Positions 1 through 64,000 of a stretch of 64,000 bases of DNA are shown piece by piece. Below the pieces are notes generated by a model. It saw only the letters and a program-made list of their open reading frames with translations. It was not told the DNA's origin and searched no databases. The DNA comes from Sedimentisphaerales bacterium (lineage in GTDB: Bacteria; Planctomycetota; Phycisphaerae; Sedimentisphaerales; Anaerobacaceae): assembly GCA_963708075.1 (NCBI GenBank), contig OY970194.1:4672001-4736000 (forward strand), written 5' to 3'. A program made the position numbers and the translations under genes. The stretch's first letter is position 1. The number at the start of each line of letters is the position of its first letter.

Positions 1-110
1 ATCCGCAACTGGACGTGGACGCATCCCGCGTCATAGCTCGGCAATATGACTGCGAGCTGGTGCGAACCTGAGAGTCTCTAACGCAACGAAGGCGTGGAGG
101 CCCTCAATAT

Positions 111-181
111 GTCATTCCCGCGCAGGCGGGAATCCAGCCACGCACCGAGCTGTTCTGGACCCCCGTCTGCGCGGGGGTGAC
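111..181. repeat. REP-like palindrome pair (GTCATTCCCGCG-AGGCGGGAATCCA family)
   Basis: GTCATTCCCGCGCAGGCGGGAATCCA followed by an inverted degenerate copy ending GGGGGTGAC; same family at about 7676-7700 and 47486-47511. Confidence 0.75.
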
Positions 182-285
182 ATGGTAAGGTCCGTTGCGT
201 CAGTAGTCCCGGGAAGGCGGGAAGGGAAGGAGGCGGCGAGACTGCCTTCCTTCTTGCCCCCCTGCCTTTCCGCACTCTGATTGTC

Positions 286-957
286 CTATTTGAGCCTTCT
301 GGACCGAAGCCGGCAGGCCAGTCCCGTCCCAAGACCCAGAAGCAGGATCGTCATGGGCTCCGGAATAGCGGTGATCTGGCCGCTCAATGTCCCTGTCGCC
401 CGGCCTGATCGGGTCAGGATGAGGTCATGCAGGTTCACACTGCCCGTGGCGTCGCCGGAGAAGCTCATGTCCAGCATCAGCCCGCGATTCTCATCTGCGA
501 CCAGTTGGGGGATGACCTGCCCATAATTCGGGTTGTGGAACGTGATATTCAGATCATCCTGCACGTTCGAGTAGGCGACGTAGTTTGCGCCGATGGAAAG
601 CATGCCGCCACTGCCTACGCTGGCCATCATCACCGCCGAGTTGCTTGGGTTGGAGTTGATCTCCAGTGACCCTCGGGGCGTCAGCGTGGCCGTCAGGTGG
701 GTGCCAAAGTCCTGAACGTTACTGAGGTCCATCGTGGGAAGCGTGACGAAGTCGTCATCCAGCGTTGCGTCCGCGGGATTGGAGCTGTCCACGACTGTCG
801 CGCCACGAACGAAGGACAACCTCCAGTTCGTCCCGGTCCAGCGAAGCTCCCAGGCGGCAGTCGACCCGAGCTTCGTGGAGAAATCCAACGAAGTGAGCGC
901 CGGCAGCGGCGCCGTCAACAGCAACACCGCCCCCATGATAAACAACAAGCGTTTCAT
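286..957 (-). CDS. PEP-CTERM sorting-domain secreted protein
   Basis: Signal peptide MKRLLFIMGAVLLLTAPLPA; C-terminus IPEPMTILLLGLGTGLACRLRSRRLK; start reassigned to the ATG at 957 after a GGAGA RBS. Confidence 0.85.
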   Translation of the reverse strand: MKRLLFIMGAVLLLTAPLPALTSLDFSTKLGSTAAWELRWTGTNWRLSFVRGATVVDSSNPADATLDDDFVTLPTMDLSNVQDFGTHLTATLTPRGSLEINSNPSNSAVMMASVGSGGMLSIGANYVAYSNVQDDLNITFHNPNYGQVIPQLVADENRGLMLDMSFSGDATGSVNLHDLILTRSGRATGTLSGQITAIPEPMTILLLGLGTGLACRLRSRRLK

Positions 958-1433
958 ACCTTTCTCCTTTCCTGTCAGTCGTTTGCAGGCCGACTGAGCT
1001 CCTATTCCTTGAACCTGTTTGCTTCGTGAAAATCCCCCGATGGACTTACGGGAGCACCTGCGCGTGCCAATGGGTCCATGTGTGTCCGGGGGCAATAGTC
1101 CTGGTGCCCCGCAGGCGAATGGACATGGAAAAATCGACGTATGTCCCCGAGTGGCGGTGATTTGACGTGGCACATAAAGTCACGAGGCCGTCTGCGCCGC
1201 CCGGCGTGCGCCCGGCGGCAGCCCCTATATTCCCCCCTGAGACTCACAATCATCTCCCCATCAGCCAACGATCGCAAAAGCGCCCCATGACGGGCTGCGA
1301 TACCCCCCAAAATGTCACTGCAACTATAGAACCGTCCTTGTGTTACTCCGTTTCCTGCCAAGACAGGTACAGGCAAAGTCCTGTTCCGGCAGTCCAGGAA
1401 GCGTATGAAGCCTCCCGACGGAGTTCAAGCATC

Positions 1434-2150
1434 TCAGGCAAACGTCCGTTGCCGCAGCCAGCCGGTGAGCAGTGTCCCGATGGCTGTCAGCAGCAGAGCG
1501 CCGGGCGCGGGGATGGGGACGGCGCCTGGGATTCCAGAAAGCCCGCCGCAGGTATTGCCTGTGGCCGTCCTGCCCAGGTCCGATCCCGTCAGCAGAGCGA
1601 ACAGGTCGGTGCTGCCGCTGCTATTGCCGGAGAAATTGATGTCAATGAATCCTCCTGCGGCCTCATCAGCAGCCAGCAAGGGAATCACCGTTCCATAACC
1701 ATCCGCGAAACTGAGGATGTCCAGATCGTCCACCACTGCGGAATATGCCATGAAATTCGCCCCGCCGGTAAGAAACGTGCTGGGCGCCATGGAGGCTGTA
1801 AGCACGGTGTCGCCGGCCGAGACGCCGTCGCCGGCGGCATCCGCCTGGATGGTGAAGTCCCCCACCGGGGTTAGCGTCGCCATCAACACCCCGGGCGCAA
1901 TGACGCTGATGTCACTGAATACCATCGTCGGCAGGTTCACGAAATCACTCAGAAGGGTCGCATCAGCCGGATTGCTGCTATCCACAACGGTGGCGTCGTT
2001 CACGAAGGACATTTGCCAACTGCCCCCGACATTCTGGAGCTGCCACGAGAACGCCGCTCCTTGCCGTGTCGAGAAATCGGCGCTGTTGACCGCCAGCGCC
2101 GGTACAGCCGACAGAAGGGTCACCCAGAAAACGATTGAAATCCGTTTCAT
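1434..2150 (-). CDS. PEP-CTERM-like (PAP variant) secreted protein, paralog of 286-957
   Basis: Signal peptide; shares the TVVDSSNPADATL..DFV.LPTM block with the neighbour; C-terminus IPAPGALLLTAIGTLLTGWLRQR. Confidence 0.85.
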   Translation of the reverse strand: MKRISIVFWVTLLSAVPALAVNSADFSTRQGAAFSWQLQNVGGSWQMSFVNDATVVDSSNPADATLLSDFVNLPTMVFSDISVIAPGVLMATLTPVGDFTIQADAAGDGVSAGDTVLTASMAPSTFLTGGANFMAYSAVVDDLDILSFADGYGTVIPLLAADEAAGGFIDINFSGNSSGSTDLFALLTGSDLGRTATGNTCGGLSGIPGAVPIPAPGALLLTAIGTLLTGWLRQRTFA

Positions 2151-2624
2151 ATCTTTTCTCCTTACACTGTTGCTGCGTTCACCCTATCCCCGGGTCAAGA
2201 CGGTGCCTTTCCAGAGAGCCGATGCTCTTGCTTCGGCGGTGCTCGTGTCTGCTGCATGACCCACGCACAGATACGCGCAACCGCCCTAAGCCTGTCTGCA
2301 CACGAGGGTACGCCTTTTCCATGGTTGCCGTGCATGGCTATTCCTTGTTCTAAGTGCGCTATTCGACTACTCCTTTGTTACCTTTTTCCATGGAAAAGGA
2401 GTATGGGCAAAACCCCTCATTTCGCGGTGTACGAAACTCAGGACTCATGAACCGACAGGCAGTGCACTCCGCAATATGCTCACGCCAAGTAAGGCTTGAG
2501 ATGGATGCAATGGAGCAAAATGCCTATATGCCGTTGACTCGCCTGCACGTACAAGCCCGTAAGAAGGTGCTTCGGCGTGCAAGAGCCGCGAACCCGACCC
2601 CTCAACTATCAGAAAGGAAACAAG

Positions 2625-2810
2625 ATGAACCTGCTGTACTGGGCTCTGATATTTCTCGTCATCGCCGTGATTGCAGGCGTGCTCGGCTTCATAGGGCTTG
2701 CGGCGGCGGCGGCGAGCATCGCGAGACTTCTGTTCTACATCTTCCTCATCATCTTTCTCATCTTCCTGATCCTGGCCCTGCTCGGCCGAAGACCGCCCAG
2801 AGTCCCGTAA
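2625..2810 (+). CDS. DUF1328 (YtjA-like) small membrane protein
   Basis: [40 protein letters not shown] matches the typical DUF1328 pattern; AAAGGA RBS. Confidence 0.85.
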
Positions 2811-2918
2811 CATCGGTCGCCCCCGAGGTTACGAACAAAACGTTGCAATCGGCGCGTGAAACCCTATCTTAGGGGCTTGGATGCCCGTTCAATGCGGGGT
2901 TTTGCGCAGGAAGAGTGC

Positions 2919-4040
2919 ATGACGAAACGCCTGTTGCCGATTTGCGTTTGCCTTGGCGGCCTGGTTCTGCAGGCCGGCTGCACCGGCACAGCGACTGCGC
3001 CGCCGCAACCCGAGGCGCAGGTCGTCCAGTCCGTTCAACGGCCGCAAGAACCCAATACCGCAGCCGAGCCCAAAGAGGCATCGCCAGAGCCGGAGAGCCG
3101 TGTCGCGGAGCCAAACGAACCTGCGACCAAAATCAAGAAACAAGAGACTACCGAGCCCAATGAAGCAAAGCCTGCTGAACCCAGTATTGTGGCCGTTGAC
3201 AAATCTGACGCCGCAAAACCCGACGCGAATGACAATCCGCAATCCGCAATCCGCAGTCCGCAATCGGCGCCCTCCGTCATCAGTACATACGCGGACCTGC
3301 TCCAAAACAATGTGCGGGAGGACGGCTCGGCGGACTACAGCAGCTTGCGCCGCCGGCGGCTCGAACTGAAGCAGATGCTCATGGAATTGAGCGAGCTGGA
3401 TCCCAATGGCTACGAGAAATGGTCGAATGACGAGAAGCTGGCGTTTTGGATCAACACCTATAACTTGAAGCTGCTCGATATCATCGTGCGGAACTATCCG
3501 ATCCAGTCCTCCTGGTGGCTGCGGCTGACGTGGCCGCCGAGCGACATCCGTCATATCCCCGGGATCTGGACCGATTACAAATTCATCGTGATGGGCGAGG
3601 AGTTCACGCTGGCCGAGGTGGAGCGCCGGTTCTTCCACAGGACGTTCAGCGACCCGCGGGTCTACCTGGCCATCAACTACGCCTGCCGGTCCGGCCCGCC
3701 CGTGCGCCGCAAGCCCTATGAGGGCGAGCACCTCGCTCAACAACTCGACGAGCAGGTCAAGGCGTTCCTCGCCGGTCCCCAAGACTTCCGAATCGACCGC
3801 CAGGCGATGGTCGTGTACCTGTCCGCCATCTTCAAGCCAACGTGGCGGGGCAAGGAATTCGTCGCCCGCTACGGCACGGACAAAAAGTTCAAGGACCGCG
3901 ACCCGGAAACCCGGGCCGTCCTGAATTTCATCAGCGGATACTTATCCCGCGAGGATGCCTACTTCCTTGAGACAGAAAACTACACGATCGAGTACATCAA
4001 CTTCGATTGGCGCCTCAACGACACCTCTCGAGGCTATTGA
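2919..4040 (+). CDS. DUF547 domain lipoprotein
   Basis: Lipobox LQAGC; motifs KLAFWINTYN, DPRVYLAINYACRSGP, LSAIFK, FDWRLN. Confidence 0.8.
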   Translation: MTKRLLPICVCLGGLVLQAGCTGTATAPPQPEAQVVQSVQRPQEPNTAAEPKEASPEPESRVAEPNEPATKIKKQETTEPNEAKPAEPSIVAVDKSDAAKPDANDNPQSAIRSPQSAPSVISTYADLLQNNVREDGSADYSSLRRRRLELKQMLMELSELDPNGYEKWSNDEKLAFWINTYNLKLLDIIVRNYPIQSSWWLRLTWPPSDIRHIPGIWTDYKFIVMGEEFTLAEVERRFFHRTFSDPRVYLAINYACRSGPPVRRKPYEGEHLAQQLDEQVKAFLAGPQDFRIDRQAMVVYLSAIFKPTWRGKEFVARYGTDKKFKDRDPETRAVLNFISGYLSREDAYFLETENYTIEYINFDWRLNDTSRGY

Positions 4041-4101
4041 CCCCGCCTGCCCTGCCACCGGCGAGAGCTGGAAGTGCACAGGCCCAAGCCCCAATTTCCT
4101 C

Positions 4102-5061
4102 TCAGCGTGATTCTTGATGAAAGAAAGTTTCTACCTGCTCCGGGCCCTTGAGATACCCGAGTGCGAATAGGAACTCATCCATCTTCTTAACCGTGTCCAT
4201 GAAGTACTTGTTCTCGCCTCGCCCATAGTTGAAAAAGCCATGTGACTGGCCCGAGTATCCGACGAGTTCACAGCGGTTTCCCTTCTCCTTCATCTTCTCG
4301 GCAAACAACTCGGATGTGAAGTAGGGCACGGTCGTGTCGTCGCGCCCGTGAAAGATGATCGTCGGCGGCTGGCCCTCACGTACGTGATGATATGGGGAGA
4401 GCATCTCCGGCGTAACACCCATCCGCTCCCCGAGCGAGCCGAGCTTGTCCCATGCCCTGTCCCCGCGGCCTTCGATAGGCGCCAGAACCAGTGCAGGGTT
4501 GAACAGAACCAGGGCATTCGGCACCGCAGATACCGATGTATCCTCGCCTTCCTCGTCGAATTCGCGGATCGTCCCCAGAGCGCCGGCCAGATGCCCACCG
4601 GCGGACCCGCCGCCGGCCGCCACACGATTGGGATCGATCCCCAGCCGCTCGGCGTTCTTTCGCGCCCAGCGAATCGCCGATTTCGCATCGCGAAAGCACG
4701 AGACCGCCTGCACCCCGTGACGGCTCTCCACGCGGTATTCGGCGGTCATCGCCACCATGCCCCGCGAGGCCAGATACCTGCACTGCTGCTGAAACTGTGC
4801 GGGCGAGCCATTTCGCCAACCGCCTCCAAAGAAGAAGACGATGGCCGGGCGTCTGTCCCCCCGCTGATGATTCGCCGGCTCAAAGATATGGATCGGCAGT
4901 TCGACATCTCCGATCTTCTTGTAGATCTCGGCCCGGGAGCCCGGAAGCGACCTGGGCGCAGGCGCGGCAGCTTGCCGATTCGCCGCCGCCACCGCAAAAC
5001 CACTGAGCACAATCCCCGCCCCAGCCACAAGAGCCCCGTACCGAATGACACGATTTCGCAT
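4102..5061 (-). CDS. Secreted alpha/beta hydrolase (acetyl esterase/lipase)
   Basis: FFGGGW oxyanion motif, GGSAGG nucleophile, HGRDDTTVP and HGFFN catalytic Asp/His motifs. Confidence 0.85.
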   Translation of the reverse strand: MRNRVIRYGALVAGAGIVLSGFAVAAANRQAAAPAPRSLPGSRAEIYKKIGDVELPIHIFEPANHQRGDRRPAIVFFFGGGWRNGSPAQFQQQCRYLASRGMVAMTAEYRVESRHGVQAVSCFRDAKSAIRWARKNAERLGIDPNRVAAGGGSAGGHLAGALGTIREFDEEGEDTSVSAVPNALVLFNPALVLAPIEGRGDRAWDKLGSLGERMGVTPEMLSPYHHVREGQPPTIIFHGRDDTTVPYFTSELFAEKMKEKGNRCELVGYSGQSHGFFNYGRGENKYFMDTVKKMDEFLFALGYLKGPEQVETFFHQESR

Positions 5062-5219
5062 GCAACGTTCCTCCAATCTGCCTTGGCTGCCCTGTCGTGC
5101 ATCCCCGCACGACCCTCGCCAAGCTATTCATCGCGAACCCGTCGACCGGCATTTCCATGCTAAACTCTAACCCAAGGGCCGGCCCATCCCCTCTCCCCTA
5201 CCCCGTTGACCTACCCCGA

Positions 5220-6260
5220 CTATTGTGCGGTCGCGGGTCGCACATAGAATCGCCACAAGGGTAGATGTTCTCCACGATATTCTTTTGGGATGTTTAGCCC
5301 CAGTGAATCTGGCTGCAGATCAACACCTATTTTGCTGGTGGCATCAAAGATAGCTGTGAACTCTCGGTATCTCATCGATATCATGCTGCTAAGGGGCCCC
5401 AGCATCTCGAAGTCTTGACCTTTGGTTCTCTGGGCCGGTTCGACAATGTAGTCAATAGAAGATAATTGGCCGTTCTGCATATTGGCCACTGGTGCGGCAG
5501 ACTGCCAGTTGCCGTAGAGCATAAGATAGAACGCATAGTCCTTTTCAGTCGCGTCAGTCAAAACATCGTTGCCACACAGCAGTTCGATTCCACCTATTGT
5601 GAACTGCAACTGCCCATCCTGCGTTGGCGTGCAAGGTTTCTTTTTGTCAGGCATTACTCGAAGAACGAGAGGGGGTCTTGTACCTATCGAGAAGTCGCCA
5701 AGTCTGATCATCTCGTTTCTTGGGATCATGTCGACCATGGAGATTGAATACTTGCCCTGTGAGAGCTTCAATCGGAGCGGAGAGACAAGTGTCCAGAGAT
5801 TCCACCGCGACCAATAGATTGCGATCTTCAATTCTGCTCCTGCCAAATCTGCATAGCGCAACAGCTTGTCCAGGTAGTGTTTTCTGAGAGTGAAGACGCA
5901 TGGTGGGTCCCTCTTGTTGCAGTTCTTGACTTCAACGAGTAAGCGAGACTTATCCTTCAGGACAACCATGTAGTCCGGTGGCTGTACGTCTTCTGTATCT
6001 GCTAGAGGGACACCAGTATCCTCGGCTTTGATCAGGAGGCACTCTCCCAGAGAGGCCGCGACATACTGGAACATGTCCTCTGTTCGCAGACCGTGCACAA
6101 GAGCTGGGTTGTCCTTGTGGCGGATAATGGAGGCAGAGATAATGTCGAGGAATTTCTGTTCACTCTGTTCATCCCCAAGAACAAGGTTTTCCTCCCTACC
6201 GATGGCTGCAAACAGCTTCATTACCTCAAATGCTCTTGGGTCTCGTCGAATTCTTCTCAT
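5220..6260 (-). CDS. Hypothetical protein with PD-(D/E)xK nuclease-like motif
   Basis: PPDYMVVLKDKSRLLVEVKN; visibly more AT-rich than the core genes. Confidence 0.6.
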   Translation of the reverse strand: MRRIRRDPRAFEVMKLFAAIGREENLVLGDEQSEQKFLDIISASIIRHKDNPALVHGLRTEDMFQYVAASLGECLLIKAEDTGVPLADTEDVQPPDYMVVLKDKSRLLVEVKNCNKRDPPCVFTLRKHYLDKLLRYADLAGAELKIAIYWSRWNLWTLVSPLRLKLSQGKYSISMVDMIPRNEMIRLGDFSIGTRPPLVLRVMPDKKKPCTPTQDGQLQFTIGGIELLCGNDVLTDATEKDYAFYLMLYGNWQSAAPVANMQNGQLSSIDYIVEPAQRTKGQDFEMLGPLSSMISMRYREFTAIFDATSKIGVDLQPDSLGLNIPKEYRGEHLPLWRFYVRPATAQ

Positions 6261-6289
6261 GTCAAACGCCTATGGGTGACCACACGCAC

Positions 6290-7423
6290 CTATCTCACGA
6301 GTGCATACCGAATAAGTGGCAAGAGTATCCCGCAGATGAGGACGCTCCCAATTAGGAACCGGCGTAACCACGCGATCTCTTCACTGCGTTTTACACCCTC
6401 GCCAATTTCAAATATGACTCTTGGAAAGAGAGGCGACGTCCACATCGCAATTATGATAAGAGAATACCCGAATACCCAGCCACCAATAACTCGAAGGCTA
6501 GTACCGACAATTGGATGGTGGTGATGTTTTAGCATCTCATTGAGCCTATCGACCGCTGCGACCGTATTCGCATCGACATGAGCGCCGTTTGCCACCGCGG
6601 TATCATACACGCTAACTGCAGATTCAGCGGCAGCGTGCCATTCTTGATATCGTCCTTGGTCATAGATCGCCCCAAGTACTATAAGCAGCGCGCCGACTAG
6701 GAGAATCATGTGAGCTACAATGGATGGGACTCTGCGAATAATCGATCCGGACCGATCAGTCAGTCTCCTGAGACGGGAATACCAACACCTTATGTTTGCA
6801 CATTCCGCGGTGATTGATGCGGAAATCTCCTCGAACCCGCTTTCTGAGTTACCGGCGATCAAAAACACTATGGAATGAAAGGAGTAGATTCCGACATCAT
6901 CAAGCCACATAGAGGTCAAGCCTTCCGAGCTCCTCACTTGGATGCTGATGCCTGTGATCCTGCCCACCCGAGGGTTCCTCAATTCGAGGACCTCGCGGAC
7001 GGAAGCATATTGCTGTGCACCTTTACCAGAAAAGACCACTATTACTCTCTCACTATGTGTTGTGCCCGTGCCGAAACGCGTAACCGCGTTGAGCATTAAG
7101 GCCTCAAGGGCCAACAGCGATTCTCCCGTGACAACAAAAGCCCCGTACACCTCCTCTTTGCGAACACATCGCCAATCCGAGTCATCTGAGAAACCCAGCA
7201 GGAATTTGTCGAGTTTGTCTATTGTTTCTGTCATATGTGCAGCATGTAGCTGGGGAGCCACATCCACACCTTCCGCATCTTCTCCCAGTAGGCCCACTCT
7301 CCGGACCGAAGACCCTTTAGCATTCGACAGCACCACTTGGTTCCGGAGTAACAACCCCAATTGTAGAGTCACGCCGACAAAGATACAAAGAGAAACCAGG
7401 AAACGGCGAATCACACCAGACAC
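6290..7423 (-). CDS. Hypothetical membrane protein (start uncertain; alternative ATG at 7234)
   Basis: 377-aa AT-rich ORF with several hydrophobic segments, co-oriented with the nuclease-like ORF and 29 bp from it. Confidence 0.55.
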   Translation of the reverse strand: MSGVIRRFLVSLCIFVGVTLQLGLLLRNQVVLSNAKGSSVRRVGLLGEDAEGVDVAPQLHAAHMTETIDKLDKFLLGFSDDSDWRCVRKEEVYGAFVVTGESLLALEALMLNAVTRFGTGTTHSERVIVVFSGKGAQQYASVREVLELRNPRVGRITGISIQVRSSEGLTSMWLDDVGIYSFHSIVFLIAGNSESGFEEISASITAECANIRCWYSRLRRLTDRSGSIIRRVPSIVAHMILLVGALLIVLGAIYDQGRYQEWHAAAESAVSVYDTAVANGAHVDANTVAAVDRLNEMLKHHHHPIVGTSLRVIGGWVFGYSLIIIAMWTSPLFPRVIFEIGEGVKRSEEIAWLRRFLIGSVLICGILLPLIRYALVR

Positions 7424-7431
7424 TCAGCGCG

Positions 7432-7770
7432 GCCCATTCGACTTTGCTCTGGGCAGGCTCATCGGCCACGATCAGGATCACTTCACGCGGAGACGCGGAG
7501 GCGCAGAGAAGAAGCAGGCAAGGACACATTTCACACTCTGCGTCCCCGTTCGACTTCGCTCGGGGCGGGCTCTGCATCCGGGCGTGAGAAAACAAGATTT
7601 GAGAGTCCGCATGGGCTAAGAGCCCATCTTGCGAATCCTCGGTGTCCTCGGTGCTCTCTGTGGCTGAAAGAGCCTGGATTCCCGCCTCCGCGGGAATGAC
7701 ATTGTCGAAATCCGTGTCCATCCGTGTGAATCCGTGTCTCAGAAGATCGGTGTGCGGTGCACACCCTACG
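7432..7770. repeat. Cluster of several REP-like and short periodic repeats
   Basis: Two TTCGACTT(T/C)GCTC copies, CACGCGGAGACGCGGAGGCGCAGAG, ATGGGCTAAGAGCCCAT, CTCGGTGTC 9-mers, ATTCCCGCCTCCGCGGGAATGAC, ATCCGTGT repeats, GTGCACACCCTAC. Confidence 0.75.
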
Positions 7771-8010
7771 TGTCACAGGATAAGCACAACTGATAATTCC
7801 CACAGGTTTTCAGATAGTCTCTTAGCCCTTGCGGGGCAAGAGGTTATAGACAACCGATGGCCCTGGAAGGTTCCTTACTTGACAAACTCGTGCCGTGAGT
7901 TATACCGTGGCTAACGTCGCGGCAAGGCGGCGTACGGCGGCCTGGGTGCGGCCGGCCGCCGGTGACAAGTGAACGAGTGCGGATGGGGCAGTGGGCAGTC
8001 CGTGCCGGGG

Positions 8011-8745
8011 TTCTGTGGAACAAAGCCAATGGGCGGCCAGGGGCCCGTGGAGTGCGGAATGCGGAGTGCGGAGTAGAGGCCGAATGTGTGGTACAAAGCC
8101 AATTTGAGGAGTCCCAGGACGGCCATCGGCAAGCGGCGCTTGCCGCTGCCACCCAGCCCGGAGTGGTGAGCGGTTCTGCAAAACAAAGCCAATCGGTGGG
8201 CCAAGGGGCCGTGGGACTGCGGATTGAAGAGCAGGGCAGCGTGTTCCGAAATCCTGTGGAACAAAGCCAGTCGAAGGAGGTTCAAGTGGGAAGTCTGAAG
8301 TGTCAAGTAGCACCCCCGCCCCCGGGGGTGACCCCAGCCGAGGGCGGCTGGGCCACAGGGGAGCCGCCCTGCCGTGCGAAACAAAGCCAATTTGCGGATC
8401 GGGGCCTGTGGGTCGGGGGGCGGGGTGGCGGGTCATGGAACCATTGCCTCGGCCCTGTGCCAAATGCCTGACGGCGTCACTATGAAAGGGATGGATTCTC
8501 CAAAACAAAGCCAGTCTGAGGGGTCACAAGACGACCATCGGCAAGCGGCGCTTGCCGCTGCCACCCGGACTGGGGTCGGGCGGTTCTGCGAAACAAAGCC
8601 AATCGGCGGGCCAGGGGTCCGTGGAGTGCGGAGTAGGGGCTGAATGTGCGAAACAAAGCCAACTTCCGGAAGGGCTTTCATGCGAAACAAAGCCAGTTTG
8701 TGGGACCGGGGCCTGTGGGTCGAGGGACGGGGTGGCGGGTCAGGA
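8011..8745 (+). repeat. Array of nine ACAAAGCCA core motifs with modular variable spacers
   Basis: Cores start at 8020, 8093, 8183, 8261, 8381, 8505, 8593, 8653 and 8687. Confidence 0.9.
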
Positions 8746-8872
8746 GGGCGTGGCCTCGCCCCCTGCCAAGGCGGGACTTTTCGCTTGACCTGCCCCTTGC
8801 CTACGGTACAGTGTGACCATCTGAAATTGATGAGCACGTGGATGGTATCAATTCATTTGAAAGGAACCTGCA

Positions 8873-9313
8873 GTGAGACTCGAAAAGCGTGATGTCTTGT
8901 CATACCTCGTGGTCCTGGGCCTGTCGATCAGCCTCGGGTGCAGTAAGAAGAGTGGCGAACCGACGACTCCAAGCACGCAGGAAACACAGACACAGGCACC
9001 GGCAGCGAGTGTGGATACGGAGAAGCCCGTCGCTGAAATCCAGGCACAAACGGAGACCATGAGTGTCGATGCCCTGAAGGCCACGGCGATCAAGTACAAA
9101 GACGCCATCACCGCCAAGCAGGCAGAGATCGAGAAAGTGGTTGCCAAGATCAAGGAGATCCCGATTACCCAGGCCCTCGGACAGGAGGCCAAGACGGTCA
9201 AGACCGACCTCCAGAATCTTGAAACCTCTTTGAAGGCCCTGAAGGATCGCTTTCAGGTGTACTACGAGGCTCTGAAGAAGAAGGGCGGCGACTTGTCGGG
9301 CCTCACCTCTTAG
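8873..9313 (+). CDS. Lipoprotein, coiled-coil
   Basis: Lipobox SLGC followed by a Lys/Glu-rich helical region; TTGACC-N16-TACAGT promoter at 8785-8812. Confidence 0.75.
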   Translation: MRLEKRDVLSYLVVLGLSISLGCSKKSGEPTTPSTQETQTQAPAASVDTEKPVAEIQAQTETMSVDALKATAIKYKDAITAKQAEIEKVVAKIKEIPITQALGQEAKTVKTDLQNLETSLKALKDRFQVYYEALKKKGGDLSGLTS

Positions 9314-9518
9314 GAATGGTCGGGGCTTGTCACGACCGACAGAACGCCGGCGAATCCACGAGAGTCAGAAGCTTCAGGTATTTCTTCCGGGTCTTCCTCC
9401 GGGCCTCAACGTGGACTGGAATTTGAGACTCGTAGCGGTCGATGTCATCCAGCGGGCATCGCCAAGCGTGGCTCCTCGCCGGATACTGTTTCCTGACACC
9501 TTTAATTCGGATCGCGGA

Positions 9519-10640
9519 TCAATCCGCTGTTCCCATCCGCTGCAGCCAGCGGTAGTGCGCGGCGATGCCGGCCGGGAATGACGTGTACTCCTTGTATGGA
9601 ATCCCGAAATCGCGGCATGTCTCTTCGACGATCTTGGACATGGACGGGTAATTGATATGGCAGACCGCAGGGAACAGGTGGTGTTCCTTGTGATAGTTCA
9701 GCCCGCCCAGAAGCCAGGTCAGGATCCGGTTGTGCCGGGCGAAATTCAGGGCGACCTGCGCCTGATGAACCATCCAGGGGTTCTCCATCCGCCCGGTGTC
9801 CGCCCTGGGCAGCGGGAAGCCGGCTTCTGCATTGAGATGGGGAACGATGAATACCAGGACCATCGCCACTCCCAACACCAAAGCAGCCACTACGTAGTAG
9901 AACAGGACGACCGGGACCGGATGCAGGAGCATCGGGATCACGAATGCCCAGGAGAGGAAGACGACCTTGCCCGCGAGGAGAAGGACCAGCTCCCAGCCTT
10001 TCGGACGGGGTATGCGGTGCCGGTTGATTCGGCCGAGGAGGACGAACCGCCAACTGTCGGCAAGCTGCATCTTCATTCCCAGGAATGCATAGAAAACCCA
10101 AAGATAGAGGTGCTGCCATCTGTGGTACCAGATGCGTCTTTGATGCGGCGTAAACCGGCCGAGCCCGGCAATATCGAGATCGGTATCATAGCCTGTGATA
10201 TTGACGTACTTGTGATGGATGACCGTGTGTTTCCATTGCCAGGTGTAGGAGCTGCCTCCCACCAGGTCCATTGTCATCGCCATCACTCGATTGACCCAGC
10301 CTCGATCGGAGTAGGCGCGGTGCCCTGCATCATGCTGGATGTTGATGCCGATGGCTGCCGTGGCGAACCCCAGTGAAACGGCCAGCGGCAGGCCCTGCCA
10401 CGGGGTCTGGGCCGCAAAGACCAGCAGAACGTACGAAGCTGCAAACCACGTGAGAACGATCGCCGTCTTGACGTACATCTGCCGGCCGCCGCGTTTGCGA
10501 CGCCCGGTGCTGCGAAAGAAATCATCCACACGCCGCCGCAGCTCTTTCTCAAACGCAGTATCCTGACCGAATTCCAGCTTGAGCACGCCGGAACGAATCC
10601 GCTCCGCAGACTCGTTGTGCCTATCCTCTTTCTGTGTCAT
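9519..10640 (-). CDS. Membrane fatty acid (acyl-CoA) desaturase
   Basis: His boxes HDAGH, HTVIHH and HKEHH; GGLNY motif; start placed at MTQKED. Confidence 0.85.
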   Translation of the reverse strand: MTQKEDRHNESAERIRSGVLKLEFGQDTAFEKELRRRVDDFFRSTGRRKRGGRQMYVKTAIVLTWFAASYVLLVFAAQTPWQGLPLAVSLGFATAAIGINIQHDAGHRAYSDRGWVNRVMAMTMDLVGGSSYTWQWKHTVIHHKYVNITGYDTDLDIAGLGRFTPHQRRIWYHRWQHLYLWVFYAFLGMKMQLADSWRFVLLGRINRHRIPRPKGWELVLLLAGKVVFLSWAFVIPMLLHPVPVVLFYYVVAALVLGVAMVLVFIVPHLNAEAGFPLPRADTGRMENPWMVHQAQVALNFARHNRILTWLLGGLNYHKEHHLFPAVCHINYPSMSKIVEETCRDFGIPYKEYTSFPAGIAAHYRWLQRMGTAD

Positions 10641-10951
10641 GCCAAATTCCCTCGACCGTATCTGGCATCGAAGATTCTTGCTCGTGCTCCCCCATGGAGC
10701 CGGGCCACGCCCTTCGGCCCTTCCTGTATATTCTACAGACGGCCTGCCCGTTCTATCAAGCCCTCCACCTCCAGGCGACGGAAGGAGATTTTTGGTCTTT
10801 TCTGCCACTCGGTGTGGCAAAAGCCCATGCGGAGCGTATATTACTATATAGGTTAATAAGGAGTAGACTTTCCTCCCTCGAAGGATACCCCCTGTAAACA
10901 GTACCAGAGGGAGCTTGTACACGACCCGTTGGGGGCCAAGGAGTAACATAC

Positions 10952-11155
10952 ATGGAACGAGGAACAGTGAAGTGGTTTAACGAGCAGAAAGGGTTTGGAT
11001 TCATTACGCCGGCCGATGGCGGCGAGGATTTGTTTATCCATCATTCGAACATTGCCGGCGGTGAATCCAAGTCGTTGCGGGAAGGACAGACGGTGGAGTA
11101 CGTCCGCGGTCAGGGTCGTAAAGGCCCCGAGGCCACGAACGTGAAACCTTCCTAA
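10952..11155 (+). CDS. Cold-shock domain protein (CspA family)
   Basis: [22 protein letters not shown] and [10 protein letters not shown] motifs. Confidence 0.95.
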
Positions 11156-11209
11156 GCATCCACACAATCCCAGCACGATCAGCAATGATCCGTGCTTGAG
11201 GCAAATTAC

Positions 11210-11240
11210 GGCCTTGCGGCAGACGCAGGGCCTTTTTTTT
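11210..11240 (+). terminator. Intrinsic terminator after csp
   Basis: GGCCTTGCG-loop-CGCAGGGCC followed by T8. Confidence 0.85.
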
Positions 11241-11560
11241 GCGCCGGAAGAGGGCGACGGGGGCGATACTTGGGACGGCTTACCCAGCCCACCCTGCCAC
11301 GCCACCGAGATCCTTGTAATGACAGGAACAGGCCGTTGTGCAAAACAGTGCCAATTTTTGTTGACGATGGGCACCGTCGGCCTATGATAGGGGGCACTTT
11401 TCGCTTATGCGAAAGGACGGAGGCCCGCCCCCGACGACGCCAAGGCAACAGAGGCTGGAGACGGGCCATTGGACGTAATGGGCATGAAGACTTCAGGAAC
11501 TCTCTGGAAGGACCATAGGTGATGGTACAGAAATCGCGCTCTTCGAATCCAAATTGTGAT

Positions 11561-12736
11561 ATGTCAACGCACTTGTTCACCAGCGAATCGGTAACGATGG
11601 GCCACCCGGACAAGGTGGCGGACCGGATCTCGGATTCGGTTCTCGATGCGATGCTCGCGCAGGACCCGCTCAGCCGGGTTGCGTGTGAGACGCTGGTGAA
11701 GTGCGATATGGCTGTCGTTGCCGGCGAGATCACCACCAAAGCTGTGGTGGACATTCCGGAGGTTGTGCGAAACACCATCAAAGCGATCGGCTACGACAAC
11801 GCGGAGTTGGGCTTCAGCTACGACAACTGTGCCGTGCTCGTGTCGGTAAGCAAGCAGAGCCCGGATATCTCGCAGGGCGTCACCGAGGGCCAGGGTCTGC
11901 ACAAGGAGATGGGCGCAGGCGACCAGGGCCTGATGTTCGGCTACGCGTGCCGGGAGACGCCGGAGCTGATGCCGATGCCGATTCAGTTGGCCCATATGTT
12001 GACGCTCCGGCTGGAGAAGCTGCGTCAAACGAGGAAGCTGCCGTGGCTGCGGCCGGACGGCAAGAGCCAGGTGACCGTCGAATATGACAAGAACAGCAAA
12101 CCGAAACGGATTCATACCGTGCTCGTCTCCACGCAGCACGCGCCGGATATCAAGTATCGCGATCTGCGCAAGGCAGTCATCGAGCAGGTCGTACTGCCGG
12201 TGATGCCGAAGCGATTTATGGACAAGGACACGAAGTTCCACGTCAACCCGACGGGCCGGTTCGAGTTGGGCGGTCCGAAGGCGGACTGCGGCCTCACTGG
12301 ACGCAAGATCATCGTCGATACCTACGGCGGACGCGGACGCCACGGCGGCGGCTGCTTCAGCGGCAAGGACCCAAGCAAGGTCGATCGCACGGCCAGCTAC
12401 ATGTGCCGGTACATCGCCAAGAACGTCGTGGCGGCGGGCCTGGCCGATTGCTGTGAGGTCCAGGTCTCCTACGCCATCGGCGTCGCCCAGCCGATCTCCG
12501 TGTTCGTGGACACCGAGGGGACGGCCCGGATCAGCGAGTCCAAGATCAGTCAGATTGCCTGCGACCTGTTCCCGCTGACGCCCAAAGGGATGATCAAGCA
12601 CTTGGATCTTCGACGGCCGATCTTCGCCGAGACCTCTCATGGTGGCCATTTCGGCCGGGAACTGCCCGACTTCACCTGGGAGAAGACCGACATGGTCGAG
12701 CGACTCCAGAAAGCCGCGGGCCTCAAGTCCCGCTGA
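11561..12736 (+). CDS. metK: S-adenosylmethionine synthetase
   Basis: [40 protein letters not shown]. Confidence 0.97.
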
Positions 12737-12769
12737 GAATAGCGTTTTTTCACACGGTTCATCTTATCG

Positions 12770-12797
12770 AAAAGCCCGGTCGATCGCCGGGCTTTTT
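12770..12797 (+). terminator. Intrinsic terminator after metK
   Basis: AAAAGCCCGG-loop-CCGGGCTTTTT. Confidence 0.8.
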
Positions 12798-12842
12798 CAT
12801 TTGGGCGCCGGGGCCGGTGGACGTTGTGGACGGAGTGGACGC

Positions 12843-12997
12843 CAGGGCTATCGCATCTAAATTGTTCGACGCTGACTATTGGCGCGGAAACGCGGAAAGC
12901 TCGGATCACGGATCGGCCGGGCCACCGAACTTGTGAGCGTCCGATAGGCGTTTTCGCGGGCAAGAAGCCCGATTCCAATTTAGATGCGTAAGCCCTG
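12843..12997. mobile_element. 155-bp MITE with ISAs1-type ends
   Basis: TIRs CAGGGCTATCGCATCTAAATT / AATTTAGATGCGTAAGCCCTG; 10-bp TSD GAGTGGACGC at 12833-12842 and 12998-13007. Confidence 0.9.
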
Positions 12998-13118
12998 GAG
13001 TGGACGCAAGCGGACGTGCGAAGCTGCCAATGAGTCCACGGAGTCCACCTCGTCCACAACGCCCACTCCGTCCACTGGGGCATTTTTCTGTAATTCCTGC
13101 GCCCGGTCCAAGTCTAAT

Positions 13119-13691
13119 ATGGCAGCCATGGCGAAGATAACCGAGGAGCAGACCCTGGTGGAGCGGTTTCGCCGGGGAGATGATTCTGCGTTCGACAGGA
13201 TCGTGGAGCGGCATTCGGCCGAGATTGCGGCCCTGGCGAATCGTCTGCTCGGCTGGCCGGGGGACGTGGACGACATCGTCCAGGATGTCTTTGTCGCGGC
13301 GTTCGTGCACTTGAAGAAGTTTCGCGGCGAGTGCCGGCTGCGAACGTGGCTGTACACGATCACGGTAAACAAGTGCCGCAGCCACCGGCTTCGCCTGCGG
13401 GGACGGCTGCGGGCCAGGCAACTCAGTGACCTTGAGGCCACCGCTGGTCAGGATCACGGGGCCGAGCGGCCCGCGATGAATGAGGAGATGTTCGACAGGG
13501 TCCGTCGGGCCGTGCAGGCCCTGCCGCGAAAGTATCGAGAGGTGGTCGTCCTTCGATATCTGCAGGGCCTTGAGCCGGGTGAAATCGGCGAGCTTCTCGG
13601 CGTGAAAGTCAACGCCGTGCAGGTCCGGCTGAACCGGGCCCGTACCCGACTGAAGGAACTCATGGGCAATCTGCTCGAGGAGAAATCGTGA
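13119..13691 (+). CDS. ECF sigma factor
   Basis: DDIVQDVFV, FRGECRLRTWLYTITVN, LPRKYREVVVLRY, VRLNRAR. Confidence 0.9.
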   Translation: MAAMAKITEEQTLVERFRRGDDSAFDRIVERHSAEIAALANRLLGWPGDVDDIVQDVFVAAFVHLKKFRGECRLRTWLYTITVNKCRSHRLRLRGRLRARQLSDLEATAGQDHGAERPAMNEEMFDRVRRAVQALPRKYREVVVLRYLQGLEPGEIGELLGVKVNAVQVRLNRARTRLKELMGNLLEEKS

Positions 13692-14296
13692 GCGAAGAAC
13701 AAATCAAAACGCTGCTGCAGAGGGCGGACGAAGCCGCAGGCCGGCCTGTATTCGGTCCCGTGAGCACCGACAGGGTCCGGCGACAGGTCCATCGAAGACG
13801 AATCATGATAGCCGCCGGGCCACTGACGGCCGCGGCCGTCATTCTCGTTGGAATGAGCATACTGGTGACCCGCACGCCGCCCGAATCACCCCGGCCTCAG
13901 GAGCAGAGAATTGCCTCGCTGGAGACCCAGATCGAACAGTTGCGGGCACAAACTGACGCCACGCTGAGACTGATGCAGGAGGTGCTTGCGGAGGATCGGC
14001 AGGAGCGTCACCTTGCGGCCCTGGAAGCGGAGCTGGCGAGCATCCCCGATCCAAAGGTGGAAATCGAGCGACAGGTGGACAAGACCGCCTTCATCCTTGT
14101 CTACCAGGCGGACAGGCTGTACAAGGAGCTGAACCGGACGGAATCGGCCGTCGAGGCGTACAAAGAGGTCATTCAACTCTTCCCAAAGAACCGCTGGGCC
14201 GACGTCGCGAGGGAGCGATTGTCCCAGATCGAACACCGGCAGATCAACAAGTCAGACACAAAAGGAGAGCCAACATGCGAACCCGGAACTGTGTAA
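13688..14296 (+). CDS. Putative membrane anti-sigma factor with TPR-like C-terminus
   Basis: Overlaps the sigma stop codon; one TM segment, coiled coil, AVEAYKEVIQLFP. Confidence 0.65.
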   Translation: MSEEQIKTLLQRADEAAGRPVFGPVSTDRVRRQVHRRRIMIAAGPLTAAAVILVGMSILVTRTPPESPRPQEQRIASLETQIEQLRAQTDATLRLMQEVLAEDRQERHLAALEAELASIPDPKVEIERQVDKTAFILVYQADRLYKELNRTESAVEAYKEVIQLFPKNRWADVARERLSQIEHRQINKSDTKGEPTCEPGTV

Positions 14297-16008
14297 TCAT
14301 TCTTCTGATCGTGGCCCTGACTGGCTCTGCGGCGATGGTCATGCAGGCAGCACAGGACAACTCGTCGAAACGCGAGCAGACGACCCAACGCAAGCCGCCT
14401 GAAACGCGATTCGCAAGCTGCATTGTGAGGATCACAATCGATCCCGTCATTGTCCCGCTGGACCCGGCGACGATTCAAGGCCTGCTCTACAGTTCCGGCG
14501 TGGCGGGAGCGGCGATTCGGGAGACGCTCCAGCACGATTCGATAGACAATCCCTGGGAAGAACTCATCGAGATGGAATGGCTGAACGAGTCGTCTCCTCG
14601 GCCCTCTCCCACGGTCGGGTCTGTTGAGGAGACCCCTTCGTATGACAAGGAGATGTTGCGAAATCTTGAGGAAGTCTACGGCAAGGAATACATGAAACAA
14701 ATGGGCATGATAGACTCAAAGACCTCGGACGAGCAAAATCAGCCCGCTGGTGGCTCCGTCGAAGGCATTGGCCGCAATCGCACACGAGTCAGAGGGAATC
14801 CCCCGGCTTACATGTCACCGGCACGGTCTGCCCCGGGTGGCACGTCGAGCGCGACGATCAAATTGTCCGTTCATCTGCCGGAAGATCTGCCGCCGGTGGC
14901 GGACGAGTTTCTCAGAGCGGTGATCAGTAACCTCCGGAGCAGCTTGCGCCACGCGTATGAAGTCTATATCAGCGATCTTGACGACCAGCTTTCACAGGCC
15001 CGGCAGCAGTACAACTACCAAATAGATTTGGAGGCGAGCGAAGGGGGGACGGATGCCGCGGCAAGGATCACGGAGCAACTCGACAAAGTCGTGGACCTCT
15101 CCGTCTTGACTCCCGAGATGCCCCTTTCCGAGGCCGTCGAGGTCCTGAAGAGATCTGTGGAACCGCCGCTGAACATCGTGGTCCTGTGGAACGATCTGAT
15201 GGACTCCCTGTCCGTCGAGCCATCGACGCCGATCAGTATCAACGGAATGGCAAGCATCAAACTGGGGACAGCCCTGGATCTGCTGGTGAGAGGGATTCGT
15301 TCGAGCGGCGCCAAGGCGATGTGGAGAATCAAGGGTGATGCCATTGTCATCGCGACGGCGGCTGGGCTCGGCGAATCCGGCGAGCCGGTCGGACAGCTGA
15401 GGGCCGAGGTCGATACCCGGGCCCTGGCCACTCAAAGGAACGGCTTGGCGAGCAAGCTGCAGGACCTGGAGCTGAGTCTGGCCGGCCAGGAAGCGCGACG
15501 CAGAGCCATTGCGGAGCAGATCGCCCGCACCCAGGACGAAGCACACGCGAGGCTGGCCCAGGACGAAGTGACGAAGGAACTGGAGAACCTTGTCCAACTC
15601 AGTGCGGAGAGTCTCTCGAACCTCCGTAAGCAGGTGGACGCGGGTCTCGTATCCACGGCCGAGCTGGCCCAAGCCACCGAGAGCCTGACCCGGGCGAGAA
15701 TCGAACTGGCCAAGCGGCGGGAGGAATTGAGCAAGCAAATCGGAGGTGGGCAACTGGACCAGCTCAACGCCGAGATGAGCCGCATGGCGATCGACGGGGC
15801 GGAAAAAGAGGCCCAGCGGGAAATCCTTGCAAAGAACCTTGCGCAAGTGCAGCAACAGTTGGCGCAGGCCTCTGCGTTCGACCCTGAGGCAGCACGAATG
15901 CGCGTCGTGCGAGAGGGACTCGACATCATGGCGCGCCGGATCGCCGAGCTACAGACGCGCATGGCGAATCTCCAGCCGCCCATGGTGACGGTGATCGGGG
16001 CAAACTGA
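14275..16008 (+). CDS. Secreted coiled-coil protein
   Basis: Signal peptide and long heptad-rich C-terminal half; operonic with the ECF pair. Confidence 0.7.
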   Translation: MRTRNCVIILLIVALTGSAAMVMQAAQDNSSKREQTTQRKPPETRFASCIVRITIDPVIVPLDPATIQGLLYSSGVAGAAIRETLQHDSIDNPWEELIEMEWLNESSPRPSPTVGSVEETPSYDKEMLRNLEEVYGKEYMKQMGMIDSKTSDEQNQPAGGSVEGIGRNRTRVRGNPPAYMSPARSAPGGTSSATIKLSVHLPEDLPPVADEFLRAVISNLRSSLRHAYEVYISDLDDQLSQARQQYNYQIDLEASEGGTDAAARITEQLDKVVDLSVLTPEMPLSEAVEVLKRSVEPPLNIVVLWNDLMDSLSVEPSTPISINGMASIKLGTALDLLVRGIRSSGAKAMWRIKGDAIVIATAAGLGESGEPVGQLRAEVDTRALATQRNGLASKLQDLELSLAGQEARRRAIAEQIARTQDEAHARLAQDEVTKELENLVQLSAESLSNLRKQVDAGLVSTAELAQATESLTRARIELAKRREELSKQIGGGQLDQLNAEMSRMAIDGAEKEAQREILAKNLAQVQQQLAQASAFDPEAARMRVVREGLDIMARRIAELQTRMANLQPPMVTVIGAN

Positions 16009-16041
16009 TCCACATCGTGGAGTCGGTGTGCGATGCACACC

Positions 16042-16734
16042 CTACCGGGCGAGGCGTGCCTGGACGTTGTCGGATGTCAGCTCCCGCAGGGCATCCGAAG
16101 CGATCCACCGGGCAGCTTTGGAGTCGATCCGCCGGATGTCCTCCGCTGTTCGAACTGCCAGCGTGTTCAAACGGACGTTGCGTTTGCCGATCTGGCGCAG
16201 GGCCCAGTTCACGGCCTTTTTGACGAAGTTGCGATCATCGGCCGCGTGCTTCACGATGAGGGGAAGGAACTCCTCGAATCGCTCATCCGGTGCCTTCTTG
16301 TCGTGGATGGCCAGTGCCGCCATCAGGACGAAGCCGGCTCTCTTGACATACTCCGACTCTCGCGCGGTCCACTCCACAGCCTTGTCCCAGGCATAAGGTG
16401 TCTTATCGAAGAGACAGCAGCAGGCGGCGTCGCAGACGGCCCACGAGTTGAAATCCCGGGCCCACCGTTCCATCTGTCTCGGCGTGACTTTCACAGGGTC
16501 GTCAATGAGGGCGGCGAGGATACGCGCATCGTGGATGCCCGTCCGCCAAAGCTGTACAGCAAGCGAGTGATCCGTCCTGATCTCTTTGGCGAGCCGTCGA
16601 AGGTCCGGCGCACGAACTCCCCATACGTCCGGAGCGTCGATGCCGAACCGGGCCGCTCCTGCCGCCGCCTTCGGATCGCTAAGCAATCTGAGCTTGTCGA
16701 GGACTTCATCGCACATGTCGTTCGCCCGCGCCAT
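16042..16734 (-). CDS. DNA alkylation repair protein (AlkD-like)
   Basis: GVRAPDLRRLAK, WAVCD, DDRNFVKKAVNWALRQIGKR. Confidence 0.85.
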   Translation of the reverse strand: MARANDMCDEVLDKLRLLSDPKAAAGAARFGIDAPDVWGVRAPDLRRLAKEIRTDHSLAVQLWRTGIHDARILAALIDDPVKVTPRQMERWARDFNSWAVCDAACCCLFDKTPYAWDKAVEWTARESEYVKRAGFVLMAALAIHDKKAPDERFEEFLPLIVKHAADDRNFVKKAVNWALRQIGKRNVRLNTLAVRTAEDIRRIDSKAARWIASDALRELTSDNVQARLAR

Positions 16735-16740
16735 CGTGCT

Positions 16741-17712
16741 TCACTGTTTGAGGTTGCCGCGCCGCCAGGCATTAGCCAAGTCCACGTACTGCGCGGGGGT
16801 CAGGTCACCCGGACGCAGGGTCGGATCGATGGCCAGGCGCTCCAGGATGCCCATCCATAGGTCGGGGTCACCCAGATGCGACGGAACGCTCTTGAGGCAG
16901 GCCCGGAGCATCTTGCGCCGGTGTCCCATAAACAGGGCCACAACATCGCTGAGGATCGCCATATCCTCAATCTGCCGGGACTTAGGTTCGTCACGGACGA
17001 AGCGGACCAGCGCCGAATCCACCCCCGGCGGCGGCCAGAACACGCTGGGTTTGAGGACCCGCAGGATCTCCACGTCGCCCGTGGCCTGCAAGAAGATGCT
17101 TAGCGTGCCATAGTCCCGGCTGCCCGACCGGGCCGTCATCCGCTCGGCCACCTCCTTCTGCACCGTGACAAACATCGCATCGGCCACGACCGGTCCCTTG
17201 GCCAGATGGATCATCACAGGCGACGCCACGTCATAAGGCAAATTCGAGACCAGCAGCAGCCGCCCGGGCTCTCCCGGAGAGCCCGTCTCGGGGAGCCCCT
17301 CAAGGGCTCCCCGTATAGGTCCTATCGGTCCAATACGTCCTATACTCTTGACCCGGTCCCGCGCGAGTTCCAGTGCCTCGACCACCGTCGGATTGAGCGC
17401 CCCCTTGCCCGACAGAACGTCCTCATTGACGATCTGCACGTTTTCCCGCCCGGCAAGCTGCGACTGGGCGATCGGGGCAAGCGTCCGGTCGATCTCGACG
17501 GCCACGACCGCCCCGACCTGCTCCGCCAGGGCTTGCGTCAGCGAGCCCGTCCCGCAGCCGACCTCCAGGACCACATCCGCCGGGGTGAGCTGGGCCGCGT
17601 CCACGAGTAGCCGCATCAGGTTCAGATCGACGAGGAAGTGCTGACCGAGCCGGCGGTTGGGTGATACGCCCGCCGAGGATAGCAATTCCTGGATTTGGTG
17701 CTTGGTTTGCAT
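16741..17712 (-). CDS. rsmA: 16S rRNA m6,2A dimethyltransferase
   Basis: LGQHFLVD, VLEVGCGTG, VSNLPY, FWPPPGVDS; contains a repeat-derived insertion. Confidence 0.93.
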   Translation of the reverse strand: MQTKHQIQELLSSAGVSPNRRLGQHFLVDLNLMRLLVDAAQLTPADVVLEVGCGTGSLTQALAEQVGAVVAVEIDRTLAPIAQSQLAGRENVQIVNEDVLSGKGALNPTVVEALELARDRVKSIGRIGPIGPIRGALEGLPETGSPGEPGRLLLVSNLPYDVASPVMIHLAKGPVVADAMFVTVQKEVAERMTARSGSRDYGTLSIFLQATGDVEILRVLKPSVFWPPPGVDSALVRFVRDEPKSRQIEDMAILSDVVALFMGHRRKMLRACLKSVPSHLGDPDLWMGILERLAIDPTLRPGDLTPAQYVDLANAWRRGNLKQ

Positions 17713-17772
17713 GGTTGTCGCCAGAATGGCATTCGCTTTATGGACGTAGTGGACCTATCGGACTCATAGGAC

Positions 17773-18906
17773 CTATCCTTCAGAGCCTGCGCTTGGCTCA
17801 GGAGTGTCGGGGGTCTGGGCGGCGGTTTCTGCCGGTGCCGCCTTGCCGTTGCCGTTGGCGGTTACGCCGGCGGGCTGAAGGGTCCGCTTGGTCTTGGCCA
17901 TCTGGATTGCCAGCATGATGGCCGACTTCATGCTCGATGGGTTGGCCAGGTTTCGGCCGGCGATGTCGAACGCCGTACCGTGCGCCGGCGAGGTCCGGAT
18001 GATGGGCAGGCCGATTGTCACATTGACCGCGTGCTCGAAGTCCAGCAGCTTGATCGGGATCATGCCCTGATCGTGGTACATGGCGACGACTGCATCGAAC
18101 TCCCCGTGGATGGCTCGCAGAAACAGCGTGTCGGCGGGGATTGGGCCGACGCAGTTGATCCCCTGCTCCTGGGCCAGCAGGATCGCCGGGCTGATGATTC
18201 GCTGCTCCTCGTCGCCGAACTGGCCGTCCTCGCCTGCGTGCGGATTCAACGCCGCCACGCCGATCCGCGGGTTCTCCACGCCGAAGTAGTCCTTCAATGC
18301 GTCATTGAGCAGGTCGATCGGCTCGAACACGCAGCCGATGGTGAACTTGTTGCGAATGTCGGACAGCGCGATGTGAATCGTCGCCAAGGCTACCTTCAAA
18401 GGCCCGCTGACGAACATCATCGCCTTACGCGGGGCCTTGCACTTCTGGGCGAGCATCTCGGTGTGCCCGGGCCAGGGGGAATCGGCCAGCTTCCAGCTTG
18501 TCTTGCTGATGGGGGCGGTGACGATGGCATCGACGATCCCGTCCCTGGCTGCCGCGATGGCATCGACGCAGAACTTGAGCGAGGCCTCCCCCGCTACCCG
18601 ACTGGGGCCCTTGACATATGGCGGTACGCTGTACTCGTCATAGTCCGCGACGACCACCTTGTAGGGATACTCCCGGCTGATCTTCTCATGCTGGTGCCGG
18701 CCCCAGAACGGGTCGATCTCCGCCCGGTCGGCCGCATAGCAGAGCTGCTCATTCATCCCGAAAACGATGAACTTGGCAGCCCGGCGGACCTCCGGATCGG
18801 CCAGTGCCTTGACGACCACCTCCGGCCCGATGCCTGCGGCATCTCCCATGGTCACCCCGATGACCATCTGCTCCGATATCGAATTGTGGCCGTTGCCCTT
18901 GTTCAT
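17773..18906 (-). CDS. pdxA: 4-hydroxythreonine-4-phosphate dehydrogenase
   Basis: TMGDAAGIGPE, GHTE, LNPHAGE, YHDQG, RTSPAHGTAFDIAG. Confidence 0.93.
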   Translation of the reverse strand: MNKGNGHNSISEQMVIGVTMGDAAGIGPEVVVKALADPEVRRAAKFIVFGMNEQLCYAADRAEIDPFWGRHQHEKISREYPYKVVVADYDEYSVPPYVKGPSRVAGEASLKFCVDAIAAARDGIVDAIVTAPISKTSWKLADSPWPGHTEMLAQKCKAPRKAMMFVSGPLKVALATIHIALSDIRNKFTIGCVFEPIDLLNDALKDYFGVENPRIGVAALNPHAGEDGQFGDEEQRIISPAILLAQEQGINCVGPIPADTLFLRAIHGEFDAVVAMYHDQGMIPIKLLDFEHAVNVTIGLPIIRTSPAHGTAFDIAGRNLANPSSMKSAIMLAIQMAKTKRTLQPAGVTANGNGKAAPAETAAQTPDTPEPSAGSEG

Positions 18907-18992
18907 TTACGAATTACCATTTACGATTTACGATTTACGATTCAGGAGCGGCGAGAGCCAAATCGCAAATCATAATTCGTAAATCGTAAATC
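18906..18992. repeat. Inverted pair of 7-nt tandem repeats (TTTACGA)n / (AAATCGT)n
   Basis: Fills the ribE-pdxA intergenic region as a hairpin. Confidence 0.85.
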
Positions 18993-18993
18993 C

Positions 18994-19641
18994 TCAAAAG
19001 CCCATCTGTCGCAATCGGTCCACCGTCAGCGGCTGCTGTTGAGGCAGGATCGCTTCAAGCTGCCGGCGGACGATCTTGACCAGGATATCGATCTCGATAT
19101 TGACGCGAGTGCCTGTACGTGCACTGCCAAGCGTCGTCTTGGCCAGGGTCTCAGGAATCGCCGCAACACGGAAGCTCCGCGGACCGAGCCCAGCGACCGT
19201 CAAACTCACTCCATCCACCGCCACGGAGCCCTTGGGCACCATCTGCTCCAGCAGCTCCGGCCCCGCGGCAAACTCTATATCGGCAAACTCACCGAGCCGT
19301 TTCACTGCCTGCACCGAGCCGATTCCATCGACGTGGCCCTGCACGATGTGCCCACCGAAGCGGTCCGTCGCCTTCATTGCCCGCTCGACGTTCACTTTCG
19401 CGGGAGCGCGAAGGGCGGCCAGGATCGACTTCTCCATCGTCTCTGAGCTCAGGCCGAACGTCGCCATCGTGCCGTCCAGCCGGACTACCGTCAGGCAGAC
19501 TCCGCTGATCGCGATACTGTCGCCCAGCCGGCACCCCTCGGCCAGAGAGCCCAGGTCCACGGTCATGGACCCGCCGCCCGAAGCCCCGGTCGCGGAGACG
19601 GACTTGACCTCACAAACGCTTTCTATAAGTCCTGTAAACAT
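18994..19641 (-). CDS. ribE: Riboflavin synthase (alpha chain)
   Basis: MFTGLI, GDSIAISGVCLT, GGHIVQGHVDG, KGSVAVDGVSLT. Confidence 0.95.
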   Translation of the reverse strand: MFTGLIESVCEVKSVSATGASGGGSMTVDLGSLAEGCRLGDSIAISGVCLTVVRLDGTMATFGLSSETMEKSILAALRAPAKVNVERAMKATDRFGGHIVQGHVDGIGSVQAVKRLGEFADIEFAAGPELLEQMVPKGSVAVDGVSLTVAGLGPRSFRVAAIPETLAKTTLGSARTGTRVNIEIDILVKIVRRQLEAILPQQQPLTVDRLRQMGF

Positions 19642-19749
19642 ATTTGCTTATCTCAAGCATCGGTCTCCCGCTCCTCCGTGAGTACCCAAGCCATATGCTA
19701 TGATTTGGCCCCGGTCGTGTCAAACAATTGTTGGGTGGAACGCCCGTGA

Positions 19750-19834
19750 TGGACGAAGTGGACTTGGTGGACGGAGTGGACGCTTCGCCGATCTCGCTCG
19801 CGTCCACCACGTCCACATCGTCCACTACGTCCAC
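19750..19834. repeat. Inverted pair of 9-nt tandem repeats (GTGGACnnn)n / (GTCCACnnn)n
   Basis: Four copies per arm; same family at 12817-13075. Confidence 0.85.
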
Positions 19835-19953
19835 CGATCGTTGCCACCGCTTTCTTGTCGTGCAGATTCTCTTTCGCGGTAGCGACGAAGCTGCTAAGAT
19901 GGCATGAGGCAAAAGGTTTTGCCTGTGCTCTTGTAGAGAAAGGAGCAGATGCC

Positions 19954-20609
19954 ATGAATACGATCTGGTTGAAAATCGCCGCCGCGGCGGTCGCTGTCGT
20001 GATCGCCATCATCGTGGTAGGCAGATTCAGTTCGGACAAGCCGGCCCCTTCCGGGCCGGAAAAGCAGAAGACATTCTACGATATGGCCGACCGGGACAAG
20101 CAGTTCAACGAGCCGCCCAAGCCGGTCGAGGAGCCGCCGGCCCAGCCGGTGCAGGAGCCCGCTCCACAGCCTGCCCCGCAACCCGAGCCGCAGCCGGCGC
20201 CGCAACCGCCCGTTCAACAAACGACGCCGGTACCGACCATGGCGCAGTCCTGCCGGCGTGGTGTTTCCGAGCGACCTCACGGGTCCGACCAAGCTGTACT
20301 TCATGCCGATGAGCGAAGAGGACGATATCGCGGCTCAGCAAATCCTGCCCTATGCCACGGCCGGACGGAGCATCGGCCGGTTGCCGATCATGCAGTACGG
20401 CCTGATGAATAAGGCCTGTCTGCAGATCGAAGCGCTGGCCCGACAGTTGGTATGCGTTTCGGGCCAAGCAGATGTTCGAGGAGATCACCCAGTACTCCGA
20501 TCGCCATGCGGGGACCTACAAGATCACGCCGCAACGACTGGATATCAGCAGATTCATGAAGCCGAGGCAGGGCACGGAGCCCCGGACTGTGGAGCCCATC
20601 CGACGATGA
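19954..20609 (+). CDS. Membrane-anchored Pro-rich hypothetical protein (frameshifted in this sequence)
   Basis: AAGGAG RBS, N-terminal TM segment, PAPQ repeats; coding continues across frames to a TGA overlapping the next ATG. Confidence 0.55.
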
Positions 20610-21492
20610 CAGCAGATAATGGAATGATCCCCGTAATCTCGATCACCGCCGACTGCCTGCCCGAGGCGTGGGAGAAGGCGGTCCTGGCCGTCTGGGACCA
20701 GGGCCTGCGAGGTCAAGACCCAGTACGACAAACCCAACGATCCGCCGAGCAGGGATGCGACGGTCATGATCGCCGTCAGCAATCCGTTCAATGAGCCGCG
20801 GATCCATAAGAACTTCCCCGGCGGGCCCGAGGAGCTGGAGGCCTATCGCCAGGAGGTCGTCGACGGCATCCACGACCACTGGATCGACCCGGCCGCCGGC
20901 AAGTGGACGTATACGTACCACGAGAGGCTTTTCGCGTACCGTCCCGTCGAGGATCTGCGCAACGCCAAGGCTCGAAGCCGTTCCCGCCGGTCAACCAGAT
21001 CCAGTACATCATCGACTAGTCTCGCCGAGGCCGGTCACACCCGCCGGGCCCAGGCCGTCACCTGGATGCCCACGGCCGACCCACAGACGGATGATCCGCC
21101 CTGCCTGCAGCGGATCTGGTGCCGGCTCGTCGCGCGATGAGGCGGACGAATGGGTGCTGAACATGAACACCCACTGGCGCAGCCGCGACCTGTACAAGGC
21201 GTGGTTCATGAACGTCTACGCGCTGACCGACCTGCAGCGGACGATCGCCAAGGCGATTGCCGCCAAGCGGGGCGAGCCCGTGCACGTCGGCCGCTACGTC
21301 GATATCAGCGACTCGCTGCACATCTACGGCAGCTACTTCCGCGAGGCCGCCGTCGAAGTCGAGAAGATGCGAAAGACCCCGTTCACCCAGCGGGCCTGGG
21401 ACAGCAACGCATCCGGCCTTCGAGATGATGACCCAGGAAGCCCGGAGAAACTGGCCCAGGACCCCGACTGGTTCGCGAAGGCCCGAGGATGA
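20606..21492 (+). CDS. thyA: Thymidylate synthase-like protein, archaeal-type (frameshifted in this sequence)
   Basis: LPEAWEKAV, YTYHERLF, TRRAQAVTW, DPPCLQ, WRSRDL and DSLHIY motifs spread over several frames. Confidence 0.7.
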
Positions 21493-21582
21493 AAAGTGTG
21501 AAGTGTGATGTTTGACTGTTGATTCTTAAAATCAAACATCACAAATCAAAAATCAAACTCTCCACGACATCAGGAGCGGCTA

Positions 21583-22443
21583 ATGGCAATCGTCGTGAAT
21601 GGCGAACGAATTGAAGATCGTGACATTCAGCAGGAGGTGCAGCGGCTGCGGCCCAGCTACGAGCAGGCCTTCACCGGAACTGGACCCCGCCCGGCGGGAG
21701 GCCCAGCTCACTGAATGGTCGCAGGAGAACGTTATCGAGCGCGTCCTGCTTCGCCAGGAAGCGAAGAGCCAGCGGCACGGCGATCCCCGCCGCCGACATC
21801 GAAGCGGCCCTCGTCCGGCTCAAGGAGCAATACGAGAAACCGGAGGACCTGTACAAGGAATTCAACGTCGACAGCGACGACAAGATCAGCGAGATGATCG
21901 AGCTGCAGATGAAGGTGGAGCACAAGATCCGCGACATTTACGCGGAGGCGCCCGAGCCCTCCGAGAGCGAGATCGCCGAATACTACGAGCAGAACAAGGA
22001 GCAATTCAAGTCAGGCGAGCAGGTCCGCGTCGCCCACGTCGTCAAGTACGTCAACTGGCAGACGGACGAGGCCACGGCGACGGAGACCGTCACGCAGGCC
22101 CACGAGGAGGTCGCAGCGCGGCGCCCCGTTCGAAGCCGTCGTGGAGAAGTACACCGACTGCGCCGACAGCGGCGGCGACCTCGGGTACGTCATGCGGGGC
22201 CAGATGGTCGAGGAGTTCGAGGACGTGGTCTTCAACCTCAATCCCGGCCAGGTCAGCGACGTGTTCCGCTCGCGCTTCGGGTTCCACCTTGCCAAGGTCT
22301 ACGACCGCAAGCCGCCGACCATACCCGATCTCAAGGACGTCAAGAAGCAGATCACGGAAGCCGTGCACGAGCAAAAGAGAGAGCAGGCCCTCGGCGAATA
22401 CCTCGACCGGCTCCGAGGCAAGGCCGTCATCCAGGAAGCCTGA
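21583..22443 (+). CDS. PpiC/parvulin-type peptidyl-prolyl isomerase (frameshifted in this sequence)
   Basis: MAIVVNGERI, EQVRVAHVV, GGDLGYVMRGQMVEEFE, SRFGFHL. Confidence 0.8.
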
Positions 22444-22584
22444 GCGCCGGGGCGCCGATTGCGGATTTCGGAGTGCGGAATAGAGGTCGTGGCCGACACG
22501 CCCGTTCATCCGCTGTTCAGAAGAATTGGCAAGAAAATCGCCTTCCTGGATTTGCCTCCCGTGATTTCTATTGTAAATTTTCAT

Positions 22585-22811
22585 TGGGCGGGCAGGAAAA
22601 CGGGGTGGGCGAAAGCCCGGACCCGTGCCCAGCCCTGCAAAGAGATGTCCCGGGCAGGACCGGGACCTCTTGGGAGGAGCACGACTCCAGGCCCACTTGC
22701 GAACGCATACTCGGATTGGATAACGTCACAAGCACGAATTCTATTTGGGGGGGCTGTGTGAATATCTTTCCGAGTAGCCTCTGCATCCCCTGATGCAGAG
22801 GCCTTTTTTTT
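22585..22811 (+). ncRNA. Candidate standalone structured RNA of about 225 nt
   Basis: Upstream TTGCCT-N16-TAAATT, several nested helices, ends in a terminator, no credible ORF. Confidence 0.45.
22778..22811 (+). terminator. Intrinsic terminator
   Basis: GCCTCTGCATC-CCCT-GATGCAGAGGC followed by a T-run. Confidence 0.85.
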
Positions 22812-22882
22812 GCGCATGACGTCAGCGCCATCCGCGGACAACCTGCTGAAACGGGTTCAACGTGGTGCGTCACTGCGGATTG

Positions 22883-24031
22883 TCATAGTTGCGCCTTGTC
22901 GAGGCGCTTAATGAAGGACGGCTTGCGCGTATGGGCGAGGCGGACGGCCTCCAGCCTCATGCGGAACTGGCGGTCCGTCCCTTCCCTCTGGGCGAGGTCC
23001 CTCAGGTCAATGAGCAGCTTCACGGCCTCATCGTAGCTCTTCGGCTGCGTCTCAGCGATCAGGCGGTCGATCCGGGCCCAAAGCTGCGGCTGGCGGCCTG
23101 CGATCTCATCGAGGCGCTTCGCCCGAGCGGCCGCGGCCTCGCGCTGCCGACGTGCCGCTTCCTCTGCGCGTTCCCTGGCCTTGGCTTGCCGCCACCGCTC
23201 CTGTTGCGCTTGAGCGGCCTGGAGCAGCTCGCCCACGGTCCGCCGAGGAGCAGGTTTCTCCAGGCCGTGCCCGGTGTCCTCGCGGTCCTTGCGGAAACGC
23301 TGAAGCAGTTCCGCCGCAAGCGCCGGGTCTTGATCGACGATGAGCTTGGCGAGCATATCGTCTTTCTCTGCAACGGACAGCCCAGCCACCCAGGCACGGG
23401 CCCCATCATGTGACGGTTGTGTTTCGTCCACCTCGGCACTGGCCTGGGCGGCTGCATGAAGCAGGTGTTCATCGATGCGCAGGAATGAAACGAGGCTCTC
23501 CAGCGGTTCGCTGAGCTGCCCGAGCCCGGGCGGCACGGCCGACTCGGTGTCCTCATCGTCCAGCTCGCCGTGTTGTACGCACAGCAGCCACCCGATGTAC
23601 AGCGCGCGCAGGTCGCCGCGAGCCAGCTCCGCGCGCACGGGCAGCACCGGCGAAATGATGCCGTCACCCTCTACCCAGTCCCACTCACCCTCTTCCTCGG
23701 AGACGAAGGAGACAATCGTATTGCCTCCGCTCTCCCAGGCGTAGGCACTATCGCCGACACAGTACTCCCGGGCTGTCTCGAGATCGAGCAGTCGTGAGGA
23801 CAGTCGCAGCTTGAGAACCTGGGTACCCCAGTTGGCCACGTAGATGAACACATCGAAGTATTTCTCCATCCATGCGTCCTCGTTGCCTTTGAATTGGCCC
23901 CAGGAATAGTCATTGATGAAGCTGGTCCGCGTGATCCGGGCGCGCGTCGAATACGAGCGCAGCTCACTCATCTGCTTGTCAGTCAGCGGCCGATCAATGG
24001 CCTGAAACTCATAGTATTGGTACTCGCTCAT
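22883..24031 (-). CDS. Hypothetical protein (N-terminus MSEYQYYEFQAIDRPL)
   Basis: 382-aa ORF with host-like codon usage; function not recognisable. Confidence 0.75.
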   Translation of the reverse strand: MSEYQYYEFQAIDRPLTDKQMSELRSYSTRARITRTSFINDYSWGQFKGNEDAWMEKYFDVFIYVANWGTQVLKLRLSSRLLDLETAREYCVGDSAYAWESGGNTIVSFVSEEEGEWDWVEGDGIISPVLPVRAELARGDLRALYIGWLLCVQHGELDDEDTESAVPPGLGQLSEPLESLVSFLRIDEHLLHAAAQASAEVDETQPSHDGARAWVAGLSVAEKDDMLAKLIVDQDPALAAELLQRFRKDREDTGHGLEKPAPRRTVGELLQAAQAQQERWRQAKARERAEEAARRQREAAAARAKRLDEIAGRQPQLWARIDRLIAETQPKSYDEAVKLLIDLRDLAQREGTDRQFRMRLEAVRLAHTRKPSFIKRLDKAQL

Positions 24032-24217
24032 CTGTCTGAGTACTCCCGTCCTATGGCGTGCCTCATTTCATCGCATTTCGCACAACGCCCCAGCTTGTGT
24101 CGGTCGATTTCTTCGATGCATGAGGCATATTATAGGACATATGCTTGTATTGATCCAACCTTTCGGACGACGAAGGATAGTATGGTATAATGGTACTATC
24201 TTGCTATTCATTCAGGT

Positions 24218-25522
24218 ATGGCAATGGGTGAGCAGGCCCAATTGACAGAATTGTTGACGTCAGAGAAGTTCGCACGGATCGAAGGGGTGTTTCGCAGGCA
24301 CTTTCAGCTTGGCCTGGAGACCACCGGCGGCGACGGCGAACGAATCGAGGGCCTGTGCAGCGGCGATTGTGAGCCCGAGTTCTGCCGGCTCGTGCAAGCC
24401 GGCGCGCAGGGGCGGACTCGGTGCATCGCCGAGCGGAGGCGGGCGGTGGAGATCGCCGCCGAAACGGGACAGTCCTTCATCACGATCTGCCACGCGGGGA
24501 TCGTGCTGGTCTGCGTGCCGGTGGTGGACCGGGACAGGGTCCACGGCGGGATCTTCTTCGGCAAGTGCCTGTGGGAGCCGGCCACCCAGATCGTGGGCGG
24601 GGACATCGAGCGGAAGCTGCAAAGCATTGTTGCGAGGCAGGACGAGATCAGCCGGGCGATCGAGATACTGCCCGTCGTGCGCGGCCGGCAAATCCACAGG
24701 GCAGCCGAGTTCCTCTTCGACCTGCTCTACGAGGTCGGCGGGTTCGATGCCCGGGTGATCCGCTGGCGGCGGGAACGTGCAGAGCAGCAATCGGAAATCG
24801 GCGAGTTCATCCAGGAGCACAAGAAGCTCGGGGCGAAGTGGCAGTACCCGCTGGAGAGCGAGCGGGCGCTGCTCCAGAAGGTCAAGATCGGCGACCGGAC
24901 GGGGGCCAAGGAGATCCTCAACTCGATCCTCGGGACCATCCTCTTCAAGGATATTGGCGACCTGGGCATTCTCAAGGTCCGGCTGCTGGAGTTGCTGAGC
25001 GTGCTGAGCCGCTCGGCGGTCGAAGGCGGCGTCGATGTCGATGTCATGCTCGAGAAGAACCTCGCGTACGTCAACAAGTTGATGCAGATCGGCAACCAGG
25101 AGGACCTATGCGCGTGGATCAGTGCGGCCCTGAATGAGTTCCTGGAGCTGGTGTACTCGTCGCAGGACGCGAGGAAGATCACGCAGGTGACGCCGGCGAT
25201 CAACTACATCGACGCGAACTACGACAAGCCGATCACGCTGGCCGAGATCGCCCGCGCGTCGCACCTGAGCGCATCGCGCCTCGCCCACATTTTCAAGGAG
25301 CAGATGGGAATCACACTGATCGATTACCTGACCAGCGTGCGAATCGAGCAAGCCAAGGAGTTGCTGTTAGCCACTGATCAGAGCTGCACAGAAATCTGCT
25401 TCCAGGTCGGCTACAACAACCAGAGCTACTTCACGCGAACGTTCAAGTCCGTAGTGGGCATGACCCCCCGGCGATTCCGAATCCAAAACCGCCGCGGCCC
25501 CACGACGGTCCAAGGCTCCTAA
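24218..25522 (+). CDS. AraC-family regulator with PocR-type sensor domain
   Basis: N-terminal FC...C...CHAG motif; C-terminal AraC HTH (VGYNNQSYFTRTFK..GMTP). Confidence 0.85.
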   Translation: MAMGEQAQLTELLTSEKFARIEGVFRRHFQLGLETTGGDGERIEGLCSGDCEPEFCRLVQAGAQGRTRCIAERRRAVEIAAETGQSFITICHAGIVLVCVPVVDRDRVHGGIFFGKCLWEPATQIVGGDIERKLQSIVARQDEISRAIEILPVVRGRQIHRAAEFLFDLLYEVGGFDARVIRWRRERAEQQSEIGEFIQEHKKLGAKWQYPLESERALLQKVKIGDRTGAKEILNSILGTILFKDIGDLGILKVRLLELLSVLSRSAVEGGVDVDVMLEKNLAYVNKLMQIGNQEDLCAWISAALNEFLELVYSSQDARKITQVTPAINYIDANYDKPITLAEIARASHLSASRLAHIFKEQMGITLIDYLTSVRIEQAKELLLATDQSCTEICFQVGYNNQSYFTRTFKSVVGMTPRRFRIQNRRGPTTVQGS

Positions 25523-25667
25523 AGACCGCTGAACAGGTTGTTCAGGATGTGCGTCAGTGTGCTCGCGGCGACGGACCTGCTCCTGTACGCGACGAGGCCC
25601 AGGACCCAGGCGACATACAGGAAGCATGCGAAGGCAAGCGTGCGTTTCAGCGCATGGCGAGACTCGT

Positions 25668-27248
25668 TCACAACAGCGGTTTTCGCTTCTTGTCCCAGCG
25701 TTCGCGGAGCCGTATGGAATCCAGGCCGACGTACTTGCCTTTGGCAAGCGCGTTGCGGCCGACGCATTCCAGGCGCAGCGTGTGCTTGCCGGGAGTGAGC
25801 TTGAAACTGCCCAGGTAATTCTCCCTGACCTGGAGGGTCGGCGAGTAGAAATCGTAGTCCGCGACCTTCTGGCCCACCATGTAGTCGGCAGGCTCGTGGA
25901 CGTTCTTGCCGTCGAGGAAGACGCGGTACGTGCCGTACTCCTCGCCGTAGCTGAATCGCAGGATCAGGCCGCGATATTCCTCCTTCTCGACCTGGAACTC
26001 GACTTCCAGGACGGGCCGGTCGTCGGCGGGCATGAACAAGAGCTGGCCGTCACCGGTCCAGTCGTAACCTTTTTGCAGCTCCACCGCCCCGGGTGAATGC
26101 TTTGCGGTCGGCAGCAGTGTTTTGCCTTCGATGGTGATGTCCAGGTTGGGCAGGAGCCGCTGGGCGAGGGGCGGCAGCTTCGTGAATCGCTTGGGCTGTC
26201 CCACCTGATACCAGAAGGCGACGGTCGCCATGTCATCCTCACGCTCGACGTGCCCCTCGACCTTGCCGGTGGTCGTCTCGTCCTCCGTGATCCAGCCGGT
26301 GTGCTCGATCTCGAATCGCAGGGACTTCGTGAATCGCACCGGATCGGCGATATGCCAGCGATAAAGGCAATATTCCGTGCCGAGGTTCTCGAAGTCCGTG
26401 CTCATGTACGTACAGCCGTAATAGGGATAGAGGCTCTCGTTGAGACCCCAGGCCATCAGGAAGTAGTCCTCGGTGCCCGTGCCTTGGATCGTAGGTTTCT
26501 TGTCACCGTCCACGTAGAACTTGGCATCGCCTTCTCCGAACCAGAAGGGGCTGCGCGAGCGAGCGGACATGACGGTTCCGACATAGTGGCCTTCGCCTTC
26601 AGCATCGAGGATAAGGTAATCCCGGCCGGTCTTTTCCGGGAATTCGTTGCGGTATTGCGCACAGAAGTAGGCGGTCTTCTCGCCAAGGCTCTCGCCATCG
26701 GTGTAGTCAACGTGATAATAGAAGCTGCGGACGTTCTTCTGGCCTTCGTTCGTTACGGTGATGAGTCCGCGCTTGTGGAAGGGCATCGGCCAGTAGCAGT
26801 TGTAGCCGTCGCCGCTTTCGACCTGGACGGGAACGGAGCGGATCTCTCGCCGCAGCCCAAATCCGGCGCCGAAGAAGTCCCCCAGCGGGGCTTCGACCGC
26901 AGGATCTTTGCCGTCGTCCCAATACATGCGCAGGACGATCTCGTCCGGTCGGGCGGAGCCGCCGGCCTCAAGCCAGTTGGGCCGGGCCTCGTTGAACGTC
27001 AGCCAGATGTGGCGGATGACGGCCGGCCCCTTGATGTCAGCGAGGACTTTCGTCTCGCCCGGGGTAACGTACCGGGTCCTGTCGGCGTTGCTGTTCGGGT
27101 CGGGGTCGGCCGAAGTCACCGCCCGCGACCGGCCGGGCCTGGTCTGCGCAAGGCCCGACAAATCCTGGGCCGGCGTTGATGAGGCCAGACCCGCCACGAA
27201 CACGACAGATAGCACGAGGACAATCCTCTCTCTCGATGGTCTGATCAT
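25668..27248 (-). CDS. DUF2961 / GH172-like secreted glycoside hydrolase
   Basis: GPAVIRHIWLT, APLGDFFG, NCYWPMPF, WFGEGD, GTGTEDYF, YRWHIADPVRF. Confidence 0.85.
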   Translation of the reverse strand: MIRPSRERIVLVLSVVFVAGLASSTPAQDLSGLAQTRPGRSRAVTSADPDPNSNADRTRYVTPGETKVLADIKGPAVIRHIWLTFNEARPNWLEAGGSARPDEIVLRMYWDDGKDPAVEAPLGDFFGAGFGLRREIRSVPVQVESGDGYNCYWPMPFHKRGLITVTNEGQKNVRSFYYHVDYTDGESLGEKTAYFCAQYRNEFPEKTGRDYLILDAEGEGHYVGTVMSARSRSPFWFGEGDAKFYVDGDKKPTIQGTGTEDYFLMAWGLNESLYPYYGCTYMSTDFENLGTEYCLYRWHIADPVRFTKSLRFEIEHTGWITEDETTTGKVEGHVEREDDMATVAFWYQVGQPKRFTKLPPLAQRLLPNLDITIEGKTLLPTAKHSPGAVELQKGYDWTGDGQLLFMPADDRPVLEVEFQVEKEEYRGLILRFSYGEEYGTYRVFLDGKNVHEPADYMVGQKVADYDFYSPTLQVRENYLGSFKLTPGKHTLRLECVGRNALAKGKYVGLDSIRLRERWDKKRKPLL

Positions 27249-27415
27249 ATTCTCCCCTTCGTCCAAAGCAGATTGATGTCAAGTTCTCATTTTACAGGGT
27301 GGCTCTTAGCCATCCGACAACTCCAATTGCTCTCCCGGGCACCGCCGCCATTGTAGTCCGGAGTCAGCGGGAAGTGAAACGCTGATATGTCCCGGGCAAT
27401 GTGTATGCTGCAGCC

Positions 27416-27507
27416 GGGTGGCACCGCCAAGCTCGTTTGACGGTGCTGATTCGATAGAGCCTGACCACTCGAAGCCCCACGGGCAAACGAGTTTACCCGT
27501 GCCACCC
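27416..27507. repeat. 92-bp REP-doublet (REPIN-like) element
   Basis: Ends GGGTGGCAC / GTGCCACCC; closely similar copy at 35343-35435. Confidence 0.85.
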
Positions 27508-27556
27508 AGAGATTTGGATTGGCCATCAGAGACTCAATTACGAGCGAGGGTCCAGG

Positions 27557-28980
27557 TCACCACATGGGGAATCGACTGCACAGGTCGCGCACCTGCTCGG
27601 TGGTTTCCTCACGGAAGGAGTCGTCGAGGTGGTAGTCGGTTTCGCTGCGGATCTCGACATGTGTCAGGACGCTGTCCACGAGGTGCGCAACAGGCTCCAT
27701 CTGGGCGGGACCCATGCCGTTGCGGGTGACGATCGGCGTGCCCAGTCGCATGCCGCTGGTGATTCGCGGGCTCTGCGTGTCGTAAGGCAGCCAGTTCATG
27801 TTGACGATGATGCCGCAATCTTCGAGGCATTTCTGCGTGATCAGGCCGGTCATGCCCGGGCGGAAGTGGGCCACGTTGGCCAGGAACAGGTGGTTGTCCG
27901 TTCCGCCGGTGAGGATGTCGTAGCCGAGGTCGTGGAACTGCTGCGCGAGGGCCTTGGCGTTCTCGACGATCCTGAACTGCCGGGACTTGTACTCAGGGGA
28001 GAGGATCTCCTTGAAGAAGACAGCCTTGGCGGCGATGTTGTTGAGGTATGGCGTGCCCTGGAAGCCTGGGAACGTGGTCTTCTCGATCCGCTCCCACAGT
28101 GGCACGGCCTTCTTGCCCACCTGGACGGGCATATCGAAATCCCGGCCCATGACGATCAGCCCGCCGCGAGGGCCGCCGGGCTTGTAGGTGCTCGTCGTCG
28201 TGAAATGGGCGTGATCCACGGGCGAAGGGTGCACGCCCGGCGATTACCAGGCCCGAGATGTGCGAGATGTCGGCCATGAGGTACGCGCCGACCTCATCGG
28301 CAATGTCGCGGAACTGCGCGAAGTCGATCGTCCGGGAGTACGCGCTGGTCGCCGCAGATGATCAGTCTTCGGCTGGAACCGCCGGGCCTGCTCGCGGATG
28401 GCGTCGTAGTCCAGCAGGAAGGTGTTCGGATCGACGCGAGTACTGCTCGACCTCGAAGAACTTGCCGGCAAAGGAGACCCTGGCTCCGTGCGAGACGTGG
28501 CCGCCCTGATCCATGGCTCAGGCTCAGGATGCGGTCGCCGCTTTCGAGCAGGGCCACGAGGAGGATCTGGTTGGCCCCGGTGCCGGAATGAGGTTGCACG
28601 TTGGCGTGGCGGGCCTGGAAGGCTTCTTTGGCCCTGCTGATGGCGAGAGTCTCGAGGCAGTCCACGATCTCGCAGCCGCCGTGGAAGCGGGCGCCGGCGA
28701 ATCCTTCGGTGGTCTTGTTCTGGACGACCGACCCGAGCGCCGCCAGGACGGCTCGCGAGCAATGGCTTTCGGCTGCGATGAGCTGCAGCGTGGTCCGCTG
28801 CCGATCGTACTCCCTGCCGATGAGGCGGTACACCTCTTCATCGCAGTGTGCCAGGGTGCCCAACAAGCCGTCATGGTAGTCGTCGCTGGTCAATGGCCTC
28901 GGTCGCATCGGTACGATGACCTCATGGACCTGCTTGTGAATACCGTTCAACACGTCGCCAGGGTGCGCGTTTGCCAACAT
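27557..28980 (-). CDS. glyA: Serine hydroxymethyltransferase-like protein, divergent (frameshifted in this sequence)
   Basis: [40 protein letters not shown]-Lys motif reads TSTYK. Confidence 0.75.
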
Positions 28981-29058
28981 GCCCTTTGACTCCTTTCAAA
29001 GGCCGGAACAGTCAATTCCACCGCTACCGTTCTTCACATTATCGGCAACCGCACCGGT

Positions 29059-31137
29059 TTAACTGAAGAAAGTCCGGACGATGTCATTGAAAGTGACGTA
29101 CACCAGGAGCGCAAGAACCATCGCCCAGCCCGCGTAGGCAACAACGCCCTGGGCCCGCTCGCTCAAGGCGGTGCCGCGGATCTTTTCAATGATCATCAGT
29201 ACGACCAACCCACCGTCGAAAGGAGGGATGGGCAAGAAGTTCAGTACGGCGATTGTGGCGCTGATCAGGCCGAGGAAGTAGGCATAATTGACCAGCGGCT
29301 GCTCTTTTACGATCTGGTAGCTGAACGTAATGATGCCGACGGGGCCCATCAGGTACTTCGGACTGATCAACCCGCTGAGGAGCTGCTTGAGCGTGACGTA
29401 GGTTTGTGCGATGAACATCACGGTCCTGCGGTATCCCATGCCGAGCGCATCGAGCGGCCCGATGGCTTGGTACAGCTTCTCCAGGTTCATGAAAGGCACC
29501 GCCTCGGACAGCTTCGGCTCGACCCCGACAATCTGCTGGGCCAGCTTCAGAGTAACCCCGCCCTCCGTCTGCCCGTCGAGCTGGTAGCGCAGGGTGACCT
29601 CCTGATTGCCCCACTGGCGCACCTCGCGGACAACGTCATAGAAGCTCGAAACCGGCTTGTCATTGACGCTGACGATCCTTGCTCCGCGAGGTATCTCCAG
29701 CGCGGGAGCGCCATCCACAGAGATTGTATTGGCGACAATCGCGTGCTGCGCATCGAGCGCGGGCGCGAAGCCGATCACGATGCGGCTGGTGTCGCGCTCC
29801 TGCTTCGGAGTCACCGTAATCGCCAGTGTCTGTTCCACGCCATTGGCATCCATTCGCAAGACCGTCAGCGGCAAGGGCGTGCCCTCGTGTGTTTCAGTAA
29901 TGTCGCGAAGCTCCTTGTAGGTGGGGTTTTGGAGGTCCGCCGCCGCGAGGATAATATCGTCGACACGGAGGCGCTGTGCCGGCTCCGCTCCATCTTTGGC
30001 CTTAGCCGCGGGGGCAGCGGCGACGCCCGCGACACGAAGGCGGGGGACCATCGAGTACACCTGACTCAGATCCGCGTTCGTCTCAATCTCGCCGTTCTTG
30101 GCCGCCGGCCAATCGAGAGGCAGTTCGGTCTGAATTCGCTCGGCGCCGTCGGCTGCCTGACGCTCGGCCGTGATCTTGATCGTGGGGGTGAACATCTGCC
30201 CCACGACGCTGTCGAACTCCCAGATGTGCGAGACGTCTGTGCCATCCACGGCTACGATGCGATCTCCGGGACGCAGCTTGGTTCGCTCCTCCAGTATCTC
30301 AGACTGCTCGATCGGGGCGATCTTCAGGCTGCGCGGCGGAATGATGCCAAACTCGCGAAGCGAGGTTCCCGCCGACCCCTTGGCGACCAACTGCTTCTTC
30401 TCGATGGTGCCGTCCTGATGGCGGACTGTTACCGGCACCACTTCCCCGATATCGGATAGCGCCGAGGCAATCAAAATGCTGCTGAAATCCAGGTCCTTGT
30501 TCATGCCGTCGATTTCGATGACCTCGTCGCCCGGCTTGAGGCCGGCCTTGGCCGCGGGCGAGCCCACAGCGACCCCTCCGACGACAGGGGGCATCAACTC
30601 GATGCCCACCAGAAAGACGACCATGAAGATCAAGGCGGCACTGATGACGTTGAAGGTTACACCCGCCGCGATTACGGCGATGCGGGTACTGATGGGCTTA
30701 CGGGCAAAGGACCGTGGATCGTCAACCTGTTTCACCGGGCCGGTGTCTTCCTGGCCCAGGAGCTTGACGTAGCCTCCGAACGGAAAGACGCCGATGCGAT
30801 ACTCCGTCTCCTCGGGCGGTTCCTCCGGCTCTTCGTTCTTGCCTGCGGTGAAACTGGGCAGGACCCGGAACTTGAACCCGGCCTTCGTCTTGCGGATTCC
30901 CAGGAGCGTCGGGGGCATGAAGATGGAGAAGGCCTCGACCTTGATCCCGCCCAGCTTGGCGATGATGAAATGGCCGAACTCGTGCACCAGCACGACGGCG
31001 CCGAAGCCGAGCAGAACGACAATCACATTGCTGACTACCCCGATGTTCCGCGCGATCAAATAGACCACCACCCCGGCGACCGCCACCCAGAACACACCAT
31101 TGAATAGTCTCATCCGTGTCTTTGCCGTATCCGTCAT
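29059..31137 (-). CDS. rseP: RIP metalloprotease with multiple PDZ domains
   Basis: HEFGH, PFGGYVKL, NFLPIPPFDGG; lies downstream of dxr. Confidence 0.9.
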   Translation of the reverse strand: MTDTAKTRMRLFNGVFWVAVAGVVVYLIARNIGVVSNVIVVLLGFGAVVLVHEFGHFIIAKLGGIKVEAFSIFMPPTLLGIRKTKAGFKFRVLPSFTAGKNEEPEEPPEETEYRIGVFPFGGYVKLLGQEDTGPVKQVDDPRSFARKPISTRIAVIAAGVTFNVISAALIFMVVFLVGIELMPPVVGGVAVGSPAAKAGLKPGDEVIEIDGMNKDLDFSSILIASALSDIGEVVPVTVRHQDGTIEKKQLVAKGSAGTSLREFGIIPPRSLKIAPIEQSEILEERTKLRPGDRIVAVDGTDVSHIWEFDSVVGQMFTPTIKITAERQAADGAERIQTELPLDWPAAKNGEIETNADLSQVYSMVPRLRVAGVAAAPAAKAKDGAEPAQRLRVDDIILAAADLQNPTYKELRDITETHEGTPLPLTVLRMDANGVEQTLAITVTPKQERDTSRIVIGFAPALDAQHAIVANTISVDGAPALEIPRGARIVSVNDKPVSSFYDVVREVRQWGNQEVTLRYQLDGQTEGGVTLKLAQQIVGVEPKLSEAVPFMNLEKLYQAIGPLDALGMGYRRTVMFIAQTYVTLKQLLSGLISPKYLMGPVGIITFSYQIVKEQPLVNYAYFLGLISATIAVLNFLPIPPFDGGLVVLMIIEKIRGTALSERAQGVVAYAGWAMVLALLVYVTFNDIVRTFFS

Positions 31138-31256
31138 TCAAACGCTCCAAGAATTTACCATTTACGATTTACCATTTACGATTTACCTTTCCTGCTGCAC
31201 CGGTCGCCGCCGGCGCACGGTCAAATCGTAAGCAGACTCATTCACATCCATCTATT

Positions 31257-32417
31257 TCATCGACGGACGAATAGCTTATCCTTAACTTCTCTTCTCGCCC
31301 ACGCGTCGGCCTCGAGCAACTCATCCAGGCACGTTGTATGCTGAATCTCATGTTTACTCAGACAATGCTCGACCAGTTCCATGATCTGCAGGAACTTGAT
31401 CTCGCCGGCCCGAAACCGCTCGACGGCCGCTTCATTGGCGGCATTGAACACGACCGCCGCCGTGCCGCCGACCCTGCCGACCTCATAGGCCAGCGGCAGC
31501 GCCCGAAACGTCTCGGGGCTGGGCCGCTCAAAATGCAGCTCGCCGATCTCCTCCAGCCGCAGACGCTTGGCAATGCCGGGGACGCGATCCGGGTACGTCA
31601 GGGCGTACTGGATCGGCAGACACATGTCCGGCTCGCCGAGCTGGGCGACTACAGAGCCGTCCACAAACTCCACCAGCGAATGGATGATCGACTCAGGATG
31701 GATCAGGACCTCGATCCTGTCGACCGGCACATTGAACAGCCACCGGGCCTCGATCACCTCCAGCGCCTTGTTCATCATGGTCGCCGAGTCAATCGTGATC
31801 TTCGGGCCCATATTCCATACGGGATGATCCAATGCCTGTTCGAGCGTTACCTCCTGCAACTCGTCCAGCGTCGCCCCGCGAAACGGCCCGCCCGAGCCGG
31901 TCAGCAGGATTCGCTGCACTTCCTGGGCCGTGCCTGATCGCATCGCCTGAAAGACGGCCGAGTGCTCGCTGTCCACCGGAAGCAGCGTGCTGCCGTGTTC
32001 CCTGGCCACCTGCGTGAGCAGTTCGCCGGCCATGACGAGCGGCTCCTTATTAGCAATGGCCAGTCGCTTGCCGGCTCGCGCCGCCGCCAAAGCTGAAGGC
32101 AGCCCGGCTGCCCCTACCACTGCCGTAAGCACTGTATCGACCTCGTTCGACTGTGCGAGATCGCTGAGACTGCCGGCGCCCGTCAGGATCTCGACATCCA
32201 GGTCGCCAACCAGTGCCCGGAACCGCGATGCACAGTCTGCGTTGGTTACGGCCACGAGCCGGGGCTTATACTGCCGGGTCTGTTTGGCCAGAAGCTCCAC
32301 GTTGCGGTGGGCGCTCAGGCCGACCACCTGGTACTCCGGGCCCAAGGCTTCGATCACGCGCAAGGCATTGCGCCCGATGGAGCCGGTCGATCCCAGTATG
32401 GCAATTCCTCGTGGCAT
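31257..32417 (-). CDS. dxr: 1-deoxy-D-xylulose 5-phosphate reductoisomerase
   Basis: ILGSTGSIG, ANKE, PVDSEHSA, WNMGPKITIDSATMMNK. Confidence 0.96.
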   Translation of the reverse strand: MPRGIAILGSTGSIGRNALRVIEALGPEYQVVGLSAHRNVELLAKQTRQYKPRLVAVTNADCASRFRALVGDLDVEILTGAGSLSDLAQSNEVDTVLTAVVGAAGLPSALAAARAGKRLAIANKEPLVMAGELLTQVAREHGSTLLPVDSEHSAVFQAMRSGTAQEVQRILLTGSGGPFRGATLDELQEVTLEQALDHPVWNMGPKITIDSATMMNKALEVIEARWLFNVPVDRIEVLIHPESIIHSLVEFVDGSVVAQLGEPDMCLPIQYALTYPDRVPGIAKRLRLEEIGELHFERPSPETFRALPLAYEVGRVGGTAAVVFNAANEAAVERFRAGEIKFLQIMELVEHCLSKHEIQHTTCLDELLEADAWARREVKDKLFVRR

Positions 32418-33183
32418 ATCCCAACCATCAAAGTCAGCACTCTCGCTTTCAAGACAACGCGAGATCCCGCCCCAACCTGCCGTCGGGCTCGGGAGAAGAC
32501 ACACGAACACCCTTCACCGGCCCCCGCGGACGACGGGGATGATAGTATGATGAAAGCAGTCGGACTGTCAAGGTGCAATACCTCCCCTGCAGCCGATCTC
32601 CCTCATGGACGTGCGGTCCATAGAATGAAAAAGGCCATAAGTGGGAAGCTTATGGCCTGTCGCTTGTAACCGAAATATTGTGTGTCGTGTTTTGTCAAAT
32701 TGTCGTATTGTCTTCATTTTTCTCAGGGCCCCAGAGGCGGCGGACGGATCAGGGCCGAGGAGTACCATTGCTCCATGAGGTTATCCTGCTCACCAATGAT
32801 ATTTTGAAAGTCGCGTTGTTTGATGTCTTGGGTTTGTTCTGCGGATTGGGGACACACGCATAGTCCCAGGAACAGCCACAGAATTTCAGCGACGAACTTC
32901 CATGTTTTCATGGTACGGATCCCCAAATGGTCCATGGATGGTATCGGCGCGAGTGGGACGAATTTCTTAGCCTATTTTGGTGTCTTTGGAAGCATCGCAT
33001 GGGCCGGGGATCGAGCGGTTTCCCCGGCCGTCCGATAGTAGTATTGAGAACAGATATTCTCTGGTCTTTGTCTTTCGGCCCGCCTGCTGGAGATGGGGAA
33101 ATCTGCATTATCAGGGCTGAAATGTGCGATGAGTGACGCGCGAAGATTTTTCGCTGGGGATAGTGCAGTGCTGAAAAAGCGAT

Positions 33184-34089
33184 CTATCGGTTGCGCTGGA
33201 GCAGGGCGGCGGCCAATGTGTGCAGCACGCCGGCCCGTGGGCCGAACGGGGCGAGAGCCTCAATGGCTTGCCGGGCCAGCGCACGCTCCAACTCTCTCGA
33301 TTTCTCGATCCCGATCACGGCCGGATACGTGCACTTGGCGGCCTCAACGTCCTTACCCGCCGTCTTACCCAACTGCTCGCTGGAGGCACTGACATCGAGG
33401 ATGTCGTCGGCGATCTGGAAGCCAAGGCCGATTTTCAGCCCGTAGCAGGCCAAAGCGTCCAATTGCGCCGCATTTGCCCGGCCGCACAGGCCACCCATCA
33501 CGGCGGCGCAGCGGAACATCTTGGCGGTCTTGTTGGTGTGAATGTATTCGAGGGTTTCAGTATCGCCGGCGGTGTTTTCCGCCTTGATGTCGGCGATCTG
33601 GCCGGCGATCATGCCCGCAGCTCCGGCTGCCTCGGCCAGTTGGGCAACAAGCTCGATGGCCAGCCGGGCGTCCTGAATCCTGCGGGCGAGGACCTCGAAC
33701 GCCAGCGTCAGGAGAGCGTCGCCGGTGAGAATCGCGGTCGCCTCATCGAACGCCTTGTGGCAGGTCGGCCGGCCCCGACGAAGATCGTCGTTGTCCATCG
33801 CGGGCAGATCGTCGTGGACGAGCGAATAGGTGTGGACCATCTCGATAGCGGCGGCGGCTACACGGGCATCGGCGTTGTCCTTCCCGGCCACCAGCTCACA
33901 GCACCACAGCAGAAGGGCCGACCGAATCCGCTTGCCCGGAGAGGAAAGCGTGTATTCCAGGGCCTTCTTCAGGTCCTCGGGGATGTCCTTCTGCTCGGAC
34001 AGAAGCTGGCCGACGGTGCTGTTGACGATCTGGACCTTCTCGTACAGCAGGGTGTTGAAGTCAGAGTCGGCCGCCCGTATCGAACACAT
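33184..34089 (-). CDS. ispA: Farnesyl/geranylgeranyl diphosphate synthase
   Basis: GKRIR, HDDLPAMDNDDLRRG, FQIADDILD, GKTAGKD. Confidence 0.9.
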   Translation of the reverse strand: MCSIRAADSDFNTLLYEKVQIVNSTVGQLLSEQKDIPEDLKKALEYTLSSPGKRIRSALLLWCCELVAGKDNADARVAAAAIEMVHTYSLVHDDLPAMDNDDLRRGRPTCHKAFDEATAILTGDALLTLAFEVLARRIQDARLAIELVAQLAEAAGAAGMIAGQIADIKAENTAGDTETLEYIHTNKTAKMFRCAAVMGGLCGRANAAQLDALACYGLKIGLGFQIADDILDVSASSEQLGKTAGKDVEAAKCTYPAVIGIEKSRELERALARQAIEALAPFGPRAGVLHTLAAALLQRNR

Positions 34090-34263
34090 ATTTACTATTT
34101 ACGAATTACCATTTACTATTGAGAGGAGGCTCATTTCGCCCGGTTGAGGCTTGCATAGTCGCTGGTCATCGGGAGCAGCGACGGGCAATTCACGACCAAC
34201 GGCTCGCGAAGGAGTCATTCGCCGGACGAAGCCAAATGGTAAATGGTAAATAGCAAATCGTCA

Positions 34264-35175
34264 ATGATATTGATTTTGGGCGTGACGGCCTCGGGCAAGG
34301 GCCGGGCGGCGTTCGAGCTGGCTCGGCAACTCGATGGCGAGATCGTCAGCGTGGACTCGATGAAGGTCTATCGCCGAATGGACATCGGCACGGCCAAGCC
34401 ATCCAGAGAGGCCCGGCAGCAGGTCCGATATCACATGATCGACATCGTCGAGCCCAGCGAATCGTTCAGCGTGGGCCTGTTTCTTGACCGGGCAAACGCC
34501 GCGATCGAGGATATCCGCAGCCGGGGCAAAGCGGTCATTGCGGTCGGCGGCACGGCCCTGTACATCAAGACCCTGCTCTACGGCCTATTCGAGGGGCCCG
34601 GCGGCGATGACCAGGTCCGGGCCGAACTGCGGGCCAGAGCAGCGGCCGAGGGACTGGCCTCACTCCATCGCGAGCTTGCCCGAATCGATCCGGAAGCGGC
34701 GGACCGGATCAACGTAAACGATGCCAAGCGGATCATTCGGGCCTTGGAGGTCTACCAACTCACCGGAAAGCCCATTTCGAGCTTCCAGAAGCAGTTCGAG
34801 GCGGAGCGGCCGATCTGCGACTGGACTATTATCGGACTGCGTCGCGAGCGGGCCGTCGAGAGCCGCCGAATCAATGCCCGGGTCAAAAAGATGATCGAGC
34901 AGGGCCTGCTGGACGAGGTCAAATCCCTGCTCGCCGAGGATAACCCCTTGAGTCAGCAGGCACGCTGCGCCATCGGCTATGCCGAGATTATCGGACACAT
35001 CGAGGGTCGGATGAGCCTGGACGAAGCCGTCGAGTTGATCAAGAAGAACACCCGCCGCCTGGCCAAGGGCCAGCGCACCTGGTTCAAGACCTTCCGCCCC
35101 ATGCACTGGGTCGACATCGGCGAGGAAGAGCCCCCCGAGAGCGTGATGGATCGCGTCCGGCAGATAGTCTTATGA
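34264..35175 (+). CDS. miaA: tRNA dimethylallyltransferase
   Basis: GVTASGK, DSMKVYRRMDIGTAKP, VGGTALY, RIIRALEV, AIGYAE. Confidence 0.95.
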   Translation: MILILGVTASGKGRAAFELARQLDGEIVSVDSMKVYRRMDIGTAKPSREARQQVRYHMIDIVEPSESFSVGLFLDRANAAIEDIRSRGKAVIAVGGTALYIKTLLYGLFEGPGGDDQVRAELRARAAAEGLASLHRELARIDPEAADRINVNDAKRIIRALEVYQLTGKPISSFQKQFEAERPICDWTIIGLRRERAVESRRINARVKKMIEQGLLDEVKSLLAEDNPLSQQARCAIGYAEIIGHIEGRMSLDEAVELIKKNTRRLAKGQRTWFKTFRPMHWVDIGEEEPPESVMDRVRQIVL

Positions 35176-35310
35176 TGCCTCCGTCACAAGTAGCTGTCGA
35201 GTCGTCGCGCCGCTGTGCGGCTGGTGTCGGGAAGAAACGAGATGGTCTGGGTGCCATGCTTACTCTCGCGTAAGCATGCTTTGTCCATCGAGTCGAACAT
35301 GTCTACGCAA

Positions 35311-35466
35311 GTACGTGTTTAGCGCGAAGCCCGCCGTTCACCGGGTGGCACCGCCAAACTCGTTTGACGGTGCTCATTCGACCGAGTCTGGTCAATCGAG
35401 AACCCCACGGGCAAACAAGTTTGCCCGTGCCACCCAGGACTGGGCGCGTCCAGGCTAAACACGTAC
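35311..35466. mobile_element. 156-bp MITE carrying an internal REPIN-like element
   Basis: Perfect 13-bp TIR GTACGTGTTTAGC / GCTAAACACGTAC; 8-bp TSD CTACGCAA at 35303-35310 and 35467-35474. Confidence 0.85.
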
Positions 35467-35490
35467 CTACGCAAGCGTAGACATGGCACC

Positions 35491-36975
35491 CAACGCCGTG
35501 AACTCTTCAGGGATTATAGAAGACGCAAGTGAAGGAAACGCAAGAGAATAGAGCCTCCTTGCCGATGTTGTATTTGTCCGGACAACAAAGCAAGGAGGTG
35601 TCCAATGAACACTCGAAAGATCGAGAGCAGAGGCTCTACGCATTTTCATCGGCAGCCGTTGCGTTCGGCCATGAGTCAGATTTTCATGGCCCCCTTTTTT
35701 CGGCTCTGGCGGCTCTGGGGTCCACGAGCGGTTGTCGTGTGGGCCGATGGACGCTGGAGTATGTGATCTACCTGTCTGTGCTGATGGCGTTGGAGCCGTC
35801 GCGGACACTGAAGGATCGGTTCACTCACGCCCGCCAGGGGCTGATCGAGATGTATCGAGGCCGCAAACGTCCCGGCGGGACCTACCAGGGATACATCAAG
35901 GCCCGCCGCAGGATCAATGGCAAACAACGCCAAGCCATCAAACACCACCTTCGGCGTCACCATCGTCGCATCGCCGGTGCGTTCTGGCGGCGGGACGGCT
36001 GGTTGGCCTTTTCGGCCGATGGCACACGGATCGAAGTCCCCCGGACCGCCAGGAACCAAAAGAGCTTCGGTTGTGCAGGTCGCAAGAAGACGGGGCCGCA
36101 GTTGTCGTTGACCAGTCTGTACCACCTGGGCACAGGACTGCCGTGGGCGTGGCGGATCGGAGCGGGGATTCAGTCGGAGCAGACGCACCTGCACTCGATG
36201 GCGGGATTGCTGCCGAGCAGGTCTTTGCTGGTGGCGGACGCCGGCTTTACGGGTTTTGATCTTCTGCGATCGCTGGTAGATCGTGGAGTGCAGGTTCTGG
36301 TGCGGATGGGTTCGAACCGTACGCTGCTGACGGGTCTGACGGATGTGCACGTCAAGATCAAGGGCGAGTTGGTGTGGCTGTGGCCGACGCGAAAACAATC
36401 GAAGTGTCCGCCGTTGCAACTGCGGCTGATCCGGATCGAGCAGGCGCATCATTCACCGGTGTACCTGGTGACCAGCGTGATGGAGGAGCAGGCCCTGACG
36501 GATCGGCAGATCGGTCAGTTCTATCGGATGCGGTGGGGCCACGAGGTCTTCTATCGCTCGTTCAAACGGACGCTGGAGCAGCACAAGATGCGAAGCGGCT
36601 GTCCGCAGGAGGCCCGGCGGGAACTGGACTGGGCGATGCTGGCGTATCTGGTAGTCGGTCTGTGGAGCGTGGAGGCATTGATCGGGGCCAAGCGGGATCC
36701 GCTATGCTGGAGCGTATGCGAATCGCTGCGGGTGGTCCGGCGCATCATGCATCCTCTCGGGCGGTCTGCTCGAAGAGCCGGTCTTCGGGCTCAACTGCAA
36801 AAGGCAGTCAAAGACGCCTACGTCCGAAGCGGACCGAAACAGGCTCGGCATTGGCCGCACAAGAAGAACGATCCTCCCGCGGGCCTACCGAGAATCCGCC
36901 CCGCCAATGAGAAGGAAAAACGCTGTGCCAAAAGGATTTACGAAAAGACCAAGGCCGCTTAAGTTCACGGCGTTG
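35491..36975 (+). mobile_element. IS4-family insertion sequence (1485 bp)
   Basis: 14-bp TIR CAACGCCGTGAACT; 9-bp TSD CATGGCACC at 35482-35490 and 36976-36984. Confidence 0.92.
35529..36962 (+). CDS. IS4-family DDE transposase (start uncertain)
   Basis: SADGT, LVADAGF and YRMRWGHEVFYRSFK (YREK signature). Confidence 0.9.
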   Translation: MKETQENRASLPMLYLSGQQSKEVSNEHSKDREQRLYAFSSAAVAFGHESDFHGPLFSALAALGSTSGCRVGRWTLEYVIYLSVLMALEPSRTLKDRFTHARQGLIEMYRGRKRPGGTYQGYIKARRRINGKQRQAIKHHLRRHHRRIAGAFWRRDGWLAFSADGTRIEVPRTARNQKSFGCAGRKKTGPQLSLTSLYHLGTGLPWAWRIGAGIQSEQTHLHSMAGLLPSRSLLVADAGFTGFDLLRSLVDRGVQVLVRMGSNRTLLTGLTDVHVKIKGELVWLWPTRKQSKCPPLQLRLIRIEQAHHSPVYLVTSVMEEQALTDRQIGQFYRMRWGHEVFYRSFKRTLEQHKMRSGCPQEARRELDWAMLAYLVVGLWSVEALIGAKRDPLCWSVCESLRVVRRIMHPLGRSARRAGLRAQLQKAVKDAYVRSGPKQARHWPHKKNDPPAGLPRIRPANEKEKRCAKRIYEKTKAA

Positions 36976-37080
36976 CATGGCACCCGGCCCGTTAATTTCT
37001 TAGGAGGCTTGATGCCAGGGTCTCGTAGGATGGGCTTTAGCCCATGCTGCTCTTTCGGAGACCGACACGTACGCCGTGGC

Positions 37081-37663
37081 TCAGGCGGTTTGCAGTTCCT
37101 GCTGGGCGTGGAGCACTGCGGCGGTTCTCGCCCAGGACGAGTTGCTTGATCAGGCTGCGCGGGACCGAGGTCATCCCCAGGCGGAAGACTCGCTCCTCAA
37201 CCATTGAGGCGATAACCCGGGCGATCTGGCGGGGCAGATGAGAGCGGGTCATCAGGTCGTACACGATTCGCGTCTTGTCCCAGGGGATCCCTGCGGGCGT
37301 ATGTCGTGCTTGGGACAGTTGCCCAAGATCGGCGAAGTCCTGCACGTTGACGTCAATGACCTCCGTGCGGCTGCGCCGCAGCCGCCGCTCCAGAGCATGT
37401 TCCGTTATCGCAGCGGCGGCCTCCTGGCTGCCGGTGGCAACCAACACTGCCTTGATCATGGCAAAAACCTCGCTGGAGCTGACGATGCGCCGGGCCGCCT
37501 CCTGGTAGAGATGGAACGTCACCACCTCCGCAAGATGCTCGGCGAGCGTCATATCCGGCTGCCCCGCGGCGGCCAGCGCGTTGTTGATCGCCCCCAGCAC
37601 CTTCGTGTGCAGATAAGCTTCGGTGCTGCCGTCCGCCTTGACGACTCGAAGCTGCTTAGCCAT
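37081..37663 (-). CDS. ATP-cone domain protein (apparent frameshift near 37125)
   Basis: LRVVKADGSTEAY...KVLGAI N-terminus and a second cone-like segment WDKTRIV; corrected tail ETAAVLHAQQELQTA*. Confidence 0.65.
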
Positions 37664-37691
37664 CGATCCCCCTTTGCTTCCCTGCTAACGT

Positions 37692-38183
37692 TTACCCGTC
37701 GAAGAGCTTGAGCTGGTCGGCCGGCTCGCTCTCCTGGATCGCCCGCGTCACTTCGTCGATGAGCTCGCCGGCGTCCTTGAACTCGCGGTACACGCTGGCG
37801 AAGCGGATATACGCCACCTTGTCCACCTCGCGCAGGTGCCTCATCACACATTCGCCGATGAACGCCGAGGTCACCTCCCGATCGAACTGCCGGAAGACAT
37901 CCTCCTCGGTCTTGTCGGCGATCTGCTGAATCTGCTCGGCAGACACCGGCCTCTTGTAGCAGGCCTTCTGCACGCCGACGATGATCTTGTCCCGGTCATA
38001 CGGCACGCGGGACTTGTCCTTCTTCACCACGTGCAGCTTGATACTGTCGCCCGTCTTCTCATAGGTCGTGAACCGCCTCTCGCAGACCAGGCACTGGCGC
38101 CGCCGCCGGATCACTCGGCCGGCATCGCTTGAGCGTGAGTCGATCACCTTATCATTATCTTCCTTGCAGAAAGGGCATCTCAC
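37692..38183 (-). CDS. nrdR: Transcriptional repressor NrdR
   Basis: MRCPFC, VIDSR, IRRRRQC..C.RRFTTYE, AYIRFASVY. Confidence 0.96.
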   Translation of the reverse strand: MRCPFCKEDNDKVIDSRSSDAGRVIRRRRQCLVCERRFTTYEKTGDSIKLHVVKKDKSRVPYDRDKIIVGVQKACYKRPVSAEQIQQIADKTEEDVFRQFDREVTSAFIGECVMRHLREVDKVAYIRFASVYREFKDAGELIDEVTRAIQESEPADQLKLFDG

Positions 38184-38260
38184 GACCCGGACCCGCCTCC
38201 CTCAACAGACAATCCCCATAGATTCAACAAACCGCCACCCCTTTCTTCCCCGGCATGGCA

Positions 38261-38312
38261 ACTCAATATATAGTTATGCGGCCGATTGTAAAATCAACAG
38301 GTGGTATGTCAA
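38261..38312 (-). promoter_or_regulatory. nrdR promoter with tandem NrdR-box-like sites
   Basis: TTGACA-N16-TACAAT on the minus strand; ACTCAATATATAGTTA at 38261 and a weaker box 31 bp away. Confidence 0.6.
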
Positions 38313-38607
38313 GCGAAATATGTGACGACTTGGAGCATATCATGGTTCATCCAGTCCTCGCGCACCTCCCATCAAGCGGCAGTTGCGGCCACCGGTATGA
38401 TTCGGTACGTTCCTCCGGCCGCGCGAACGCGCCCGGCGAGAGGCGCAGCCCTATCCATGCTGGAGGCCACAATGCGATAGACTCTCCAAACGCGACACTT
38501 CGCGCTTGGATCCTGGTCTGCTTGGCAAGAGGCTGGACCTGGGGGCGGGCCCGGTTTACTATGGTTGTGCAGTGAATCCTGTGAACGTGCTGAAAGGAGC
38601 CTCGCGG

Positions 38608-40599
38608 ATGATGCGTAACGGGCGAATCCTTCTTATATGCTGGGCGGCGTTGGTTTCATCAGGCTCGACACTCGGGGCGGATCTGTTCCCGACGGAGGCC
38701 CGCCGGCAGGCGTTTCTCAAAGCACTGGCTGAGTGCGACGGTCGATACGACGCCAGGGAGCAAATGCTTCAGGCCCCCTTCTCCTCGCCGGGGTATCATA
38801 CGACGCTCACCGGCGGCACCGTTCATCCGACGCGTGACTCGTTCAAGTATGCCGTCGCCCTGCTCGACAGCGGCCAGCCCGAGCGAGAGAAGCGTGCCGA
38901 GGCGGTCCTTCACCGGCTCATCGCCCTGCAGGACCAGGACCCCAACAGCCGGACCTACGGCATCTGGTCGTGGTTCGTCGAGGAGCCGCTCGACAAAATG
39001 TCGCCGCCGGACTGGAACTGGGCCGACTTCTGCGGCACACAACTCCTGCAGGTGGCCATCGACCACAGGAGCCGCCTGCCGCTCGAACTGCAGCAGAAGG
39101 TCAGAGACTCGATCCTGCACGCCGCCCGCTCCGTTCAGCGGCGCGATGTCCAGCCGGGCTACACGAACATCGCGCTGATGGGGACATACGTCACGCTTGT
39201 CGCGGGCGAGCAGTTCAACAACTCCGAGCTGCTCAACTACGGCCGCAAGCGCCTCCGCCGCTTCTGGGAGTACACGGTGCAGAAAGGCTCGTTCAGCGAG
39301 TACAACAGCCCCACCTACACCTGCGTCGCCATCGAGGAAATCTCACGCATGATGCAGCACGTCCGCGACGAGGACTCGCAGAAGCTCCTCGAAAAGCTCA
39401 ACGAGTTTGCCTGGCAGCACCTGGCCCGCCGGTTCCACGCGCCGACGAGGCAATGGGCAGGCCCGCACAGCCGCTGCTACTCCACCCTGCTTGGCCCCGG
39501 CACGCTCGGCCTTATCCAGCGGGCCAGCGACGGCCGGGTCGAGCTCGTATCGGAGGCCGACGCCTGGCAGAGCATTGACGCCCAGCGGATCACCCTCAAG
39601 TGCCCCAAGTCATGCGACCTGTACTTCACCGAACTGCCCACGCCTCGTATGGAGGTCGAAGCCTTCGTCCGTAACGAGCGCGACGAGCACGACATCGTCG
39701 GCAGGACGTACCTGCACCCTGATTTCACTTTGGCGAGCGTCAACATCGGCGATTTCTGGAACCAGCGCCGGCCGCTGATCGCGTACTGGAACACGCCCGC
39801 CGGCGTGACCGCCATGCGCCTCCGCGTCCTGCACGACAACTACGATTACTCCTCCGCCAGTCTCTTCACCGTCCAGGATGGCGCCGATATCCTCGCCGCC
39901 GTGGTATTCGCCACCGATCGGGGCGACACCCACATCTCCCTCGACAAGATCAAAGATGCGACGATCGAAGCCAAAGACCTGCGCCTCCGCCTGCAATTCG
40001 AGGGAGCCTTCGATGACCTCGCCCTGCCCGCCATCGACAAGACGGAGATCACAAAGCCCGTGAATTTCACCGCCGGCCCGCTTGTCGGCACGTACTGCAT
40101 TCACAGCGCTGCATTCCACGATCTGCCCCTCACGATCGAGTCCGGCCGGGACGCCGAGACCGCCTGGATCGACTTGGTTCTCTATGACGGCCCGCAACGC
40201 GAATTCAACTTCGCCAAAATCGAGAAGGCCGCCATCGTCCTGACGCTGTCCCTGTCCTGCGTGGCCTCGGACAATCCCCTGCCGCTGACGAATCAATCCT
40301 CCACCGTGAACAGAAAGACCGCTTCCGAGACGACAAATCGTAAATCAGAAATCGTAAATCGTAAATCGCGTTCCCTCGCCACCACGTTCCGCACGGTCGC
40401 GCCCGCCGTCCACATCAGCACCGCCGGCAAGCTCCTCGCTGCCCCCATACCCTCCCCGCGCGAAACCGCTTCGTGGCAGCGAACGAACAAACCCCCGATG
40501 TCCCTGACCATCCCCACGAAGCCCCTGCCCACCAAAGACCAGAAGTCCGCCGCCAACGCCAAGCTCAACGAAATCAACCCCTGGAAGACCGGCTATTAA
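38608..40599 (+). CDS. Secreted hypothetical protein, possibly polysaccharide lyase/heparinase-like
   Basis: Signal peptide; DWNWADF, YTNIALM and FSEYNSPTY motifs; fold assignment is tentative. Confidence 0.6.
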   Translation: MMRNGRILLICWAALVSSGSTLGADLFPTEARRQAFLKALAECDGRYDAREQMLQAPFSSPGYHTTLTGGTVHPTRDSFKYAVALLDSGQPEREKRAEAVLHRLIALQDQDPNSRTYGIWSWFVEEPLDKMSPPDWNWADFCGTQLLQVAIDHRSRLPLELQQKVRDSILHAARSVQRRDVQPGYTNIALMGTYVTLVAGEQFNNSELLNYGRKRLRRFWEYTVQKGSFSEYNSPTYTCVAIEEISRMMQHVRDEDSQKLLEKLNEFAWQHLARRFHAPTRQWAGPHSRCYSTLLGPGTLGLIQRASDGRVELVSEADAWQSIDAQRITLKCPKSCDLYFTELPTPRMEVEAFVRNERDEHDIVGRTYLHPDFTLASVNIGDFWNQRRPLIAYWNTPAGVTAMRLRVLHDNYDYSSASLFTVQDGADILAAVVFATDRGDTHISLDKIKDATIEAKDLRLRLQFEGAFDDLALPAIDKTEITKPVNFTAGPLVGTYCIHSAAFHDLPLTIESGRDAETAWIDLVLYDGPQREFNFAKIEKAAIVLTLSLSCVASDNPLPLTNQSSTVNRKTASETTNRKSEIVNRKSRSLATTFRTVAPAVHISTAGKLLAAPIPSPRETASWQRTNKPPMSLTIPTKPLPTKDQKSAANAKLNEINPWKTGY

Positions 40600-40700
40600 G
40601 CTGGATGCGCTCGTGGCGAAAGGTCCCGGCACAGAATCCAGCGGAGATTTCCGGGAAAAGTCTTGCATTCGGGCGGACGATAGGTATACTTGTGTTGATT

Positions 40701-40775
40701 ATGAACGGTATGAGCACAGTTCGAATTCACCTCAACGGCCTCATCGGCTGGCTCGCCCTGCTGCTGCGCCGCTGA
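40701..40775 (+). CDS. Putative Leu-rich leader peptide of the leu operon
   Basis: MNGMSTVRIHLNGLIGWLALLLRR*; directly after TTGCAT-N16-TATACT (40663-40690) and upstream of leuA. Confidence 0.6.
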   Translation: MNGMSTVRIHLNGLIGWLALLLRR

Positions 40776-40971
40776 GGCGCAAACAACGAAAACACCCACA
40801 ACTAGTTTCCACACCTGTACTTACGCAAAATCGTAGCGTTTTGGGCGTACTTTCGGCATAATGGCCGGCTACGATCGGAGTTCCCGGTGGGCAGTTGTCA
40901 GTTGACAGTTGTCGGTTGTCAGTCAACTGGGAACTGAGAACTGTCCACTGACAACTTTCTGGAGAATGAAA

Positions 40972-42540
40972 ATGTCTGGAGAAAAGGTAGTCATCTTTGA
41001 TACGACGTTACGCGATGGCGAGCAGTCGCCTGGGGCGGCCATGTCGATCCCGCAGAAGCTCGAGATCGCCCGGCAGCTTGCGGTGCTCGGCGTGGACATC
41101 ATCGAGGCGGGGTTCCCGATCTCGTCGCCCGCGCAGTTCGAGGCCACGAAGCTCGTCGCCGAGCAGGTGAAAGGCCCGGTGATCGCGGCCCTGGCCCGCG
41201 CCAACAGCGTCGATATCGAGGCGGCGGGCAAGGCCATCGCCCCGGCGAAGAAGAAACGCATCCACACGTTCATCGCGACCTCGCCGATCCACATGAAGCA
41301 CAAGCTCAAGAAGGAGCCGGACCAGGTCTTGAAGATGGCGGTCGAGGCGGTCAAGTTCGCGCGGACCTTCACGGACGACGTGGAGTTCTCGCCGGAGGAC
41401 GCCTGCCGCAGCGAGATTCCGTTCCTCGTCGAGATCCTCGCGGCGGTGATCGAGGCCGGCGCCACCACGCTGAATATCCCGGACACAGTCGGCTACGTGC
41501 TGCCGTATGAGTACGGCCAGCTCATCGCCAAGCTCAAGAGCGACGTGCCGGGTATCGGCAAATGCGTCATCAGCACGCATTGCCACAACGATCTCGGCAT
41601 GGCGGTGGCGAACTCGCTGGCGGGCGTGCGAAACGGCGCCCGGCAGGTCGAATGCACGATCAACGGGCTCGGCGAGCGGGCGGGCAACGCGGCCCTCGAA
41701 GAGGTCGTCATGACGATCCGCACGCGGCAGGACTTCTTCGGCCATGCGGCCAAGGATGGACTCTCGACGAACATCAACACGAAGGAAATCTTCCGGACGA
41801 GCCAGCTCGTCTCGCAGATCGACCGGTTTCGTGATCCAGCCGAACAAGGCCATCGTCGGCGCGAACGCCTTCGCGCACGAGTCGGGCATCCACGTGGACG
41901 GCATGCTGAAGGAACGCGAAAACCTATGAGATCATGACGCCGGAGACGATCGGGCTGGTCGGCTCGCGCATGGTGCTCGGCCGCCACACGGGCCGGCACG
42001 GGTTCGCCGAACGCTGCAAGCAACTCGGCTACAAGCTCACGAAAGAGGAAATCGAGCAGGCGTACCAGCGATTCGTGGAGATCGCCGACAAGAAGAAGGA
42101 AGTGTTCGACGCGGACGTTGCCGCCATCGTCAACGACCAAATCCGCATCGTCGAGCAGGTGTACGTGCTGGATTACCTGCACGTCGCCTCGGGCACCGGG
42201 ACCCTGCCGACCGCCAGCGTGAAGATGCGCGTCAAGGGCGAGACGAAGATCGCGGTGGCGTTCGGCGACGGGCCGGTCGACGCTGCCTACGAGGCGATCC
42301 GCCAGGCGATCGGACCTGACGCCCAAGCTCGAAGAGTACTCGATCCGGGCGGTCACCAGCGGCACAGAAGCCTTGGGTGAGGCGACCGTCCGCATTCGCG
42401 AGGACAGCCGGACCTTCATCGGCCGCGGCGTATCCACCGACATCATCGAGGCCAGCGCCAAGGCCTACGTCGATGCGATCAACCGAATGGCCGCCGCCAA
42501 GACAAGAGGCGAAGAGGCGCAAGTTAAAGCTGAATTGTAA
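40972..42540 (+). CDS. leuA: 2-isopropylmalate synthase (frameshifted in this sequence)
   Basis: [51 protein letters not shown]. Confidence 0.93.
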
Positions 42541-42605
42541 AGAGAATCAAGTGCAAGAATCCAAGTGTAAGGTCACAATTCAAAACTCGAAGGCATCTAT
42601 GGATA

Positions 42606-43629
42606 ATGAATGATCAAGAGAAGGAGAGAAAGCACACATCACATGGAAAAGTGTCAATAGAGAAAGTAAACGGTTTACACACGGGATATGAGCGCAGAGA
42701 AAACATGAGATGGAAACCTTATATAGTGGGCCTCATTGACTTGCTGGGACAAAGTCGCAAGTTAAATGACCTGAGCGTGCTTTGGTGGAATAAGGATATC
42801 GCGCATAGCGCGATGGACGATAAGTCCGAGAGAATTCGTGAGCTTACAACAGCTACCTATGGCGAGGTGGAGTACTTGCGGGAGTTATTCCCTAAAACCG
42901 TTGGTACACTAGTTGGTACAGTAAAGGAGTATGCTCTCGAGAAGGCAGGGAAGTCTCAGCTTACAGAAAGTCAACAGGAGACGTTAACGAGAATGACCGC
43001 AAGCATATGCACGTTCCGCTCCTTCTCGGACATGGTTGTGTTCTGCGCACCTGTAGACTTGTCAGACGGGCTTGTTACACGCTTTCGGATAACTGCCATG
43101 CTACAAGCGTGTCTATCTCTTTTGCTTCTCGAGTTCAAAGCAGGCACTTTCTTTAGGGGTGGAATTGAAATAGAAATAGCGTGCGAGCTTAGTAATGGCG
43201 ATGTATATGGGCCTGCGCTAAGTGAAGCACATCGACTTGAGAAAGAAGTAGCCCAGTATCCAAGGGTCGTCATCGGACAGAGACTTAGCGAATTCGTCCG
43301 CTGCAAAGGACACGGATCAGATTCAGGAACATTTCGTGGCTTGTTACTAGCGGGAGTCAACCGCTTGTGCGAAGGATTGGTGTGCCGGGACGATGATGGC
43401 ACAATGATAGTTGACTATCTTGGCAAAACAGCTTCCGACTTAAGTCGGTTCAAGGGCAGCAAAGCGTCTGACTTTGTAAGAAGAGGCCTGTCGAGTATCG
43501 GGGACGAATTGGATGTGGCCAAGAAAGAGGGTAATGAGAAGTTGATAGAACGATATGAGAAATTACAGGCATACTACCAAAGCAGAATGAAGTTCTGGGA
43601 TGTGCAGAATGAAGTCCTGGGATGTGTAG
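42606..43629 (+). CDS. AT-rich class III nucleotidyl cyclase-like protein (reads through into leuC here; start 42606 or 42705)
   Basis: [39 protein letters not shown]; apparent original TAG at 43627-43629 is now out of frame. Confidence 0.55.
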
Positions 43630-43673
43630 TTAACTACTGCGGTACGAGCCGGGTAGAGATGAAGGATAGAACA

Positions 43674-44940
43674 ATGAGTATGACGATAACGGAAAAGATT
43701 CTGGCCCGGGCGGCGGGGGTGAAGACGGTCGTGCCGGGACAGTTGGTGGATGCGAACATCGACGTGGTGATGTGTCACGATGTGACGACGCCGCCGGCGA
43801 TTTCGATGCTCGTGGAGAAGGGGATCGACCGCGTGTTCGATCCGGACAAGATCGTGGTGACGCCGGACCATTTCCAGCCGGCCAAGGACGTCCAGAGCGC
43901 CGAGCTGCACAAGCGGCTGGACGCATGGGCCAAGCGGCACGGTCTTAAGCATTACTACAAGCTGGGCCGGGCGGGCGTCTGTCACGCGCTGCTGCCCGAG
44001 CAGGGCCACATCCGGCCGGGCGAGGTCATCGTGGGCGGCGACTCGCACACGTGCACCTACGGCGCCTTCGCGGCGTTCAGCACCGGCATCGGCTCGACCG
44101 ATCTGGCGGCGGCCATCGCCACGGGCAAGCTCTGGTTCAAGGTGCCCGGCGTCGATGAAGTTCGTGCTCAACGGCTCGCTGCCGCACGGCGTGTACAGCA
44201 AGGACGTGATCCTCGCCGTGATCGGGCGGATCGGCACGGACGGTGCGCTCTATCGGGCGATGGAGTTCGTCGGCCCGGCGCTGTCCGAGCATGTCGATGG
44301 AAGCCCGCATGACGATGACGAACATGGCCATCGAGGCCGGCGCCAAGAACGGCATCATCGGGTTCGACGAGGTGACCAAGGCGTATCTCGACGAACATCT
44401 CAAGGACAAGACCGACTACACTGTGTTCGAGTCGGACACGGACGCCGAGTACATCGCGACGGAAGAGTTCGACTGCTCGAAGCTGGAGCCGACGGTGGCG
44501 CTGCCGCACCTGCCGAGCAACGCGGTGCCGATCAGCCAGTGCGCGGGCAAGGCGATGGACCAGGCGTACATCGGCAGTTGCACGAACGGCCGGATCGAGG
44601 ACCTTCGCATCGCCGCCAAGATCATGAAGGGCAAACAAGTGGCGATCCGCACGATCGTCGTGCCCTCCACGCCCGAAGATCTGGAAGCAGGCGCCAAGAT
44701 GAAGGCTTGTTCAACGTCTTCTACGAGGCCGGCTGCGTGATCTCCGCCCCGACCTGCGGCGCGTGCCTCGGCGGCTTCATGGGCGTCCTGGCCGCTGGCG
44801 AAAAGTGCGTCAGCACGACCAACCGCAATTTCGTCGGCCGCATGGGCAGTCCCAAGAGCGAAGTCTACCTGGCCAGCCCCGCAACGGCGGCGGCCAGTGC
44901 TGTGGAAGGGAAACTGACAGACCCAAGAGAATACCTGTAG
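43674..44940 (+). CDS. leuC: 3-isopropylmalate dehydratase large subunit (frameshifted in this sequence)
   Basis: [47 protein letters not shown]. Confidence 0.93.
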
Positions 44941-44986
44941 GAAGAAAAGTACGAATATCGAAATACGAAATCCGAAACAAACCTGA

Positions 44987-45352
44987 ATGACGGAAACACG
45001 AAATCCAAAACAGTACGACCTGGAAGATCGAACGCTTGCGTTCGCACGCGATGTGCGTCAATTTGTTAAACAGTTGAAGCGGACGATAGCCAATATCGAG
45101 GACGGCAAGCAGCTCATCAGAGCGTCAGGTTCGGTCGGGGCTAATTACATCGAGGCCAATGAGGCTCTGAGCAAAAAGGATTTCCTTATGCGGATACGAA
45201 TATGCAGAAAGGAATCCAAAGAGAGCCGGTACTGGCTCAGACTCGTTGATACTTGTGAAGATCAGAAACGGGAAGTTCATAGGCAAGAACTGATACAGGA
45301 AGCCACGGAACTCATGAGCATCTTTGGCTCGATTATCCGCAAGAGCGAGTGA
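44987..45352 (+). CDS. Four-helix bundle protein (23S rRNA IVP / Avd-like family)
   Basis: YDLEDRT..FA, QLIRASGSVGANYIEA, SKKDF..RIRICRKESKESRYWL; AT-rich. Confidence 0.88.
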   Translation: MTETRNPKQYDLEDRTLAFARDVRQFVKQLKRTIANIEDGKQLIRASGSVGANYIEANEALSKKDFLMRIRICRKESKESRYWLRLVDTCEDQKREVHRQELIQEATELMSIFGSIIRKSE

Positions 45353-45453
45353 TGTTTGGGGCATTTTGTAATTGGAGTTTTGGGTATTGTTTCGAATTTC
45401 GATATTCGGATTTCGAATTTGAGATTCGAGTTTGAGAATTGATGAGGACGACT

Positions 45454-45939
45454 ATGTCAAAGGCACATGTCTATAAGCGCGATCACATCAATACCGACGA
45501 GATCATCCCGGCCCGGTATTTGAATACGGATAACGAGGCGGAGTTGGCCAAGCACTGCATGGAGGACTTGGACAAGGATTTCGTTAAGAAGGCCAAGCCC
45601 GGTGACGTGATTGTCGCAGGCGACGACTTCGGCTGCGGGTCCAGCCGGGAGCATGCGGTCTGGGCGATTCGCGGGGCGAAGGTGCAGACGGTCATCGCCC
45701 GGTCGTTCGCGCGGATCTTCTATCGCAACGCGATCGACTGCGGCTTCTACCTGATCGAGTCGGCGGACGCCGTGAACAAGATCAAGGACGGCGACGAGGT
45801 CGAGATCGACTACGACGCCGGCGTGATCAAGGACAAGACGAGCAAGACCAGGATCAAGTTCATGCCCCTGCCCGACTTCGCCCTGGAGATCATCCGCGAC
45901 GGCGGCTTGCTCGATCACATCATGAAGAAGAGTGTGTGA
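45454..45939 (+). CDS. leuD: 3-isopropylmalate dehydratase small subunit
   Basis: [36 protein letters not shown]. Confidence 0.93.
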
Positions 45940-45958
45940 TGACCTGGAGGCGGAGCGA

Positions 45959-47473
45959 ATGAAAGGCAATCGCCTCAACAGGCGCGGATTCCTCAGGAGT
46001 CGCCGGTGCCACGGCGATCGCTGGGACTCTGGGCTTGCGTTGGTCTCCAGTCAGCAAGGTGGTGCGCCGCAGGCCGAACATCGTGTTCTTTCTCGTCGAT
46101 GATCTGGGCCGGCAGGACCTGGGCTGCTACGGCAGCACGTTCTACGAGACGCCCAACATCGACCGGCTGGCGGCGCAAGGGATGCGGTTCACGAATGCCT
46201 ACGCGGCCTGTCCCGTCTGCTCGCCGACGCGGGCCAGCATCATGACGGGCAAGTACCCGGCCCGGATCCGACTGACCAACTACATCGCGGGCGCTCGGCC
46301 CGGCAAGCTGCTCTCGGCGGAGTACTTCCACTATATGAAATTGGAGGAGGTGACGCTCGCCGAGGCGCTGAAGGAGGCGGGGTACAAAACGTGTTTCGTG
46401 GGCAAATGGCACCTGGGCGACGAGCCGTACTACCCCGAAAGGCAGGGCTTCGACGTCAACATCGCGGGCGACCAGCTCCGGCTCGCCGCCGACGTACTTC
46501 TATCCCTATACACGGGGCAAGCGCTCGATTCCGGGCCTGGAGGAGGGCAAGCCGGGCGAGTACCTGACGGACCGACTCACGGATGAATCGCTCAAGTTGA
46601 TCGAGCAGAGCAAAGGCGAGCCATTCCTGCTGTACCTGTCCTTCTACGCGGTCCACATCCCGCTGGAGGCCAAGAAGGAATTGGTGGAGAAGTACAAGGC
46701 CAAGGCCCAGCGTCTGGGGTTGGACGATGACCCGCACTTCCCGACCGGTGAAGACTGGCCCAAGACGGCAGCGGGGAACGAGAAGTGGCGCGCGACGCTC
46801 AAGACCCGCATCCTCCAGGACCACGCGGTTTACTCGGCCATGATGGAGAGCCTGGATGACAGCGTGGGTCGGGTGATGAAGAAGCTCGATGAGCTGGGGC
46901 TCGCGGACAGACACGATCGTCATCTTCATGTCCGACAATGGCGGCCTGTCGACGGCAGAGGGCCAGCCCACGTGCAACCTGCCCCTGCGGGCGGGCAAAG
47001 GCTGGCTCTACGAGGGCGGCATCCGCGAGCCGATGATGATCAAGTGGCCCGGCGTGGGCCGGGCGGGCAGCACCTGCGATGAGCCGGTGACCAGCACGGA
47101 CTTCTATCCGACGATGCTGGAGATGGCGGGCCTGCCGCTCAAGCCGGACCAGCACGTGGACGGCGAAAGCATGGTCCCGCTGCTCAAAGGCACGGGCAAG
47201 CAGCGGCGCAACGCCCTCTACTGGCACTACCCGCACTACAGCAACCAGGGCGGCAAGCCCGGCGGGGCCGTCCGCGTCGGCGATTTCAAGCTGATAGAAT
47301 CCTATGAAGACGACCGGGTCGAATTGTATAATCTGCGGGCCGATCTCGGCGAGCAGCACGACTTGGCCGCCGAAATGCCGGACAAGGCCGCCGAGCTGCG
47401 GCGAATGCTGCACGCATGGCGAAACGAAGTTGGAGCCGTGATGCCCCGGCCGAACCCGGATTGGAAAGAGTGA
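45959..47473 (+). CDS. Tat-exported Cys-type sulfatase (frameshifted in this sequence)
   Basis: NRRGFL twin-arginine signal, [40 protein letters not shown]. Confidence 0.88.
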
Positions 47474-47637
47474 CCCGTCTTGTCTGTCATTCCCGCGAGG
47501 GCGGGAATCCAGTGGACAGAGGGCTTGATAAATCCCTGTCTCCGGTCGGGTGACACGACCGGGCAGCAGCGGTAGGGTGTGCTCCGCACATCATTCTTCT
47601 AAGATTTGGGCAAGTGACAGAGAAAGGAAATGGTTGG

Positions 47638-48732
47638 ATGGCAAAGACGTACAAGATTGCAGTGATACCCGGGGATGGAACAGGGCCGGAAGTGATTGCG
47701 GAGGCGGTGAAGGTGTTGAAGGCCGCGGCGGGCAAGTTCAAGTTCAAGACGGACCTGACCACGTTCGACTTCGGCGGCGAGCGATACAAGCGAACGGGCG
47801 AGACGCTGCCCGATAGCGCGGTCGAGGAGCTTCGCAAGTTCGACGCGATCCTGCTCGGTGCGATCGGGCATCCGGATGTGGCGCCGGGGATTCTCGAAAA
47901 GGGCATCCTGTTGAAGGCTCGGTTCGAGCTGGACCAGTACATCAACCTGCGGCCGGTGCGGCTGTATCCCGGCGTCGAGACGCCGCTGAAGAACAAGGGC
48001 CCGCAGGACATCGATTTCGTCGTCGTCCGCGAGAATACCGGCGACGCCTACACCGGCACCGGCGGCGTCACGATGAAGGGCACGCCGAATGAAGTGGCCG
48101 TGCAGTCGGCGGTCTACACGCGATTCCAGGTGGATCGCTGCCTGAAGTACGCCTTCGAGTACGCCCGCAAGTTCGGCAAGAAGGCTCGCGGCCGGGGCGA
48201 GAAGAACACGCTGGCCCTGTGCGGCAAGACCAATGTCCTGACGTACATCTACGGCCTCTGGGAGCGGGCCTTCCACGAGATGGGCCAGGCCCAGTATCCC
48301 GACATCACCCGCGAGTATTACCACGTGGACGCGACCTGCATGTGGTTCGTGAAGAATCCCGAGTGGTTCGACGTGATCGTCACGGGCAACCTGTTCGGCG
48401 ACATCATCACGGACCTGGGCGCCATGATCCAGGGCGGCATGGGCATCGCCGCCGGCGGCAACATCAACCCCGATCAAGGCGGCGTCAGCATGTTCGAGCC
48501 CATCGGCGGCAGCGCCCCGAAGTACACCGGCAAGGGCGTGATCAACCCGCTGGCGGCGATCTGCGCAGCCCAGATGATGCTGGCCACGCTCGGCCAGGAG
48601 AAAGCCGCGAATACCATCGAGCAGGCCGTGATGTATGTCACGGCCAACAAGCTCAAGAGCCTCGCCGCCGGCAAGATGGGCTACTCGACCAGCCAGGTCG
48701 GCGACCTCGTCGCAGCCAGAGTCGTGGAATAA
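47638..48732 (+). CDS. leuB: 3-isopropylmalate dehydrogenase
   Basis: [38 protein letters not shown]; located in the leu cluster. Confidence 0.9.
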
Positions 48733-48751
48733 GGCTACAGGATTATCCTCT

Positions 48752-48840
48752 GGGTGGCAGCGTCAAGCGCAGCTTGGCGATGGTTCTACAAGAGTACAGT
48801 GAGACCATCGCCAAGGCCTGCGGCCTTGACGCTGCCACCC
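48752..48840. repeat. Long palindromic REP-like element
   Basis: GGGTGGCAGCGTCAAG...CTTGACGCTGCCACCC with inner TTGGCGATGG / CCATCGCCAA. Confidence 0.85.
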
Positions 48841-48895
48841 GCGTCATTTCATCTTCCCACATGCGGATGCTTTCCACGGGCAGAACACTCGTGCT

Positions 48896-49567
48896 TCAGA
48901 TCTGGTCGAGAATCGTGACAGTGCCTTGGTCGCCGTCGATGCGGAGGAGTTGGCCGGTGCGGATGAATTTGGAGGCGGGGCCGACGTTGGCGACGGCGGG
49001 GATGCCGTACTCGCGAGCAATGATCAAGCCGTGCGAGAGGACGCCGCCCTGGTCCATGACCACGCCGGCCGCCGGTAGGAGATAGGGCGTCCACGCCGGA
49101 TCGGTGGACGGGGCCACCAGGATTTCGCCGGGCTCGACGTGCTCGTGGTCGTCCGCATGCAGGATCACTCGCGCCTTGCCCGTCACGGTTCCCGGGCTCA
49201 CGGCGATGTCCTTCAGTTCCTTCACGGTGGCATCAACTTGCGGCAGCACGTGCTTTTTCGGATCGAATCGACCCACGACGACAGGCGGTGGAGTAAACGT
49301 TTTGTTCCGCTCATATTCCGCGCGACGCTCTGTGATGCGCCGGTTCACATCGAAATCGACACGGCCTTCCACCAATGATGCAACTCGCGGGCGAAGGCCA
49401 TTTGTGTCAAGATGTTCTTTGAAAGCAAGCGTCGTCAGGAAGAAGCATGACGGGATCTTCACGCCAAGCCCGTGCAGCGTACACAGACTCACCGCCTTGG
49501 GGCCAATGAGAGGCTTGTACGACGCGGGCAGTCTTCGATCCAACCACAGAATCATTTTCTCGGACAT
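48896..49567 (-). CDS. PEP-utilising enzyme mobile (His swivel) domain protein, internally deleted
   Basis: N-terminal IGPKA..L..L...GVKIP..F.LTT.AF fragment joined to TDPAWTP and SHGLIIAREYGIPAV. Confidence 0.7.
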   Translation of the reverse strand: MSEKMILWLDRRLPASYKPLIGPKAVSLCTLHGLGVKIPSCFFLTTLAFKEHLDTNGLRPRVASLVEGRVDFDVNRRITERRAEYERNKTFTPPPVVVGRFDPKKHVLPQVDATVKELKDIAVSPGTVTGKARVILHADDHEHVEPGEILVAPSTDPAWTPYLLPAAGVVMDQGGVLSHGLIIAREYGIPAVANVGPASKFIRTGQLLRIDGDQGTVTILDQI

Positions 49568-49591
49568 ATCTACTCTTAGTACACCTGCCTT

Positions 49592-50899
49592 CTATCCGGC
49601 ATTCACGTCTTTGACGAAGTAGACAGCGTCCGCCTGGGCCGTGAGGTCGGTCGAGGCGTAGTGGCCCTCCATTAACCGGACATTGGCGCGGGACAGAATC
49701 GTCCTGGCTTGGGGATCGACGTCGCTCAGCGGTAAGAGAAATCGATCTCCCACCTGGGCCAGGAGCGACTCGACGGTATCGTCGCGCAGGCGCACGGTCC
49801 GGGGACCCTTGGGCGTCATCAACGATCCTTGGCCGTAAAGCATCCAGACGGACAAAACTTGTCCCGGGAAGCGCCGGTGCAAATGCGCGCCGACACTATC
49901 GCCCATATTCGTGGGCCAGCCGGCCAGCTTGAAGTACATCCTGTATCCCCAGGCGCCCAGCCATGACCGCAGGCCCCAGAAGCTGCTGAACTGGGGGTGG
50001 AAGTGCAGATTCACGGCATCTTTGGAGAGATGGACATTGTGGCCCAGGAGGATGAGCTTGTCGTCGCCGCTCAGCCCGTCTACTATCGCGTCGAGGGATT
50101 GCATCAGGAAATGCTCCCGCTGGGCCCACCACCGTCGACTGCCCCGGCGGTCCTGGTTCACGCGGGGCCTCTTCTCGGCGGCGACACTATCGTGCAGAAA
50201 GGCGAGCCACGATTGCAGTGGCCCGAACGTCCCTTCGGCCAGGATATCCGCGCAGGCACTCAGGTCGCTCTGGATGACCTCGATTTGAGCCAACTGCTCG
50301 TCCGTCGAGAGGCCCCGGAGCCTGTCGAGAGCGCTGAGCAACTCGTGGACTTGGCTGCCGGTATGACCTTCAAGGAGCCACTGGATCGGCCGGATGGCGG
50401 CCAGCGGCACGCCGAGGTCGAGATCGTAACCCCAGTAGTGCAGGCGGGGCGTGCCCGGCGCGCGGGACTCGCTGAGGCAACGAAGCTGTTCGTGAAAGGG
50501 GTTCTCGTGCGCGTCGATGAACTCCAAGATCTTGTCGTGGATGGCCAGATCCGTGGGACTGGGAGACTCGGCTCTCATGTCAGACAAGTAAGATGTGTCT
50601 CCGGTTTTCAGATAGCGGTCCACGCGCCAACCGACGGACCGTCCGGTTTCCATGCCGATGTGTCGCCAGCCGCGCCCAAACAGATGCCGTATCAGCATCA
50701 GGCGAAACGGGTACTTCTCGACGATGAAATGGTCTGGCTCGCCCAGGAACACGAACCGTTTATCCTCCAGCACCCGATCCAGTGCGGCCTGCGCACGTTC
50801 GCCGAGCGGTTCATCCTGCGATCCCGGTATAGGGACGGCAGACCGTCTGGCCCAGGCCAGGAAGGCTTCCCTCAGAGATGCCACCCTGTTCTTCAACAT
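49592..50899 (-). CDS. Erythromycin esterase-family protein
   Basis: VFLGEPDH, IGMETG, WGYD, ILLGHNVH. Confidence 0.65.
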   Translation of the reverse strand: MLKNRVASLREAFLAWARRSAVPIPGSQDEPLGERAQAALDRVLEDKRFVFLGEPDHFIVEKYPFRLMLIRHLFGRGWRHIGMETGRSVGWRVDRYLKTGDTSYLSDMRAESPSPTDLAIHDKILEFIDAHENPFHEQLRCLSESRAPGTPRLHYWGYDLDLGVPLAAIRPIQWLLEGHTGSQVHELLSALDRLRGLSTDEQLAQIEVIQSDLSACADILAEGTFGPLQSWLAFLHDSVAAEKRPRVNQDRRGSRRWWAQREHFLMQSLDAIVDGLSGDDKLILLGHNVHLSKDAVNLHFHPQFSSFWGLRSWLGAWGYRMYFKLAGWPTNMGDSVGAHLHRRFPGQVLSVWMLYGQGSLMTPKGPRTVRLRDDTVESLLAQVGDRFLLPLSDVDPQARTILSRANVRLMEGHYASTDLTAQADAVYFVKDVNAG

Positions 50900-51012
50900 A
50901 CCTCGTCATCCATAGAATACGACACGTGACGGCAGTATGACTCGGTAATGACACAATCAGGAAGACGGATGCCGGATGATTTCGTTACGTCCTCCGGCGC
51001 ATCCGTTGCGAT

Positions 51013-51816
51013 TCATGCTCCTTCTTTGAGGGCTTCGAACCAGGCAATGGATTTGTCGTTGTCTTGTCGCGCAATCGTGAAGCCACGGAATTGTCGGGCC
51101 AAGTCACCCACGGTGAAGAACGGAGGCGTGAAAAAGCCGTGGCGGATGGCAAATCGCCGAACAAACCAGTCGGAGAGCCTTCGGGCGCCTTGGATATAGC
51201 CGCAGGCAATCAGCGCCCCATCCTGGCGAAGGACCCGGTGCATCTCCGACGCCATGCCCTGCTTGTCGGCAAAGGCGTGCCAGCCGTTCATTGAGAGCAC
51301 CATGTCCACGGCCGCATCGCCGACAGGCAGGTGAGTTGCATCGGCTTTGATCAGATGGACATTGTTCACACCCTGCTCCCGAAAGCGAGCCCTTGCCTTT
51401 CGCAGCATGTTCATCGAGATGTCCACGCCTATGATCGTGGCCGAAGGGTAGCGGCTGTAGAGAGAGGCAGTGAACACCCCTGTTCCTACAGGCACATCCA
51501 ACAGAATGCCCTCAAATCGGTCCGGCAGGAGCGCCAACGCCTTTTCGATCGGGTCGCGGTCACTGGGGAACCCCCAGACGATCCTGCAAAGGACTTTCAT
51601 GGCGACCGTGGAGGAAAGCATATAGGAGTCGTAACGTGGCACAACCTTGTCATAGGCACTGGCGATCCTGTCGTTCCGCTCAGGACAGAAATCGACAATG
51701 CCGTCGATGACAGGATAAGTCACGTCTGCGTGCTCCACACGCAGGAACGAACGCGTCTCATCGAAACGAAGCCTGTTGCCTGTCTTCGGGCATCGAAGGA
51801 TGTCTGCCCAGTCCAT
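51013..51816 (-). CDS. Class I SAM methyltransferase with Trm112-like N-terminus
   Basis: ILRCPKTG...YPVIDGI; LLDVPVGTG, GVDIS, ADATHLP, EMHRVL. Confidence 0.85.
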   Translation of the reverse strand: MDWADILRCPKTGNRLRFDETRSFLRVEHADVTYPVIDGIVDFCPERNDRIASAYDKVVPRYDSYMLSSTVAMKVLCRIVWGFPSDRDPIEKALALLPDRFEGILLDVPVGTGVFTASLYSRYPSATIIGVDISMNMLRKARARFREQGVNNVHLIKADATHLPVGDAAVDMVLSMNGWHAFADKQGMASEMHRVLRQDGALIACGYIQGARRLSDWFVRRFAIRHGFFTPPFFTVGDLARQFRGFTIARQDNDKSIAWFEALKEGA

Positions 51817-51826
51817 CCGTTATCTC

Positions 51827-52456
51827 CTACGGCTGCCAGCCGGAGCCGGCGATGAGCAGGATTGCCACAACGATTGTACTCCAAAGCCACGCAGGACCGA
51901 ACATCCGCACTGTGTGCCTGTACTGCCGGTATGGCTCAGGAAACCGCACGCACATATCGTACTTCTCTTCGATCAGGGCCTGCGCTACGAATATGCCAAG
52001 CAGTGCGGGAAACATCAACAACCCATCCGGATTGCGGGTGACCAGCGCCAAACCCAGAGAAATCCAGAGGATCCCGGTGTAGATGGGGTGCCGGGAGTAC
52101 CGGTAGGCGCCCGACGTCAACAAACCTGCCCGGACATCCTGCAAACCTAGGACCTTTCTTTGCCTGACGGAGGTGACACACAGCGCGATGCCGAGACATA
52201 CCAGGATCGATCCGGCCGCGACGAAGCCGACATGAACGCCCGGATGCATCAACCATGCGGGGCGCTCATCCCATCCGCCCGCGGGCGGCAGAACTGCGAT
52301 GAGGTAGCAGCAGGCGTTGTATGCGGCCACACCGAGAATGTTGAAGAGCCAGTTCTCCATCAGCCGCTCGTGCCTTCTGCGGCATCTGAGCATATAGAAA
52401 TCGATCGAGGTCATGGCCACCAACCCACCAAGCAGAATCACGCGTACCGTCCACAT
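51827..52456 (-). CDS. ICMT/PEMT-family membrane methyltransferase
   Basis: LLTSGAYRYSRHPIYTG, EE...RF...Y..Y; several TM segments. Confidence 0.8.
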   Translation of the reverse strand: MWTVRVILLGGLVAMTSIDFYMLRCRRRHERLMENWLFNILGVAAYNACCYLIAVLPPAGGWDERPAWLMHPGVHVGFVAAGSILVCLGIALCVTSVRQRKVLGLQDVRAGLLTSGAYRYSRHPIYTGILWISLGLALVTRNPDGLLMFPALLGIFVAQALIEEKYDMCVRFPEPYRQYRHTVRMFGPAWLWSTIVVAILLIAGSGWQP

Positions 52457-52609
52457 ACCATCTCTCCTTGCACTTTCTCATGGATAAAATGAACCTGCCG
52501 GCCCTCAATGGAAGGACCGGCATGCAGGGGCGGGTTTCAAACCTGCCCGTACGATATCCATCAAGGCGGCAGGTCGGTCGTCAGGCCCACCGCCTTATGT
52601 GGAGATCGT

Positions 52610-53905
52610 TCATTGTTCGCCCTTGATATGAGCGATGAGTTCGCGTGCGTTCTTGAGGGGGAATCTCTCCGGATCGCGAACGCCCTCACCAGCCTTCAGG
52701 CAGTTCTCGAAGGCTTCCAGCGCCTTCTCCTTTTGCCCTGTGTCCCTGTACTCAAGGCCCAGATAGAACCAGGTGGCTTCGATCCAGCCCTTGAGGTGCG
52801 GATACTCGCGAATCGCCTTCTGATAGACCTCAATTGCCTTGTCGTGCTGTTCGAGCCGGGCGTGGCACAGGCCGATCATCATTAGCGCCTCTTCCGCGAC
52901 ATTGAGCTTCGGATACGTGTTGTAGACCTGCCAATAGATCTCGATAGCCTCGGCATACTTGTTTTCCTTGTGGAACAGGTTCTCCGCCTGCTGGAACAAG
53001 GCCTGTGACTCCAGCGAATCCTTTTCATCGCCGATCGTCACATCCGGGGGGACTTCAAACAGCTCCGCAGGATACTCCTGGTTGTAGGTAAACGTCTGCG
53101 CGTCGATGTACGGCTCCCCTTCATGTTTCAAGTTGCTCCAAAGCTTGGCTCCGTCGAGCAGTTTGCTCTCGGGGTCCACGATGAGAAGGAACGAGATATT
53201 CGAGGGGGGATGCGTGCAGGTGGCGAGGATTCGCTTCCTGCCTGTGCTCGGGTCGCGATCGACGGATTGCTGCCAGTTCTCGGCAAACTGCTGAATCATC
53301 TTCGGCGCCTCACGGACCACCCACGGCGCCAGCTCGGCCGCCTTGTACCAGTATTTCAGGTCGGGGATCCCGGGGCCGTAGTACACCTGGGCGGTCTTTG
53401 CATCCGGCCAGCACTCGTACACCACATCGCCCTTGGCAACCATGATGTGATTCTGCACTTCGCCCCGCATCTTGAGAGGTGAGTTCTCCGTCGGCACCTG
53501 TACCCAGAAGCGGAACGGTACAACACTGGGCTTGGCGCCAAAGGGCCAGACGACCGTCCCTTCTATCTGCATCGTCTTGATCTGCTCGATAGCCTCGATG
53601 GTCTGCTCCATCGACCATGCGATGTTCGTTTTCCGATCCAGGCTGACGACCGCCAGTGCAATCAGCACCACGGCTGCCGCCGCACCAAATCTCACTTGTC
53701 GCTTTCTCATCAGAGTTCTCCCTAATCGGATGATCCACGCGCCCGACGGGCCATCGGTCATTTCGTTATCCAATGGACGCCGCAGCGCATCGACCGCCCC
53801 GGCGTGCCTCTGTCGCCATGCCTCGAAGTCCGGCGCGGGCGGATCGCCCGGCGCCGTCCGGCGGATGGCTCCCTCAAGGTCCTGTTCGTTGTACATGCGT
53901 TCCAT
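52610..53905 (-). CDS. Putative anti-sigma factor with C-terminal TPRs
   Basis: Starts 2 bp after the ECF stop; one TM segment, periplasmic domain and TPR repeats. Confidence 0.7.
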   Translation of the reverse strand: MERMYNEQDLEGAIRRTAPGDPPAPDFEAWRQRHAGAVDALRRPLDNEMTDGPSGAWIIRLGRTLMRKRQVRFGAAAAVVLIALAVVSLDRKTNIAWSMEQTIEAIEQIKTMQIEGTVVWPFGAKPSVVPFRFWVQVPTENSPLKMRGEVQNHIMVAKGDVVYECWPDAKTAQVYYGPGIPDLKYWYKAAELAPWVVREAPKMIQQFAENWQQSVDRDPSTGRKRILATCTHPPSNISFLLIVDPESKLLDGAKLWSNLKHEGEPYIDAQTFTYNQEYPAELFEVPPDVTIGDEKDSLESQALFQQAENLFHKENKYAEAIEIYWQVYNTYPKLNVAEEALMMIGLCHARLEQHDKAIEVYQKAIREYPHLKGWIEATWFYLGLEYRDTGQKEKALEAFENCLKAGEGVRDPERFPLKNARELIAHIKGEQ

Positions 53906-53907
53906 GG

Positions 53908-54462
53908 TTATCGCTCCCGGCAGAAGCCTTCTTTCTCCAGGTGGTCCTGGATTTGCCGCCTGGCCCGGGCCAGGCGCCCCTTGACCTTGTCCCCGGAGAT
54001 GTTCAGCACGGACTCGATCTGCCTGTAACTCATCCCGCTGTAGTAGTGCAGGACGATGACTTCGCGATACATGGGCGGCAAGCCGTCCACAGCTTCCTTG
54101 ACGATCCGGTCGAACCCATCGGAGCCGGAATGCGCAGGCTCCTCGGTAACCGCAAGCTTCTGGAGCCCCGCATCGCGTCTTCTGGCCCGGGCGATATCCT
54201 GGGCAGCGTTGCGGCAGATCGTCCCCAGCCATGGGCCGAAGCGGTCGAGTTGCCGCAGGCTTCGCATCTTCGCGCACGCCGTGGCGAATGCCTGCTGTGC
54301 CGCATCTTCCGCCAAGCCCCGATCCAGGAGCACCGAGTAAGCGACCCAGACCATCGGGGCGTAGTATTTCTCATAGAGTCCGGCCAGGGCTTCTGAATCG
54401 CCCCTGCACGCCGCCTCTATCGCGGCTCTCTCATTGTCTTCGCAAAGTCTCAACACGTTCAT
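53908..54462 (-). CDS. ECF sigma factor
   Basis: AEDAAQQAF, FGPWLGTICRN, LPPMYREVIVLHY, VKGRLARAR. Confidence 0.9.
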   Translation of the reverse strand: MNVLRLCEDNERAAIEAACRGDSEALAGLYEKYYAPMVWVAYSVLLDRGLAEDAAQQAFATACAKMRSLRQLDRFGPWLGTICRNAAQDIARARRRDAGLQKLAVTEEPAHSGSDGFDRIVKEAVDGLPPMYREVIVLHYYSGMSYRQIESVLNISGDKVKGRLARARRQIQDHLEKEGFCRER

Positions 54463-54496
54463 CCGTTACAGGCTCACTGATCAGTGTCTATCATAA

Positions 54497-54524
54497 AGAC
54501 GTACCAGGGAAACTGAAAGTGCGC
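54497..54524 (-). promoter_or_regulatory. ECF-type promoter motif GCGCACTTT-N13-ACGTCT
   Basis: Identical motif and spacing at 56972-56999. Confidence 0.6.
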
Positions 54525-54564
54525 CCGGATGAACGATTAGATGCACGTATGTCCTGTTCCGGCT

Positions 54565-56814
54565 TCACGGTGACATGCCGGCTTCGCTCGTGCCGCCATA
54601 GGCGCCCAGGTTGATGCGGCCGCCGTTCGGGGCAGTCTCGTCACCGACACCCATTGCGGGATCGCCGGCATTGACGCATGGGCTCGTAGCGGCATCCACC
54701 ACCCATTGCTGAGCATCCGCATCCCATCGGCCCGCCTGAGACTGGAGATGATAATCGCCGCCGACCCAGACGGCGCCGTCCCAGGAGCCTGATCGGGCAA
54801 AACACGGATCGACGTCCAGGTTTCCGTCACCCGGCCAGCCGCCTTTTACATCGCTGTATGTCACCGCTGATGAACGACCGTAGATCTGCTGGCCGTTTGC
54901 GTCTGCATTGTTGAAGTAGAGAATCGAGTTGACGACTGTCGGGCTGCCGCCTTTGATGCCATAATCCAGGTTCTCGACAATCGTGCAGTTGATGATTTGC
55001 GGGTCGTTGTGGGACATGCCTGTGCGTCCCTCCTGCGGATCCATCATGATACCCGAGCCCCGGTTGCCGGCGATGACGCAGTTGCGAATCATGGGTCGGG
55101 TGTAACTGTACAGTTCGATGCCCGCCCCGCTATTGGCCACGATGCGGCAACGGCGAATAGTCGGCGATGCATGATTGCAGTAGATCGCCGTCTTGGCCCC
55201 GCTGATGGTCAGGCCCGCCAGCACGCAGTTGGCATCTTCACCGCTGGTGAAACTCAGGGCCGGCGCAGACTCTGTGCCGCTGATCACGGTTGTGGCCACG
55301 ATCCGAGAGTCATTCGGATCGGTCGAGGTAAGCGTCACACGCTTGCCCTTCATAGCAATCCCCTCACTGCCGGCCCCGGAATACCTGCCGGGCCGGAGCA
55401 CGATGGTGTCGCCGGGACGGGCAGCGTCGATCGCCGCCTGGATCGTGCGGTAACCGATTGAGCCGATGGCAATTGCGTGGGGCTGTCCGGTGGCAGCCGA
55501 GACGCGAAACTCGGCAATCCCCGGCTCCCCCCAATCGACGCCTGTCACCGTCAAACGCACGTACCGTGCCGGTATAGGCTCAAATGTGTCTGTAACCGGT
55601 TCCATGGCGGTCCCAGCCGTTGTGTTGTTCGTGCGATCCACCACCTGAGCGTAGGCATCCTCCGCCTGCGCCTTCACCTCCACGCGGAACTGACAAGCCT
55701 GCCAAAGCGGACACACCACCTGCGTTCGATGGATCGGGTAGACATCGCCGAGATCCACTTCCAGCCACTGCGGCAGGCCTTCTGCACTCCAGTAGGTCTG
55801 TGTATCAGCGTCAACAGCCTGCGAGGCGGGGTACCCCAGCGATTCCGCTGAAAAGGCAATGCGATGATCGAGCGCGATATTTGTATTGTCGCCAAAGAGC
55901 ACGATTCTGTCGATTGCAGGGCCCGCCTCATCCGCAAGGTTGCGCACCTCCACCACATTGTCGCCCGAATTGAGACGCGCATAGGCAGTCACACTGCCCC
56001 ATACATCCCAGGCCCCGGTGGGAGCGCAAAGCAAGTTGGGCTCTATCACGGCCCCGTTGACAACGACTTGGACACCGATGCCCCGTGACGTGCCGTTGCT
56101 GTAGCGCAACAGGAGGGCCCTCGTTTCTGCCATGCCAATGTTGAGAATCCCTTGGATGGCATCCGGCTGGCTCCCCAGCCGAATGTACCCGGCGCCTGAA
56201 TATCCGGCAAAGGCCGTTTCGATCCGTTCGTCAGGAATGGCTGCGGCTTCTTCCGCTTCGAGAGTCACGGGGTCGTACTCAATGACGTAGGCCATGGGTC
56301 CAAAGCCCGATGAGTTCGTCTGATCGTTCCAGGTGGGCGCCGGACCTCCGGATCCCAGATAGTGAATCCGATCTTCATTCAGAGCGCCGGCGGTCTGAGA
56401 GGGCTCGCCCGCACGCCAAGCCGTGTACTCGAAAGGCTCGCCCGTAACCCAGACCCAGCCCCCCGCCGGCTCTGAAGAACCGGGCAGTTGGTAACCGCCG
56501 AGCCAGGGTCCGTAGTCATTACCTATCGCCTGGACAAACAGATCGGTGCTCATGGCGTACACGAAGTCATTCTCCGCCTCCGAAGCGATCGTAGCCAGAT
56601 ACCCACCCGCTAGAGTGGCTATCTGGTCTGCCGAGGTCCATGGAATCAACTCAGATACGCCCACCGCCTGGTAGGCGTGACCATTGCCCCCTTCCTCGAC
56701 AGGCCAGAGACGAGCCGCAGCAGTTGTCTGCTCCCAATCGTCTGCGGCAGAGACGACAGCGAGATTAAGGAACAACAGGATCATTGCGACTACAGGGACT
56801 TGTCTGTGGTTCAT
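54565..56814 (-). CDS. Secreted multidomain protein: C-type lectin-like, CBM6/35-like, F5/8 type C, right-handed beta-helix
   Basis: GGYLATI.SEAENDFV / WLGG / WND; LRYSNG / TGAWDVW; WLEVDLG / ARYVRL; TIQAAIDAA..GDTI; RINLGAYGG. Confidence 0.75.
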   Translation of the reverse strand: MNHRQVPVVAMILLFLNLAVVSAADDWEQTTAAARLWPVEEGGNGHAYQAVGVSELIPWTSADQIATLAGGYLATIASEAENDFVYAMSTDLFVQAIGNDYGPWLGGYQLPGSSEPAGGWVWVTGEPFEYTAWRAGEPSQTAGALNEDRIHYLGSGGPAPTWNDQTNSSGFGPMAYVIEYDPVTLEAEEAAAIPDERIETAFAGYSGAGYIRLGSQPDAIQGILNIGMAETRALLLRYSNGTSRGIGVQVVVNGAVIEPNLLCAPTGAWDVWGSVTAYARLNSGDNVVEVRNLADEAGPAIDRIVLFGDNTNIALDHRIAFSAESLGYPASQAVDADTQTYWSAEGLPQWLEVDLGDVYPIHRTQVVCPLWQACQFRVEVKAQAEDAYAQVVDRTNNTTAGTAMEPVTDTFEPIPARYVRLTVTGVDWGEPGIAEFRVSAATGQPHAIAIGSIGYRTIQAAIDAARPGDTIVLRPGRYSGAGSEGIAMKGKRVTLTSTDPNDSRIVATTVISGTESAPALSFTSGEDANCVLAGLTISGAKTAIYCNHASPTIRRCRIVANSGAGIELYSYTRPMIRNCVIAGNRGSGIMMDPQEGRTGMSHNDPQIINCTIVENLDYGIKGGSPTVVNSILYFNNADANGQQIYGRSSAVTYSDVKGGWPGDGNLDVDPCFARSGSWDGAVWVGGDYHLQSQAGRWDADAQQWVVDAATSPCVNAGDPAMGVGDETAPNGGRINLGAYGGTSEAGMSP

Positions 56815-57066
56815 ACTCTTCTCCTCTAACAGAATGCGTGCATCGATTCAGGCTTTCCGCCGCGCCTTTATAGCTATGTCTCTTTTAGACGCAGAAACCG
56901 GCGACGAATCTGTAAAAATAATCCTCCCGGAATCCCGCCTGTGACCGGCCGGTGGACTGTATCCAATTCATAGACGTGCCGCAGGGTCAAAAAGTGCGCA
57001 AAGGGACCGGATGCAGTCACCGTATGGACCGGCAGATCCACAGAAGGCGGCATCAGCCTGTGATGG

Positions 57067-58083
57067 CTATCTTGCCGGGCTTATCTTCCGGCTGCGCCTC
57101 CTGCGGATGATGACTCCAACGATGGGGAGAGCTCCCACGCCAAGCCAGGCGGCGTTGTCCGAGGCGATCGACCCGAGATCGATCTGCGTGTAATCCGCCG
57201 GGATGTTCGGGTCGAATGTCCCGGCCGGAATCACCGCATTCCACTGGTAATCATACGTCGTGATCTCCACGTGAACCTTCTGAAAGTAAGTCATCAAGCC
57301 TCGATCTGCGTCAACCTCTATCTCGGCACCGACCGGCAGACTGGTCCGGACATCGACGAACAATCGCGCGGTCAGGTTCTGAATCGGGAAGAGGTACTTC
57401 GTGTGCGCCGGCAGCCAGGAGAGGTCGAAATCGGTCGCCTCGAACCCCTCCACGTCGAAACCGTCGAGGTGGGACCGACCCAGCTTGGTATACGGAACCG
57501 AGGTGAAGTAGTTGACCAAACCCGCAGGGACAATCATCTTACAGAGTTGTTCATAGAGCTCCTTGGGGGCGGGCAGTTGGATGTACTTCTTGACCTGCGG
57601 GAACAGGATGATCACCTGCTGCTGCTCCCTGGGAAGGTAGATGCGGTAAAGGAGAGCCCCGTTCGGATCGTATTGTTCCTCGACCATTCCGCGGTCCGTC
57701 GAGAAGTAGTTTTGGACCTCGCCCGTGAAGAAGGGCTTGTCCTCTCCCAGGCGATAGACGACACGCCTTTGCTTGTGGATCACGGTGTGCGTCTCGCTGA
57801 GTTTCTGCGCCACGTCGGCCAGAACGACGCCGTGCCGGCCGAACGGGTTCAGGAGCACGAGTGATGCTGTGAGGATAATTGTAGCAGCGACAGAATACTT
57901 CGTGATTCTGCTTTCCATGATCGTTCTCCAGATGGCAGGACCCGGCCCGGGGGCCTGTGGTCGGTTGTTCATACTCGCAGCCAGAGCGGCACGGGCATCG
58001 CCAAGGATTCGCTCGTCAGTGGCCTGGCCCGCTCGCATGCAAGCCTGCCCGACGATCTGTTCCACCTGCTTCGAGGACTTCAT
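57067..58083 (-). CDS. Putative anti-sigma factor (TM segment plus LolA-like domain)
   Basis: Follows an ECF gene; IWRTIMESRITKYSVAA TM segment, FDPNIPADY. Confidence 0.65.
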   Translation of the reverse strand: MKSSKQVEQIVGQACMRAGQATDERILGDARAALAASMNNRPQAPGPGPAIWRTIMESRITKYSVAATIILTASLVLLNPFGRHGVVLADVAQKLSETHTVIHKQRRVVYRLGEDKPFFTGEVQNYFSTDRGMVEEQYDPNGALLYRIYLPREQQQVIILFPQVKKYIQLPAPKELYEQLCKMIVPAGLVNYFTSVPYTKLGRSHLDGFDVEGFEATDFDLSWLPAHTKYLFPIQNLTARLFVDVRTSLPVGAEIEVDADRGLMTYFQKVHVEITTYDYQWNAVIPAGTFDPNIPADYTQIDLGSIASDNAAWLGVGALPIVGVIIRRRRSRKISPAR

Positions 58084-58095
58084 ATCTGTCGTCCG

Positions 58096-58677
58096 TTATA
58101 GAAGGGTTCTCAGCTTCTCGATGCCATAGCGATAGCGGCTCTGGACCGTGTTGATCGAGAGATCCAGTTGACCGGCGATCTCTCGAAACGTCTGTTGTCC
58201 GCGGATGCGCAAGGCGATCACCTCGCGTTGTTCGGCCGGCAGTTGGGCCAGCGCCTCGAAGACCCGGGTCGATTCCTCCGAGACAATCAGCCTTCGCGCC
58301 GGACAGTCGCAATCCTCGGCGCAGTCCAGTTCGTCCGCAAGCGGTACGGGCTGCAACTGGTGCCTCTTGATCTGGTTTTTCGCCCGATTCGCCACGCAGC
58401 GCACAAGGTACCCTCTAAGGTTCCTGGTCGCACGCAGGTCCGCCGGGGCCGCCGCGAAGTGGACGAACACATCGTGCACACAATCCTCCGCCGCGTAACG
58501 GTCATTCAGCAGCGACATGGCCACGGTCAGCAGGTCGTCCTTGTACCGATGATAGACCTGATGCAGCGCATCCATATCCCCGCGACGCACGCGATGTACC
58601 AGACGTCTGTCTCTCAAGGCAGCCCTTTCTGCACCCGGCTCCGTCGTGGCCACGCCCGGCGCCGGCGGAACGTTCAT
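58096..58677 (-). CDS. ECF sigma factor
   Basis: AEDCVHDVF, LPAEQREVIALR, INTVQSRYRYGIEKLR. Confidence 0.9.
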   Translation of the reverse strand: MNVPPAPGVATTEPGAERAALRDRRLVHRVRRGDMDALHQVYHRYKDDLLTVAMSLLNDRYAAEDCVHDVFVHFAAAPADLRATRNLRGYLVRCVANRAKNQIKRHQLQPVPLADELDCAEDCDCPARRLIVSEESTRVFEALAQLPAEQREVIALRIRGQQTFREIAGQLDLSINTVQSRYRYGIEKLRTLL

Positions 58678-58761
58678 CCACAGTCAAGACAAGCGAGCCG
58701 CTCATTTTAGTCTATCATGTCGGCTTTCGCTCGCCTCTTCATGCCGCCGGACGTGCCAATG

Positions 58762-58785
58762 AAAAGGCCCCGCCGGAGCGGGGCC
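58762..58785 (-). terminator. Intrinsic terminator after degP-like gene
   Basis: GGCCCCGC-loop-GCGGGGCC followed by TTTT on the minus strand. Confidence 0.7.
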
Positions 58786-58809
58786 GATGGATTGCAGATT
58801 GTGGTGCCG

Positions 58810-60291
58810 CTACTCTTTTTTCTCCTGTTGCAGGACCACGTAGCGGTCCACGCTTTCATCTCTGACCAGCAGCAGGACCTTGCCGCGGCTCTGGGCCTTG
58901 CGCACCGCGTCCTTGAATTCCTTGACGCTGCTGATTCGCTCGCGATCTACCTCTCGGATCAGCGCTCCTCTTGCGATTCCCTTCTCGTCGGCCTCTGAGC
59001 CGGACTCGACCTCGGTGACCACCACGCCTTCCATTCCCTCGTACCCAAGCCGCTCGGCCAATTCGTCCGTCAACGCCTGCACGGAGAAACCCAGGCTGCC
59101 AGGAGATTCCGGCTGCTCGCTCGAAGCGGTGACATCGTCGGGCCTCTTGGCCAGCTTGACGGCGAAGTCCATCCGTTTGCCCTCTCTCAGGATCACCAGC
59201 TCGACCTTACTATCCGGCTTGTGCATGGCGACACGGTTGCGGAAATCGTTGGCGCTGTCCACGGGCGCGCCGTCAAACTCGACGACCACATCGCCTCGCT
59301 TGATTCCGGCCTCATCGGCGGCGGAACCCTCCGTGACCTGGGAGATCAGAACGCCCTTGGTATCCTTGAGTCCGAAGAACTCCGCCATGTCCGGCTCGAT
59401 GTCCTCCGGGTAAACTCCGAGGAAGCCTCGCACGACGGAGCCGCTCTCCTTCAGTTGCGTATAGACATGTTTCGCCATATTGATGGGGATGGCCAGTCCG
59501 ATGCCGATATTTCCGCCGGGACCGATGATCGCGGTATTGATCCCCACCACTTTGCCGTCCAGGTTCAGCAGGGGTCCGCCCGAATTGCCGAAGTTGATCG
59601 CGGCGTCGGTCTGGATGAAGTCCTCATAATTGGCGACGCCCAGGCTGCTGCGGCCCTTGGCGCTGACGATTCCCGCCGTGACCGTGTGGCTCAGACCGAA
59701 CGGGTTGCCGATAGCGATCACCCATTCGCCGACTTCGAGGCCGGCGGAGTCGGCCAGTTCGAGAAACGGCAGGCCCTCGGCCTCCACCTTAATGACGGCG
59801 ACATCGGAATCCGCGTCGGCGCCGATGACCTTGGCGTCCACTGTCCGGCCGTCCGAGAGCTTGACGCTGACCTTCTCCGTCTGGCCGACGAGATGGTTGT
59901 TGGTCAGGATATAGCCGTCGGCGGTCACGATGAAGCCGGAGCCCTGGGCGATCTCCTTCGGCCGCGGCCGGGAGTACTGGCGGGGCATCTGCCGGCGGAA
60001 AAAGTACTCGAACAGGTCTTCTTCGGTGGAGGGGCCGGTCGGGCCGTTCTCCAAGGATTCTTGCGACTCGCGGTCACTCCTGGTGGATTTCGTAGCTTTG
60101 ATGCCCACCACGGCCGGCGACGCCTTACCCGCGATCGCGGCAAAGGCCTTGCCCATCTGCCGAAGCGCCGCGATGCTCTGGTCGTCCTCCCCATACGCCG
60201 AAACCGGCAACACGGACAGAAAAAGTACGGTAATAACCGACGGTATCAACCGGCGGAATTTGCTCTCTGTATGCACAGTGCTCGTGCTCAT
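58810..60291 (-). CDS. degP: Do/DegP-family serine endoprotease with two PDZ domains
   Basis: GSGFIV, ILTNNHLV, SDVAVIK, IQTDAAINFGNSGGPL. Confidence 0.88.
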   Translation of the reverse strand: MSTSTVHTESKFRRLIPSVITVLFLSVLPVSAYGEDDQSIAALRQMGKAFAAIAGKASPAVVGIKATKSTRSDRESQESLENGPTGPSTEEDLFEYFFRRQMPRQYSRPRPKEIAQGSGFIVTADGYILTNNHLVGQTEKVSVKLSDGRTVDAKVIGADADSDVAVIKVEAEGLPFLELADSAGLEVGEWVIAIGNPFGLSHTVTAGIVSAKGRSSLGVANYEDFIQTDAAINFGNSGGPLLNLDGKVVGINTAIIGPGGNIGIGLAIPINMAKHVYTQLKESGSVVRGFLGVYPEDIEPDMAEFFGLKDTKGVLISQVTEGSAADEAGIKRGDVVVEFDGAPVDSANDFRNRVAMHKPDSKVELVILREGKRMDFAVKLAKRPDDVTASSEQPESPGSLGFSVQALTDELAERLGYEGMEGVVVTEVESGSEADEKGIARGALIREVDRERISSVKEFKDAVRKAQSRGKVLLLVRDESVDRYVVLQQEKKE

Positions 60292-60421
60292 CGCTATTCT
60301 CCAACTGCTTGTCGAAAACCACAAGACCCCAGGGTCGCTTCAACTGCCACCCCTTTGAATCTAGGATGCATCCACTTATACCGCCCAGCCTCACGCTGTC
60401 AAGCCCTTTCCACCGCACCCC

Positions 60422-61644
60422 CAGGGCTATCGCATCTAAATGCCAAGGACCTTAAGCAGGTAGTCTCGGTCCCAGCCGGCTCGGAGGCGTTTGGCGGCGA
60501 TGCCGCCCTTGGCCGTCTTCTCCTGCTTGAGCAGCATCAGGGCGATTCGACGCAATCGCGAGAAGTTCTCGGCGGCGTTGGCCACTCGGACTCGACTGGC
60601 GTCCTCATGGAAACTCACGTCCAGCGACCAGTGCAACTGGACCTCCACGGACCAGTGATGGCGAATCAATGTCCCCAGACGCTGGGCACAGTGTCCCGGA
60701 TGGGAGCTGATGAAGTAGTGTCGCTTTCGTTCGCACTGGCCGTTGACCTGACGCTCTCGCTCGATGGCCGTGAGGCTGCCCAGACCCGGCCAGTCGTGAC
60801 GCCCTTGCAGCCATCCCACATCGCTGGTAGTCCACACCCGCCGGGTTTCCAGTCGTCCATGGCCTTTTTCCACGGTTTCCCAGAAGTCCTGCTCGCCGGC
60901 AAACCCGTGGGCGATGCCGTCCTCCATGTACATCCGGGCATCCTCGTACAGAGTCCCTTGGTTAGCCTTGAGGGCCAGCACATAGTCGCCGCCCTGATCG
61001 ACGATCTGCTCGGCGATCTCCTTTTGACAACCCATGGCGTCAATCGTGATGGTTGCCTCCTCCACGTCGAGCAGCTTGAGCAACTCCGGGATCGCGGTGA
61101 TCTCATTGCTCTTGGCATCGACCGCCCGTTGGCCGAAAGCCACGCAGTTCTCGTGGACCCAGGCACTGACCATGTGCAACGGGCCTTTGGCACGGACCCG
61201 ATCAAAGCTGTTTCGCAGGGTCTTGCCGTCGATGGCGATGTGCTTGCCCCGGCTGCTGCCGGCCAGATCCGCCACAAACGCCTGCATGACCGCTTCAAAC
61301 GCATCCGGGTCCAGGGCGGCAAAGACCCGACCAAAGGTATCATGCGATGGAATGCCATTGGGCAGGTCCAGAAACGTGCCAAACCATTCCTCGTTGACGT
61401 TGCCGAACATCTCTACGTCCGTCCAGTGCTCAGCCCCGCAGATCACGGCACAGACGCCAATGACCAGAATATCCTGTAATTCATGCCGTTTCGTCCGCTC
61501 CACGCGAGGATCAGGAACCGCGGCAAAATGATCCCAAATCGATTTCTTCATCAAAAACGTATTCCTCTCTACTTGAAGTGTCTTGCTTCTGAGAAGAATA
61601 CGAAACCATGCCTGCAAAGGCTCAATTTAGATGCGATAGCCCTA
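60422..61644 (-). mobile_element. ISAs1-family insertion sequence (1223 bp)
   Basis: TIRs CAGGGCTATCGCATCTAAAT / ATTTAGATGCGATAGCCCTA; 10-bp TSD ACCGCACCCC at 60412-60421 and 61645-61654. Confidence 0.93.
60436..61551 (-). CDS. ISAs1-family transposase
   Basis: [60 protein letters not shown]. Confidence 0.95.
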
Positions 61645-61654
61645 ACCGCACCCC

Positions 61655-62140
61655 TCTCGCGGGGGGTGCGGTCGGCATTCGGTGGCGGATTCGGATTCCA
61701 GCCGACACAAGAGCGCAGCCCAGTCTTCTTTCGCCCCTACGGGGCTTTGAGATAGGATTGGCTATCGCTCCCACCGTTGAAACGGTGGGCTAGTGTCGAT
61801 CGCCCCTGTGGGGCGGACGGGCCGACGCAAGAGGACTGGAGCGAAGTCCAAGCCCGCAGGGCGATAGCCAATAGCCGCAACGCCTGTGGGATAGTGATCA
61901 ACCCGTCCGGGCGCAGTTCAAGCCCGAAGGGCGATAGAGAATAGCCTTCAGTTTGACAGGACCACGAAGCTCAGCCATGGCGCAGTCCAAGCCCGCAGGG
62001 CGATAGAGAATAGCCCAGCGATTTATCGCTGGGGAACCGGGGCCGAGGATAAAAGCCAGTCCCGTAAGGGACGAAAGAGGGCCGCTCCGCACACGGTGGC
62101 TACACGCCGCCACCATATTCCGACCGCACCCTCTCGCGGG
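61655..62140. repeat. Composite REP cluster bounded by about 35-bp inverted repeats
   Basis: Three CAAGCCCG(C/A)AGGGCGATAG..AATAGCC direct copies; outer GGGTGCGGTCGG...GGTGGCGG / CCGCCACC...CCGACCGCACCC arms. Confidence 0.7.
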
Positions 62141-62367
62141 TGTCCGTGCAGATTATAGGGCACTGTGCCGGATAGCAGCAGCGAGCACCGGCTTGCCGAT
62201 GGTTTGTCCATTCGCCATCAGCAAAGCCTTCGGCCTCGAGCCATACCCAATCATCCATCATCAATCATCCATAACCAATGATTCCGAACTGGCTCTGGCG
62301 GCTGGGCGTAGGATGTGGTAGAATGGCGAGATGATTGGACAGACTGCTCTTTTCGATAACTGAATAC

Positions 62368-62722
62368 GGGGGCGAATGGCTTCGACCGGATCGCGGATGG
62401 AGAAGCTGCGTGCCCAGGACGCCGGTTGGCCTGGTTAATCATCCGGTACCTAATTCTAATTGGCAACTACCAGTATGCCATGGCGGCGTAATTAACGCTG
62501 CCCGTCCTGTCGGACTGCGCCTGCGGGTCTGATAAGGGCGTCACTTAGTGGGCTGGTCTCTGTCGGTCGTCCGGGCCGACGGAGGCGAGATGCACCGGAA
62601 TAGCTGAGTACAGAGCCTGTCGTTCGGCGCTGTGCGAGGCGAAATCTCAATGGAGCGACTACGCATGTAGCATGCTTGTCCTGAAACATCTCGGGACGGG
62701 GGTTCGAATCCCCCCGCCTCCA
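62368..62722 (+). ncRNA. ssrA: tmRNA
   Basis: 5' GGGGGCGAATGGCTTCGAC; 3' GGGGTTCGAATCCCCCCGCCTCCA with alanyl G3-U70 pair; tag ORF 62462-62491 GNYQYAMAA*. Confidence 0.93.
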
Positions 62723-63124
62723 ATCTGTTGGCGACGTCCCACGTTCTTGAGATTGCTCCATTGGAGCGTGGGGATGTCTGCTCAACAACAAATCAATTCC
62801 GCCGCTTCGCGACGGGAGTTTGCCGTTTTGTGGCGTCCAGCATGATTCAGGCTGCCGCACCATTCAAACGATGGTTCGCGGCCGGTGCGTACGATCAACC
62901 ATGCGGGTGGCTCCAAAGCGATAGACTCCCTGCCGACGACCGCCGGCAGGTTCCCACAGGTTCCCAAACGGATCGTGTGACCGGGGAGCCAACAAGCTTG
63001 GGAGCAGAAACTCAGGGATTTGGGACGTTGCCAATTTGTTGGCGGCTCGGAGTGGCTGCGCGGATACGGCGGACCCGGGTATCCCCAGGAGTCTTGCGGG
63101 TATGCACTCTGCGGCGGCCGGGTT

Positions 63125-64000
63125 CTACTGCACGAGGAGCGAGCTGGTATCAGCCTCCTGGTTTCGGCCATCATAGGCGACGCCGAGATTGAGCCCGCCG
63201 CTGAGGTCGAGGGCCCCCGCCAGCAACTGATTGCCCGACTTGGAAATGTTTCCGGAGACCGTCACGGGGTTGTACCCGAAGTAGAGCGTACCCGAGAGAT
63301 TATAGCTGGCCGTGCCTCCGAGCGTGGTTGGACGGGTGTTGAAAGGCCCGGCCGGAGGGTCGCCGGCAGGCCCGCGGTCCTGCCAGATGCTGATTCCGGG
63401 AAGCCCGTTGATCTGCCGCTGGCCGCCCACCAGGAAGTAGTCGCCCGGGGGGCTCAGCTCGATGTAGCCGTGGCCGAGGACAGTGACCTTGCCTTCCTGC
63501 ACGGTACTGTAGGACGTTTGGGCAATGGTTCCATTGCTTGGAATGTAGATCATCACGCCGTTGCCGATGAGCCTGGCGCCGGCCCCGAGTTGCAGGCCGG
63601 AGGTGCCATCGGCAGCGCCGCCCAGCGCGAAACAGGAGGTTTCCACAGTCCCTCCCATTCTCAGCCGCAGTTCGGTCCGATAGCTTTGGGTGGTGATAAT
63701 ATCGTCCGGCGTGCCGGGGATACCATCGGGCCCGGGAGCGGTGACTTGCTCGCTGCCCGCGCCGGAGATGTTAATTCCGCCGGGATAGAAACCAGGATCA
63801 AGTTCCAGAATCTTCAGGCCCGCATCGGTTGGCGAAGTATACCCTCGCGAGACAATCGTTGTATCCGTGATCGTGGCAGCATCCGGCACGATCATGGCCG
63901 AGACGTCCGGCGGAACGACATCCTGGAGCGGGTCCAGCATGTAATCCTCCCCCGTCCAAACGTTGAACGGGATTTCCGGGGCTGGTGGATACAGACCGGA
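63125..64000 (-). CDS. C-terminal part of a TadG-like pilus assembly / secreted protein (5' end outside the window)
   Basis: Open to the window edge; PGFYPGGI, GVMIY, GISIWQDR, LSGTLYF, C-terminal LVQ. Confidence 0.55.
   Translation of the reverse strand, partial: SGLYPPAPEIPFNVWTGEDYMLDPLQDVVPPDVSAMIVPDAATITDTTIVSRGYTSPTDAGLKILELDPGFYPGGINISGAGSEQVTAPGPDGIPGTPDDIITTQSYRTELRLRMGGTVETSCFALGGAADGTSGLQLGAGARLIGNGVMIYIPSNGTIAQTSYSTVQEGKVTVLGHGYIELSPPGDYFLVGGQRQINGLPGISIWQDRGPAGDPPAGPFNTRPTTLGGTASYNLSGTLYFGYNPVTVSGNISKSGNQLLAGALDLSGGLNLGVAYDGRNQEADTSSLLVQ

Follow-up and report, generated by a model that had tools for sequence, protein, structure and literature searches.

The 64-kb stretch of DNA analysed here (the window) spans G000:C1:4672001-4736000 in a genome of 7.5 Mb (G000; 60% GC, 92.8% complete) and contains nine exact copies of the core word ACAAAGCCA, all on the forward strand, starting at positions 8020, 8093, 8183, 8261, 8381, 8505, 8593, 8653 and 8687. 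The last copy ends at 8695 and the rest of the window holds none; 0.28 copies are expected in the window, and a count of nine was reached by 0 of 100 shuffles. An initial annotation of this DNA had described nine clustered cores at spacings of 73, 90, 78, 120, 124, 88, 60 and 34 bp; the count is exact and all eight core-to-core spacings were reproduced. The array had also been called non-coding, with its cores in different reading frames. For the window copy this stands in so far as none of the frames stays open throughout the whole array; however, cores 2–5 share one frame within a 169-codon open reading frame, which is the frame of the gene-bearing copies, where the array forms the in-frame tail of a gene. 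This open reading frame probably survives from the tail that the ancestral copy translated.

Table 1. Features of the array locus, in window coordinates.
Feature	Position	Strand	Evidence or remark
Core-free train of dispersed repeat modules, upstream	7430–7780	+	Sequence; REP-type palindrome at its end (7749–7769)
Element leader	7747–7968	+	79% identity over 223 nt to the leader of array A33, E 1e-48
Imperfect palindrome, TAA...TTA type	7821–7849		Motif matches the fixed-geometry 81/92-nt unit
Sigma-70-type promoter, TTGACA-N16-TATACC	7879–7906	+	Inherited from the gene-bearing module
Two predicted leader hairpins	7913–7961	+	Common to four paralogs; alignment, folding
169-codon ORF, cores 2–5 read as QSQ	7962–8471	+	No family match
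Junction, core 1 in place of gene	7975–8017	+	Alignment to gene-bearing copies
Nine cores and eight spacers	8012–8697	+	Extended core consensus TG(C/T)GAAACAAAGCCAAT
Unit 1, GCGGA(G/A)T heptamer family	8030–8085	+	Outside loci and spacer families
Unit 2, single arm of the REP-type pair most frequent in the genome	8103–8175	+	267 outside loci
Unit 4, AAGTG heptamers and double hairpin repeat	8271–8372	+	23 outside loci
Unit 6, repeats unit 2 at a distance of 412 bp	8515–8585	+	Spacer comparison
Region beyond core 9, a unit 5 copy	8698–8784	+	Weak terminator-like hairpin (8762–8775)
Host promoter and small secreted-protein gene, downstream	8785–9313	+	Promoter scan, homologous loci

The REP label given to the palindrome at the end of the upstream repeat train rests on its likeness to the GTAG-tagged palindromes described in the excerpted text of PMC3733652. 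This palindrome, the imperfect palindrome, the promoter and the leader hairpins are in register with three gene-bearing copies, after which the window sequence jumps to core 1, while the gene-bearing copies continue beyond the junction into a heptamer run, a ribosome-binding site and a gene for a 175-aa protein. The in-register leader and the jump identify the window array as an internally deleted copy, and the alignment indicates that it descends from a gene-bearing module whose gene has been deleted. The imperfect palindrome is likely a protein site of the bending-factor (IHF-like) type. The promoter-like site proposed in the initial annotation is present, with a −35 element that is invariant in four of four aligned copies, but its −10 element has C for the usual final T (TATACC, against TATACT in two of three gene-bearing paralogs and TACAAT in the third) and the site was missed by a consensus promoter scan of the window. 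The stability of the leader hairpins does not differ significantly from that of shuffled sequences (z −1.6). Homologous loci of the downstream gene, 14 in 13 genomes of the genus, all lack an adjacent core; because synteny on the upstream side is not preserved, they do not count as clean empty sites.

Elsewhere in the window, between 5097 and 7780, two genes of about 50% GC (5220–6260, with a weak nuclease-like match at E 0.02, and 6290–7423, with no match) lie between REP-type elements and the repeat train, cargo-like within a repeat island. At 44940–45440 a four-helix-bundle gene (PF05635, G000 4717026) sits between inverted heptamer runs, a pattern of a gene with its own repeat that recalls the core module; there are six such genes in the genome.

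The spacers of the window array had been described as reused out of order and as built from elements found elsewhere in the window. Spacer 1 does resemble spacer 7 (z 7.3), spacer 2 resembles spacer 6 (z 13) and spacer 5 resembles the sequence after core 9 (z 8.8), but the claim about order is weakened by further likenesses of spacer 3 to spacers 7 (z 5.6) and 1 (z 4.9): since unit 7 is also similar to unit 3, part of the pattern, the series 2-3-x-5 / 6-7-x-9, is also readable as the product of an old duplication in which a block of 412 bp was copied with its order retained. No sequencing run spanned the array. In one low-depth contig of run X1, position 8534 leads back to 8123 via 32 nt common to units 2 and 6, a jump that may reflect duplication in a strain, a circular form or faulty assembly and that is given no weight as evidence here. 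The outside copies named earlier, at 22459, 3234 (inverted), 21494 and 48752–48840, all exist; at 3234–3265 the heptamer repeat lies in frame within a DUF547 gene (2856–4040) and is read NPQSAIRSPQS. Genome-wide, five of the eight spacers have at least three loci outside arrays (31, 267, 23, 3 and 271 loci), and spacers 3, 7 and 8 have 1, 0 and 0, respectively. Among the 29 gene-less arrays, 14 begin with a unit of the heptamer family represented by unit 1. The unit 2 family recurs in three gene-bearing arrays and in other gene-less ones, and unit 4 shares 89% identity over 97 nt with an A19 unit whose neighbours differ.

Scanning this genome and its relatives for clusters of the core and grouping the spacers, both proposed in the initial annotation, place the window array in a large family. 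Genome G000 holds 348 exact cores, clustered in 38 arrays of 3–13 cores, and core direction is uniform within 37 of these. Nine arrays trail an uncharacterised 175-aa gene and the other 29 are gene-less (orphans). The genes were found by six-frame search with a short peptide motif; all nine motif-bearing genes are just upstream of cores, eight of them 570–740 nt upstream of the array, while in the ninth case an insertion sequence separates the gene from the greater part of its array. The best named relative of the gene is in a Sedimentisphaerales MAG, which points to a planctomycete. The reading frame runs through all cores in seven of eight intact genes, and arrays longer than 300 nt are fully open in 5/5 gene-bearing versus 4/26 gene-less cases, compared with 12–49% of random unit strings. 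Twelve of the 29 orphan leaders match gene leaders at E<0.001. Co-oriented repeat modules lie upstream of 21/38 elements, versus reversed modules in 7/38; by eye, no inverted-repeat ends or target duplications were seen at the elements. A replichore (KOPS-like) polarity was rejected, with 22 arrays lagging and 16 leading. One locus (L008, G000:C1:4778158-4780453) carries a frameshifted gene copy and an insertion sequence with terminal inverted repeats that splits the array inside a spacer.

Counting four core variants, we found the core in 24/24 genomes of the genus, at 10–1,063 copies against 0–1 for the control, and the gene in 22/24, with 1–23 matches each. Core copies rise with gene count (rho 0.78) over these 24 related genomes, which are not independent. 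Two queries found no gene in G006 (93 cores; 1,450 contigs) or G011 (17 cores; 880 contigs). More widely, the domain is found in 23,761 protein-cluster representatives at E≤0.001. Among the best 150 representatives, a translated core occurs in 126 of 146 tails and spans all three frames (82, 58 and 23; shuffles 1–2); read in all three frames, the tail core points to a constraint that acts on the bases. A phylum-wide profile search, with up to 16 candidates per genome scored, gave at least 12 matches among 151, a figure that does not represent the family's range. Acidobacterial relatives have another tail repeat, with GAAAACAAA in common with the core, and cores may co-vary with protein clade. 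The multi-copy Acidobacteriota relatives (L116–L127) have a longer core domain and 1–4 copies of a tail repeat GGGAATGT..TGAAAACAAA that includes GAAAACAAA. In one low-GC family (f36; L097–L101 and L103–L105) the helical part has a distant homolog, single-copy and without the N-terminal motif, in 8/8 genomes, followed in all eight by a conserved 28-bp site that resembles a dif site and in 7/8 also by an acyl-carrier-protein-like gene. This homolog is possibly a domesticated member.

Sequence searches of the 175-aa domain against Pfam, NCBIfam, PHROGs and the PDB returned no family, and the ESM Atlas gave unnamed clusters only, with no match for residues 1–60. The AlphaFold2 model of the domain is all helical (pLDDT 87); Foldseek searches of the PDB and a viral library with this model found nothing at E<0.001, and VIA-align gave a best Z of 8.0, to generic coiled coils, a weak match that does not show a new fold. 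Residues 48–178 match no catalytic family and no known fold, and they do not align to phage proteins (hhalign 0.13%). The N-terminus is basic (net charge +4), and residues 3–45 match phage proteins in the small-terminase position, the motif being present in 36/36 chosen phage proteins. The domain is matched at 67 viral loci, most at residues 3–45 alone, and 51 of these have a long next ORF; with near-duplicates dropped, 15/39 next genes match the large-terminase family phrog_2, and 6/16 scanned upstream proteins match small-terminase PHROGs, three strongly. On viral contigs (L136–L193), a large group of phage proteins in which the same N-terminal motif precedes a cysteine cluster is encoded immediately upstream of divergent large terminases undetected by Pfam; this group is likely an unnamed small-terminase family. 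The protein has no match in 50,697 curated phages, the core lies near 4/15 phage genes only (at one mismatch; about chance by rough estimate), and no large-terminase, integrase or phage genes were found beside any inspected copy. Searches confined to the open-access literature found no description of the family, and other papers may bear on novelty.

Comparison of the 38 arrays reveals how their units are related. Cores of orphan arrays are perfect in 219/240 cases, with a word of 11–18 nt about 99% constant, and the median identity of a spacer to its best homolog elsewhere is 82.5%. A homolog in another array exists for 138/223 spacers, and the 261 pieces fall into 22 multi-member families and 106 singletons. 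The order of spacer families is random, with 9 repeated adjacencies versus 8.4 in shuffled arrays. Where full-length homologous units occur in different arrays, at least one of them gene-less, their neighbours are homologous in just 3 of 162 comparisons, which are not independent, against 29/81 among gene-bearing paralogs. Units thus travel singly, with breakpoints at or near cores, and the variable pieces are likely exchanged whole between arrays. The earlier idea of a cassette-like array shuffled at the core gains from these observations as a description of the units, but not as regards machinery: none of the arrays has a gene for a recombinase, a reverse transcriptase (RT) or Cas1 next to it. 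Cas1 has no match in G000 at its 92.8% completeness; the one RT and four tyrosine recombinases of this genome are at least 17 kb from any array, the nearest tyrosine recombinase being 37 kb away, and 13 Y1-transposase matches lie elsewhere in the genome.

The spacers had also been proposed to sample the genome's other repeat families. In G000, 104/241 spacers have at least three loci outside masked arrays, against 15 random genomic pieces, 8 reversed spacers and 31–43 of 241 length-matched intergenic pieces, the last drawn from a crude gene call; the rate at which spacers match dispersed repeats is thus roughly threefold that of random intergenic DNA. Repeat content also follows lineage, as judged by four words hand-picked from the commonest array words, with counts in relatives that include in-array copies. 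The words TGCGGAGTGCGG and AAACCCGCCCCT occur in 12/38 and 6/38 G000 arrays and in 0/62 arrays of relatives (genome counts 72 vs 4, 8, 0 and 2, and 58 vs 0, 3, 2 and 2, respectively); CATTCCACTATT occurs in 6/22 G013 arrays and 0/38 G000 arrays (32 vs 0), and GTAGTCGGTAGT only in G007 arrays (4/20; 104 vs 12–27). When unique best matches were scored by blast against 250–340 kb samples, preference for the own genome was clear only for G000 (54/107) and mixed elsewhere (G013 14/39, G007 5/34, G019 1/11). The sampling claim therefore holds at the level of families: best outside matches have 73–92% identity in the 45 longest of 118, exact protospacer capture was not seen, and the same repeats also build mosaics free of cores. 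Within arrays the modules are strongly polar (27:0, 11:0 and 7:0, with 14:7 for a self-pairing module), and outside arrays they show no polarity relative to genes. Core-free mosaics are co-oriented likewise (11:2 for the heptamer with REP, some other pairs being mixed or opposite), so this polarity reflects a genome-wide grammar and is not proof of guide function. Four such mosaics (G000:C1:1203500-1204700, 4013000-4014400, 5131700-5133700 and 6222700-6223700) hold many repeat families in one orientation, whole multi-module blocks duplicated in tandem, and small gene pairs between repeats.

One type of unit is built differently. The imperfect palindrome is present in 119/614 units of at least 50 nt in G000 and sampled relatives, with a fixed geometry in at least five genomes: its right half lies 55–57 nt after the core in 106 cases and the next core follows 34–36 nt on (104) or 25–27 nt on (9), so that the distance to both cores is rigid and the sequence of the flanks is free. 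Helical phasing is not claimed for the two spacing classes, which are about 9 bp apart, short of a full turn. This unit is absent from the window array; the palindrome itself lies upstream of 20/38 leaders, against 8% of random intergenic stretches. Among regions picked by a prior core scan, inverted core pairs occur behind the gene in G016, G014 and G003. The fixed core-palindrome-core spacing, the inverted cores in relatives and the lack of a folding signal fit a DNA-binding platform better than a structured RNA; on DNA, the core likely serves as the docking site of the protein that the module itself encodes.

Taken together, these observations suggest a reading to which we give an even chance of being right: the window array, a copy without the gene, derives from a selfish module that encodes a protein likely to bind cores on DNA, and core-bounded units are exchanged by a trans-acting route. 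The module consists of a palindrome, a promoter, a small unnamed gene and a row of cores and is present in 38 copies in the genome; it would spread to new sites adjoining repeat trains. The 175-aa protein would bind the cores and gather them into a bent multi-site complex; units from core to core would then be swapped whole between arrays through recombination at the core, with an exchange enzyme acting in trans. Repeat modules may have entered the spacers because the genome's repeat families insert side by side with fixed polarity, and would subsequently have spread as units.

The uniform direction of cores in 37/38 arrays and the promoter-like sites before 21/29 orphans fit equally well with gene-less arrays that act as transcribed RNA, in which the unpaired, A-rich core would be a protein handle (a sponge) or units cut at the core would pair with repeat-bearing RNA or DNA. 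The promoter-like sites comprise 12 of sigma-70 type and 9 of ECF type, against 12.6% and 0.6% of random intergenic sequences, by patterns drawn up after the leaders had been inspected. The core is predicted to be mostly unpaired, between hairpins rather than within them, the modules share its single polarity, a weak terminator follows at 8762 and the downstream gene is co-directional with the array in 30/38 cases (p 0.007). Nevertheless, we think this unlikely: the array folds no better than shuffles (z 0.12), units have no specific closing stem (−9.2 kcal/mol for the own stem vs −9.3 for a shuffled partner), a model of one hairpin per unit was rejected, no Rfam family exceeds its threshold, and the promoters are inherited from the gene, the window −10 being weakened. 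The module polarity is met in core-free mosaics too, and the inverted cores, together with the rigid distances about a palindrome that does not pair, also speak against an RNA. Very little weight falls on the reading of the arrays as inert debris, a neutral NIME-like mosaic without a present role in which slippage and gene conversion account for both the copying of units and the uniformity of the core. Core copy number differs a hundredfold within one genus, cores persist in the two genomes where no gene was found, spacers diverge freely in random order, the 412-bp duplication is readable in the window array, and elements are located at the ends of repeat trains, all as debris would have it; yet the near-constancy of the core beside spacers of 82% identity, the palindrome geometry fixed across five or more genomes, the tie of cores to one gene family (9/9 genes and 126/146 tails) and the frame kept open through gene-bearing arrays argue for constraint.

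It is clearly improbable, in our view, that the module is a minimal parasite or decoy composed of a small terminase and a packaging site, which would recruit or block the large terminase of a helper phage and package DNA from the array onward. The N-terminal motif is common to phage proteins directly upstream of large terminases, and the excerpted texts on known systems offer analogies rather than tests: sites inside the gene's own frame recall the P22 pac site within terS (PMC11260489), the repeat-palindrome-repeat layout recalls lambda cosB R3-I1-R2, in which an IHF site separates two of the three repeats bound by TerS (PMC4856287), and SaPI small terminases redirect packaging (PMC6687093). 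Against this, the match is limited to 45/178 residues, the inspected copies have no phage genes beside them, cores near phage genes are at about chance level, curated phages yield no match, and unit swapping and new insertion sites are left unexplained.

A very large protein family without Pfam, NCBIfam, PHROG or PDB assignment travels with its own repeated DNA word, and gains a testable substrate in the core and in core-palindrome-core at fixed spacing. Its gene-less copies behave as cassette arrays, exchanging units one at a time and mirroring each genome's repeat repertoire, and so bring within reach a long-standing question, the way in which mosaic repeat arrays such as NIME and BIME come about in bacteria. 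They hint that a chromosomal parasite may have co-opted a DNA-binding motif of the terminase type, and warn that thousands of 'hypothetical proteins' have translated repeat arrays as tails. A tentative and rather unlikely extension is an undescribed class of selfish module, widespread in planctomycetes and beyond (23,761 protein clusters). Its protein, built around the DNA-binding motif of phage small terminases, would dock on arrays of sites belonging to the module, and these would form a running, core-indexed catalogue of the host's other mobile repeats; such arrays might serve for the hijacking of phage packaging, or might guide the protein to those repeats.

Several known systems resemble the core arrays in part. 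CRISPR repeats are 23–47 nt long and their spacers near-constant in length; here the core is 13–18 nt and units span 32–269 nt (median 78), G000 has no Cas1, and the best Rfam CRISPR match scores 23.5 bits vs a cut-off of 39, in agreement with the initial annotation, which had set CRISPR aside. TIGR arrays have regular dual-repeat units and a Tas gene with a Nop domain; the present units are irregular and the gene matches no Nop or nuclease family. Integron cassette arrays adjoin a tyrosine integrase and consist of ORF cassettes bounded by attC hairpins; core-array units are too short for genes and lack a unit-closing stem, and the nearest tyrosine recombinase is distant. CsrB-type sponge RNAs are expressed and protein-bound, with repeated motifs in hairpin loops; here the core is predicted to be unpaired between hairpins. 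What is shared with CRISPR and TIGR (the latter as excerpted from PMC12045711) is a promoter leader, a repeat-spacer row, one small associated gene and spacers that match other DNA; the core arrays differ in having no exact target match, in reusing spacers among arrays and in being translated in gene-bearing copies.

With terminase systems, as far as the excerpts of PMC4856287 and PMC11260489 describe them, the module shares repeated sites in or behind the gene and a palindrome between two repeats at fixed spacing. It differs in that only 45 residues match, in lacking a large terminase, integrase and replication genes, and in having at most 13 sites per array, variable spacers and tens of chromosomal copies. 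The excerpted account of RAYT REPtrons and REPIN/BIME elements (PMC3733652) provides another parallel: several spacer modules are GTAG- or GGTG-tagged palindromes, and a gene with its cognate repeat is accompanied by many gene-less copies. Unlike a REPtron, the core is not a hairpin, arrays collect many repeat families, and the protein has no HUH/Y1 or other catalytic match; its 175-aa domain belongs to no Pfam, NCBIfam or PHROG family and its all-helical model contrasts with a REPtron's HUH Y1 transposase, whose gene has GTAG hairpins on its flanks, which places the module outside the REPtron/REPIN class.

NIME arrays, in the excerpted text of PMC1797815, consist of a constant word, proposed to be a recombinase site, and 19–214-bp spacers of many families, with other repeats and insertion sequences mixed in. 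Both are thus intergenic arrays of a short constant word with variable spacers in many shared families. The same excerpt gives the NIME constant element, dRS3, as a 20-bp inverted repeat, whereas the core is non-palindromic and of one polarity, which separates the core arrays from NIMEs proper. By this account NIME positions are mostly conserved between strains and NIMEs have no promoter or dedicated upstream gene of their own, while the window array occupies a lineage-specific site and core arrays descend from a promoter-gene-tail module; core-array spacers, unlike those of NIMEs, are made of other repeat families. The core array therefore belongs to neither class, but works like a NIME array and, in part, like a REPtron.
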